Shown here piece after piece: positions 1 to 64,000 of a DNA stretch of 64,000 nt. The notes under the pieces are model-generated. The model was not told where the DNA came from. It saw nothing but the letters and a program-made list of their open reading frames with translations, and ran no database searches. The position numbers and the translations under genes are program-made. Origin of the DNA: Octopus sinensis (Eukaryota); contig NC_043002.1 in the NCBI RefSeq assembly GCF_006345805.1, positions 103,726,001-103,790,000 on the forward strand, given 5' to 3'. Within the stretch, counting starts at the first letter, position 1, and each line of letters begins with the position of its first letter.

Positions 1-1741
1 ATTTTCTTCAACGCTCCCAAGGAGCAATACCGCCCACATTAGGATCCACTGGTCTAGTGCCTTGTGAAGGATAATATTCTTTAATCCAACAATAATGATT
101 CTAGACTGCCATAGGATCATCTTCTGGATTAATATATACGTTAGTATCTACTGCCACTTCTGTAATGTACAGTTATTGACATCACATCCACTGCTTGTTC
201 ATTACTGATATAATAACGACAGTGAAGGCGTTTGAGATGCAAAAATGGTCGCCAAAAATGGTTTTCAATCCCAGACTGACCTGATTTCCTGCGTTCTTGA
301 GCAACATAATTCATCGATACAATCCATTCATAAATGGATGAGTAAACCTGCAAATAGACTATCGTCTTGTAGAGGGCGCTATCGGGATCTCGGCAATTTT
401 TATACCATGGTAAGCAGGTATCTGTTCTATGAAATGCAGAAGTCAAAACGGGAATGTCCAGTGATTGTTGCCGTTGTTAATGATGATCATGTTGACAGGA
501 ATGATCTTGATCGATCATCCTCATAATCAGGATAATGATGATGTAACGCTGATAAACCTGTACAATATTTCAATAAATACACCTTTAATATATTCGTTAT
601 ATTTTGGGGTGGTCGCGTTATTCTTGCCAAATAAACACGCACTATACATTTGTCCTATTCGCCCTTCCCTCGTTAATTATTGTTCTTATTTTAACTTATG
701 TCCATCGTATTTCATGTTATGCACATAAAATAAAATAAGAACAATAATAAATACGTTCAGAACGAATACATATATAGTGCGTGTATTTATTTGGCATCCC
801 GACCATACCGAAATATCAAAATATTTGTTTCAACACACGATGCCATATCAGAAATCTTTCAAGACATATTCATGAATGTAATCTTGAATATACTTTTGTG
901 ACAAACAAAAGGAAAGTGTTATTCGGTGACCTATAGATCCAAAGGAAATATTTCAAAACAGCATTAACAGCTGCCCTGAATAGATTGGTGTCTGCTATAA
1001 GAAGGCGCCATACATGCAGTTCATTCTACAAATATAACAAACACATTTCACTCAAAGAAAGACGTTGTTAGCATAATTGCACAAGGGTTTATTAATATCT
1101 CCAAGAGCTTTGGACTTCAAATGGATTCAGAATGGAAGAAGACGAGAAGACATACCGTTAAAGTGTTTTGCTATGAAATATCGTGACAGATGAAACATGA
1201 TGTGTATTATTTTGTCTGTAACGTATGCAGAGTAATTTGGAAACTAAGCAACTGCGAAAAGATCTGATTAAAGAAAAGAAAATATCATTCTTTCGATTGA
1301 TGTGATGGCAGGGAATTTCTCCATTGTGCAATCAGCATCGAATCCTGTGGTTGCGGTGAATTAAGCAACAAAATCGTGTGTGGAATATTCTCTGTGAAGA
1401 TCAGTTTCCTATGTTACCCAGGTCAGCAAATAACAAATTACTTTCATTTGAATATGGTAAGGAGATGCATTTCCCATGCAATGTGAATAACGTACGTACA
1501 TGCATGCATACATACGTCCCTATAAATATATACATACATACATACATCCATACATATATACATACATACATATATATATATATATACGTATATATATATA
1601 TATATATATATACGTATATATGTACATGTATATTGATATATATAAGTTTACATATATATATATATATAAGTGCCATTACACACACATAAATATATCTATC
1701 TATCCAGCTATATATCTACCACCTGCCTTCTTCCTATCCAA

Positions 1742-1806
<65 letters not shown>

Positions 1807-2021
1807 CTTACATATAACGTTATATATTAACGCTTGTACTACCTACAAAGGCAAGCTTTATTTTTGGTTAAAATCCTGTACACCCTTGCTTGTTCGATGT
1901 TTAATTTCATTAAAGTGATTCCAGGTTGAAAGCTAAATAGCAAAGCAGTAAGAAACAACGAAAGGGAAATAGCTTATTTGTTTGAAGAAGGCTTTTCATG
2001 TAGGATTTGTTGTGCTAACCA

Positions 2022-2303
2022 TTAGCATTCCGAATACCGTTGAAAATACATCATAGAATGTGAATTGTATATTGCAAAAGATCTTAAGTTGATTGTGTTA
2101 TATTTAAAGAGTTGAACATATTCCTTTGAGACGCGAATCATGCTACGTCGATTGTGTGTCAGATTACGTTTGCCAGCCAAAGCTAGCAATTCCATCGCCA
2201 TGATACTTAGCACGCAAGCTACCAGCAGTGTTTTCGATATTCCCGACACAAAGTTAGCTTTTTTCCATATACAAGGAGTGAAGCATCCAATTATGCTACA
2301 GGG
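2022..2303 (-). CDS. Candidate exon encoding a Cys cluster plus putative transmembrane helix (PCSIIGCFTPCIWKK...ISKTLLVACVLSIMAMELLALAGKR)
   Basis: ttttag| acceptor at 2303 extends ORF 2022..2249 upstream; hydrophobic stretch followed by basic residues; possible |gtaatc donor after AGK. Confidence 0.3.
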   Translation of the reverse strand, partial: PCSIIGCFTPCIWKKANFVSGISKTLLVACVLSIMAMELLALAGKRNLTHNRRSMIRVSKEYVQLFKYNTINLRSFAIYNSHSMMYFQRYSEC

Positions 2304-2695
2304 CTAAAATCGAGGGTTTATTTGCAGTTGCGCTTTCAATAGTTTGTTGACGTTTCTTGAGATTATCTATTAGATAATATGGTAATTTATATGGAAAACT
2401 ATACAGAATTAAGCATTAGGCAACATACACTATAGAATGCATTCATTCCGTAACCGAAACGAAAACCGTTTAATTGTTGTACCAGTTTAACAAGATGTCA
2501 ATACATCACCATAAAAAGGCGGAGGAATTGACCCATTAAAAAATTAGAATAATAAAACAAAGCATATCCAAATTCTGAATAGAAATTAAAAACAAAACCA
2601 ATTGGCGACCGTGAATGTAAAATGAACTGATCATAACAGAATGTTATTTAAACCAGTAACCAATATCAGAGTACTGACGTTTATACAACACAAAG

Positions 2696-2836
2696 TTAAA
2701 CACTGCTTTTCAATGCATCCAATATGGTTGTTAACAGGCGCAGAGCTGTAATACGTAAGAACATCTCTCTGGGTCGTACACACAATTTCGGGTAACTCTT
2801 TATGATGTACCACAGGTAATTTCGCTCATAATTGTC
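2696..2836 (-). CDS. Candidate exon beginning DNYERNYLWYIIKSYPKLC; downstream boundary uncertain
   Basis: tttaatcccag| acceptor in phase 0 matches the previous donor; frame is open for 46 codons to TAA; no strong donor identified. Confidence 0.35.
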   Translation of the reverse strand, partial: DNYERNYLWYIIKSYPKLCVRPREMFLRITALRLLTTILDALKSSV

Positions 2837-3042
2837 CTGGGATTAAATCGAAAGTACATAAACGACAGTACAACAACTGTAAGAATATAAAAAATTGCTA
2901 CCTCATCTACCGGAATCATTATCAGTTTTTGAAGAAATTATATAAACATAACCAATATTTCAATAGATCACTATGTGGTTCCCGTGTATGCTAAAAATAG
3001 ACGTCACACCGTCCTACCATTAAATCTTTATTCTCAACTTAC

Positions 3043-3161
3043 TAACACGATAGATGTTTGCGAGTTAGACAAATGAAATGTAATAGATGTAGCACTTAAT
3101 TCCATCCCTTGAGGTTTCAACAGGAACACTTCAATAATTGTCTGAGACTCCTCAGTGAAAT
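3043..3161 (-). CDS. Candidate exon (DFTEESQTIIEVFLLKPQGMELSATSITFHLSNSQTSIVL)
   Basis: aatacag| acceptor, 119 nt, phase 1 to 0, consensus |gtaagt donor; only this frame is open. Confidence 0.5.
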
Positions 3162-3523
3162 CTGTATTGATACAACAATGGAACTGGACACAACACGTCT
3201 CCGTGAGATGATACAAATATATAGAGACTTCCAATAGAAAGCATTTTAACCTCAAATTAAACGCCCAGGCAGTAGTGCATTAAATCAGAAAATAACTGAA
3301 AATGAATGATATTCAGCAATGAATCAACTGTCTAAAGAACACAGATATATAAAATTAAATAATAAGAGTAGAAAATAATATCATTTAATAATATTATTCA
3401 ATAATATCAATTTCAACTAATGGTCAACATACTTTAAAATATCCGAGGACCGAGTTTTCTATTTAAATGTAAACAATATGAGATATCCCTTGTATGCTAA
3501 CAATAGATGTCAAACCGTCTTAC

Positions 3524-3564
3524 CACCAGAGAAATTATTTTTACATGTAAATATATTTAATGTG
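3524..3564 (-). CDS. Candidate 41-nt exon (NTLNIFTCKNNFSG)
   Basis: Pyrimidine-rich ...aacag| acceptor and |gtaaga donor; phase 2 to 1 links the flanking candidate exons without a stop. Confidence 0.45.
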
Positions 3565-3811
3565 CTGTTGTTTGGGAACACAGACGAAAGAAAAGAAAGA
3601 TGAATTCTGCTTAAATGTCATTGCACGTACATGAAACTTTAGCTATCCAGTTTGGACATAGAAACACATCAATTAGACAATTTTGAGATGGCGTTCTTTA
3701 ATAGGTATCGGTATTCTTTTTACACCAGGAAATTATTAGAAAAATATTTTTCTTCTCATCTCATTACCAAAAGCTTAAGCTACAAAAGAAATACACTTCG
3801 TAATCACATAC

Positions 3812-3945
3812 TTTCGAGTTGGATCAAGCGTGAGCGTAAATTCCAAAATAGGACTTCCATATGTGCCTGTGCTCGACACAATAATGCTTGCTCGGAGGAA
3901 ATCAATAGAGAAGGAAAGTAAGGAATTATGTAGAATGCATTGACC
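3812..3945 (-). CDS. Candidate internal exon (GQCILHNSLLSFSIDFLRASIIVSSTGTYGSPILEFTLTLDPTR) of an unidentified multi-exon gene
   Basis: Minus strand: tttaatag| acceptor, 134 nt open frame (phase 0 to 2), |gtatgt donor; phase fits the next exon. Confidence 0.45.
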
Positions 3946-4560
3946 CTATTAAAGTATAGTCGACTTCATTGAAGGATCAGATTTACAAGAATCATCTGAA
4001 GGTAGTGGAGATTATTAGATCATGACCTCTTGTTGAAGATACCTTGGACAACTTCATCACATCATCACTGCCTCTAGTATGAAGAAAATGTCAGCTGGAT
4101 TTTCCCTTTCTGCTTCCTCTTACGAATCTGTAAACACAAACAGTCTAGGTTGTTTCTAACTACAATTAACTCAAACCTGTACGCAATCGAATCGACTGTA
4201 GTTGTATACACAGATATTTGGAATATCAGGAGCATTTTCCCGTCTATTGAATGTCAAATTTATATGATCGAAGAATATATTCTGCATATTAATTGAAAAC
4301 GCAGACATTGTAATTGAGAGTGTGTTGCATCGATTTCGTTAACCCGAAGGAAAATGAGGACAATCTAGATTGAAACTGCGATAATTCGATCGGCAAATAT
4401 GCACACTCACTGGCAGAATTAATTCTTTGTAGGAGAATGGGAGAACTATTTATTAAATAGAATGCATAAATTCAGATTGTACACACATAGTTGTACACAC
4501 GCCTCCCACACACTGAAGCATGCAAATACATGAATACTCGTTGTGATATACATACACACG

Positions 4561-4666
<106 letters not shown>

Positions 4667-5882
4667 GTATATATATATCTATATATATATATATATACAT
4701 ATATACATATAATGAGAGAAAGAGAGAAATTCATATATGTGTGTATATATGAACCACTGACTAAATTAGCATATACATCGACATGTATATATATGTATAT
4801 ATATATATATATATATATGTACGTATGTATAGATGTATGTAGTTATGGCTAGGCCTTCGTTCTGCATTGTACTGTTGAAAGAGTCAACTCATGAAATGGG
4901 GAAAAAAAAAAAATCCAAGAATTGTAATTATCATTCACATGAAGCTTCTGCGGATGAGAAAATTTAAAACTGAAAGTAAAAGTAAATGAAATCGATGAAT
5001 CTAGTTTTGTGTTGTGCTTGATATCATCTTCAATATATCTGTCCATCTTATGCCTCTTCTCTTTCTCCCCCCATCTCCCGCTCCCCTTCTCTCTCCGGCT
5101 TTCTTTCATTATTTCTTTCTTTGTCTCTCTCGCTCCGTTTCTTTGTCTTGCTCTCTTTCTCTTTCCTCTCTCTATTTCACCCACTGTCTGATTTCCTGCA
5201 TATCTTTCTCAAGATACATCTATTTATCTGCCTGTCTATCTGTTTCAGTTTCCTTTCTCGCTCTCCTCTCTCGCTCCCTTTCTCTCTCTCATTCTCTCTC
5301 TCATTATGTTTACTCGTTCTCCTTGTTCCTCTTGTGTATTTTAAGATTAGTCGTTTTCAAATGAAACGCGAAAAATTGATCGGATTTGTGAGACATAAAA
5401 TCTAAGATAATTAAAACATCAAGGATAAGAAAAATTAGATAAAATAAATAAATATATAAATATTGGAGCGAACGAACATAAAAATAGAGTTCATTGTAGC
5501 GGTTAGTGAAGAAGTGAGTTCATTAGGGATATATGTGAATAGAATATATACAGAACGACATCGTGCGTTAACATTTATTTGAGATCAGTGTAGGGAGAAC
5601 ATTTCCAAACAGATTATCGCAATGACACTAGCAACCGCATTATATGCGTGTGTGTGTGTGTGTGTGTGTTTATACGTGCATATATACATACATACATATA
5701 TACATACATACATACATACATACATACATACATACATACATACATACATACGTATACACACACACACATATATATATATATATCTATATATCTATCTATA
5801 TCGACATATGTATGTATATACACATATACAAACATATATCTATCTATTTTTATATCTATATATGTATATGTATATATATATA

Positions 5883-5916
<34 letters not shown>

Positions 5917-5917
<1 letters not shown>

Positions 5918-6121
5918 TTTATTCAAAAGCAGCAGAACATTCAACAAAACCGGTTACTCTGAGTTTCACGTTCCCGGTCGTCGGACGGGAACGTGAAACT
6001 GAGACAAACATGTTTTGTTGAATTTTCTGCTGCTTTTGAATAAAGCATATTACTCTACCACTGGTATTTGATTACTATTTTTCCCACCTTGTTTCACATC
6101 ACATTTATGTGTTTACTCCGG
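5917..6121 (-). mobile_element. Fold-back relic resembling a PLE pseudo-LTR end, embedded in (TA)n/(CA)n
   Basis: Arms 5917-5950 and 6012-6045 plus inner stem 5958-5976/5986-6004; remainder is the reverse complement of the ccagagtaaacacataaatgtgaaacaaggtgg family at 50377 and 56946. Strand call is nominal for a fold-back. Confidence 0.5.
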
Positions 6122-6139
6122 TATACACACACACACACA

Positions 6140-6170
<31 letters not shown>

Positions 6171-6210
6171 TATATTATATTATATATATATATATAGATA
6201 TATATATATA

Positions 6211-6256
<46 letters not shown>

Positions 6257-7411
6257 TTACTAAGTCTCTAAAGGAGATATATTTAGACTGCAATATTAGT
6301 ATGGCGATAACTATTAATATATATATATTATATTATATATATATTCACAGATAGAATGATTGATAGATAGAATGATAGATAGATAGTTTAATTAGACGCG
6401 CATATATATCTATCTAACTATAGAAATAGTAAATATGAGAGTGGCAGAAACCTACAGTCAGTTTAGACTTTAATAATACAACTAAAATAAAAGTGGTCTA
6501 CTATTGAATTACATGTTTATACACTATTCTTAAATAACATATTTCAAATAGATTGGAAGTTATCTTTCAAAGATTTGAAGCGCTGACATCATGGACATGA
6601 GAGCCGCATTAAACAGTTGGTATAACTTTTTTCCATTTCTTTGTTTTGTACTTTTTTTTTTGTTAACTACACAAAATTTACAACGAATGACGAAGGATCG
6701 TGAATAGTAGACACTTCTAGTCTTTGAAATGTTGGAGTGATTCCTCGGATTCATCTGGTATGATCGAGTGTAAAACACTGATCTGCTTGCAAAGAGCATC
6801 TACGAATATATTCAGAAAAAATTGCTGCCGAATGCAGGTTGCAGTGTCTGGGACATTACATATGCATCGCATATAGCGACTTACCCACTGAGTAGTGAAA
6901 CAAACGTCTAGGAGCAGTGAACTTCGGTTATTGTCTAGGGTTAAAAGGATGGCAGAAGAAAGTGACAACTCAATGAAATCAAAAATGTATACAGAATGTT
7001 TGAGATGCTGGCGTCATAGTGTTGCATGCGCATGTGCTATTCTAAGGAAGCTGCAGAATGGTGGAGTTTCAGTGACGCTTAACGTTCAAGACATTGACAG
7101 GTCGATATGTCTTACTTTCTCAATTTCACTCAACACTGCCCGTTAGAAGCATGTCATGGTTGCTCACATAAAGTGTCAAAACATTAAATGATTCAAATGG
7201 GATTTCTATGTTTAGCAGAGAGTAGAAGATGATGCCTAATCATGATTGTGGGCCAATGAAATATTCTACTAATTTGTTTTATTTAAAAATTTGTGTCAGA
7301 TGCTTGCATTTAGATTAGCCATATTGTGCGACCTTTTTGATATTCAAAGAGGATAAAATTCTGGACCGCTGATGACAGGTGCCTCGATCAGGGTAACTGC
7401 CGTTATATGTA

Positions 7412-7453
<42 letters not shown>

Positions 7454-7533
7454 TATATATATAATATATATATAATTATATATATATAATAATGTGTGTG
7501 GTGTGTGTGTGTGGTGTGTGTGTGTGTGTATAC

Positions 7534-7566
<33 letters not shown>

Positions 7567-7575
7567 ATATATATA

Positions 7576-7615
<40 letters not shown>

Positions 7616-8354
7616 TTAGAGATAACACCACTATTAAGCAAATCAACAGTGAAAAACCTAACGAAAACATAAAAATAAAAAAATAATTAATATAATATAC
7701 AAAATATATAAAAAAATATAAAATTCAAAATTTAAATTATTCAAATTTAAAATATTAATTTATATCTTTTAAAATATTTTAAAAATATTTTAAAAATATT
7801 TTAAAAAATACTTTTAAAATTTTATATATATATATATACATGTGTGTGTGTGTATGTGAGTGTGTGTATGTATGTGTGTGATTTTGTGTGTGCGTGTATA
7901 TGTGTGTGTGTGTATGTATATTGGTAAGTAGGAGAATTGAGGTATGAATATCGATAACTTATTTTATATTTATTTATAGCATATTACCACTACTTACACG
8001 TACTTTCACTGCAGCGACTGGATATGTTACCATGAAAGATGTAGGTATTTGTGGATGTGTCGATGTTTGGATGTACTAACTTAAATTGATTTGCGCGTAT
8101 ACGTACAGTAACAGCATATTGAGGTGAAAATCGACACGAAATTGTTATCGAAGTAAAAAGTATTCTATGCCCAAAATATCACTGTGCAATATGTGATAAA
8201 ACTCTTCCTAAATGAGAGGATACCAAATAGCTGATACAACAGGATAATAACATAGCAACAGCGTATCAGTGACATACAGATCTCTGAATGCGATAACGGG
8301 CTGAACAAGTGAGAGAAAAATTAACAGTAAAATATACGTACGGATATATATCTA

Positions 8355-8452
<98 letters not shown>

Positions 8453-8662
8453 TGAACAAATAGATCAATAATTATATATGTAGACATGTGTATATACATA
8501 CATCGATATATTCTTTTATATGCACACACATATAAATATACTGTTGCATATATATGTATATAAATATATATAGATATGTATGTATATATATATGTATATA
8601 TATATATATATGTATATGTGTGTATATATATACATACATGTGTGTACATATATGTATATATA

Positions 8663-8892
8663 AAGGCGGCGAGCTGGCAGAAACGTTAGCACGCTGGGCG
8701 AAATGCGTAGCTGTATTTCGTCTGTCGTCACGTTCCGAGTTCAAATCCGCCGAGGTCGACTTTGCCTTTCATCCTTTCGGGGTCGATGAATTAAGTACCA
8801 GTTACACACTGGGGTCGATATAATCGACTTAATCCGTTTGTCTGTCCTTGTTTGTCCCGTCTGTGTTTAGCCCCTTGTGGGTAGTAAAGAAA
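8663..8892 (+). mobile_element. tRNA-derived SINE, family A (ggcggcgagctggcagaa head)
   Basis: A-box-like head, B-box gagttcaaatcc, body gcctttcatcctttcggggtcgat shared with 15073, 19600, 32600 and 59530. Confidence 0.8.
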
Positions 8893-9796
8893 TATATATA
8901 TGTATATATTTATATATATATGTACATTGTTTTGCATATTTGTAATGTGTTCAAATGTACAAATTATACATACGTATGCGTTTTTGTGCATAACACACAG
9001 AGATACACACTGATACGCATATATATTCACACACAAACACACACATACGCGCGCGCATTCATACCTATATACATACATAATTACTTATATATGCGTACGT
9101 GGAAAACTGTGATTTTCTTGATGGATGGTTAGATCTCGTGAGAAATAAAATACTTGTAGATGCGGATTGGATGTCATAAAATGCGTGTTGATAGGTAAGA
9201 CAGATTCTATTTGGCATATCAGAGTGATTTGGTCCTAACCGAACACATTACAGGGGATTATTTCTCGCTCTCTTAATATCTAAGTAGGCGGGCTCCGTAA
9301 TATACCCAAGTTGCTACGAGATTCACATTCAACGACCTTTTCTCTTATAAATGGGCAACGCAGAGCGGCAATTAGATTTTTCTTTTCTGTTTTAGGTGTT
9401 TTGATGATTTCTTTTTTTGTTTGATTTTAGTTTTTCTTTTTTCACAATATTTTATGACATGTTCTGGATTTCATATAATGTTCTTATAATACATTATTTT
9501 TGGTCAATTTAGACGAAAACGAGGAATCTGTTAAACGAATTGCTACAATTGATGGAACGAGTAATACATTTTCGCACCATATGCGATCAGTTGCGACTCA
9601 TTTATGAAACTACGGAAAAGCTTTCCGATGTTATCATTTGTGATTAGAAATAGAAGAATACGCATCAGAGTCACACAGACAAACACATCCTCTCATATAC
9701 GCACACAGACGCACGAGCGCACCTACACGCACACTCACACACATATATGTATACACACACATGTATATATATATATAAACCTTCTTTTCTATAATG

Positions 9797-10356
9797 TTAT
9801 TCAATAAAGCTACCTTCAGCTTCAACAAATGCTTCTATGTGAGATCTAAATCATCTACGTGCTCGAATCAATTGGTCCTTGTTCCGTTTGGACATTATTC
9901 TGACTATGGCAGCTTTCAAAGAATCATTGGTATTATGGGTGTGTTCATTAACATCTGTCTCAACAGCGCTCGTCATGTAATAGTACAATGAATTGAAATC
10001 TGAAGAATTAGGAGGCTATGTGATCATAAAAATTTTCAGTCATCCATTCCCGCCTTATTAGAGACGTGTGTGATAGTTCTGAGTCTTACTGGAACATATG
10101 GCCTTCCATTGCATACACTTTCCATCAAGGGATTAACAATTATTTCCAGAACCTCAATGTAGGCGGCATTTAACTCTAAGGCCTTCTGGAAAGAGGCAAG
10201 GAGGCATCTCATCTCCTTCATTGATCACAACCCCTAAAACCATGGCAGTTGCAGGAAATTTTTTATGCATAACACTTGGAACTTCAGAGGGGTCTGCACA
10301 TAACCATCTGTTATTTCTTTTGTTAACTGTTTGATCTTAGTCGACGTTTTTCTCGG
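9797..10356 (-). mobile_element. Decayed Tc1/mariner-superfamily transposase, maT/DD37D-like
   Basis: Minus translation with frameshifts: NKRNNRWLCADPSEVPSVMHKKFPATAMVLGV...NAAYIEVLE...PPNSSDFN...IEAFVEAEGSFIE*. Confidence 0.7.
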
Positions 10357-10374
10357 TTTTTTTTTTTGCCTTTA

Positions 10375-10453
10375 GATGAAGAAAAAACATCCGTCAAATG
10401 CAAATAAAGTAATTAATGTACATAATTCCTCACCTCTTAAATATAGAAATGTA
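10375..10453 (+). mobile_element. PLE pseudo-LTR 3' end fragment, same family as 30248-30375
   Basis: catccgtcaaatgcaaataaagt...ataattcctcacctcttaaatatagaaatgta matches tatccgtcaaatgtaaatagtg...ataattcctcatcttttaaatatagaactgta. Confidence 0.65.
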
Positions 10454-11542
10454 AGTTTCCATATTCTGTTCAATGAGTTTCGTGTTTTCCGACCGTAAAG
10501 ACTTCCTGCTGACATCATGCATCCTGTTCAGAGTTGATGGATTGTACATTCAATGAATTTTGAAGAGACCGAAACAGGTGGACAACTAAAAAAAAACAAA
10601 AAAAACTGTCAGGCGAATATGGAGGCTGTGGCAAAATTTTCCTGTAAGATTTCTTAAGTCTTGAAAGACTTGTGTGGTCGAACATTTTCGTGGTGAAAGA
10701 TAATGCCCTTACGATTAGCTAGTACTAATCGGAACATTGCATTTACTTTGTCCCGCTGGTCACAGTACGTGTCCGAATTGATGGGCGTGTCCGTGGGAGG
10801 AAGCTCATAAAGTCAATACCCTTCCAATATCCTCAGACTGAAAGCATAATCTTCTTCGGGTAAAGTCCTGCTTTGGAGGTTGTTTCTACTTCTTCTTCTC
10901 GTCCCCCACCCATGAAACTACGGGAAGACTAAATCGTTTTAGTCCTCTGTTATTATCATTCTCTTGTTTTTTAAAAAAATCGTTTTCTTCATCCAAAGAA
11001 TCGCAGACGGAAAAACGTTGGGCGAGGTTAGGTTCATTCATTTAATGTGTGACGTAAACTTTGAAGCCGCTGATGTAACATAACTGATGTAAATCTTTAT
11101 TAACGCTCAATTTTGGATATTGGGTAATATGTCCTATCATTTCGGTCGTATAATGAGTGTTGGTGTCGACTTATTCCTTCATTTTGTCGTTGTTAATCTC
11201 AGTTGGGCAGCAAGAGCGCGAATCGACAAATTTCCTGATCGAAATCTTGAATTCAGTCCGTACTCAGGGCATATCTTTCTTCAGGTTTCCTCCGTTTTCT
11301 TGTTTTGTTTTGATGGAAAAGCATGGTGGGCCAATGATGTTCTTGGGATCACCCATTGTCGGGGTGATACCAAGAGCACAAAATACAACTTATCTCGTAG
11401 CAAGTTTGTATCGAACTACGTTGAGGTGTCATGTGTCTAACGATTGCGCTTTCTCATGGATTAGGCAGAAGTTAAAAGCTTATTTTTGTGATTGAAAATT
11501 CATCTCGACAAAAACCAAACGGAACTTTTGGTCAACCCAGTA
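10454..11542 (-). mobile_element. Decayed mariner (DD34D-type) element, 3'-truncated, with 5' TIR
   Basis: Remnants of PTEINNDKMKE (N-terminal), KAGLYPKKIMLSV, IIFHHENVRPH and HLFRSLQNSLN; terminal aacggaacttttggtcaacccagTA. Confidence 0.75.
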
Positions 11543-12069
11543 CATAAGCATTGAAGCTAAAACTAGAATATTTATAGACCTGACACTGACCTGAAGTAAA
11601 CGGGTCAAATGACTGAAAATGTCAAGAAGGGCAAAGAAGGGACATTAACAAACGCTACTGATTGATTGATTAAACGAATGATTAAGAAAGCAATCGTTGG
11701 GTTAGTTGCTGAAATGGCAAAAAATTGAAGAATAATAAAGAAGTGAAATTGAACCAGTGCGTATGTTTGTTATTGGCATAATGACTAATCCTAAGTACAA
11801 AAATATGTTTCAACACAAGCGATTGCATCAGGAATTTTACAATCACAGTAAGTTAAGAATATATAAATTTGTGTGTGTGTATGAGTGTGTGTGTGTGTGT
11901 GTGTGTATGTGTGTGTGGTTTCAAATTGTACAAAAAGGGAAAAAAACAGAAGAGAGACATGTGAGGGAGCAACAAACGAAGATTATTCGCTTGACGTTCA
12001 AGAAAATTTTTAAAAGTCATTCACGTTTAGATCGTACACTTTTGTACAGAAAAGTATGAGGAAAGAAAG

Positions 12070-12116
<47 letters not shown>

Positions 12117-12493
12117 AAAAAAACAACAATTATTGTCGTATTTTCCATTTAAAATCCCCCAACTCATAGCTATATTATTTACAAAGCATCAATTCCAATT
12201 CCGTTTATTTATAGAAGTGTATTCCCACTATACATTTCCTAACTGACGTTTCGATGCCGCTTATTATCACTGATGTATAATATTGGCAAACGCTAATATG
12301 AATCTCAGGAGATAACAAGTGCCATGATTTTTGTTTCATTGTTATATATATTTTTTTATGATAGCCCAATTATATATATTTCATTTTATATCCCAAAGTT
12401 AGCTTCAGGTTTTGAATGAGCATTTGTAGTATGTTTCTATTATGTAGAAATAAACTCGTATCCTTCACATCCACATGTATGTGCGCATATACA

Positions 12494-12555
<62 letters not shown>

Positions 12556-12558
<3 letters not shown>

Positions 12559-12623
12559 GGAGAGTTTACGAAAAAAGCAAAAGACGAAGACAGGTGGTGT
12601 ACAAAACAAACAGATGTATTAGT
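12556..12623 (-). mobile_element. Short PLE-tail-like relic in (TA)n, same family as 48586-48716
   Basis: agagtttacgaaaaaagcaaaagacgaagacaggtggtgtacaaaacaaacagatgtattagta is the near reverse complement of 48645-48715. Confidence 0.55.
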
Positions 12624-13608
12624 ATATATATATATATATATGTACATGTGCGTGTGTGTATGTGTTTGTCTGTGTGTTTTTTTGTGTGTGTGTGTGTGTG
12701 CGTGTTTAGAGAACTATATCATAGAATGCGAAATCACAATATGTACAGATTTTTCACCAAGCACCTGCCTGTTTCGGTCCTTTTAAGACAAACTTTCATG
12801 TTGGAATAAAACGGGGGAAATATTAAAAGCAACTAAATTAATCTTTGAATCTATCGGTTCAGGAAGTTAACGTGTTTTTTGTTGGAGATCAAATGTTCCT
12901 GTAACTCTTTTCCTTCTGCCGGCTGTCAGTGATACCCGTTTAGTAAAATTGGAAGCATGTAGGTTTGTTTATATTGGGCGGAGGGTCAGTAGAAGTAAGG
13001 GAAACAGCTAGAATCACCACTGGCTTATAGCAGGATTTCAAATAACGGAATGTTGTAATTGGCTTAACATTCTAGCATTTCAACTGATCAAACCTAGCCC
13101 GAACATTCTACTTGTTTTCTACGCAGTGGTCAGATCTGGCATCTCTCACTTACCCTACAATTCCATTCTGAATATAAATCATTAAAAATCCGAAAATTCA
13201 AAACAACATGAACAAATAAGTATTACATTTGACAAAGTAATCTGAATGCTAAAGCTTTAAACCTGCCATATATAGCCATTATATTTGACCTGCTTCAAGT
13301 TCAAACTGACCTCTCACACACTAAAATGTCCTTCTCGAAGTAAATAATAACGGCATTGAAATATGGAAACTACGATATAATGCATGATAGATTCAAAAAG
13401 CATTACATTTGAAAGGGTAATCTTACTGCTAAAGGTTAAATGAGCTGCCCATCTATAACATAGCATTGGTTGTGCGGTGGACCCAGCAACAGTTTCAGTT
13501 TTAGTCATCGCCCTTCCTTGTGTCTTGTCTCCCCTTCGCTGATCAGAATCGCAATAGATGGGTCTCTGGGTGTTCAGAGAAGCGACAGCTTATCGTAGGA
13601 ATTTCTAA

Positions 13609-14005
13609 TACTCTTTTCCTCTTTACTCTTTTACTTGTTTCAGTCATTTGACTGCGGCCATGTTGGAGCACCGCCTTTAGTCGAACAAATCGACCCCCAG
13701 GACGTATTCTTTGTAAGCCCAGTACTTATTCTATCGGTCTCTTTTACCGAACCGCAAAGTTACGGGAACGTAAATACAATAGCATCGGTTTTCAAGTGAT
13801 GTTGGGGTGGGGGGCAAACACAGACACACAAACACACACACATATATACGACGGGCTTCTTTCTGTTTCCGTCTACCAAATCCACTCACAAGGCTTTGGT
13901 TGGCCCGAGTCTATAGTAGAAGAGACTTGCCCAAGGTGCCACGCAGTGGGACTGAACCCGGAACCATGTGGTTAGTAAGCAAGCTACTTACCAAACAGTC
14001 ACTCC
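13609..14005 (-). mobile_element. tRNA-derived SINE, family B (OR1-like)
   Basis: Reverse complement of the 44450-44864 copy, with internal (CA)n and a (tactctt)n tail. Confidence 0.85.
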
Positions 14006-14320
14006 AGCGTTTTATTTCATGCTGGAATAAAACGGGGGAAATGTTGAAAGCAACTAATTTTTTTTTTCTTTCTAAACATTTACACTTTTCGAAACTATAT
14101 AACGTTTAAAAAAGAAAGTGATGGAACATGGACCATGTTCAGTATTTTTTGTTTTATTTTTCTCTCTCCATTCATTAGAAAAGTGGATTCTCGAAACGTT
14201 AAAGATATTTTCCAACTTTCATGAACGCTAACCTAATGCATCTTGCTAAACTTTTAAACTCTTCTTCGTGACATTTATTAATTTTCTATCATATACATAC
14301 ACAGACACAGACACACGAAT

Positions 14321-14356
<36 letters not shown>

Positions 14357-14363
<7 letters not shown>

Positions 14364-14482
14364 AAATTTTAAGAAAAATAAAAGATGAAGACAGGGGTAT
14401 GAACAAACGATAAGTGTATTAGTTTGACGCTAGGGAAAATGGAAAAGTCTTTTACGTTTCGAACCTAGGTTCTTCAACAAAA
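14357..14482 (-). mobile_element. PLE-tail-like relic with degenerate hammerhead motif
   Basis: Minus strand ttgaa-gaacctaggttc-gaaac-gta-aaagac followed by a tail related to 48600-48716; ends in (TA)n. Confidence 0.45.
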
Positions 14483-14680
14483 ATGCCTAAGATAGAGAGA
14501 GAATGAAAACAACTTGTGGGTTTCACCACTACAGCATCCATATAATATACACACATGCACACGCGTATACACACACACATACACACATACACATATATAT
14601 ATATTTATATATATAGAGAGAGAGACAGAGAGAGAAAGAATGAAAGAAAGGAATAAATAGATACCTATCGCTCCAATCTG

Positions 14681-14875
14681 AGGTTCGTTGGAAGCTGTTT
14701 TGGGGTTAAATAGCCCTGCTCTTTGAGGAAGTATATTCGACAACACTAATGAGTGAATTTCGTGTACCGAAACCGAGGAGAGAGAGCGAATGAAAGTGTT
14801 AATATATTTATATTCAACTGAATCTTAATTAATATATATATATATACACACACATAGACATGTGTGTGTAAGAAT
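14681..14875 (+). repeat. Left arm of about 200-bp inverted repeat (partner 18619-18829)
   Basis: ctctttgaggaagtatattcgacaacactaatgagtgaatttcgtgtaccgaaaccgaggagagagag...ttcaactgaatcttaattaat recurs reverse-complemented at 18619-18829. Confidence 0.9.
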
Positions 14876-15072
14876 TCTTTTTTTTTTTGCGAACTACATC
14901 AGCTAACATAATTCCGTAAACCCAGGAGCCGGTAAACAGCTAACGGACCTGTTATACCTGACATTCCGCCCTTACTATTCTGTACCTTTGTCCTCTATGT
15001 AACACTGCTCTCTCAATACATAAACATTTAACTTTTTTACTTGTATATTCTTTGTCAGAATATTCTCAGTCT

Positions 15073-15245
15073 AAGGCGGCGAGCTGACAGAATAATTAGG
15101 ACGGCGGTTGAAATGCTTAGCTGTATTTCGGTTGCCTTTTCGTTCCGAGTTAAAATGCGACTTCATCTTTCATCCTTTCGGTGTCGATAAATGAGGTACC
15201 AGTTGCGTACTGGGGGCGTTTCCCAAAGATTTTGAACCTTGAAAA
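15073..15245 (+). mobile_element. tRNA-derived SINE, family A (degenerate)
   Basis: ggcggcgagctgacagaa head; catcctttcggtgtcgataa body. Confidence 0.7.
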
Positions 15246-15279
15246 TATTTTCAGTCTTTCGCTTTTGTCTTTACTTAAG

Positions 15280-15342
<63 letters not shown>

Positions 15343-15519
15343 CATTATATATAAGGGCTTAGTAAAATAAATTACTTTGCCACATACTGAACTCATTAGA
15401 AATAGCAGCTAAAGAAATTTCTTTAGCTATTTCTAATACTTAAAGAAGATCTCTCTCAGATAGTGTTTGCCTAAACCAACTCACAAAGGTATGGGGGAAA
15501 AAACATTAAAAAATCAAGT

Positions 15520-15775
15520 GCAAAGGTTAATTGAGAAGGCGCGGCGGCTGCTTCGACGGCCCGTACGCGTCGGTCTCAGTCTAATATTTGCGCCGCGACC
15601 AATGCGGAAGGCCGACCGTATCGTCGCGACCGGGAGGGACGGGCGCGGATGCGCCGCCCCAGATCCGGCCGAGCGGACGCCGGCGACGCCGCGCAAAACG
15701 CGACGGCTGCCGAACGCCGTTTTTGAGCCCGACGCCCGGGTGCGACCTGCGATCGCGGCTTCGGTTGCATGTATT
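15520..15775 (-). rRNA. 18S: Inverted copy of the 18S fragment (left palindrome arm)
   Basis: Reverse complement of 15811-16066. Confidence 0.85.
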
Positions 15776-15785
15776 GGATAACTGT

Positions 15786-16066
15786 GGATAACTGTGGCAA
15801 TTCTAGAGCTAATACATGCAACCGAAGCCGCGATCGCAGGTCGCACCCGGGCGTCGGGCTCGAAAACGGCGTTCGGCAGCCGTCGCGTTTTGCGCGGCGT
15901 CGCCGGCGTCCGCTCGGCCGGATCTGGGGCGGCGCATCCGCGCCCGTCCCTCCCGGTCGCGACGATACGGTCGGCCTTCCGCATTGGTCGCGGCGCAAAT
16001 ATTAGACTGAGACCGACGCGTACGGGCCGTCGCAGCAGCCGCCGCGCCTTCTCAAATAACCTTTGC
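15786..16066 (+). rRNA. 18S: 18S rRNA-derived fragment (5' domain, expanded V2); not a functional rDNA unit
   Basis: Conserved eukaryotic SSU motif ggataactgtggcaattctagagctaatacatgc, a long GC-rich insert, then gcgcaaatattagactgagacc and ctcaaataacctttg matching the post-V2 conserved motifs. No other rDNA lies nearby. Confidence 0.85.
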
Positions 16067-16335
16067 ACTTGATTTTTTAATGTTTTTTCCCCCATACCTT
16101 TGTGAGTTGGTTTAGGCAAACACTATCTGAGAGAGATCTTCTTTAAGTATTAGAAATAGCTAAAGAAATTTCTTTAGCTGCTATTTCTAATGAGTTCAGT
16201 ATGTGGCAAAGTAATTTATTTTACTAAGCCCTTATATATAATGTAATATTTTGAATTCGCCTAAAATGGTCCCTTTACATACTGAATACTTGGTGAAATT
16301 GATTAATAATTAATAAATTTTACCCTCAATTGTTG

Positions 16336-16370
<35 letters not shown>

Positions 16371-16569
16371 TGTAGTTCATATAACTGGAGAAAGTGATTT
16401 CTTTGTTTACATAGATCTTTGTCACCTTATCTTCTCACCTGAATTCCATTTGTAGCCACTCTTTAACCCGTATACCTTCATTTCGGTAAAGATTTCAGAG
16501 TGTAGGTTCCAATCACTTGAATGCCACTAAATGTCTTCTATTTTGAGCATCTCTGGTCCTCAACTGTTG

Positions 16570-16620
<51 letters not shown>

Positions 16621-16622
<2 letters not shown>

Positions 16623-16860
16623 AATTCCAGACCGGGCGTTGTGTGTGTTTATTGAACAAAAACACCTAAAAGCTCCACGAGTCTTCGGCAGTGGGTGGTG
16701 ATACCTGCTGTACTCTTTCACCACTCTTTATTCCACTCTTTCTTCTCTTGGCCTACTCGCTTAGCCAGCGGGCTGGCGTCCTTCGAAGGCTAAAACAATG
16801 TCAACGCATTGTGACCAGCGATGTGTAACTACATCTGGTCGGTCACATGATCACGTGATA
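16621..16860 (+). mobile_element. SINE family C, 5'-truncated
   Basis: accgggcgttgtgtgtgtttattgaacaaaaacacctaaaagctcc matches the body of 60914-61160. Confidence 0.65.
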
Positions 16861-17604
16861 TATATATATATATACACACACATACATACATACATGTGTA
16901 TGTATATATAAATATGAACATACAGAGGCGTGTGTGCATATATATATATATAAAGTGCATATACGTCTGTGTATAATTTTAACTGTTTTATGGTGCAGAT
17001 TCTGCAGAAGTTTTTCATTCTGTTAACTTACACATTGTATACAAGGGATCGGAGGTTTTTTCGTTAATAATTTTTTTTTCTTTTCGCATCAAACCGAAAT
17101 CCGACGCGTCTGTCTCATTTCTTGGATAAACAAACCCTGATTAGATGCCACGTCGACCAAGCACATTCTCATTAGAAATACAGCCGATCAATCTGTCAAA
17201 CCGGCATCCACAATAAATTCCTCCGATCGATATTGTATTTTGTTTTGTTCGAAAAGTCACATAGAATAAAGTGATTCTTATCGATCAGTTTACAATCATT
17301 ATTTTAGATGTGGAGCTAACCAGAAAGAAAGGCCAAATGCAAACATTGAAAATAAAATGATATAAATGTGGGAGACGGGGAGAAAACATTATGGTTGCGT
17401 GTGCATGTGCGCGCACACGAACACACACACACACACACAAATATACACACAAACGTACACACATATATATACGCACACACCTGAACACACACCTATATAT
17501 ATATATATATAGATATGGATTTTTGTGTATGTATTTACGTTCTGATGTGAATAGTTATACACAAAAACATCAATATATACATATGTATACGCACACACCC
17601 AAGC

Positions 17605-17654
<50 letters not shown>

Positions 17655-17662
17655 TATATATC

Positions 17663-17741
<79 letters not shown>

Positions 17742-17808
17742 CATATGTACGCATATAAATAAATATGTGTATATATACATGTATGTACATATAAACATAT
17801 AAATATAA

Positions 17809-17860
<52 letters not shown>

Positions 17861-17939
17861 TATATATATGTGTGTGTGTTCGTGTGTGTGTGTGTATACA
17901 TATATACATATATACATACCAATATACATATATATATAT

Positions 17940-17985
<46 letters not shown>

Positions 17986-18618
17986 TAATTTATTATATTA
18001 TATTATATTATATGTACGTATGAACGTATGTTGTATGTATAATGTAAAATTGCATAGAATTTTCGTTTGGAAAAGGACAAGAAAGACGAACAAAATATAA
18101 CAAATTGTTTTATCTAACCAAAGGAAACAAAAAAAAATGAAGATAGAGTAAATTCTTTCGGATTAGAATGGAAAATAGAGGCAACAGCCACGAAACTATC
18201 TTTCTTTATTTGTATTCGCTTTACGTGAGGTGGAAACGTCGCATATAGATAAAGCGTAGATAAACAAAGACGCCTGACATGGGCACGCAGCTTGCCCAAG
18301 TAAACACAGATGCACATGTGCGCAAGAGGTAGTCACCAAAACCTTATTGCGACACAAAGAGAGCGAGTTAAGTTGAATCGATGGGGAATATGAAAGGAGC
18401 TGGAGAGACAGTGTGATCCCGAAACGGAAATATCTAGTTTTGCAGTTCATTGTGTGAAATGATTCTGTGTTAGGAGTTACTCCAGTGGACAGGTATTTCG
18501 TTCATTATACAATCATTTACAGAAACATTCAAAGCCGTTTGATTTTGTCGTTAGATACTTACATAAATACACAAATACGTACATACATAGATACGTACAT
18601 AGATACGTACATAGATAC

Positions 18619-18639
18619 ATTCTTACACACACATGTCTA

Positions 18640-18678
<39 letters not shown>

Positions 18679-18829
18679 TAATTAAGATTCAGTTGAATAT
18701 ATATATATTAACTCTTTCATTTTCTCTCTCTCCTCGGTTTCGGTACACGAAATTCACTCATTAGTGTTGTCGAATATACTTCCTCAAAGAGCAGGTCTAT
18801 TTAACCCGAAAACGGCTTCCAAAGAACCT
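18619..18829 (-). repeat. Right arm of about 200-bp inverted repeat (partner 14681-14875)
   Basis: Direct reverse-complement alignment with a few substitutions and microsatellite length differences. Confidence 0.9.
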
Positions 18830-18920
18830 TTTTTTCCATCCACAAATTTAAATTTCCAGCAAAATATATTTCGCAACAATATCTATGTATGAACGTATAA
18901 ATTTGTATCATAAATATCTA

Positions 18921-18959
<39 letters not shown>

Positions 18960-18961
18960 TA

Positions 18962-18993
<32 letters not shown>

Positions 18994-19599
18994 CATACAC
19001 ACACACGCACACACACACACACACATATGTATATATACATACATACACACATGTGGACACATACATATGCACACAGACACACACACACACACACACACGG
19101 CGTGTATATTCGATATTCGCCTTGGTTTTCGCTTTAAATTGAATATTTCATTTCCTACCGCGTAATCCCATTACAATCATAACCCAGAAGCCAGTATATA
19201 TTTATATCTGGCACATCTATTACTCAATATATTTAATATCTCCCTCGTGTCACTAAACAACAATGGCAACAACAGCAACAAAAACACATTGTCCGTCTTC
19301 CTTATAACTACACGATAATGTAATGTCGCAATAATCACGGCAAATCTTGTAATAATTTTATGCCTCCATTGAAAGTATTTAGTATCCTGACATGTTAAAA
19401 CGGCTGTTATATTGCCTTGTATTTAGTTTATTCTCCATGGTGTCATCGTCAATGACAATATATAGAGAGATCTGTTAATATACAGTCTACAATAGATAAA
19501 AGCTGACCGATCAATGTACTGAGTGTATTAAATGTTTATAAAAGACATATATTTAATATATTTAGTACAGAACGTTCTCTGTTATTATTTATACAAAGC

Positions 19600-19800
19600 G
19601 AGGCGGTGAGCTGGTAGAGTCGTTAGTACGCTTGACAAAACGCTGTGCAGCATTTTGTCTGTCTTGAGGTTCTAAGTTCAAATGCCGCCGTGGTCGACTT
19701 TACCTTTGATCCTTCTGGGATCCGTAAAATAAGTGCCAGTTGTACACTGGGTCGACTTCCCTCCTCGAAATTGCTGGCCTTGTGTCAAAATGTCAAATTA
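19600..19800 (+). mobile_element. tRNA-derived SINE, family A (degenerate)
   Basis: ggcggtgagctggtagag head; aagttcaaatgcc B-box-like motif. Confidence 0.7.
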
Positions 19801-19989
19801 TTATTTATCGATCGTAAACTTGCGTGCTACTACATCCGTAAAGTACGCCCAGCTCCTATAATTTAGAATCAGCCCTGATGTTTTCTTTTGTGTTTGTTTA
19901 TTTCTGTACTTTATGTTTTGATTAGAATTGTAATTTGCATCTCACTATATGTAGGGATTTAGTTTCCTGTGTAAACTGCTAAAAATAAC

Positions 19990-20731
19990 ATTACATTTTG
20001 GGTATGCATTCTCACACTGAGTGAGACGAGACGCAGAGAGGGACGCGTGGGGTGGCCAAAGCATCATGGTTTGTGCTGCTATAGGCTTAAATCGGAGAAT
20101 TGGGCCCCGTGTTTTCCAAAATGTCGGTGCTAGCAGAGTGAATGGCATCACAGCGCAACGCTACGTTGACCAGATCCTAAGACCTCACATCGTGTCCTTC
20201 TTGGAACATCGCTGTAGCCTCGTTCTCCAGCAGGACAATGCTCCCCCCACGCGGCCAGGGTCACTATGGACCTCCTGCGTCAGCAGAATATCAGAACCAT
20301 GCCGTGATCGGCTTTCAACCCGAATTTGAACCGAATTGAACGTCTGTGGTATGATATCCAGAGTAGGCTGAACCAGGTGGTCCCAAGACCAAAATATCCT
20401 GGGGAAATGGAAGCTGCTTTCCTCAGGATGTGGGTACAGGTGCTAATGGCTTTTGTGAACCGCCTCATGCACTCCATGTACCGACGGAGTATATAGCCGT
20501 TTTGAGCACCCAGAAAGGACATACACTGTACTGAACATAGCACGCCCTACAATCTCAAAGTGCTGGATCCGCCCATTTCCAGAACACGTGACAACGACCC
20601 ATAGACTGTGGTCAAAGTGCATCCAAGAAATCTACTTTTTCAGATTTATAAAAATTCATCTACGACATAATGAAATGAAAACATTTTTTCACAGACACAC
20701 ACCTCTTGCTTTTATTTTGCGGTTCAGCGTA
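19990..20731 (+). mobile_element. Decayed Tc1-like (DD34E) transposon, 3' half with right TIR
   Basis: WGGQSIMVCAAIG...YVDQILRPHIV...LQQDNAPP, frameshift, then NPNLNRIERLWYDIQSRL...QKGHTLY*; terminal ttgcttttattttgcggttcagcgTA. Confidence 0.8.
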
Positions 20732-21744
20732 TGCCACCGTTATTCACTGTTCCTAGTTCACGGTCTTCCTGGCTATTTACAATTCCATTCTCTGTTCTAA
20801 ATTGAAATGACTTTTACCAATAATTGTTTAGAAGGAATTTATAAGTAATTCTTGTATTATAAATTCAAATATGTTAAGATATTTTGAGATTTCTTTGCTC
20901 GGAAATATGAGAATTATTTCTGCCAAGGGCATCAACGTGCTACGATCATTTGAACAGTTTTGTTCAATATAAACAGCATTTCATTTTTCGCAAGAACCTA
21001 AAACACCAATTGTTTCCTTCCTTATATAGCTTCTCTCCCTCTCTCTCTCCCACCTCTCTCTCTCCCTATCTCTCTTTGAACGTAAACAAGACTTTGAAAA
21101 TCTGGAAACACAATACAACTTTCGCAATGATACCTACATGCACACATAAATACATACATACATGTATGTCTGTCTGTAGGTATGTATGTGTAAGTGTGTA
21201 TGTATGTATAAACATTAAAAGCCACATATACTTAATGCCCACAGCAAATGTGTTTGCCTGTAAGCTACATGTTAGCGTGGTAGAGAAGACTCTCTCAAAA
21301 TCCACAATGATGGCGAAACAGAACTGGTTGAGATTAGAGATGGGTTATCTCACCTGTCTATGACATCCTGGTGTTCTCACAACCTGTGGTTTGTGAGAGT
21401 TGTCTTTACCACGCCGTGCCCACCCTACCGGAGAATATACAGTGCATATATAAATACGTTAAGTATGTTGTTGATAATAATTATCACAGAGACTCTGCTT
21501 CTCTTTTATCTTTTTCATTACCCATTTCTCTCTTTCTCTCTCTCTCTCTAATGGAATCTCCCGTCGAGGGCGACGTACGACTGATCAGCTTTTGCCGAAG
21601 GAAATGCAAATATGATCTGTTTCCAGTGATTAAGTGTATGTGCTGTATATTAGCGCTCGCTTCCTCAATCAAATCGATGTTAGCCCAACAAGTGCGCAGT
21701 GTGCCATTCGTCTTTTGTCGAAGCGAATGCAGAGCTGTGTGAGA

Positions 21745-21852
21745 TTGAAATGCTCTGCTCAAGAATACAACACACCACATGATCTAGGAATTAAACCCAT
21801 AATCTCTGGATCTTGAGTGCAATACATTAACCACTACACCATGCGTCTTCAT
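21745..21852 (-). mobile_element. SINE head fragment (family D-like)
   Basis: gctcaagaatacaacac...ttaaccactacaccatgcgtcttc resembles the reverse complement of the 42871 head. Confidence 0.55.
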
Positions 21853-22409
21853 ACACACACACACAACACACACACACACACCACACACACACACACACAC
21901 CACACACACACACACACACACACGCACACATACACATTCTTAACTAACTAGTGCGAAATCTTTTTGTAATTCTATAACGTGTTGCTATTCCAGAGCTATT
22001 ACTGCCACTTGGTATTTCTTAGCAAGACTCAAAGCCGTAAGAGTTCATCTATGGCGAAAGTAAAGTGACTAAGGTTTCTCAGCCCAGATCATCCCCGACA
22101 GAAAATACACGTGATCAAATGCAGGACAGTGATGTTGATCTACACCTATTACATACGAATAAACTACCTGGTGAAATCCAATTCTTTTGTACAGTGACTT
22201 TACCTACCAGAAAATGTTCAAACCAAATATCACTTATTCTGTCTTACTCTTTTCATTTTATTCTCATCTACAATCTCAAAATTCTTCCAAACGTAAGCAG
22301 TTTCTTTTCCTTACTCCCGTTGGTATCACTGTAAAGCCATCGCGTTCCGGGTATTTTTGGTATTCAAATACATGTAGTAATTCTTGATGTTCAAACTCTT
22401 CTTCTTCTT

Positions 22410-23500
22410 CTTCTGTTAGAAGGAAATTGGTCGATATGAAATCCAAATTAATTACACAACCTGAACTTTGTTGGATTCTTATTCCTTTGGAATTATCTCG
22501 CCCACGCGTATATAACCAAACACCTCAGACATTAAATCTCCAAGTGGTAAAGTGGGCCATCGCAGTAGGTCAGAATTTTATGCAGCTGAAACCTCCCTGT
22601 ACAACACCCAGAGCTGTAGCAAGATCCCCACAATCACCAAATGGGAATCGTTCACAGATTACCACAACGCAGACAACATAACTCTAGGTAATCCAATCAT
22701 TAACATTATACAACTCAGATGTTAACAACATCCCGCACTTCTCCTTACAAACATTAACTGAGTTAGACCAGGTAGAAGCGCGACCAGGTTTCACTGACTG
22801 TTTCTGTTGATTATGTAAGGGTGAGCAAATAGAGGTATGCTCTCAGAACAACCACACCTGGCTCAGCATACCATCGATGATGTGGCTGATGGAGTGGAAG
22901 CTGCCCGATTTGCCAATCAATTTCTTCTAAGTAGACCGCTGTACATTCAACAAACATCTGATCTGCTTTGCTCAATGTAAAATGCATCTACGTCGATAAA
23001 GCTCCAGCTTTTGCTGTTTATTTTACTTCATAATTTACATTCAACTTCCTTTCCAAAACTGACCTCCACCGCAAGAACAGAATCACCAAATATAACGATA
23101 TCAACGAGAAACAGATCTAAAGATGTTTGTTAAAGTTTCAGTTAGTCCCACCGTCTCTTATTAGCGTGTGGCATCCTGATGAAAACTATTTATTCACCAG
23201 GCGCTTAAGATTCCTACCGCTAAGGGGAAACTATTCTCAATATGAATCCATATTTGATCGTGCCAATACAAAATATTGCACCAACTTTCAAGCTTAAAAA
23301 GGAATCGAGATAGTTTCAAAGAAGCGACTTCCTCATTCTTCGTCTTGACTGAAATAGGAATATTATATAATTGTGATTGGCAGGAAAGGTAATACGTTTA
23401 GGTGCTTCCTCTCTATCTATTCTGCAAGTATCAGTCTTCCTTGTCAAAACACTCCTGTACTTTGTACGTTGACAATCTCATTCTTAGCGACACACTATGC
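22410..23500 (+). mobile_element. Possible heavily decayed Gypsy-like LTR retrotransposon internal remnant
   Basis: Only faint motifs (QPELCW gag-like; TLYVDNLILSDT RT-like); no LTRs seen. Confidence 0.2.
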
Positions 23501-25436
23501 AGAATGATTTAATATAATGCCCCAGGCCCCCGCCGCCGCACTGATTTCCCCTCTTTACGTTAATGTCTGTCTTGCTTGGTTTAGGCACTGATGGCAGCTA
23601 TGTTGCTGCGAATTAATGTATTTATTCAGCAGCAATTAATACAAATTTCTTAATGCAAAGATAACCACTTAGACGGTGACATGCTAGCTGAAGTATCTAC
23701 AGAATCTCAGCACGAGTAAATACTGGTCGGTAACACTACTGACCTCTTCAAGCCATTGGAATGAATTTAAATGTCAAGTAATTCTATGACTGGCAGGTAT
23801 CACTAATCGAAATATTCAGCAAAAATTCCTAATTGATTGAATAACTCGGCTGAATATTATTGCAAATCCATCAGAATTTCGCGACATTTAAGTAGTTCCA
23901 CATCGAACGGATCTGGGGAAATACACCAGTAAGGTTTCCAAAGATTAATAAGAGAAATGGTTATTTTGTACTAGGTCTGAAATTACTTCCAGTTATACTA
24001 ATCCAGGCTTTTATTCAAATACAGTTTAGCTAGCACTATATCATCCAGTATTTAAGATGAGAGGTCGTGATTAAGATATAGAATTATAGGCTAATTCCTG
24101 TAGGCTGAAGGACCAGGAAGAAGGCCGCTGGTGGACAAATCCAGATACATTGCATTCGTTTGTTAAAGTTGCTTGCTTGTTATATATTCCTAAAAGTACA
24201 CATATTATCTGTTTCAAATTATGGTACAAAACCAGCAATACCGACCCCCCAATGCTTAAAGAGTACTTAGTTTATCGATCCCTGAAAGGATGGAATCAAA
24301 AGTTGAACCCAGCAACAATTAATCTCTAAAAAAATGCCGCCTTAAATACAATCTAAAATTAAATAGTATAAGCGAAAGGGGATCGTGGGATTTAGTTCTG
24401 AAAACTACACTTGGTATAAGGTATAAACCAATGACTTTTTAAAGTGACAAACTCTTGTAGTATCTCGCTTGCGAATAAAATATTGAATCTTTACTATATA
24501 TAATTCTAAATTAGCAATATACACACTTGACATTTTCACACCTCTCTTGTGAAACAAATTCATATTTGTGCATTTTATTTCACTGTGTTATAAGAAGAAT
24601 TACACTAGACTGTTGTGTATGGATATGCGGCCGTTTTTCGAGAAGCGTCTTTACCAGGTAGGCGGCACTACTAAAAGATTTCAAAGTGATTTTTATTTTG
24701 TTATATTGATTTTTTTTGTTTGAGAAAATTCAGTTGCACACGATATGTTCATGGCGGGTTTAGAATTAATATCCTAGTCGGCAGTATACATTACACTGTT
24801 TTGCTGCCAGAGTTTATACAATTAAAGGAGTCGGAAAAATACGCGCGATAGTCACGACGACTGATGAAAGGTGGCGGGAATGTCCCTTGGTGATTTAACA
24901 ATTGTAAATCCTTTTCAAACATTCAACGAAGAATCTCGTTTGCCTCCTCATCAAACTATTAATTCCACATAAAGACCGACCTGTAATTGTTGAAGTTAAA
25001 CCTCAACCATAGAAATATCACAAGTCATTTCCCCTGCACAGGTCTTAGGTACGACCTCATTTCTTGTGATTAATTTATATAACAATATTCAATGTAGCCA
25101 ATGAAAATGTAGCATACGCATTTTTCTGTTATGATGGCAACAGAATTAAAGAAATAATAAGTGTTCAATAAAATTCGAGATCAATTTAATATACGCATAT
25201 TTGAAAGTAGGATCTTTATTAATTTATTAGAAACACCAAGAATGTGCATTAATTTAGCGTTTGAATGCACTCACAAGAACACAAACATACACACATACAC
25301 ATAAGCAAATACGCACGCGCACACGCATACAACCATGCGCATGAAAGCATGCCGCAGTATAAATGTGCATGCAATTACACCCACCAACATATATATCCAC
25401 ACAGCTGTATTTATGTATTATGTGTTTATATGTACA

Positions 25437-25484
<48 letters not shown>

Positions 25485-25591
25485 TATATACATACATACA
25501 TATAAATATATATACATATATATATACATATATATATATATATGTATATATTTATATATATACACACATATATTTATACATACATATGGGA

Positions 25592-25625
<34 letters not shown>

Positions 25626-26320
25626 CACTTCCACATAAGCACATATGCAGTCACATACGTTGCATTATTTGTGTGTTTGTGATATATATGCAAGTGCGCG
25701 AGTGTATGTGTGTGCGTGTCAGAGTATATGTTTGAATATGTATGAATAGCCGTACATGTATAACTTTCTATATTATACACATGAATATATATACGTGTGT
25801 ATATGTGACTTTCATTCTATGTCCCCCTATCAGTCTGTCTGACTTATGTATGTCTCTCTCCCTGTCTATATATAATACACACACACACACACACACATAC
25901 ACACACACACACACATACACACACACTTACCTACACACAATTACACACGTGCATAGTAGATACTTTCCAGTGTGTATGTAAGAGTATATATGTACTTTGA
26001 ATAGAAATGTGTGTTATAACTTATGAAATTAATACATTTATTTTATGTTTGTCGTATGCACAGAAAAATAATTAGTTTTCCATTGTATATCAAATATATT
26101 TGCTTTTCCGTTCGTTTACTTTCATCTGTCTATATAAATATATAAACATTTATTTTGGTGCTTTTCAATTAAGTATTAATTCGACCAATTAGCTCGTTCC
26201 GTTGTACTCTCAATGATGACGTCAACAGATCTTCAACATTTGTCTCGTTGCAAATATACATGGCGATCTCAGTGTATAAATGTCCAACATTACTGTGTCC
26301 GATATATTGTTTCTGCTTTA

Positions 26321-26481
26321 AATATGTGTGTGGTTGTGTGTGTGTGTGTGTGCGTGTGTTTGTGAGAGTATGAATCTTCTATTATACGTACACACGTGCA
26401 TTATATTATTAAACATATATATTTACATATATTATTATGTATATATGCATATATTAGACGCACACACACACACACACACAA

Positions 26482-26520
<39 letters not shown>

Positions 26521-26601
26521 TTAATATGTACATATGTTCTATATACACATACATACATATCTATATACATAAATGTGCAAACATATGTGAGTGTGTGTAT
26601 G

Positions 26602-26639
<38 letters not shown>

Positions 26640-26890
26640 CATACACACACTCACCCACACACACATATGTTTGCACATTTATGTATATAGATATATATGT
26701 ATGTGTATATAGTACATATGTACATATTAATGTGTATATATATATATATGTGTGTGTGTGTGTGCGTCTAATATATGCATATACACATAAAAATTGATGT
26801 AAATATATATGTTTAATAATATAATGCACGTATGTACGTATAATAGAAGATTCATACTCTCACAAACACACGCACACACACATACATATT
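26321..26890. repeat. About 570-bp imperfect palindrome centred on a (TA)n tract
   Basis: Non-repetitive segments (tgtgagagtatgaatcttctattatacgtac; gcatatattagacgcacac; catacataaatgtgcaaacatatgtg-like) recur in reverse complement symmetrically about 26596-26632. Confidence 0.9.
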
Positions 26891-27179
26891 CATGTATACA
26901 TCTATGGACACGTATGTTTGAAATGCTGAAGAAGGCAAAATACGCACTATATGAAAATATCTTCCTCAAAAGTGTCTAAAATACTTCTCCTGAAAAATGC
27001 CATTTTTTTTAAAGAATACTTAATTCTCTTTAAGAAATAATTCTTCTATTGTGACTGTATCAAGTATTATTTGCAATAACATATATGTGTCTGACTGTGT
27101 TTGTATGCATAAGTACAAGTATATGTCTTATGTATGTGTATATGCATGTATATATGTATGTCATTTCGAGTGCTACTGG

Positions 27180-27800
27180 TAACATGTAACCCAATACAAC
27201 CTGTTGCATGGTCGGGTCGTCGGCGACTAAACCGGCAACCCCACCAAGCTTGCTTGGTGAGGAGGGTGTTTATCGGACACCCTGCAGGATGAAAAACAAA
27301 ACCCGTCAAAGGGCGGTGGAACTCTTGAGAGTCAACGGCCATCCAATAAATGCCTTAAGGCTGTATCATGCGCGGGGACATAGAAATAATCGGACTGAAT
27401 ACCCGATCGCGCTGTTAAACCATTGGGAGTGAAGGACTCATAGCCTTTGTTAGGGCATCCTTCTAGGAGAAGGTAACTCAGGTAACTGGGATAACTCCGA
27501 CATAAATCCTGCGGCTCAGTGGTTACCGATGATGTTGACTAGTTCTGATTTTCGGATTATGGCTGCTGTTGCTTAAAGAGTGGGATTGACTCAGTGCACA
27601 GCCTTTCCTCACTTTAAAAATAATCTTCTTTCACGGGCATTGCACGATACCAAAATTGATTAAGCTTCATGCAATGGCCATACTCGATAACGAGGGGGAA
27701 GCCACTATGTCATTATTGAGTTTATTTCAAGATGTCTTGCCAATGAAGAAAGAATTGGTTTCTAATCTAGATCCAAGGTTCCTCAATTGGAATTTCAAAA
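27180..27800 (+). mobile_element. RTE-like LINE 5' region (UTR and start of ORF), truncated
   Basis: ggcatccttctaggagaaggtaactc and gcctttcctcactttaaaaa resemble RTE-clade 5' UTR motifs from recall; no RT domain present. Confidence 0.4.
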
Positions 27801-27829
27801 TCAGCAATAGAGTATTTTCGTTTGAGCGT

Positions 27830-28110
27830 ATGCAAGCATATGTGCAGATTTGTATATCTTATGTAAATATTCTCATGTATATAGTTGCCTATGTAGACAT
27901 GCTCGCATATATTTAAATGATAGACTCCTGGAAAGTTTTACAGATCTTCACAGTTCCGATGATGGACTGTATCTGGAGTCTTCGAATTAGCTTTCTCTTT
28001 TCCGGTTTGGAGAATCCTAATTCCTCAACATTGGTATTTAGGCAATGTGTTATATATCCCAGGGCCCCTCTATTTACAGGTATAAACCTGAATTTGTAAT
28101 CTGGATAGAG
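27830..28110 (-). mobile_element. 3' end of a restriction-like-endonuclease non-LTR retrotransposon (R4/Dong/NeSL-like)
   Basis: ORF 27913..28227 core YPDYKFRFIPVNRGALGYITHCLNTNVEELGF...LQIQSIIGTVKICKTF* fits the REL C-terminal P-V-x-G-A-L-G...Q...T-x-K-I pattern; truncated into (TATG)n. Confidence 0.65.
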
Positions 28111-28117
28111 TAACTGC

Positions 28118-28148
<31 letters not shown>

Positions 28149-28611
28149 CGTACATATGTAAGTATGTATTATGTAAGTATTTATATGTGTGTGTATTGTT
28201 CAAGACATATGTCTCACAGTGCATCATATATTTAATGTAATTTTTTATGATTCACTTTAGCCATTTTTGTGGTTATAGAATCCGTCACAGAAAAAAAAAC
28301 ATTAAAATTTTGTGACATCATCGGATGTCAGTAAATGGAAACGTTCACAGGAATATGCAAAACCAGTAAAATACATTGCAGTTGATAGCGGACAAAATTG
28401 AAGAGAGTCAAAAACGTGCCGAAAAATTGGTTTCTATTTCATTGCGCGCCTCAAAGAGATCTAATGACGGCAGATAACAATTATACAGCAATTTAAAATC
28501 AACTAAATTGCCAATGATTTAGATACAGAGTGAGCTAGTTTGGCTATAAATATGCACATCCATACATAGATACTTCTAAACGCATCTGAGTATGTATGTA
28601 TATATATACAT

Positions 28612-28671
<60 letters not shown>

Positions 28672-28684
28672 TATATATACATAT

Positions 28685-28734
<50 letters not shown>

Positions 28735-29778
28735 GTATATATATACATATATATATATATATATACGCACCTGCGTGTAAATACACTTAGATATATGTGT
28801 TTATATGTGTATATATATATATATATATACATACATATATGCATAATATGTGTGTGAGAGTACGTGTGTGAGTCTGTGTATGTGTGTGTTTAGATATATA
28901 TGTTGAGAGCGTGTCTTTATGACAGATTTTTCAAGATATTGACAGTTGGAGATATATATATATATTCACTATCGGATAGATAGTGTGGTGGAATAAATAG
29001 AGTGAGAGAGACAATTACTGTAATTTGCCAAGAATGTTTGAGAGATATTTGAATTATTTCAATAGTAATTGTTAAGATGCTAAGTAATTGGAATATAGTT
29101 TTAAAGAACATTTCGTTGCTATTCATATATTTATATATCACGTTCCTTCATTTGATATGTCTATTGTGTGGTTGTTATCCAACAATGTGATAAAATTAGC
29201 TTTTTAAATCAACCGAAAGTAAAGAGAAATAGCTTCAACATTGATGGAAAATTTGGGATATATTCCAATATCTTTGATTAATGATGTTTATTTTTGTGCT
29301 TTGAAACTAAATATATTTGCCATTTTCTTGCTTGCTTCTAGAGTGTCTCTTGCTAAATTCGATAGAATTCTGCTGCTATCAAGAAATTCACCAGGTCAGA
29401 TCACGTGATATGGATGTCTTGCTCAGGGGATACAACGTACTTAATCGTCACTGTTTTAACACACCTATGATAAACAGGTCCCTGATGCTAATTCACCAAG
29501 CAGTCTTAAGTATTGTCGGTTCGTCTGTCAACGAATTAGGCGAGAAGTACTGAATAAGCGTTCGGGGCCCTAATAAAGGCCAGTTGGTAGATTCTACTCT
29601 ACTGCTCGATTCTAACACCGTAAAACTAATCAGCGCAACGGGTTTCTCCTCATAGCATTTGATTCTATTTTCTTTTAATCTTACGAACATTTAATTGATT
29701 TTTAATGACTTCATCACAAGAATCGTTGCAACATCCATATTCACAGGGCATCAGATGCTGTCGAGATAATGCAAACCT

Positions 29779-30375
29779 TACATTATTTGAATTATTTACA
29801 TTTGACGCATATTTGTCCTCGTCTTGTTTGTTGTTAACACAAAGTTTCGGCTGCTATACCCTCCAGTCTTCATCGGGTGTGTTAGGGAAATTTCAAAACT
29901 GGGATCTCATTCCTAAGGTATTTTTCCATGGAGACCACCTCCTGTGGGATGAAGTTAAAATAATAGAGAGACAACACCACTGGAAAATCCGAAAACTAAA
30001 AGAAGCAGGACATATGCTAGGACACAACAACCTCCTAAGCAGACTGAGTGCAGATATGAACAGCATATGGGAACCGGTATTAAGGAAGGATAGGAAAATA
30101 TTAGATTTATAAGCCCTAAAATTCACTCCATAATTGCACACGTGGCGTAGTGGTTAACCTCGCGGGCTAATAACACCAAGATTCCGAGTTCGATTCCAAG
30201 CAGTAACCTGAATAATAATAATAACAACAACAACAACAATAACAACATTGAAAAATACCTTAGGAGTGAGAACCTGTGTATATCAACCGAAACGTTGTGT
30301 GAACAAGACGAGGACAAATATCCGTCAAATGTAAATAGTGTAAATAATTCCTCATCTTTTAAATATAGAACTGTA
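29779..30375 (+). mobile_element. Penelope-like element 3' fragment: inverted pLTR, GIY-YIG C-terminus, tRNA-like head, forward pLTR
   Basis: 29779-29928 is the reverse complement of the 30248-30375 family; 29929-30112 encodes DHLLWDEVKIIERQHHWKIRKLKEAGHMLGHNNLLSRLSADMNSIWEPVL*; A-box tggcgtagtgg at 30143 and B-box gagttcgattcc at 30186. Confidence 0.75.
29835..29884 (-). ncRNA. Degenerate minimal type I hammerhead ribozyme motif
   Basis: taacac-ac-CCGATGA-a-gactg..cagcc-GAAAC-ttt-gtgtta: stem I taacac/gtgtta, stem II with one mismatch; core and cleavage-site substitutions suggest it is inactive. Confidence 0.5.
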
Positions 30376-30689
30376 AAGTCACCTTAGAAATTTAATATTA
30401 ATAGATTTTGTAGATTATCTTCTTATATCTGTTATAGAAAAATAAGTCTACTTCTGTCGAATTGTCTATTCAAAATGTGAACGTCTTTTACGTATTGCTT
30501 ATACTCTAAATACTGTCATCCTGAACCAGTAATATCCACATAAAAGATGAAACGCAAAGTGGAAACTCTAAGGATCACTAAATTATCACGAGATTATTAA
30601 GCACATTTGGATAAAGTAATTAAGCGATATAATTATGTATTGCAAATAAGAAAAGAAATACCTCATATCTTTAATGAAGTTGAACAATA

Positions 30690-31097
30690 TACGATTCAGG
30701 CATATTCCTACCACTCTATGTCACGCTGGTGAGACCCATATTGGAGTACGGGATTCAAGCCTCCTCTTATCTCCTCAAAGACATACAGCATCTCGAAAGA
30801 GTCCAGAAGCTGGCTACCCGCATGGTTCATGGTCTCAAAAATTTGTCTTATGAAGAATGCTCTACCTGCGACGATTTCATCTCAATCGAAGGAGAGGAGC
30901 TTTCACCGTCCGGGTTGCGGATCCTTGGAACAAGCTGCCAGACGAGATGGTGAAGATGCCAACGACCGCTTTGTTCAAAGTCTCCCTTGACCTCAAGTGG
31001 CCTGAACTCTTTACATGAACACCACCCTGTACTTAACTCCATGTCCCCGTACATGGCCTTGTTATTTGCTTTTGAGCCAAATTAACTAACTAACTAA
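30690..31097 (+). mobile_element. CR1/L2-like LINE 3' end
   Basis: IFLPLYVTLVRPILEYGIQAS...DIQHLERVQKLATRMVHGLKNLSYEE; (ACTA)n tail at 31083-31097. Confidence 0.8.
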
Positions 31098-31229
31098 ATC
31101 AGTTTGTAAATGATAAAAGTTATGAATCATGATAAAGTTATAAAAGCTGTGCTTAATTTATTAGTAATTAGTGAAAGCTTTAAATATACAAAGTTGAAAA
31201 AGAATCGTTCAACACTTTGGTTCATACTC

Positions 31230-31909
31230 TGAGGAGATGACGAACAAAACTTTGGTTTAAATCACTCACTGCCGATAAACAATTCAAATATCCGATATTT
31301 CTTTTAATAGTATTTGCTTATAATAGTATTTGTCTTATAACCGGTAGGGAGAAGAGAAATACCGGCATCCAACGATAAATAAGGTAGTTATCTAGGTAAG
31401 GTGTTTTTATCTGCTTGGTGGGATATGAAAGGTTTAGTGCACCTTGAGATTCTTAAACTCACACCAAAGGATAAGAAATAAGATTTACTGTGAACAGCTT
31501 CAGCGGCTTAAGTCAGCGTTAGGCGAAAAACGAATGTCTTTGGTTGCAAGACGAAATGTGTTCTTGAATCAGGCCATATTCATTGAAAATGACATTCTAA
31601 AGACTAGAGTTGATTGCTTAGCAAACGATGGCCTAACACTCACTACCCCACCATCACCATATTCGCCGGACATTGCTCCATCTGATTATCATATATTTAT
31701 TCTGCAGTCTTCAAAATTATTTGGTCGAAGAAAATATGAATTCTGTAGACGTGGTCAGAACAGTACTGGAGGAATAGTTTTCACCACGGACAAGTGAATT
31801 TTGGAATAGGAACCTTGCAAATCTACCAGATTGATAGAAGAGCATCGTAGAAAATGAACGTCTCAATTTTGTATAAAAAAAACTGCATTGTTAATGGGAC
31901 GACCCAATA
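31230..31909 (+). mobile_element. Decayed mariner (DD34D) 3' portion with right TIR
   Basis: KVFLSAWWDMKG, IYCEQLQRLK, PYSPDIAPSDYHIF; terminal ttaatgggacgacccaaTA. Confidence 0.8.
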
Positions 31910-32599
31910 TATATATATATTGATAGATAGATCGATCGATAGTCAGATATACACCCACAAGTACACATACATACACAAATAAACACACGCACTCATATAA
32001 AAGGAAGCGATCTCATTATAACACTTAATACCATTAAATATTTGCCTAAAATATTTCATTATAAATTGGGACTTTCCATCAATATTGGATATTATACAAT
32101 TATTCTTTTAAAAACTGAAAATCAATTCTGTTTATTTCCAGAGCAGACGGGAGCAGGATAAGCCAATCAAAAACAGAATTCGACTTAGAATATGTTATAC
32201 GACTGCTTCATGCGTATACTTCATACTAACAATAAAACGGCTGCTATTTCATATCCGGTACATACCCAGATTTATGATAGAAACGGAAACGATTGTGAAA
32301 TAGGTAGATCACATAATTTTAGGAATAAGAATAATGATATGTTTGAGAAGATTCCAAGCATGAAAGAAAATTATATCCCAGTCGCGATTCTTTTTGTGCT
32401 TGCAATACCTGACAATTTTATGGAACGTTAACAAAAACACGAATCAGTAAAGCATTGGGAAACGGCGATGGCTTAAGAAGAATGGAAAGAAAACAAATAT
32501 AGAAGCATTCTTCTAAGAGGGATTTCCTACTAATTGTCTACTAGAATATCAACAAACCCTCGAGAAACTCAATCATATTGTCCAATAACAAATGGAAAT

Positions 32600-32825
32600 A
32601 GGTCGGTGAGCTGGCAAGCCGGGCGAAATGATAGATGGTATTCTGTCTGCCGTTACGTTCTGAGTTCAAACTCCGCCGAGGTCGAATTTGCCTTTCATCC
32701 TTTCGGGGTCGATTCAATAAGTACCACCTACGCACTGCAGTCGATGTAATCGACTTAAATCCTCTGTCTGTCCTTGTTTGTCCCCTCTATGTTTAGCCAC
32801 CCCAGTGGGCAATAAAGAGATAAAT
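32600..32825 (+). mobile_element. tRNA-derived SINE, family A
   Basis: Same body and tail as 8663-8892. Confidence 0.8.
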
Positions 32826-32922
32826 ATGAAATGGAAATATTCCTCTCAAACTACAAAACGTCCAATAATTTGTCATACAACTATAGTACACTCCTCCTTC
32901 TGCTTCTCTCTCTTCTCCCACT

Positions 32923-32988
32923 CTTCTTCTTCTTCTTCTTCTTCTTCTTCTTCTTCTTCTTCTTCTTTTCTTCTTCTTCTTCTTCTTC

Positions 32989-33020
<32 letters not shown>

Positions 33021-33100
33021 CTTCTTCTTCTTCTACTTCTTCTTCTTCTTCTTCTTCTTTTTCTTCTTCTTCTTCTTCTTCTTCTTCTTCTTCATCATCA
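32923..33100. repeat. (TTC)n microsatellite
   Basis: About 55 near-perfect units. Confidence 0.95.
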
Positions 33101-34508
33101 TCAAAATCTGCGGTGGTTAACTGCCATATTATATCTAGGTCTTACGAGTCAGTGTGTGTCAGTCGTCTTCCCGTTCCAAGTGTCTGAGTTAAAGAGAAAT
33201 TAACCTGTTACAGGAAGCCCGCAATGTGGCGAAGTACAAAATAAACACCATTTTGTCAAGCATAAAAATTTATAGAAATTAACATAAACATTATTCCGAT
33301 TGGATCTTCACTATGATAGTTCGCATGTGTGTGTGTGCGTGAGCGTATGTGGATGTGTGGGGGTGCGTATGTGTTGGTACGCATATTTATGTGAGTAAAT
33401 GTCTGTGCGCATACGTATGTGTGTAATTCATATCTGAAAAAGCTACTATTTACAGGTAATTATAATATAAGAAAATTATTTGTGTGATTGAAAATGCACC
33501 TCGGTTTTAAAAGATATTCTAGAATATCACACTGGACTCAACATATTTTGTATGTTAATTACAAATGTATTAAAAATGGAGGTAATTACTCGTTGCCGTA
33601 TGCAAAAATTTCCTCAAATATTTAGGACAGGCTGAATCGCATATTTTAGCTAAATATCTTGAGTTCGTAAATATGGTTTAGTGTATATTTGTGGAACTGC
33701 GCCATATTCTGTAGTTATCTTTATTCTTTATTCTTTGCAGAAACTTAATTCTTGTTTTGCAATTATCTTCACCATAAAAAAAAATATGTAGTAGAATATA
33801 TATAAAAAGAAAAGAAAAGAAAACGAGTACAACGCTAAAAGAGTGTTTTGAAACCCATTGCATTTAATTTCAAGCGGTCGCAATCTTGCATAAATTATGG
33901 TAATCTTGTTATCGTCTCAGACATGTTCGAAATTTACCAAGCCAAGACATATAAAATCTCATTAAAATGCAAGATTATCTTTGGATGGTGTAAAGAATAA
34001 CGTGTTAGAGAGAGCCATTAATTCGGAAGTGGAAAATAAGAGAAAATGTTGCAAGAAAAATGAAGTTTGGTAGAAAACATTGAAATCTGCTTCCTATAAT
34101 ACTATTAAGAATATCAGTGAAATTTAGGTGATATTATTTTCGGAATGGGTACTTAGAAATACTAGAAGCATATTTATTAAAATTTATGAGAAATTAATCA
34201 ATAATGAATAACAGAAATCTCATATAGATTACAAATTACGAAATAGACTTCGAGCAAGAACGTAGGTTGGTGCAGCCATGTTGAATATTTCTAAAACATT
34301 GTTATTTAATAGTAAATGTTATAAAATATATCGTGTGGGGCGAATATGTACGTGATTAACTGCATGTGTATATGAAGATATGATTGTGAGTAATTACGCA
34401 TGTGCATATATGGATATTTAATATAAATTGTATATGTGATTTCTCTGTATATATGTGTGCATACGCGCGCAAATATATGTATGTGTGTGTACACCTATAT
34501 TGTGCATG

Positions 34509-34563
<55 letters not shown>

Positions 34564-34568
34564 TATAC

Positions 34569-34658
<90 letters not shown>

Positions 34659-35897
34659 GGGGAGGAGATAGACTAATGCATTAATGCATAGATATACCAT
34701 TCCCCATGGAAAATAACTGAATCGATTTGAAGACACAGACAAAAAAATTTGAGAGAGAAAGATAGAGAGAGAAAGAGTGAGAGAGAGAAAGAGTAGAGAG
34801 AGAGAGAGAGAGAGAGAGCGAAATAGAAGTAAAGAAAGAGAGAGTGTGTTAAAAGTAATTATATAGCCATAAGATATTATTAGTATTTCCATAGCAGAGC
34901 CAAGCTAAATATCACAATTATCAAATCTTGAAATATCATCGCTTATGAAAACACGAAGCCTTACGCTTTTATAGGTAAGAATAAACGATTGGCGAGCAAC
35001 GAAAATTCCTCGCTCACATCTCTACTAATGTTGACGTTATTATTGTGTCTTATATATTTAGACAGTTTCTCGACAAAACCCATAATTCAGAGACTAGTAA
35101 AGTACTTTTCAAAATCTACCTGAACGCAAAACATTCCAATCTTCTTTGATGTAAAGAATTTCAAAGATTTTCATAGACATCAGTATTTTTTCCTCTTATT
35201 TTGTCAAAATCGATTAGTGTTATAGACAGACTATCGCAGAATCTAAGTTAAAATACGCAAATCACGCCATATTTCTCTAACAGATACATATGAAAACAGA
35301 AACATACAGATAACCATACGTTCATATAAGCGAAAATGTAAATAAGTATATTTATGTATGTATATTTATACATAACCGTGTGTGCTCATGCGTGCGTGCG
35401 TATGTATGTGTGTACGTGCATGCGTGAGTGTGTGTGTGTTTGAGCGTGTGTGCATATCAATACACATGAATATGTTTCCTCGTGTGTGTATATAATGATT
35501 TTCTTTGTAGTTATATATACATATTAATGCATATCAAATGTTTACGTATATGCATATGCATATAGATACCTGTGCGTGTGTGTGTGCGTGTGTATGTGTG
35601 TGTGGGCGCGAGTGTTTTTGTGTATGTAAAGATATATATTATGATTGAATATTTGTATATGCAAATATGTATTTATATATGAGTGCGTGTGTGCGTGTAG
35701 ATATATATGTTATATTCTGTTCAGAACGTGGTAGATTACTGTATAAAGCTGGTCTACCTTCATATTTCACCCGATGCTATTTCGCAGTGGAGGTTATAAG
35801 CACTGCTAGACTTGTGATGGCGCTTCTGTTGTGTAAGAACTTATTCAGTTACATATACACATACATACATACACATATACACACACATGCATATATA

Positions 35898-35946
<49 letters not shown>

Positions 35947-36030
35947 TGTATGTATTTGTGTGTGTGCATATATCTATGTATTTATGTATATATCTATGTA
36001 TTTATGTATATATCTATGTACGTCTATGTA

Positions 36031-36074
<44 letters not shown>

Positions 36075-36928
36075 AAATGCGAGAGAGAGGGGGGTAGAGA
36101 AAGATGGAGAGAGAAAAGTACTCATCGAATTGCTCTTATTCTTGGGTAAGGGTGGCTTCTGATTTTCAAACAAACCCACAGTCCTCACAACACGCAATGC
36201 GTGTCTTATTTTATTTCCCCTTGTTTACTGTTTGTTCACATAACTTTCTGGTCCCGATTCACTTATTACATTATAACAACATCGTCTTCTAAATAATATA
36301 TGATCCTCAGCCTTTATTCTAAAGGAGGTTATGAGTACATTGGCAAATAGAGAAATCGATATTAGTGATTTGTTGAGTCTTAAGAAAAGTCTGTCGACCA
36401 TTCCTAAATAATGATTTAGACAGTAAGTCTTAGAGTGACCGCACTCACTAATAAAATAAACTAAACCATGTAATATTATCTGAGACTAAAGAAGAGAATT
36501 GTTCGTATTTAATCCTGTCGTGAATAAATCGATATGATTGCCACTGTCATGTATACCCACGAATGGATGACTTCGAATTCTACAACGGTGAGCCTATAAT
36601 GAGACTTTATTTCAGAACCATAAACTATTTGACAATTCAGTACTCTTCACTGTTATTGGAGTAGTAACTTTTTTTCTTTTTCTTTTTTTTTTTTCTTTTT
36701 GATATTCGTTACTGCAATTAAGAAAAGAAGTCAGATGGCGTTCAGAATCTATTTATGAAGTGACTACCCAGGGATACCGAAAATATATACGTATCCGTTT
36801 ATGCACGCTGCACGCACTAAAACGTAAACTCATATATATATACATACACACATGCATACATACATATATACATATATATATATATGCATATACATATATT
36901 ACATACATACATACATACTATATATATA

Positions 36929-36968
<40 letters not shown>

Positions 36969-36994
36969 TATATATATATAACCTATCAAAAGAA

Positions 36995-37067
36995 AGAAAA
37001 ATATTCTTTAATAACATCTTTAATTATAAGTTACAAACGCTTTCGGACTATCTCCATTTGCCACGCC

Positions 37068-37100
<33 letters not shown>

Positions 37101-37200
37101 ATATATATATATGATGAAATGAAGAGAAAAATATTTTTTAATACATCTTTAATTATAAGTTACAAACGCTTTCGCACTATCTCCAATTGCCACGCCATAT
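36995..37200. repeat. Two direct copies of an about 75-bp unit separated by (TA)n
   Basis: catctttaattataagttacaaacgctttcg(g/c)actatctcca(t/a)ttgccacgccata at about 37016 and 37144. Confidence 0.85.
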
Positions 37201-37820
37201 ATATATATACATACGTATGTATGTGTATGCACGTGTGTGCGAGCCCAGGCGCGCGTGTCTATTGTCACAAATGGGGTGAGATTTACTACAGCTATTTGAG
37301 ACACGTTTTTATTTTTTCATGAGGAACTAAATGACGTGATGCAAATCACTCGTTTCTATCAGTGGAATTAAAATCAAAGTAAAATGAAATATTTAGTATT
37401 TTTTTGCGCAAATCGTATACGATATGCATTTACTGTTACATCTCGTTACTGGTTGGGGAATGCAATTCTAATGTTAAACATTGGAGATAATAAGTATGTC
37501 TACACATCTACAGGATGGAGAAAGATGAAAAGGAAGAAAGGAAACACACATCCCAGTTATAAGAATCTAAAGAATTTAGGTGATGTCGCCATTTTCAGAT
37601 GACATAGAAAGGGTGGGTCAATGATTATCCTTTGTGACATGAAGACAAGCGAGGAAACAAAATGATAAATAATAAGAATTAAAATTAAATAAAATTAACA
37701 TTGAATGATATTAAAAGAGAATAATGAAAAACCATGAAATTAAGCACTTCATATGTATATACACACAGACACACACATGTTTGACCATCCAATAAACAAA
37801 CGTTGGTGAGGACTTTTGTT

Positions 37821-38226
37821 TACTCTTTTACTCTTTTATTTGTTTCAGTCATTTGACCGCGGCCATGCTGGAGCACGGCATTTAGTCGAGCAAATCGACC
37901 CCGGGACTTATTCTTTGTAAGCCCAGTACGTATTCTATCGGTCTCTTTTGCGAACCGCTAAGTGACGGGGACGTAAACACACCAGCATCGGTTGTCAAGC
38001 AATGTTAGGGGGACAAACACAGACACACAAACACACACATGAATATACATACATATACATATAGACGACGGGCTTTGAGTTTCCGTCTACCAAATCCACT
38101 CACAAGCCATTGGTCAGCCCGGGGCTATAGCAGAAGACACTTGCCCAAGATGCCACGCAGTGGGACTGAACCCGGAAACATGTGGTTGGTTAGCAAGCTA
38201 CTTACCACACAGCCAATCCTGCACCT
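37821..38226 (-). mobile_element. tRNA-derived SINE, family B (OR1-like)
   Basis: Full-length reverse complement of the 44450 copy. Confidence 0.85.
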
Positions 38227-38445
38227 ATATATATATTTTTTTTCTCAACCTCCTGCAACCGCATATGTTTCTAACAATAATAACTCTTTGCTAGAGTGAG
38301 ACATGTTGTCCCATATATGATTGAGGAGTGAATCATGATCTAAAACGCTTCACCTGTTGGTGCTAATAATTTAGACATAGCCTGAGCCTATACTAACCGA
38401 AACATATCTTCTAAGTTATATATATATAAGCCCTTATTAATGATA

Positions 38446-38537
<92 letters not shown>

Positions 38538-38633
38538 TGCGAAGATGGTAACCAAAATCTCATGTACATTATACATATATATGTAAAGTATGAGAGGTAT
38601 ATATATATATATATATATGCATATACATGCATT

Positions 38634-38669
<36 letters not shown>

Positions 38670-38917
38670 TATATGTATATGTATATATATAAGTATACAT
38701 TATATATATGTACACAATATTGTACGTACATAAACAAGATATTGTAGGAGATTTCACATACACAAAAACTTGTATATATACTTTAGGTACGTAGACACAA
38801 ACTAATATAAAAGTTAAAATATTCATAATTCTGTGTCAATTTGAGTAAGTTTGTGCACACGTGTGCGTTAGAGAAATAGAGAGAGCGTTTGTGTGTGTGC
38901 AGGCTGAAGATGTGTAC

Positions 38918-38952
<35 letters not shown>

Positions 38953-40368
38953 TATAGATGTATAAACAGATATACCATGTTGGCATGAACAAAGTAAGAT
39001 TACTTATCATTTCCACACTTATATATACACAAATACCTACACACTGCTGCTATAGATTCATACATTCATAACCAAGCCACAGACACACGCAAGAATATAT
39101 TATATGTATATAGATATAATATATATATTATATATATATATATATAATACTATATATATACTTAACATATACTTGTATGTATATATATATATATATACAC
39201 ATATATATGTGTATATGTGTATATATACACACAAACGCGCGCATAGCCACCTTCAGAATCACACACACATATGTATGTATGTATGTGTGCATATATGTAC
39301 ATGAATGCATACAGGGGAGGGAGAATGCTAGAGTGACATAGGTAGACGGTGTGGGTTACTAAAACTTGTTACGCTATTTCGTGTGTGATCATGTTTCATA
39401 TACAAAACCTATTTTGTGGTCAGAAATTCAATTATTTTAAATTATACATCAGTGTACGACCAACAAGAAACAAGCGAAAAAAATATTTGATACTGCTTTA
39501 TTAGGCTGTTAGCATTCTTAATACTGTGAAAAACTTCTCACTTTACTTGAAACTCTAAATTTAACCTTTTATAGCTTCGGGGCTAAAAACCATTCTCTCT
39601 CAGAATAGCATTCACTTTAAGTAACGCATTGGTGTAGAAAATGTATAAACTATTTGCCTTTGGCGGAAGCTAGAAAACTTAGAAAATGTCTTCAATGGAA
39701 ATAGCGTTATTTCGCTTTAAGTAAATTCGTTACAAATTTCTCGTATTTTATATCATTTAGCTAAGGAAATAGAAAATATATTAGCTGACCTGGGCTAGCG
39801 ATGATGTAAAAATCACAAAAATGATTTTGATCCGAATTCTTACTATATTATATATTTTCTTTTTCCGTTTATTGACTTACATTTATTTTCTGAAGAAACT
39901 AGATACACTACACACACACATACATACACACACACACACACACAAATATACATTACCTGAGTGACTGGTATATGTTAGATTCTCTTTTGTATGTATGCGT
40001 TCTATATATTCCGTATTACTGGAATCACATCAACGCCATCTGCGTACGCATATATGTGTGCGTTTATGTTCTTGTATGTCTGTGTGTTAGCTGATGCTTA
40101 AATATATGTGTATGAACATATGTATATATTTGTGCGTGAATAATGTGTGTGTATATGTGTGTGTATGTTTATGCGCACATATATGTACACCTATATGTAT
40201 ATTTATATATATATATATAAATATATATTATATATATGTATATATATATATATATATGTATATGTATATATATTTATATATATATATATGTATATATATG
40301 TATATATTATATATATTATATAGTATATTATATATATATATATATAATATATATATATTATATTATAT

Positions 40369-40425
<57 letters not shown>

Positions 40426-40683
40426 ACGTTTTTAATATATATCCACATATACATATGTGCGTGTGTTAGGTCTGGCGATGCAAATAGGATCAGTAGGACT
40501 CAAAATATGAATATATATGTTTTTTATTAAAATGGCAGAAGCTACAGAATGACTTGACAGAAAGGAGATACCAGCTTTGGTATTTTTATAAATACCAACG
40601 CACGAATCTGTCGAACATTTTGTCACATAGGAAATTTTGACAATTACTAATTATACATATTTATGAACATATACGTGTGTATA

Positions 40684-40794
<111 letters not shown>

Positions 40795-42870
40795 GGGAGA
40801 GAGATTGTAAACTGTAACCAAAGGCTTCATTCATATTCGAGCATAGCATGCGAATTTAAGAACTGAACACAATGAAATTCATCCTGAAATTGATCCTGAA
40901 GAAATTCCTGTCTCTTGTTTTACCTGATGACCCCAAAACATTTATGAGATTACAAATATAAGCTGGAATCTAGAATTCTAAATGTTGCTCGTAAATATTA
41001 TGCATTTTCAAGCAATATCACAATAACAATGCAAGTTCTATATAGCATGAAATTGGTGGGGAAAAATTGAGTTAATGGTGAATTATGAAGTTAATATACT
41101 GGGCACTTGGCAGGATCGAGCTAAATTGGGAAGCATATTGTACAGTATATTGAATTGATGTCTGATGTCATGGAGTTGTTTTGAAAACCATGATACAATA
41201 TTTGGCAAGCACCCGACATAAGGAAGAAGTGTGCATACGCAAAAAAACACACTGTTTTCATATATAAACGTATATGAAAATAATGAATATCTACTCATGT
41301 ACACGGTTATGGACACACATATAAATAGATACATAGATACATACATACATACATACATATATAGAAGAGAGAGAGAGAAGTGTTCGTGAACCGACACAGA
41401 CGCGTACTCACGCACACACAGGGCCAACCGCACATAAACCACACATATACATACACAGTGGACCTGTTATTTTCTTAGAGTTAGCATCTAAGTTAGCATT
41501 CAACAAAATGCCTTTTGTCTACCCAAGCCGTGGAAACCAGAGATAAACGGTGCCTAACTCTGCACAATTTTTATTTGAACCATGAATAACTTTGCAAGAC
41601 AGCGAAACTGTTAACATACAGTTTTGTCCTGGTGTATTCATCTATTTATCTATGTGCGTGAGTACGTATGTAAGCATGTCTATATATGTGTATGCGTATG
41701 ACTATAGGTATGGCAGTACATTTCAGCGTTCCTGAGTGGATCCTAACACTTATCTCCAAGAATGTTACGTCTAGCTATTTCTGCATCTATGAAATATTAC
41801 CTATTATATTCAACCGACCAAGTGAAAATTTGCTTTGGCTATTCGAGATTGTGTATCCAAGATTGGCACATAAATTAAAAAGTCGATTTCGTTGCCTACT
41901 CCGCATATACATACAACCAATGATACGCAGACTCAGATGTACACACGAATGCACATACACTCAAACACACACACACACTCTCGCACACACACACACAGAC
42001 ACACATATAGATATTCTCAATGACTGGTACATAAACAAGATAGTATCACTGTCCGGTGCGCTGTCTCACTGTATCTGTCTTTATCTCTGTTTCCCTTCCT
42101 CTCTCCTTCTCTCCTTTCCTATAACTTTTCCATTTACTATTTGTATAAAAATCTATAAACTACGTTTGTGAGATAGCAACAGTATTAAAAGAGAAGGCTC
42201 ATTGTCATTGATGGATTGGTTTTCTAGTAGAGGAAGCGTCTCCATAAATTCTACTGTCGGTAACATGACTCCGCAAACATCAAATTGTCATGAAAATTCT
42301 AAACACTTCTATTTCATTATAATACAGCTATCGGTTCCTGGGAAGTGGTTTTACAGCTAAAACCGAAATAACCTTATGATGCTAGCAGATAGATAGGTAC
42401 TTGTATAGAAATTAATCAATAAATCTGGATCGTTTTTAGACCACAAACGGCGAGCCGATATCTATTTGCAACAGACAAGAACGTTCTAACAATAATTCTA
42501 TCCATTTGCATGACATGTTATGAGAAAAAATATATTTTAAAAAATCACCACCTAAAATGACGGTATCCAAACAAAAAATTGTTATATGTCATGCAAAACT
42601 TCACTTTACACTGCAAATTAAATATGAGACCTTAAAGAAATGCAAGTTTTAGGCTGCTCATGCATTTCGCTAACCTATGAACTGATGTAAATATGGGGTC
42701 AGGAGATGGTTTGGTAATGTCTCTTTAAATCTAGAGAGCGTATTTGCTCTATACTCAGTCTTGATCGACAAACCTACTCAACTTATCAACAAATGGGATG
42801 CATATACATATAAATGGGTGTGTGTGTTTGTGTGCGTGTGTATTAGTGTCTGTGTCTATGTATATATAAG

Positions 42871-43208
42871 TGAGGGCGCGTGGCTTAGTGGTTAGGGCAT
42901 TCGGCTCATGATCGTAAGGTTGTGAGTTCGATTCCCAGCGACGCGTTGTGTCCCTGAGCAAGACACTTTATTTCACGTTGCTCCAGTCCACTCAGCTGGC
43001 AAAAATGAGTTGTACTTGTATTTCAAAGGGTCAGCCTTGTCACTCTCTGTGTCACGCTGATTTTCCCCGAGAACTACGTTAAGGGTACACGTGTCTGTGG
43101 AATGCTCAGCCATTTGCACGTTAATTTCACGAGCAAGCTGTTCCGTTGATCGTATCAGCTGGGACCCTCGTCGTCGTAACCGGCGGAGTCTAGAAAAAAA
43201 AAAAAAAA
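42871..43208 (+). mobile_element. tRNA-derived SINE, family D (OR2-like), with poly(A) tail
   Basis: A-box tggcttagtgg, B-box gagttcgattcc, 3' cgtcgtaaccggcggag plus an A-run. Confidence 0.85.
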
Positions 43209-43268
43209 AGATGTATATATAAACGTGTAAAAATACACACACACTCACACAAACACACACACACACAC

Positions 43269-43302
<34 letters not shown>

Positions 43303-43413
43303 CATACATACACACACATATGCCTATACATAGAAACACGAGCGCACATACACACACAAACCACACACACACAACATATATATTATATATATATATATAT
43401 ATTATATAATATA

Positions 43414-43463
<50 letters not shown>

Positions 43464-44104
43464 TATTATATATATATATATTACACATATGCCTATACAT
43501 AGAAACACGAGCGCACATACACACGTACACACACACATATTGGCGTTAATTACTGTTTCACAGAAATAACAACACAGAGTTTCACAATGGCGCGTCTGGA
43601 GAGTGAGTACTCGACAACAGAAAAAAAAATAACGCTAAGTCTTGTTCCAGCTCAAACATTCTCTACGGCCTTTACTGGTACACAGGGGTGAAGGCAATGC
43701 TCTCTCATAAATATGTACACCTAGAGTGTATGCGTGTGTATATGTGTATGTGTGTTGTTCAGTAGTAATCGTTGGAGAAAAAACATCGAGTAAATGGTAG
43801 AGTTTAATAATAGATTATTTCACTCGAGCTCCGAGTTTTCCCTGTGGGATTACCAGATTTCCAGGGAAGTTGTGACACATTTTTCATCACAACTTGCCTG
43901 CAGATGCGGCGCACCTATGGATACAACTCGAAGTAGTAAGACACTCTCTCGACCCCAAATAAGACATTGTACATGCGTGAGTTCTTGTGTGTGGATTCGT
44001 GTTTCTGCCTGAGTCTCTGGCTGAGTGTGTGTGAGCATATATTTATATATATATATACATGTATACATGTATGCATGTATATATGTGTATATGTATGCAT
44101 GTGC

Positions 44105-44147
<43 letters not shown>

Positions 44148-44177
44148 CAGTATATATGTGTATATGTATGCATGTGC

Positions 44178-44266
<89 letters not shown>

Positions 44267-44356
44267 CATATATTTATATATATATATATATATATAATAT
44301 ATATATATATATGCATATATACTTGTACATATATATATATATTATATATATATGTA

Positions 44357-44408
<52 letters not shown>

Positions 44409-44449
44409 ATATATATTATATATATATATAATATATATCATGTATATAT

Positions 44450-44864
44450 GCGCAGGAGTGGCTGTGTGGTAAGTAGCTTGTAAACCAACCACATGGTTCC
44501 AGGTTCAGTCCCACTGCGTGGCATCTTGGGCAAGTGTCTTCTGCTATAGCCCCGGGCCGACCTGTGCCTTATGAGTCGATTTGGTAGACGGAAACTGAAA
44601 GAAGCCTGTCGTATATATGTATATATATATATATATGTATGTGTGTGTATGTGTTTGTGTGTCTGTGTTTATCCCCCTAGTATCGCTTGACAAACAATGC
44701 TGGTGTGTTTACGTCCCCGTCACCTAGCGGTTCGGCAAAAGAGACCGATATAATAAGTACTGGACTTACAAAGAAAAAGTCCCGGGGTCGATTTGCTCGA
44801 TTAAAGGCGGTGCTCCAGCATGGCCGCAGTCAAATGACTGAAACAGGTAAAAGAGTAAAAGAGT
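44450..44864 (+). mobile_element. tRNA-derived SINE, family B (OR1-like)
   Basis: tggctgtgtggtaag head, ggttcagtcc B-box-like motif, internal microsatellite, (aaagagt)n tail. Confidence 0.85.
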
Positions 44865-44949
44865 ATATGTGTGCATATATATATGTATATACATGCATGT
44901 ATATATGTATATATGTGTGTATGTATATGTAGATATACATATATATATA

Positions 44950-44990
<41 letters not shown>

Positions 44991-45677
44991 TTGTATAAAT
45001 ATATATTTATATAAGAATATCAAACTGTAAATATACATACAAACACATAAACACACTCACTCAAAGACAACATACACACACACACACAGAAGCCCGACGC
45101 ATATTCACATGGTTTCCTACGAAATTCCACTCACGCAGGATATAATTGGATCAGACATGACCTGAAGCTAGATAAGAACTGCAACATAACAACATTGGCA
45201 AAAAAAAAATAAATAAATAAAATAAATAAAACGGAAAGAAGCGAAATAAGCAAAATAATCTCCCCTTATTTTCACAAGTTCCCTGGTCAAATATTAAGCG
45301 ATACTCGAGAATTTCATTTAGCTGCTAATACATCTTTCATATCATAAATATAAACTAATAGTTACCACGACTAATACTTCTATCTATTGTGTGTCTTATT
45401 CATGTAGATGGCCTAAACTGTGCGTTTTGCCTTTGCGTTTACTTCAGTGCAGCATCGCATGCTATGAATATTCAAATGAGTCGCTGCTTCCAGATATTGG
45501 ACAGGTCATTTCTTCAGACGTGAGCAAAACCAACATGCTAATGTAATTGTATTTATTTCGAGATGAATTCTTGTATTTTTTTCTTTATTTTTATTTTCTA
45601 CCTTTGCTTTCCTTTTGTTTTTTTTTCTAGGTGATCTTGCTTTTGCTGTTATTGTTCCTGCTGCTAACGACGAAGAG

Positions 45678-45883
45678 CGGTGGTGGTGGTGTTGGTGGTG
45701 GTATTGGTGATGATGGTAGTTGTGGTGATGATGATGATGATGATGATGGTGTTGATGATAATGATGATGATGATGATGATGGTGTTGTTGTTGTTGTTGT
45801 TGGTGGTGGTGGTATTGGTTGTTTTTGTGGTGGTGGTGGTGGTGGTGGTGGTGGTGGTGGTAATGGTGGTGATGATGATGATG
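45678..45883. repeat. Compound (GGT)/(GAT)/(GTT) trinucleotide array
   Basis: Directly visible. Confidence 0.9.
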
Positions 45884-48163
45884 TTCCAGTAGACCTTGCC
45901 ATTCCCGATGCGTTTACCTCCAAGTGAATTTTAATTCTAAAGATATCAGTTCCGCATCGTTGCCGCTAAAACCATCCTATCTTTCGATGGATGCCAATAT
46001 ACCGACCGTGCTGTCCTTCCATCACACAAGATATTAGTGTGTAGTTTTAAAGGAATATCGCTGCTGTTACTCCTCCTTGAATATTACGCAAAATGTAGAA
46101 AACCTCATCCTCTGTTTCTTCAAAATGTTTTTATTTCTCCCTTCTTTTATAAATATGTCTTCCTCGCCTTGTGACGATGCAACATCGACTTATAACAAAT
46201 TGTTTTCACAAATTTCCATTGTGGACACTATAAGGCCAGCACCAGTAAATCTTAGGGTAAAACTAGACAAAGGAATTTTCCGTTATCTAATTCAACACTA
46301 CAAGTGACGATAGGTATCATAAATTTTATTTGTATACTTTCAAAGAAACCGGTTTTTTTTTTACATTATTTACTGGTCCCAATATCTTCTCTTTATTCCA
46401 AAAGGCTTTTTTTTGTTCAAATAATATAGTTTGTATCTGTACTTATTTCTGCCTTCTTCAAGCAGTTGGACACTTCACATGTAGAAATATCTTTCGAAAG
46501 CTCCAAACCATTGATTTAATGGCTAAACCGTCAGTAAAGGTAACTCCTGGATTTTGTAGTGGTTTTGACGAGGAATATTTGTAGACTGGTTCCTATGATG
46601 CTACTATTTATGGAAAGGAAAACGAGTAAATAAACGCTCATAGATAGTGATTTCAAATTTTGCCACAAGATCAACAATTTTAGGGGATGGAATAAGTCGA
46701 TTACATAGACCCTAGAGTTCAGCTGGTATTTATTTAATCGATCCCAGAAAAGAATAAAAGATGAAGACCACCTTGACGTAATTTGAAGTCAGAACGTAAA
46801 GATGAATGAAATGTCACGCTCGTTACTGCATACGGCAAAGTATTTCTCAGAAATTATATTCCGCCTACTTTCTGATTGAATCACCAACGCTCAGGAAAAT
46901 TTGAATAACACAACATTTATCAAATGTATTTATTCTAATTCTCACACTTGAAGACATGAGTAAAACCAACTTTCTCTACCACAATTTATTTGTCTATTCT
47001 AATAATTGTTTTCCCATTCATAATCGCTAAAACGCATATTAATACATTTGCAAGCATGTACGTATAGTCTTATGTCTTCAATATGGCGTTGCATATAATT
47101 TTTTTCTCACTGAGATCAGTTTGAGACAAAAATATAACTATGCATCTTTCAAATAATGATTACACTATTTGCCAATTTTTTTCCTGAATTTTCCATACCA
47201 GCCACACAACGTTCGCCGAATATTAAGCCCTGCAATTCAACGAGTTTTAATGTAAGAACAGTATACACCTAAAATTCGGTTACATTTTGTATTTTCCTTC
47301 CAAGAATCGCAATGTGAAATTCTGATGAATTTCACATAATATTATTCACCGAATTGATTCAGCTGTTTTCTTTCTATTGTTAACACTTGCGATTTACTGC
47401 ACACCACGCGTGCATACACACCAAACCATATCCAGACGCACAAGATCACACATGCCGCCGCACATACATACAGAAATAGGGAGGAAGAGGTAAAGGTAAA
47501 TACACGTGCGTGATAGTGTGTATATGTGTGTGAGGGTGTGGTGGGGTGTACATATATTTTGCAATGAAATAAAAAGCTCACGCATTGCATGCGTAAACTT
47601 ATTTCGCTGTAGGAAAAATCTTCTTTCTCACAGCGTCCCGCTTTATCAGCATCTCTCCATCACTCCTCTCTCTTTTCGTCTCCCTCTCTCTAAATATATT
47701 TGTTTGTGTGTGTGTGTATGTGTGTATGCGTGCCTTCTTGTGTGAATTTGTGTGTGCCCTTTTCCTATTTACGGATGGGTGTGAGTGAGTATAACTGTGT
47801 GTGTGTGTGTGTCTGAGTGATTGTGGGTATACAGAGAAGTGCACAGAGCAAAATATATGTATATATACATAAACAGAAAGGGGGAGAGAGAGGGGGAGAA
47901 AGAGAAGTATAACCTACAAATATAGATTTGTAAATTGACGAAATTTCTTTCCATAAAATAAAGAAAAGAAATCAGTTATGTTTGATTAAAGAAGTTGCGT
48001 GATAGAGAAGCTGCAATGAAGAACTTGCAAAATGTTGGTGGTTAATAAGGAGGAGCATAATAGAATGAATGAGAAATGATAAGGGGATGAGAGAAGGAGA
48101 AAGAGAGATAAAGCGATAGAGAGAGAGACAGAAATGCAGAGAGAGTGTGTGAGAAAGATGGGC

Positions 48164-48199
<36 letters not shown>

Positions 48200-48585
48200 G
48201 AGAGAGAGAGAGAGAGAGAGGGGAGATAGTTACACTGGTAAAGAAAGAGAATATAAAGAACGAGTAGACGAGAGAGGGAAACGAAGGAGAGAGAGGTTTC
48301 GTGAAAATGTAATTGGTAACTTTTGATTCAACAGGGAAGTACGATGTTTGACTTGACGGAGATAAAGTGCGTTGCACTACGAATGCTTAGAGAACACGAT
48401 AGAACTGCATGTACGTGCGTACGTGTGTGTGCTTGTGTACGTGTGTGTGTGTGTCAGGGAGTGAATGTGAGCATCTTTTTGTGTGTGTATATATATATGT
48501 GTGTATAGTCAGACGCCATGATAGATCGTTAGCCACTACACATATTTTTTCTCTCCTTTTTTCTCTCCTTGTTTTTTTCTGTGTC

Positions 48586-48716
48586 CCTTTCTGTAGTAGA
48601 GCGTAGGCTCGAAACGTAAAAGACTTTTTCTTATCCTGAGCTATTATACTAATACATATGTTTGTTTTGTACACCACATGTCTTCGTCTTTTGTTTTTTT
48701 CGTAAACTTTCCCTAT
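48586..48716 (+). mobile_element. PLE-tail-like relic with degenerate hammerhead motif (duplicated at about 52157-52287)
   Basis: ccttt-CTGTAGTA-gagc gtag gctc-GAAAC-GTA-aaaga: 4-bp stem II, two core substitutions relative to CTGAAGA; tail ends in (TA)n. Confidence 0.5.
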
Positions 48717-49370
48717 ATATATACACATAGACACACACATACACACACACACTTGCACACACACAATCACACTTACATATATTCTGATTCTGCTGAGGTC
48801 AGATTTAATCAGGCATATATTTGGTAATTCACAGAAGTGAAAATAGACAATAAATAAAAGAAGACGAAAACGCGCCGAGCACGTATAAGAAAATTGATTC
48901 ATACCAATGTTAATACATTCAACCGGTTTCACTTTTTTATGAATGTTCATAAGTTTGGAAGGACGTGGATCAGTGTAACAACTATATTGTTTCATGCCGT
49001 TGATCGAAGATGACTTCGAATTTTAAGAGAGAGTGTGACTCAGATCGCCATCTCTTGACGTACAAATTCATTGATTGAGAAGGTCACGCTATGAAGTAAA
49101 GTAACTGTTTTCGTTAATTTTCTTCTATGTCCATATTTTAAGGTCAAGTTATATAATAGCGTGAAGCTCAATTCCAGTAGTTATGTCACGTGGCTCTCAG
49201 AAGAATGTCTTTGAAGAGTGAAAGTTGCACTTGAATTAGAGCTGTAAGGGACTGAGAAATATGCCGAGCAGCTCTATGATCAAATATTAACTTAATTAAC
49301 CACGGTGTAGCGACATTTTACTGCTATAAAACACCTCTACTGAATAATTCAGACACACACATACATGTAT

Positions 49371-49407
<37 letters not shown>

Positions 49408-49860
49408 ACGAGGCTTCCAATTAGGGAAACGTTGTGCTAGAACACAAAAAAGGATAAATTCATGAAAGGAATGAAAATTAAAAACATTTACCATCTCAAC
49501 TAATATATATATAATATATATATATATATAATATATATAATATATTATAATAATATATTTTATATATAATGAGGGTGAAAAAAGACAAACCTCTGCCGAT
49601 GATTTATAGATGTTGTGTAAGTAAAATTGCATATACATTAATAATGAAACAAGTGTTCAGGGGTAATCAATTTTTTTTCGTTATATTTCACTTTCTTACG
49701 TTAAATGTATGTTATTTCTTCTGAAAACTCTTCTGTGGTATACAGAACGGAGCTATTTTAGCACTAGAGTAACCACATACTGGTCACTCCTTAATTTATA
49801 TATTATATATATGTATATATACGTATATATATGTATATATACATATATATGTGTATATAT

Positions 49861-49918
<58 letters not shown>

Positions 49919-50376
49919 CGGAAGCCCGCGTTCGCACAGGTACGCACCCCCAGCAGGCGCCAGAAAACAGACACACACACATACAAGCATCAAAGTCTCA
50001 AACAGGGACAACTGTGGCTTCCGTTAACGAATAAATGAAGTTAATGAAAAGCATGAAAATGGCAATGAAAGAGAATTGACGAATAAAAACCACAACAATT
50101 TAAACAAACGATCGATTACTTAAATGAAAACATATCTAACCGATTGACTAATAATGAAAAAGTGAAATTTAATCATTGCGTGTGCCCGTAATGTTGACGT
50201 AATGACTTTCCCTAGACAATAAAAGATGTTTTAACACATAAATTCACACAAGGTTTTGCAAACAAAATACAAACGCGCAACATATACATACATACATACA
50301 TAATACATACATACATACATATACATTACATACATAAATACATACACATATTATATAGTATATATATATATATATA

Positions 50377-50594
50377 CCAGAGTAAACACATAAATGTGAA
50401 ACAAGGTGGAAAACAGAGTACTCAAAAACCAGTGGTAGAGTAATATGCTTTATTTAAAGCAGCAGAAAATTCTACAAAACCTGTTACATATATATGTATG
50501 GATGTGAACATGCATACATACAACTGTCCGATGAACGGCAATGTGAAACTCAGAATAACAGGTCTTGTAGAATTTTCTGCTGCTTTAAATAAAG
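50377..50594. mobile_element. Fold-back PLE-tail-like relic in (TA)n (duplicated at about 53951-54168)
   Basis: Inverted arms 50448-50486 and 50556-50594; ccgatga-acggcaatgt-gaaactc at 50528-50551. Confidence 0.55.
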
Positions 50595-50626
<32 letters not shown>

Positions 50627-51630
50627 CATATAATGTGTGTATGTATGTATGCATGAATGGGATATAGTAAGAGTGATATTTTTTCATTTATCGCTTTCAT
50701 CTCTATTTGAGAGATTCATCATAAATGTTTTATGTACATCCATATATATGTGCATTATATGTGTGTGTGTGTGTGTGTGTCTGTGTGTCTGTGTGTGTCT
50801 GTGTGTGTATGTGTGTGCGTGTGTGTGTAATTATGAGTGTGGTGAAGACTGTGGAGGCTTGGTTGGAAAAAGCGAAAAGGTATTTTTGCAATGATGTTAC
50901 GTTCTCATTAATCAATTAAAGGAGTAGTTAGAAATGGTCTCCTCAACCACCTCCACGTCTCCCTTTGACCGGGTAGAGGAGGTGGCATCCAGTGATAGTT
51001 CCAGGACCTTACTAGGGTCCTGGGAGCAGTTCTTTTTAATATGAACTGCAGGCACGAGTGAGACTTGGGGGTACGTCCCTCAATATCACCGGATTCCTGC
51101 AGCCAGCCATTTAAAACAAAATCTGGAAAAACCAGATCTGTTGCGACTGAAGGGGTCCACAGGGTCAAAACCACTCTTGACCCTTCCCAATCGACCGCCG
51201 GCGATACCCTTACATTTAAGAGCCTGGGCCCGCCATCCCCCAGTCCCCGTCGGATGATATCTTCAATCTAACTCGCCTCTCGCAGTACGACGAGAGGAAC
51301 AGAATTTCGTTGCCCTCCAAGGGCTGGCTCGCGAAATTGCGAGTCTCCTCCGGAGTGTCAAACAGCAACCATACGGTTGAATGCTTGATACCGCGGGATA
51401 TGTATTTCACACAGATAAACATATAGTCTTTCAGTTCTTTTTCTATAGTTAGTATTGGGAAGACGGAGACAGTATCAAGAACTTAGATTAAGTTCTAACC
51501 ACCACCGCCCTATCCTCCAAATCTTTTAACCACTGTTGGGTGGGATTATTTCCCACTCTAAGACAGGGTTCTTCTTTTTAATTTCCTTCTCTACGATGTA
51601 AAAAAAAACAGTTTTAAAGCAGTTCATAAA

Positions 51631-51730
51631 NNNNNNNNNNNNNNNNNNNNNNNNNNNNNNNNNNNNNNNNNNNNNNNNNNNNNNNNNNNNNNNNNNNNNN
51701 NNNNNNNNNNNNNNNNNNNNNNNNNNNNNN
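51631..51730. other. Assembly gap (100 N)
   Basis: Run of exactly 100 N. Confidence 1.
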
Positions 51731-53431
51731 TTAAGAGAGAGAGAGAGAGAAGAGGAGAGGAGAGAGAGTGATGAGAGGAGAGAGGGGAGAGAGAGAGAGA
51801 GAGAGCAGGGGAGATACACTGGGTAAAGAAATATACAGAACGAGAGAGGGAAACGAAGGAGAGAGAGGTTCGTGAAAATGTAATTGGTAACTTTTGATTC
51901 AACAGGGAAGTACGATGTTTGACTTGACGGAGATAAAGTGCGTTGCACTACGAATGCTTAGAGAACACGATAGAACTGCATGTACGTGCGTACGTGTGTG
52001 TGCTTGTGTACGTGTGTGTGTGTGTCAGGGAGTGAATGTGAGCATCTTTTTGTGTGTGTATATATATATGTGTGTATAGTCAGACGCCATGATAGATCGT
52101 TAGCCACTACACATATTTTTTCTCTCCTTTTTTCTCTCCTTGTTTTTTTCTGTGTCCCTTTCTGTAGTAGAGCGTAGGCTCGAAACGTAAAAGACTTTTT
52201 CTTATCCTGAGCTATTATACTAATACATATGTTTGTTTTGTACACCACATGTCTTCGTCTTTTGTTTTTTTCGTAAACTTTCCCTATATATATACACATA
52301 GACACACACATACACACACACACTTGCACACACACAATCACACTTACATATATTCTGATTCTGCTGAGGTCAGATTTAATCAGGCATATATTTGGTAATT
52401 CACAGAAGTGAAAATAGACAATAAATAAAAGAAGACGAAAACGCGCCGAGCACGTATAAGAAAATTGATTCATACCAATGTTAATACATTCAACCGGTTT
52501 CACTTTTTTATGAATGTTCATAAGTTTGGAAGGACGTGGATCAGTGTAACAACTATATTGTTTCATGCCGTTGATCGAAGATGACTTCGAATTTTAAGAG
52601 AGAGTGTGACTCAGATCGCCATCTCTTGACGTACAAATTCATTGATTGAGAAGGTCACGCTATGAAGTAAAGTAACTGTTTTCGTTAATTTTCTTCTATG
52701 TCCATATTTTAAGGTCAAGTTATATAATAGCGTGAAGCTCAATTCCAGTAGTTATGTCACGTGGCTCTCAGAAGAATGTCTTTGAAGAGTGAAAGTTGCA
52801 CTTGAATTAGAGCTGTAAGGGACTGAGAAATATGCCGAGCAGCTCTATGATCAAATATTAATTAATTAACCACGGTGTAGCGACCATTTTACTGCTATAA
52901 AACACCTCTACTGAATAATTCAGACCACACACATACATGTATGTTTATATATATATATATAATATATATATATACAATACGAGGCTTCCAATTAGGGAAA
53001 CGTTGTGCTAGAACACAAAAAAGGATAAATTCATGAAAGGAATGAAAATTAAAAACATTTACCATCTCAACTAATATATATATAATATATATATATATAT
53101 AATATATATAATATATTATAATAATATATTTTATATATAATGAGGGTGAAAAAAGACAAACCTCTGCCGATGATTTATAGATGTTGTGTAAGTAAAATTG
53201 CATATACATTAATAATGAAACAAGTGTTCAGGGGTAATCAATTTTTTTTCGTTATATTTCACTTTCTTACGTTAAATGTATGTTATTTCTTCTGAAAACT
53301 CTTCTGTGGTATACAGAACGGAGCTATTTTAGCACTAGAGTAACCACATACTGGTCACTCCTTAATTTATATATTATATATATGTATATATACGTATATA
53401 TATGTATATATACATATATATGTGTATATAT

Positions 53432-53489
<58 letters not shown>

Positions 53490-53909
53490 CGGAAGCCCGC
53501 GTTCGCACAGGTACGCACCCCCAGCAGGCGCCAGAAAACAGACACACACACATACAAGCATCAAAGTCTCAAACAGGGACAACTGTGGCTTCCGTTAACG
53601 AATAAATGAAGTTAATGAAAAGCATGAAAATGGCAATGAAAGAGAATTGACGAATAAAAACCACAACAATTTAAACAAACGATCGATTACTTAAATGAAA
53701 ACATATCTAACCGATTGACTAATAATGAAAAAGTGAAATTTAATCATTGCGTGTGCCCGTAATGTTGACGTAATGACTTTCCCTAGACAATAAAAGATGT
53801 TTTAACACATAAATTCACACAAGGATTTTTGCAAACAAAATACAAACGCGCAACATATACATACATACATACATACATACATACATACATACATACATAC
53901 ATTACATAC

Positions 53910-53952
<43 letters not shown>

Positions 53953-55200
53953 AGAGTAAACACATAAATGTGAAACAAGGTGGAAAACAGAGTACTCAAA
54001 AAACCAGTGGTAGAGTATATGCTTTATTTAAAGCAGCAGAAAATTCTACAAAACCTGTTACATAGTATATGTATGGATGGAACATGCATACATACAACTT
54101 CCGATGAACGGCAATGTGAAACTCAGAATAACAGGTCTTGTAGGATTTTCTGCTGCTTTAAATAAAGATATATATATATATATATATATTATACATACAT
54201 ATAATGTGTGTATGTATGTATGCATGAATGGGATATAGTAAGAGTGATATTTTTTCATTTATCGCTTTCATCTCTATTTGAGAGATTCATCATAAATGTT
54301 TTATGTACATCCATATATATGTGCATTATATGTGTGTGTGTGTGTGTGTGTCTGTGTGTCTGTGTGTGTCTGTGTGTGTATGTGTGTGCGTGTGTGTGTA
54401 ATTATGAGTGTGGTGAAGACTGTGGAGGCTTGGTTGGAAAAAGCGAAAAGGTATTTTTGCAATGATGTTACGTTCTCATTAATCAATTAAAGGAGTAGTT
54501 AGAAATGGTCTCCTCAACCACCTCCACGTCTCCCTTTGACCGGGTAGAGGAGGTGGCATCCAGTGATAGTTCCAGGACCTTACTAGGGTCCTGGGAGCAG
54601 TTCTTTTTAATATGAACTGCAGGCACGAGTGAGACTTGGGGGTACGTCCCTCAATATCACCGGATTCCTGCAGCCAGCCATTTAAAACAAAATCTGGAAA
54701 AACCAGATCTGTTGCGACTGAAGGGGTCCACAGGGTCAAAACCACTCTTGACCCTTCCCAATCGACCGCCGGCGATACCCTTACATTTAAGAGCCTGGGC
54801 CCGCCATCCCCCAGTCCCCGTCGGATGATATCTTCAATCTAACTCGCCTCTCGCAGTACGACGAGAGGAACAGAATTTCGTTGCCCTCCAAGGGCTGGCT
54901 CGCGAAATTGCGAGTCTCCTCCGGAGTGTCAAACAGCAACCATACGGTTGAATGCTTGATACCGCGGGATATGTATTTCACAGATAACATATAGTCTTTC
55001 AGTTCTTTTTCTATAGTTAGTATTGGGAAGACGGAGACAGTATCAAGAACTTTAGATTAAGTTCTAACCACCACCGCCCTCTCCTCCATATCTTTTAACC
55101 ACTGCTTGGGTGGGATTATTTCCCACTCTAAGACAGGGTTCTTCTTTTTAATTTCCTTCTCTACGATGTAAAAAAAAACAGTTTTAAAGCAGTTCATAAA
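51731..55200 (+). repeat. Copy 2 of the 3.47-kb duplication
   Basis: Begins exactly at the gap; its first about 130 nt are an indel-rich version of 48164-48300. Confidence 0.9.
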
Positions 55201-55798
55201 AACAATCCACGAAAAACAATTAAAACTGAATAAAAATAGAAGAAAAACAAAAGAAGAGAGAAGGAAAAGAATCTGAAATTAAAATAATGAGAAAAAGAAT
55301 GAACCGAAATTTAGAAAGAAAGAAAAATGGTAGAAGGGGAAAAAAGAAAACCTCACAAATAGAACAGTCAGGGAATCCTTTTGTATAATACTCCTACAGG
55401 TATATCCAGTAGTCAATATTCTCGATAGTACTCCAGTTAGGTAAACCCCACAGTGTTCTACTGTTTCTAGCGAAATATGCCCACCAGAATGTACAAATTA
55501 TTTGGCGGAAAAAAACGCCACACAGAATTTTACTCCAAAGAAGTTCTCAAAAAATTCTCACTTCGCCGTTATGACGATGGGAACACAATACTTTTGCTCG
55601 CTAGAGTGAGCCATAATTCAAAGCCACCAAGGCAGACGAAATCGCCCCTGAGCCAGGCAGAAACCTACTGAAAAAGAAAACTCACAGTAAATTCCTACTC
55701 AGCTCGGAGGACGAAAAATTGACTAACCTTGACACTTTCTCTTGTTGCTCTTTTTCCTATTCACGGAGTCAAAGCTCGTGTCTTCTCTCTGTAAACAC
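54486..55798 (-). mobile_element. Tx1/L1-like LINE: 5' UTR and decayed ORF1 only (partial duplicate at 50915-51630)
   Basis: Minus frames IEKELKDY...KYISRGIKHSTVWLLF and PDFVL...IEGRTPKSHSCLQ..HIKKNC (degenerate CCHC knuckle); no ORF2. Confidence 0.5.
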
Positions 55799-56758
55799 CA
55801 GGCCAACTAGCGTTGCATGCTGAGTAAGCAAGCTACTTACCACACATCCACTCCTAATCTGTAGAATATTTAGCTTGCATTATTAATTCTAATTCGACTA
55901 TTAAGTTATTTTCTGATGTTCTTTATATTAAAAGTTAAGACTGTGCATATACCGATGTATATTGTGTGCATAAAACCTCTGAGTACAAACGCAGGGAAGT
56001 GAATATTCGCGAACAGAAATTTCATTAATTATTTATTGAAAGTCATCACTATAATGACTCTTACCTGTGAAGTGTTCTTAGAAAATTATCTATAACGCAT
56101 TATAGTTTCAATGTTATAGACAGATTCTAATTGTCTGCGAGGAAAAATAAAAAAAAAGAAGATAAACTTCAAAGGCTTAAGAAAAAAACAAACTTCAATT
56201 TGAAAAAACAAACAACTAGATAATACCGTGTTTTCTTACGACTTATAAATTAAAAGAAAGGCAATAACGCTTCGAGACAAAGTGATGTATAGTCCGTTGA
56301 ACCCCTCAACAAATTATAACTCGGAAAAGCGTCCATTCACAAGTTCGTGTGTCTTTTGAAATTCGCAAGGTAACATACATTTAATTTTCTCCGTGTGTAA
56401 CTAAGTCTATGCTGTTATTTAGGTTATCAGAGAAAAATCGATATTTTCCCATTGTTTCGTTTGGGATTTCTTCTCCCGTAATCTCATCGCAATTGAAACA
56501 TTCTTTCTCATTTTCACTAAGTCATCTTTGAACGTTTATCGTGTGTAACGAGCAATACTATTGAAACTCGAATGAACTCTGGACACCGTGGATATGAACA
56601 CTTTTGTCTTGGATGCCAAATGTTTGATGGTTTCCAAAATATAACTGATGTCATGATACCAGAAGCAAACATTAAAAAATGGCGTTCTAGTTTTTCCATT
56701 TCCACGTCAATATTCTGCAGGTTGAAATGAATTCGTACATTCAATATCATTTATTTAT

Positions 56759-56812
<54 letters not shown>

Positions 56813-56834
56813 TTACATACATACATACACGTAC

Positions 56835-56880
<46 letters not shown>

Positions 56881-56945
56881 ATATATATGTATATCCACAT
56901 ACACAAATATATATGTATACATATATATATATATATATATATACA

Positions 56946-57136
56946 CCAGAGTAAGTATATTAATGCGGAGCATGGTGGAAAAATAGTACTCGAATACCAT
57001 AGGTAGATTAATATGCTTTATTAAAAAGCAGGAAAACTATCGCAAAATCTGTTACTCACAGTTTCTCGTTCCGTTCACGGGAACATGAAACTCTGAGTGA
57101 CACATTTTGTGATATTTTTGCTGCTTCATAATAAAG
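56946..57136. mobile_element. Fold-back PLE-tail-like relic, diverged relative of 5917 and 50377
   Basis: ccagagtaag...ggtggaaaaatagtactc start; hairpin tttattaaaaagcag...gttccg ttca cgggaac...ctgcttcataataaag. Confidence 0.55.
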
Positions 57137-57137
57137 T

Positions 57138-57179
<42 letters not shown>

Positions 57180-58132
57180 CATTCAGACATCTTAATTACA
57201 TGCATTTAACGCTTATGCATATAATTTCAATGTCATTTTCTCCCTCTCTTTCTCTCTCTCACTCACTCTGTCTATTTCACCCTCTCTTCTGCTCTCTCTT
57301 TCTCTCCTTCACTCTATATGCATATACATACGTATATTCATATATATATATATATATATATTTAGTATATATATATATATATTATATTGTATATATATAT
57401 ATATTATGTATGTATGTATATATATATATATGTAATAATGTATAAATGTATGCATGTACGTATGAATCTACGTGTGTGTATGTATTTTGTACATGTGTGT
57501 GTTTGTGTGTTTGTATGTTTTTAAAATACACGTACTGGTATATATATACATACAAATATAATTATATACATACCTACTTACGTTCATCTCGCAGTTCTAT
57601 ATCAACTCCATTTGTTTTTTATATATATTTTATAAATTATATTTTATATGTTTCTAATTTTTAAGTCGCTCTATATTTTTCCCTTTTTCTTTTGTAAATT
57701 CACAACTATTCAACTGCGAGAATGAATTGTAAAACGAAGTATATGAATGAGACACAAAAAACAATGTGAACCAGATTGAATCTATTGTGAAAATGTAATG
57801 TTATTATGAATAGCATATTAGAAATTCGTGCTGAAATTAAATTACTAGATGCTTATAGAAAACTAAAAGGATGCGTATGGAATATCAAATAGTGCGCGAG
57901 AGAGCGCAATGTGGGAATGAGACAAAGCATAATTGTCTGCAATTGAATAGAGAATATATATTTTAAGGCAAAGAATCTGATTGCACATCTTCGGCAAAAG
58001 AGAACATTCCAAACGGATTGTTAGAGAATGGAAAATGAATAACCGCAATGGGAAAAATAATAAATACGTACATATACATACAAGTAGAACCGTATCGTTA
58101 CACATCTCTACATATACGACTACATCTATATA

Positions 58133-58205
<73 letters not shown>

Positions 58206-58206
58206 C

Positions 58207-58252
<46 letters not shown>

Positions 58253-58426
58253 ATATATATATATATACATACATATATACATACATACGTACATATATAT
58301 ATATATATATATGCATATATATAAAATCAGGTATGTGTGTGTATATATATTGATATATATATTCGTATATGTGTATATATATATACATTTATAAAAGTAT
58401 GTATGTACGTATGTATATACGTGTAC

Positions 58427-58466
<40 letters not shown>

Positions 58467-58622
58467 ATACTATATATACTTGTATATATATACATACTTA
58501 TATATATTAATATATGTATATATATATTATATACATATATATACTATATATATAAATATACATACTTATATATATATGTATATATATAGATATAGCTAGA
58601 TATATATATATGTACATATATG

Positions 58623-58657
<35 letters not shown>

Positions 58658-59175
58658 ATATATATATATATATGTATATACATATATATATATATATATG
58701 TATATATATATGAATACATATGAGCATAACTATATTAATATGAAGATGATGGAGATGATAAAGAATATATTGCGGCTTTATTTCCATACGAAGCTTGGTT
58801 TTCTTTTCAAGTGTCTCCGTCACTTTTTTTCTTCTTTATTTGTACTTTTACATAATTATAGCCTCGTTGTAAACCTGAATCATTCACTTATATTGAGCAC
58901 CACACGGCTAATCGCTTGCTTTGCACAAAAGAAATATTTGACATGATTGCCAGATATTTCTTGCTATATTTATGCACACACAGAAACACTCAAACACCCA
59001 CGACCAACCCAACATACACCCACATACAAACACACACATATAATTATATATATATACAATATATATATATATATATGTATATGCATATATATATATGGTA
59101 TATATATACGCATACCTATACATACATATATATATATAAGCATATCTATTTATATTTATATACGCTTATGTAAAG

Positions 59176-59210
<35 letters not shown>

Positions 59211-59236
59211 TATATATATTATACTATATATATATA

Positions 59237-59296
<60 letters not shown>

Positions 59297-59529
59297 CATA
59301 CATGGATGCACAAATTTTTATCTTATATATGTATGTTTATATGTATGAATGTTTATGGATGGATTTATAACTTGTAATGTTTATAAAACCAATGCAAACA
59401 TAAATTACACAGCGTGAAAAAATTACGTTATTGCAGAGTGGGCTGATACGTTTTAATTGGGTATAAAAAAAGGGACAGAGCTTCGTGTTTCGCCCCTCTG
59501 TTTGTTGCTAGGATTCAAAAGACTTTGTA

Positions 59530-59750
59530 GGCGGGGAGCTGGCAGAATCCTTAGCACGCCGTGCGAAGTGCTTATCGGTATTTCGTCTGTCTTTACATTC
59601 TGAGTTCAAATTCCGCCCAGGGCGCTTTGCTTTTCATCCTTTCGGGGTCGATAAATTAGGTACCAGTTGCGTACTGGGGATCTATCTAATCGAGTGGCCC
59701 CTTCCCCCAAACTTTCGGGCCTTGTGCCTGGACTAGAAAAGAAAAGTATT
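59530..59750 (+). mobile_element. tRNA-derived SINE, family A
   Basis: ggcggggagctggcagaa head; gagttcaaattcc; catcctttcggggtcgataa. Confidence 0.8.
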
Positions 59751-60913
59751 CAAAACCCTTTGGACTGTCTGTTGTACTTTTAAAATTGTGAAAAAATCCT
59801 AAAGTCTCCTTTCTAGGCACCTAAATTTATTCCACATGCAAATTTACACTATATGAAGGAATGTGAAGTAATATGAAATACCTTGTTTTGGTACATGGTA
59901 AACCTAGTACGTACTAAATCTTATAATACATATATACCATCGTACATATATGTATATATGTGGTCGTGTGTGTGTGTGTGTGTTTGTGACTGTGATTGTG
60001 GTGGGTGTTTGTGTTTGGGCGCGTTTGTCTGGTTGTGTGTATGAGAATATGTGTGTGATTTTGTGTGTGTGTCTTTCTGTGTTTCCTGGAAAGTGCGGAG
60101 AAAGCGAACGGCGGGAGAATGAATTCCTAGAAAGGTCCGAGGAGGAGAGAACTAATTCCTGAAACATTCTCAAGTGAGGAAGAAAATACTACCTGGAACG
60201 TTCCGAAGAGGGAGAGACTGCATTGTAATGACTGAAAGAATTAAAGAATCTAGTTTACATTTCTTGCTAAGATGAATGGATTTATGAGAAGGTTGTTCGT
60301 GGATATTACGAGGGTATGCACATAGGCCGACAAAGTTTCGAATAACATTCGAAATTTGTTTACACATCATTTTCTTTGTATTCTCATATATGTAATTATA
60401 TAAGTGTGAATCTTTGTACTTGTGTGTGTGTGTGTGTGTGTCTGTCTGTCTGTGTGTGTGTGTGTGTATGTGTGTGTGTATACATGTGGGTAAGGATTAG
60501 TAGCTCTTAACGAGACTTGAACTTGAATGTCTAACCGCTTTCAATTTTCTGCTAATTAGCTATTTTCCATCGACCTATATACGGTGTTTCTATATATGGA
60601 TGTATATAACGTTCTATATAATGTATATTATATTGCCTTATATAGGCAGATTTTCTGATAAATACAACGAGAGATTCTACCTGAGCATCTCCAGTCTCTA
60701 CAAATGTTGCAAGTTGAAACATTCCTATGGTTCTCTTCTGAAAATACTATCTTGACTGGAAAATAGTTGACAGCTTGTGGGCTCAATATCGGCTAATTTA
60801 GCAGAACAAGCAAAACGAAAGCAACAACACCAGCAGGAATATATACATTAGCAAAAACATTCAAACATATGATTCCCAAATGTGTTAGAACATACGTTTA
60901 TGTAGGAATGTAG

Positions 60914-61160
60914 AGGCGCAATGGCTCAATGGCTAGAGCAGCAGACTCGCGGTTCTAGGATCGCGGCTTCGATTCCCACACCGGGCGTTCTGAGTGTTTA
61001 TTGTGCGAAAAAAACCTAAAAGTCTACAAGGCTCCGGCAGGGGGTGTTGGCGTTCTCTCACTCTTTCTTCCTGTTTCTCTTGCAATTTTATTTCAAATAC
61101 AGTCTGTGCTGTTGCTCGGATCAACTTGAACCCTTTTCATCGTAACCGACGGAGCGCCAC
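60914..61160 (+). mobile_element. tRNA-derived SINE, family C
   Basis: tggctcaatgg A-box, gcttcgattcc B-box-like motif, 3' catcgtaaccgacggag. Confidence 0.75.
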
Positions 61161-61936
61161 GAGGTAGAACTGTATACTCACCGAAATATGCCCTCGTAAC
61201 ATTAAACAACACTCCGATATCTAAATTGAATCTATAGAAACCAGTAGAGTTGTGTCATCAGGAAATATTAAGTTACCATCGTTAATTTATCTTAGTTTAT
61301 ATGTCGAGGTGAGTTAAGATTACCGACGTTTCGATTCAAGCCCTTTATCGGAAAGCGATATATTTTCATATTTATCATGACATTACCAGGGAAAACGTAG
61401 ATTTAAAGAATGTGAGTAGACGAGAAAATAAGCATTCTGAGTAAATTTGTTTAGTATTTTTATATTTATTTTCCCTAACTTCTATCACCGCATCAGTTTC
61501 AATAGTGAATCTGAAACACAATTACACAATAATGCTGCATTGTTTAAAGATGGCTTCGTGTCAGCCATTGGCGCTTCTGTTACTGTAGGAGGAAAAATTT
61601 AATAGATTTCTACATTTTGTGGTTTCGTTGACGTTTTAATAACTGCTTCGCAGCCTCATTAAATTCCCAATGATATTGTCTATTTCTCGAGACTTTTCCA
61701 TAAATATTATTTGTTGATCGATCTAGCTATGAAGAAATGGCCTACAACATAAAGACTCACGCTAAACCACACAAACAAACACACATTTGTGTGTATTAGT
61801 ATATATATATTTATACATAAATGCATATATATTTTCAGACACACACATATATATGTATGTGTATGTATGCATATACAGATATCTATATATAAATGTATAC
61901 AATTATGTGTATATGTGGGTATATGTATGTGTATAT

Positions 61937-61985
<49 letters not shown>

Positions 61986-64000
61986 TTGTGTATATATATA
62001 TATATGTATATCGTTATCAATACACACACACATATAAATATATATATATATATACACACACATATGTGTGTGCGTGTTTGTGTTTATGTGTGTGTATGTG
62101 TTTGTATGTATGTATATCACACAAGTTACTCTAAATTTATTTAGATACAAATAAATTATGTACTTACCGAAAATCCTAATGAGAAAATTAATTTCTATCA
62201 ACAACAGTTCCCAGTGCCCGAGTTTGGTTCTACAAATCTTGATGCGGACGTCTTCTACACACACCTCCCGTAAAGACACCTTCCTAATCATTGTTCTTTT
62301 CCGCCACGTGACAATCAGAATCTTCTGTTTAGACAGAAATCGATATATTAAATGACTTAACGTCCTAATACTTAAAGTTATAATTAAAAGTATCAGAACA
62401 AATATCGACAACCTTCTCTTTAATCAATTCTTTGCTCTTCGCCATGCCATTTGGGGACGCCAATTGCTACGCCAGATCCCCATATGTCTTTCACTGGAGT
62501 TTCTGTGGCTACGGTATTTGAATAGTTGCACGGTTTACCAACCAACGTGCAGCGTGATTTTTACATAAAAATAATGTATTTTATGCATTTAACATACTTT
62601 TTATATTGACCTATCTAACATGCTTATCCTTCAATTTACTTCTCTACTCAGCTCAAGCTTAACCCCCTTGAGCACTAGTAAGGGTATTCTATAGCAACAA
62701 TATCTCATTTTCATCTATGACCTATACGTTTATGTGTTCACACATACACGTGCGTATTTATGTGAATTTTGTGTGTGTCTGCACACGTGTGTGTGTGTCT
62801 GTTTGTACCTGTGTGAGTGTGTGAGAGTCGTGTCCGTGCGTCTCTGCGTGTCATGTTATTGCGTGTGCAGCAGCCCAGTAAAACACACCCAACAAATATT
62901 TAAAATCAAACGGTAACTTTGCCAGATAATAAACTACGTACTGACTGAACTATCATCTCGTACCAATGCGAAACGAGTTTCTCTCGTGGTTCTGTAGATT
63001 TCGGGCAATAAGTGTGAATTCTATTAGCGACGCAGCGGCTGTATCTTTAATGGAAATTAAACTGTTTTTGTTCTACACTGTTTGTCATTTCGCATTCAAG
63101 AATTGCTGATTACCTGATTACATTTACAGGGTGAATGATTCCACTATTTTCTCTTATCCTGTTGACCGAATTGTCTAGTAAATAGTACAGAGTAAATGTG
63201 ACAGGAGGCGAAACCCTCTCTATATAAAACACTGTTCAATTTATGGCGAGAATATATTTCTTTTGGCAATCCAGGATTACAAAAAAGATTAAGATTTGAG
63301 ACGACATTCTAAAAGAGAGTGTTTTGTGAAGTCACAGAACTACATCTATTGATCTGTAGATGAAGGAAACACTGAAGTAAAGAAAATAAAAGAATCAACG
63401 AATATATTTTATATGGCCACTAATACAGTTTATAGGAAACTGGCGACACAATTCTACGTTGCTGTATGTTTATGTTTGAAAGTAGGAGCATTCTTGCAAA
63501 GACATGTGTCACACAGCGTTTTATTATTTTTCATTTATTTACACTTGGAGCAGCATTTAGTTCGGCATGTCATGTGTGATAACCTGTTTGTTTATGGCAG
63601 CGTGTATATATCTATAAGCATTGCTGTATAGAGATATGTGTGCGTGTATAAACAACACATACATCCGTGTAAAGATAATATTAATATATATTTATATATA
63701 CGTATATGTATACGCGTATGCTTATTTACTTGTTTGGACGAATGTATTTAAAGGGAAATGAGGAAGTGTAACTCCGTCACTCTCAGAGAGGATTCATTCC
63801 GTTTCTTTAATCAATTCAAGCACAAACTCGCTGAACTTTACGACAAGTGGTAGAATGTTTTTCACTCGCATTTATTACAATAGTAAAGCTTGATAAAAAC
63901 ATGAAACGTGGGCCTCCACTTTTCTTCAGAGGCCTTACTTGAACTGAATTTATGGAAAAGGACAATTTCCTGACTATCTATGATCACATTTGTAAAAATA

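What the first reader, a model, noticed from the sequence alone, without database searches (positions are those of the whole stretch)
15337..16249. Isolated 18S rRNA fragment folded into a 913-bp palindrome capped by retroelement-like arms
Seen: 439-bp arms with only 3 mismatches and a 35-nt spacer; the inner about 255 bp of each arm is a very GC-rich 18S V2 fragment in an AT-rich background, and the outer about 180 bp is non-rDNA sequence ending in TA-rich DNA. Established: rDNA normally lies in tandem arrays; PLE reverse transcriptases generate inverted 5'-truncated copies and can carry host sequence; long hairpin RNAs are Dicer substrates. Inference: a PLE-type RT switched template onto 18S rRNA and folded back. 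If transcribed from either strand, the locus would give a 439-bp dsRNA and small RNAs antisense to 18S, i.e. a possible dispersed rRNA-targeting endo-siRNA source. The few arm mismatches suggest recent origin or gene conversion.
Basis: partly seen in the sequence, partly recalled or inferred. Interest (0 to 1): 0.85.

Follow-up and report, generated by a model that had tools for sequence, protein, structure and literature searches.

The report
18S fragment–retroelement chimera folded into palindrome
In an octopus-type genome, a 272-base piece of 18S ribosomal RNA is fused to the tail end of a dispersed repeat that sits in (TA)n microsatellites, and 439 bases of this fusion were copied back on themselves to make a near-perfect hairpin. 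It looks like a one-off scar of reverse transcription or DNA repair, with no evidence of a function.

Summary
The arms are 15337-15775 and 15811-16249 (439 nt, 3 mismatches) with a 35-nt spacer. The inner 237 nt of each arm plus the spacer is genuine 18S V2: it matches the Rfam SSU model at positions 138-173 and aligns to a real 18S gene (L001), with 100% identity in the conserved flanks.

The new result concerns the outer arm. It is not a free-standing cap. It is the first 202 nt of a 292-nt dispersed repeat that runs past the palindrome to 16339 and ends at an (AT)15 run. Two Octopus vulgaris loci carry shorter copies with the same right end and different left ends, each between (TA)n runs. 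That pattern resembles 5'-truncated retroelement copies inserted in (TA)n.

The 18S lies in sense orientation upstream of the repeat's sense strand. So the right arm is the original and the left arm is a partial inverted copy.

Best reading (about 0.5): target-primed reverse transcription into (TA)n, a template switch onto 18S rRNA, then fold-back. Main rival (about 0.3): later break repair at an older repeat copy.

A Penelope-like origin is compatible, because Naiad elements target (TA)n, but it is unproven: no RT, GIY-YIG or hammerhead was found. The siRNA function is untested.

The parts
15283..15340 (.). (TA)29 microsatellite on the left of the whole insertion (upstream half of the presumed target). 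Its last ATAT overlaps the end of the left arm, which is a possible joining microhomology.
15337..15538 (-). Left outer arm: an inverted copy of positions 1-202 of the dispersed repeat. It lacks the repeat's last 90 nt.
   Evidence: nhmmer E 3e-51 against the right-hand copy
15539..15775 (-). Left inner arm: 18S rRNA V2 fragment in antisense on the + strand. It carries the derived state at both 18S mismatches (15553, 15724) relative to the real 18S gene L001.
15776..15810 (+). Spacer or loop, 35 nt. It consists of an 8-10-nt tandem duplicate (GGATAACTGT x2; 18S has one copy) followed by 18S sense sequence of the conserved helix that is absent from the left arm.
15811..16047 (+). Right inner arm: 18S rRNA V2 fragment in sense. 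18S homology ends at 16047 (GCCGCCGCGC|CTTCTC), whereas the real 18S continues TCGTTCGCGG.
16048..16249 (+). Right outer arm: positions 1-202 of the dispersed repeat, sense strand.
16250..16339 (+). Continuation of the same repeat (positions 203-292) beyond the palindrome, ending in ...TTTTACCCTCAATTGTTGAAAT. It aligns in one block with the distal outer arm to O. vulgaris L004 1565-1756. The last 36 nt are also found in L002 7270-7306.
16338..16367 (.). (AT)15 microsatellite directly after the repeat's 3' end (downstream half of the target, or the element's tail).
15395..15438 (.). Nested 44-nt hairpin inside the left outer arm (TTAGAAATAGC..GCTATTTCTAA).
   Evidence: (D6)
16148..16191 (.). 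The same nested hairpin in the right outer arm. The O. vulgaris copy L004 is 5'-truncated inside it.

Best explanation
This is a single chimeric retro-insertion into a (TA)n microsatellite. Inferred sequence of events: a nick in (TA)n primed reverse transcription of the RNA of a (TA)n-associated repeat from its 3' end. After 292 nt the reverse transcriptase switched template onto 18S rRNA at about position 410 of the expanded V2 region and copied it down to the conserved helix at about position 140. The nascent cDNA slipped, giving the 8-10-nt duplicate, and folded back on itself with a 35-nt loop. It then copied 439 nt of itself (18S, then the first 202 nt of the repeat). Its TA-rich end (..AATGTAATAT) was joined to the upstream (TA)n by ATAT microhomology. 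A PLE-like priming on both strands could give a similar picture. Shown: the anatomy, the 18S identity, that the outer arm belongs to a dispersed repeat which continues past the right arm, that other copies share the 3' end and sit in (TA)n, and the sense-sense orientation. Inferred: RNA as the template, a single event, and the fold-back order. The locus is most likely a neutral mutational scar. If it lies in a transcript it would form a 439-bp dsRNA, but nothing shows that it does.
For: The palindrome and its 3 mismatches are confirmed. 18S identity and exact end points are established. The repeat runs from 16048 to 16339 across the palindrome boundary: window 16155-16345 aligns as one block to O. 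vulgaris L004 1565-1756 (72% over 204 nt, blastn E 8e-19, nhmmer E about 5e-10). The terminal 36 nt recur in L002 at 35/36 identity. All three copies share the right end, have different left ends (292, 185 and 36 nt) and lie between (TA)n runs, which is the pattern of 5'-truncated retro-copies. The 18S sense strand sits directly 5' of the repeat's sense strand with no intervening TA units, as an RT jump from element RNA to rRNA predicts; a random DNA capture would give this orientation half the time. The spacer contains 18S sequence missing from the left arm, so the right arm came first and the left arm is the copy. Both 18S mismatches are derived in the left arm. The host is octopus-like. According to PMC8557442, Naiad PLEs in Octopus spp. 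target (TA)n and make inverted copies. According to PMC11167929, a PLE protein cleaves and extends both strands.
Against: No reverse transcriptase or endonuclease remnant was found in the window. Pfam on ORF pieces from 8-24 kb found none, and there is no YxDD or GIY-YIG motif in any frame. That Pfam test was weak, since it also missed visibly Tc1-like pieces. The repeat family rests on only three copies in about 190 kb of octopus DNA, and its full-length or coding form is unknown. No target-site duplication can be read inside (TA)n. There is no microhomology at the repeat/18S junction or at the fold-back point. The window and L004 copies are only 72% alike, so the family may be old, while the arms (99.3%) and the intact 18S flanks look young. 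That combination would fit a later repair event at an old copy. Every step can also be performed by DNA repair polymerases.
Confidence: 0.5

Rival explanations
1. Two-step origin by DNA repair without a reverse transcriptase. An old 5'-truncated copy of the repeat already lay in the (TA)n tract. A later double-strand break at the fragile (TA)n/repeat border was repaired by synthesis that copied a stretch of rDNA (or captured an rDNA fragment), folded back with a 35-nt loop, copied 439 nt of itself, unwound and was joined to the other (TA)n end.
For: Foldback insertion at breaks with a 41-nt loop, synthesis, unwinding and end joining is documented in yeast. Captured or templated insertions from rDNA and inverted two-fragment insertions are documented there too (PMC11724301). 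The 8-10-nt templated duplicate in the loop and the ATAT overlap at the left junction are typical of such repair. The repeat family looks old (72% between copies), while the arms are 99.3% alike and the 18S flanks are undecayed.
Against: It needs two independent events at the same base. It needs the break end to have lost every TA unit, so that 18S abuts the repeat directly. The 18S orientation would match the repeat's sense strand only by a 1-in-2 coincidence. The foldback insertions seen in yeast are mostly under 150 bp (PMC11724301), against 439 here.
Confidence: 0.3
2. The 18S-plus-repeat unit is itself a mobile family: a non-autonomous retroelement with an 18S-derived head. The two arms would then be two cDNAs of the same chimeric RNA, primed from both strands as PLE proteins can do.
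For: This would explain the identical chimeric junction in both arms without any fold-back. The left arm starts at a TA-rich internal site of the repeat (position 202) that could pair with a (TA)n primer. A PLE protein extends both strands and initiates internally (PMC11167929). rRNA-derived modules in TEs are known for 5S and 28S (PMC10946416).
Against: There is no second copy of the junction or of any 18S piece in the window or in about 130 kb of Octopus DNA. The 18S part is essentially undiverged from a functional 18S gene while the repeat copies differ by 28%, so the fusion is much younger than the family. A protein-level search with the arm ORF found only a true rDNA contig.
Confidence: 0.08
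3. Assembly or library artefact, such as a fold-back chimeric read or an MDA inversion, carried into the consensus.
For: The assembly is imperfect nearby: a 100-N gap at 51631-51730 is flanked by a 3.5-kb, 98.4% duplicate. Near-perfect palindromes are a known artefact class.
Against: The palindrome is only 913 bp and lies between two different unique flanks, whereas a missed-adapter or fold-back read is palindromic over its whole length. The loop is 18S sequence, not adapter. The right arm runs on seamlessly into the rest of a repeat that is independently attested in O. vulgaris. The three arm mismatches include a CpG-to-CpA change of the kind expected in real DNA.
Confidence: 0.05
4. Functional overlay: the locus is transcribed, and its 439-bp dsRNA is diced into siRNAs, some antisense to 18S, that act on rRNA.
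For: The only support is the fold, -927 kcal/mol with a 35-nt loop. hpRNA loci of this geometry make endo-siRNAs in Drosophila (PMC10317233). Antisense rRNA siRNAs silence rDNA in C. elegans (PMC8450093).
Against: There are no expression data. There is no sign of selection or conservation, and this is a single young locus. Known hpRNAs target selfish or testis genes, and known risiRNAs are made by RdRPs from rRNA itself, not from dispersed hairpin loci. Targeting a variable expansion of the most abundant cellular RNA has no obvious benefit.
Confidence: 0.04

Closest known systems
Chimeric retrocopies made by RT template switching (LINE-1-mediated U6/U3/5S/7SL-L1 chimeras in mammals; recalled from the work of Buzdin and colleagues, not re-read here)
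   Same: The 5' part is a fragment of an abundant structural RNA in sense orientation. It is fused without spacer to the 3' part of a retroelement that ends at the target site.
   Different: The partner here is an uncharacterised (TA)n-associated octopus repeat, not L1. The captured RNA is an internal piece of 18S. No poly(A) tail or readable target-site duplication is present. The chimera is followed by a 439-nt fold-back copy.
Penelope-like elements, Naiad clade (PMC8557442; PMC11167929)
   Same: Preference for (TA)n targets. Heavy 5' truncation. Inverted copy abutting the direct copy. An extension present on one side only. No hammerhead ribozyme. Naiad families are reported in Octopus spp.
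   Different: No RT/GIY-YIG ORF, pLTR or tandem arrangement is linked to this repeat. The one-sided extension is 90 nt rather than 30-40. The inverted copy repeats the same chimeric junction, which points to self-copying rather than a second independent cDNA. Naiads are described as long inactive in cephalopods.
Foldback (inverted) templated insertions at double-strand breaks (PMC11724301)
   Same: A 3' end folds back with a loop of a few tens of nt (41 there, 35 here), copies itself, unwinds and is joined to the other end with 0-5 nt of microhomology. rDNA is a known donor of insertions.
   Different: Those events are mostly 2-150 bp and were seen in yeast mutants or stationary cells. Here the arms are 439 nt, in an animal germ line, at the 5' end of a retroelement copy.
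Dispersed rDNA pseudogenes and rDNA-derived TE modules (PMC5381670; PMC10946416)
   Same: rRNA gene sequence lies outside the rDNA array, next to or inside repeats.
   Different: The human cases are degraded, near-full-length units. The TE modules listed are 5S, 28S or IGS, and no 18S module is listed. This is a single, undecayed 272-nt internal piece.
Drosophila hpRNA loci and C. elegans risiRNAs (PMC10317233; PMC8450093)
   Same: The geometry matches an hpRNA: a long, near-perfect inverted repeat with a short loop. Products antisense to rRNA, if made, would resemble risiRNAs in target.
   Different: There is no evidence of transcription or small RNAs. hpRNAs derive from their protein-coding targets. 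risiRNAs are RdRP products of erroneous rRNA, not products of a hairpin locus.

Membership tests
Eukaryotic 18S rRNA (fragment) | Match to the SSU rRNA model and to a bona fide 18S gene | tested here: met
   Rfam RF01960 positions 138-173 match at 15783-15818 (E 9e-4). The fragment is 89% identical over 264 window bases (279 alignment columns) to L001, which scores 1071 bits as SSU_rRNA_eukarya. The conserved flanks are 100% identical.
Retroelement-derived dispersed repeat | Several genomic copies share one (3') end and differ at the other (5' truncation) | tested here: met
   Three copies of 292, 185 and 36 nt have the same right end. With only three copies this is suggestive, not proof.
Retroelement-derived dispersed repeat | Link to a reverse-transcriptase-encoding element with the same 3' end | not testable with these tools
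   No octopus genome or TE library can be searched by DNA here. No RT core was found in the window.
Penelope-like element (PLE) | ORF with PLE-type RT plus GIY-YIG endonuclease | tested here: not met
   No Pfam RT or GIY-YIG hit in ORF pieces from 8-24 kb, and no YxDD or GIY..YIG motif in six frames of the 64 kb. A non-autonomous or truncated copy would not carry one, so this does not exclude mobilisation by a PLE.
Penelope-like element (PLE) | Pseudo-LTR or partial tandem arrangement | tested here: not met
   No direct repeat of the family was found in the window or in L004.
Penelope-like element (PLE) | Hammerhead ribozyme in the pLTR (canonical clades; absent in Naiads) | tested here: not met
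   No Rfam hammerhead at gathering score in the window, nor at E <= 10 in 14800-16800.
Penelope-like element (PLE), Naiad clade | Insertion bias for (TA)n microsatellites | tested here: met
   All three copies lie between (TA)n runs. The bias is described in PMC8557442. It is not unique to PLEs.
Penelope-like element (PLE) | Inverted 5'-truncated copy next to the direct copy, with a 30-40-bp tail on one side only | tested here: inconclusive
   An inverted copy is present and the direct copy extends further on one side. However, the extension is 90 nt, and the two copies share the same 18S junction.
RT template-switch chimeric retrocopy | Cellular RNA fragment in sense orientation fused 5' to a retroelement 3' part | tested here: met
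   18S sense (15776-16047) directly precedes the repeat's sense strand (16048-16339).
RT template-switch chimeric retrocopy | Target-site duplication flanking the whole chimera | tested here: inconclusive
   Both flanks are (TA)n, so a duplication cannot be read.
hpRNA / endo-siRNA locus | Long inverted repeat able to form dsRNA | tested here: met
   439-bp stem with a 35-nt loop, -926.7 kcal/mol, z = -57.
hpRNA / endo-siRNA locus | Transcription and Dicer-dependent 21-23-nt small RNAs from the arms | not testable with these tools
   No RNA data are available here.
MITE / foldback DNA transposon | Terminal inverted repeats at both true ends of the family, with copies sharing both ends | tested here: not met
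   The family's right end is at 16339, 90 nt beyond the palindrome. The L004 and L002 copies have no inverted termini and differ at the left end.

The most novel reading that the evidence does not exclude
The hairpin is transcribed, for example from a host intron or a neighbouring repeat. Its products include siRNAs antisense to the 18S V2 expansion, so that a retroelement accident has created a dispersed, heritable RNAi trigger against the animal's own rRNA or rDNA. This would be a hairpin-encoded counterpart of nematode risiRNAs.
Probability: 0.04. Interest if true: 0.8.

Novelty: new member of a known kind. Interest (0 to 1): 0.35.

Why it matters
The locus preserves junction-level detail of an unusual event: a (TA)n-associated octopus repeat fused to an internal piece of 18S rRNA and then copied back on itself. 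If the one-step reading is right, it records template switching and snap-back synthesis by a cephalopod retroelement enzyme. It would also show that this repeat family, possibly Naiad-type PLE-driven, was active recently, whereas Naiads are thought long dead in cephalopods. No 18S-derived TE module is listed in the 2024 review of rDNA in TEs (PMC10946416). On a practical level, such fragments can contaminate 18S barcoding, and the hairpin is a likely fragile site. The siRNA idea would matter much more, but it has no support yet.

Tried and rejected
1. Rfam at gathering score over the whole window found nothing. The 18S piece is detected only when the arm is searched alone. High-scoring 'Mcr7', 'isrG' and miRNA hits at the centre are artefacts of a long GC-rich hairpin.

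2. Metagenome scans for the V2 sequence and for the outer arm, and a viral-contig scan, found nothing. The JGI sets seem to hold no DNA of this clade.

3. Exact look-ups of window ORFs in the gene-position index found nothing, so no independent assembly of the locus could be retrieved.

4. Mitochondrial or coding origin of the outer arm: there are stops in all frames under codes 1 and 5, and no tRNA was found.

5. MITE or foldback transposon: rejected, because the family end lies 90 nt outside the palindrome and the other copies lack inverted termini.

6. Helitron: the 3' end lacks CTRR and a GC-rich hairpin (by eye).

7. Site-specific rDNA element inserted in 18S: unlikely. The junction lies in a species-variable expansion, and the repeat's other copies are in (TA)n, not in rDNA.

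8. Pfam on concatenated ORF pieces proved insensitive: it also missed visibly Tc1-like pieces. The lack of RT hits is therefore weak evidence.

9. The third protein search, with a zinc-finger protein used to harvest Octopus loci, returned mostly vertebrate proteins and only three new Octopus loci, none with a further repeat copy.

10. The supplement of the Naiad paper, which might hold Octopus consensus sequences, is not held.

Full report
OBSERVATION

The inverted repeat is exactly as described. The arms are 15337-15775 and 15811-16249, 439 nt each, separated by 35 nt. There are three mismatches, at 15530/16056, 15553/16033 and 15724/15862. As a single strand the 913 nt fold into one hairpin of -926.7 kcal/mol, against -304 +/- 11 for shuffled sequence. 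Neither half occurs anywhere else in the 64-kb window.

THE CORE IS 18S

Rfam finds nothing at gathering score, because only a short internal piece of the gene is present. When the right arm is searched alone, SSU_rRNA_eukarya positions 138-173 match 15783-15818 (E 9e-4). The universal motif GGATAACTGTGGCAATTCTAGAGCTAATACATGC occurs once, at 15786-15819.

A protein-level search with the ORF that runs through the arms found one hit, an ORF on an ENA metagenome scaffold. That scaffold, L001, is a genuine 18S gene, scoring 1071 bits to the Rfam model. It aligns to window 15784-16047 at 89%. All differences are indels or substitutions inside the V2 expansion, and 75 nt and 97 nt on either side are identical.

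18S homology stops sharply at 16047. The window reads GCCGCCGCGC|CTTCTCAAAT, while the gene continues TCGTTCGCGG. The 18S part is therefore:
- 15539-15775, antisense;
- 15776-16047, sense, which includes the whole spacer.

The outer arms are 202 nt each. The spacer carries 18S sequence of the conserved helix that the left arm lacks, plus an 8-10-nt tandem duplicate (GGATAACTGT twice, where the gene has one copy). At both 18S mismatches the right arm has the state seen in L001 and the left arm is derived; one change is CpG to CpA.

HOST

The window is 34% GC, and 7% of its bases lie in dinucleotide runs of six or more units. It is full of SINE-like repeats. A translated SINE copy hits only 'hypothetical predicted proteins' of Octopus vulgaris. 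The window's SINEs are 82-90% identical to copies in O. vulgaris loci fetched from GCA_951406725.2. The host is therefore an octopus or a close relative. The organism behind L001 is unknown.

WHAT THE OUTER ARM IS

This is the main new result. Window 16155-16345 comprises the distal half of the right outer arm, the 54 nt of supposedly unique right flank, a 36-nt motif and the start of an (AT)n run. This stretch aligns as one block to O. vulgaris L004 1565-1756 (72% over 204 nt, blastn E 8e-19; nhmmer E about 5e-10). The alignment runs straight through the palindrome's right end at 16249.

In L004 the element is 185 nt long and lies between (TA)22 and (TA)19. The last 36 nt (TAATAATTAATNAATTTTACCCTCAATTGTTGAAAT) occur again in O. 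vulgaris L002, 35 of 36 identical, again between two (TA)n runs. In the window the element spans 16048-16339 (292 nt) and is followed by (AT)15. The whole structure is preceded by (TA)29.

So there are three copies with one common right end, three different left ends, and a position inside (TA)n in every case. That is the signature of 5'-truncated retro-copies of an element that targets or ends in (TA)n. No more copies were found in a further 66 kb of Octopus DNA.

Three consequences follow:
- The right arm is the original, continuous with the rest of the repeat.
- The left arm is a partial inverted copy that lacks the last 90 nt.
- The 18S fragment sits in sense orientation directly 5' of the repeat's sense strand, with no TA units between them.

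MECHANISM

The simplest single-event account runs as follows.
1. Target-primed reverse transcription starts in (TA)n and copies the repeat RNA from its 3' end.
2. After 292 nt the enzyme jumps onto 18S rRNA, the most abundant RNA in the cell, and copies it from about position 410 down to the helix at about position 140.
3. The cDNA slips, producing the short duplicate, and folds back with a 35-nt loop.
4. It copies 439 nt of itself.
5. Its end, which falls in a TA-rich patch of the repeat (..TATATATAATGTAATAT), is joined to the upstream (TA)n. The ATAT overlap is visible at 15337-15340.

The order of the last steps is fixed by the spacer. It holds sense 18S sequence with no antisense partner in the left arm, so the strand that reached position 140 must have been made first.

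I put this reading at about 0.5. The anatomy is shown; the RNA template and the single event are inferred.

MAIN RIVAL

The main rival (about 0.3) uses the same fold-back chemistry without an RT. An old repeat copy sat in the microsatellite. A later break at the fragile (TA)n border was repaired by synthesis templated on rDNA. A foldback, unwinding and end joining then followed. Exactly this foldback scheme, with a 41-nt loop, as well as insertions from rDNA and inverted two-fragment insertions, has been documented at yeast breaks (PMC11724301).

In its favour:
- The repeat copies differ by 28%, so the family may be old.
- The arms differ by only 0.7% and the 18S flanks are undecayed, so the fusion looks young.

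Against it:
- It needs two events at the same base.
- It needs loss of every TA unit at the junction.
- It needs a 1-in-2 coincidence of orientation.
- The arms are three times longer than the longest events reported in yeast.

IS IT A PENELOPE-LIKE ELEMENT?

Naiad-clade PLEs prefer (TA)n. They lack hammerheads and are heavily 5'-truncated. They often carry an inverted copy and a one-sided 30-40-bp tail, and Naiad families are present in Octopus spp. (PMC8557442). A purified PLE protein cleaves and extends both strands and initiates internally (PMC11167929).

The defining features, however, were not found. There is no RT or GIY-YIG remnant in the window (the Pfam test was insensitive). There is no pLTR or tandem arrangement and no hammerhead. 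The one-sided extension is 90 nt rather than 30-40. The two arms share one chimeric junction, which argues for self-copying rather than two independent cDNAs. Naiads are also reported to be only old remnants in cephalopods. PLE involvement is therefore possible but unproven; another (TA)n-associated non-LTR element would fit as well.

OTHER READINGS

- A mobile family with an 18S head is unlikely (0.08). No second junction is known, and the fusion is far younger than the family.
- An assembly artefact is unlikely (0.05). The palindrome is short and lies between different unique flanks. Its loop is 18S, not adapter. Its right arm continues into a repeat that is attested independently in another assembly. 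The assembly does show a flaw 35 kb away (see below).
- A MITE or foldback transposon is rejected, because the family end lies outside the palindrome and the other copies have no inverted termini.

FUNCTION

Nothing here bears on transcription. The hairpin has the geometry of a Drosophila hpRNA (PMC10317233), and antisense rRNA siRNAs exist in nematodes (PMC8450093). But those come from different sources, and a single young locus with no sign of conservation is best treated as a neutral scar. I give the siRNA idea about 0.04.

VERDICT

The object is a new example of known processes: an rRNA-retroelement chimera combined with a fold-back inverted duplication. Its junctions are unusually legible, and it has some value for understanding a (TA)n-targeting repeat in octopus.

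The decisive tests are genome-wide copy and junction counts, the orthologous empty site in related animals, spanning long reads, and small-RNA mapping. None of these can be run with the collections available here.

Noticed in passing
window 48166-51630 and 51750-55200, around the N run 51631-51730: A 3.5-kb stretch is present twice at 98.4% identity on either side of a 100-N gap. It looks like two overlapping contig ends or haplotypes that were scaffolded without being merged, rather than a real tandem duplication.
   Followed up: partly
window 13622-14009, 37820-38230, 44445-44865 (and fragments elsewhere): Copies of an abundant SINE-like repeat of about 400 bp with an internal (CA)n(TA)n stretch. 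They are 82-90% identical to copies in O. vulgaris loci L002 and L004. Translations of this repeat are annotated as 'hypothetical predicted proteins' in O. vulgaris.
   Followed up: partly
window 15060-15275, 8663-8817, 59529-59679, 32692-32737: A second SINE-like family (translation motif SAEV.FAFHPFGVD). One copy ends right at the (TA)29 run that precedes the palindrome, so the target microsatellite may be that repeat's tail.
   Followed up: no
window about 10300-11000 (-), 20021-20500 (+), 31438-31794 (+), 30684-30950 (+): Decayed transposase pieces: mariner/Tc1-like, with weak Pfam Transposase_1 hits and HDNARPH / PPYSPD-like motifs. There is also a C-terminal remnant of a non-LTR reverse transcriptase (..LVRPILEYG..LERVQ..). 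None is adjacent to the palindrome.
   Followed up: partly
L002 7264-7306 and L004 1520-1790 (O. vulgaris): Short copies of the repeat are embedded in the middle of long (TA)n tracts, so many 'interrupted' (TA)n microsatellites in octopus may be insertion sites of this family.
   Followed up: partly
L001 2457-2600 (ENA metagenome scaffold): The 18S 5' end (CATATGCTTGTCTCAAAGCTTAAGCCATGCAAGTGTAAGTTCA) appears twice on either side of an N run, which is a scaffolding artefact in that record. Rfam also placed model position 1 at 2096, about 350 nt inside the gene, probably misled by the V2 expansion.
   Followed up: no
window 15514-16119 (-): The GC-rich 18S arms create a spurious 201-aa ORF that runs through the hairpin. 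A similar antisense-18S ORF had been called as a protein on the metagenome scaffold, and that is the only reason a real 18S gene could be retrieved here.
   Followed up: yes
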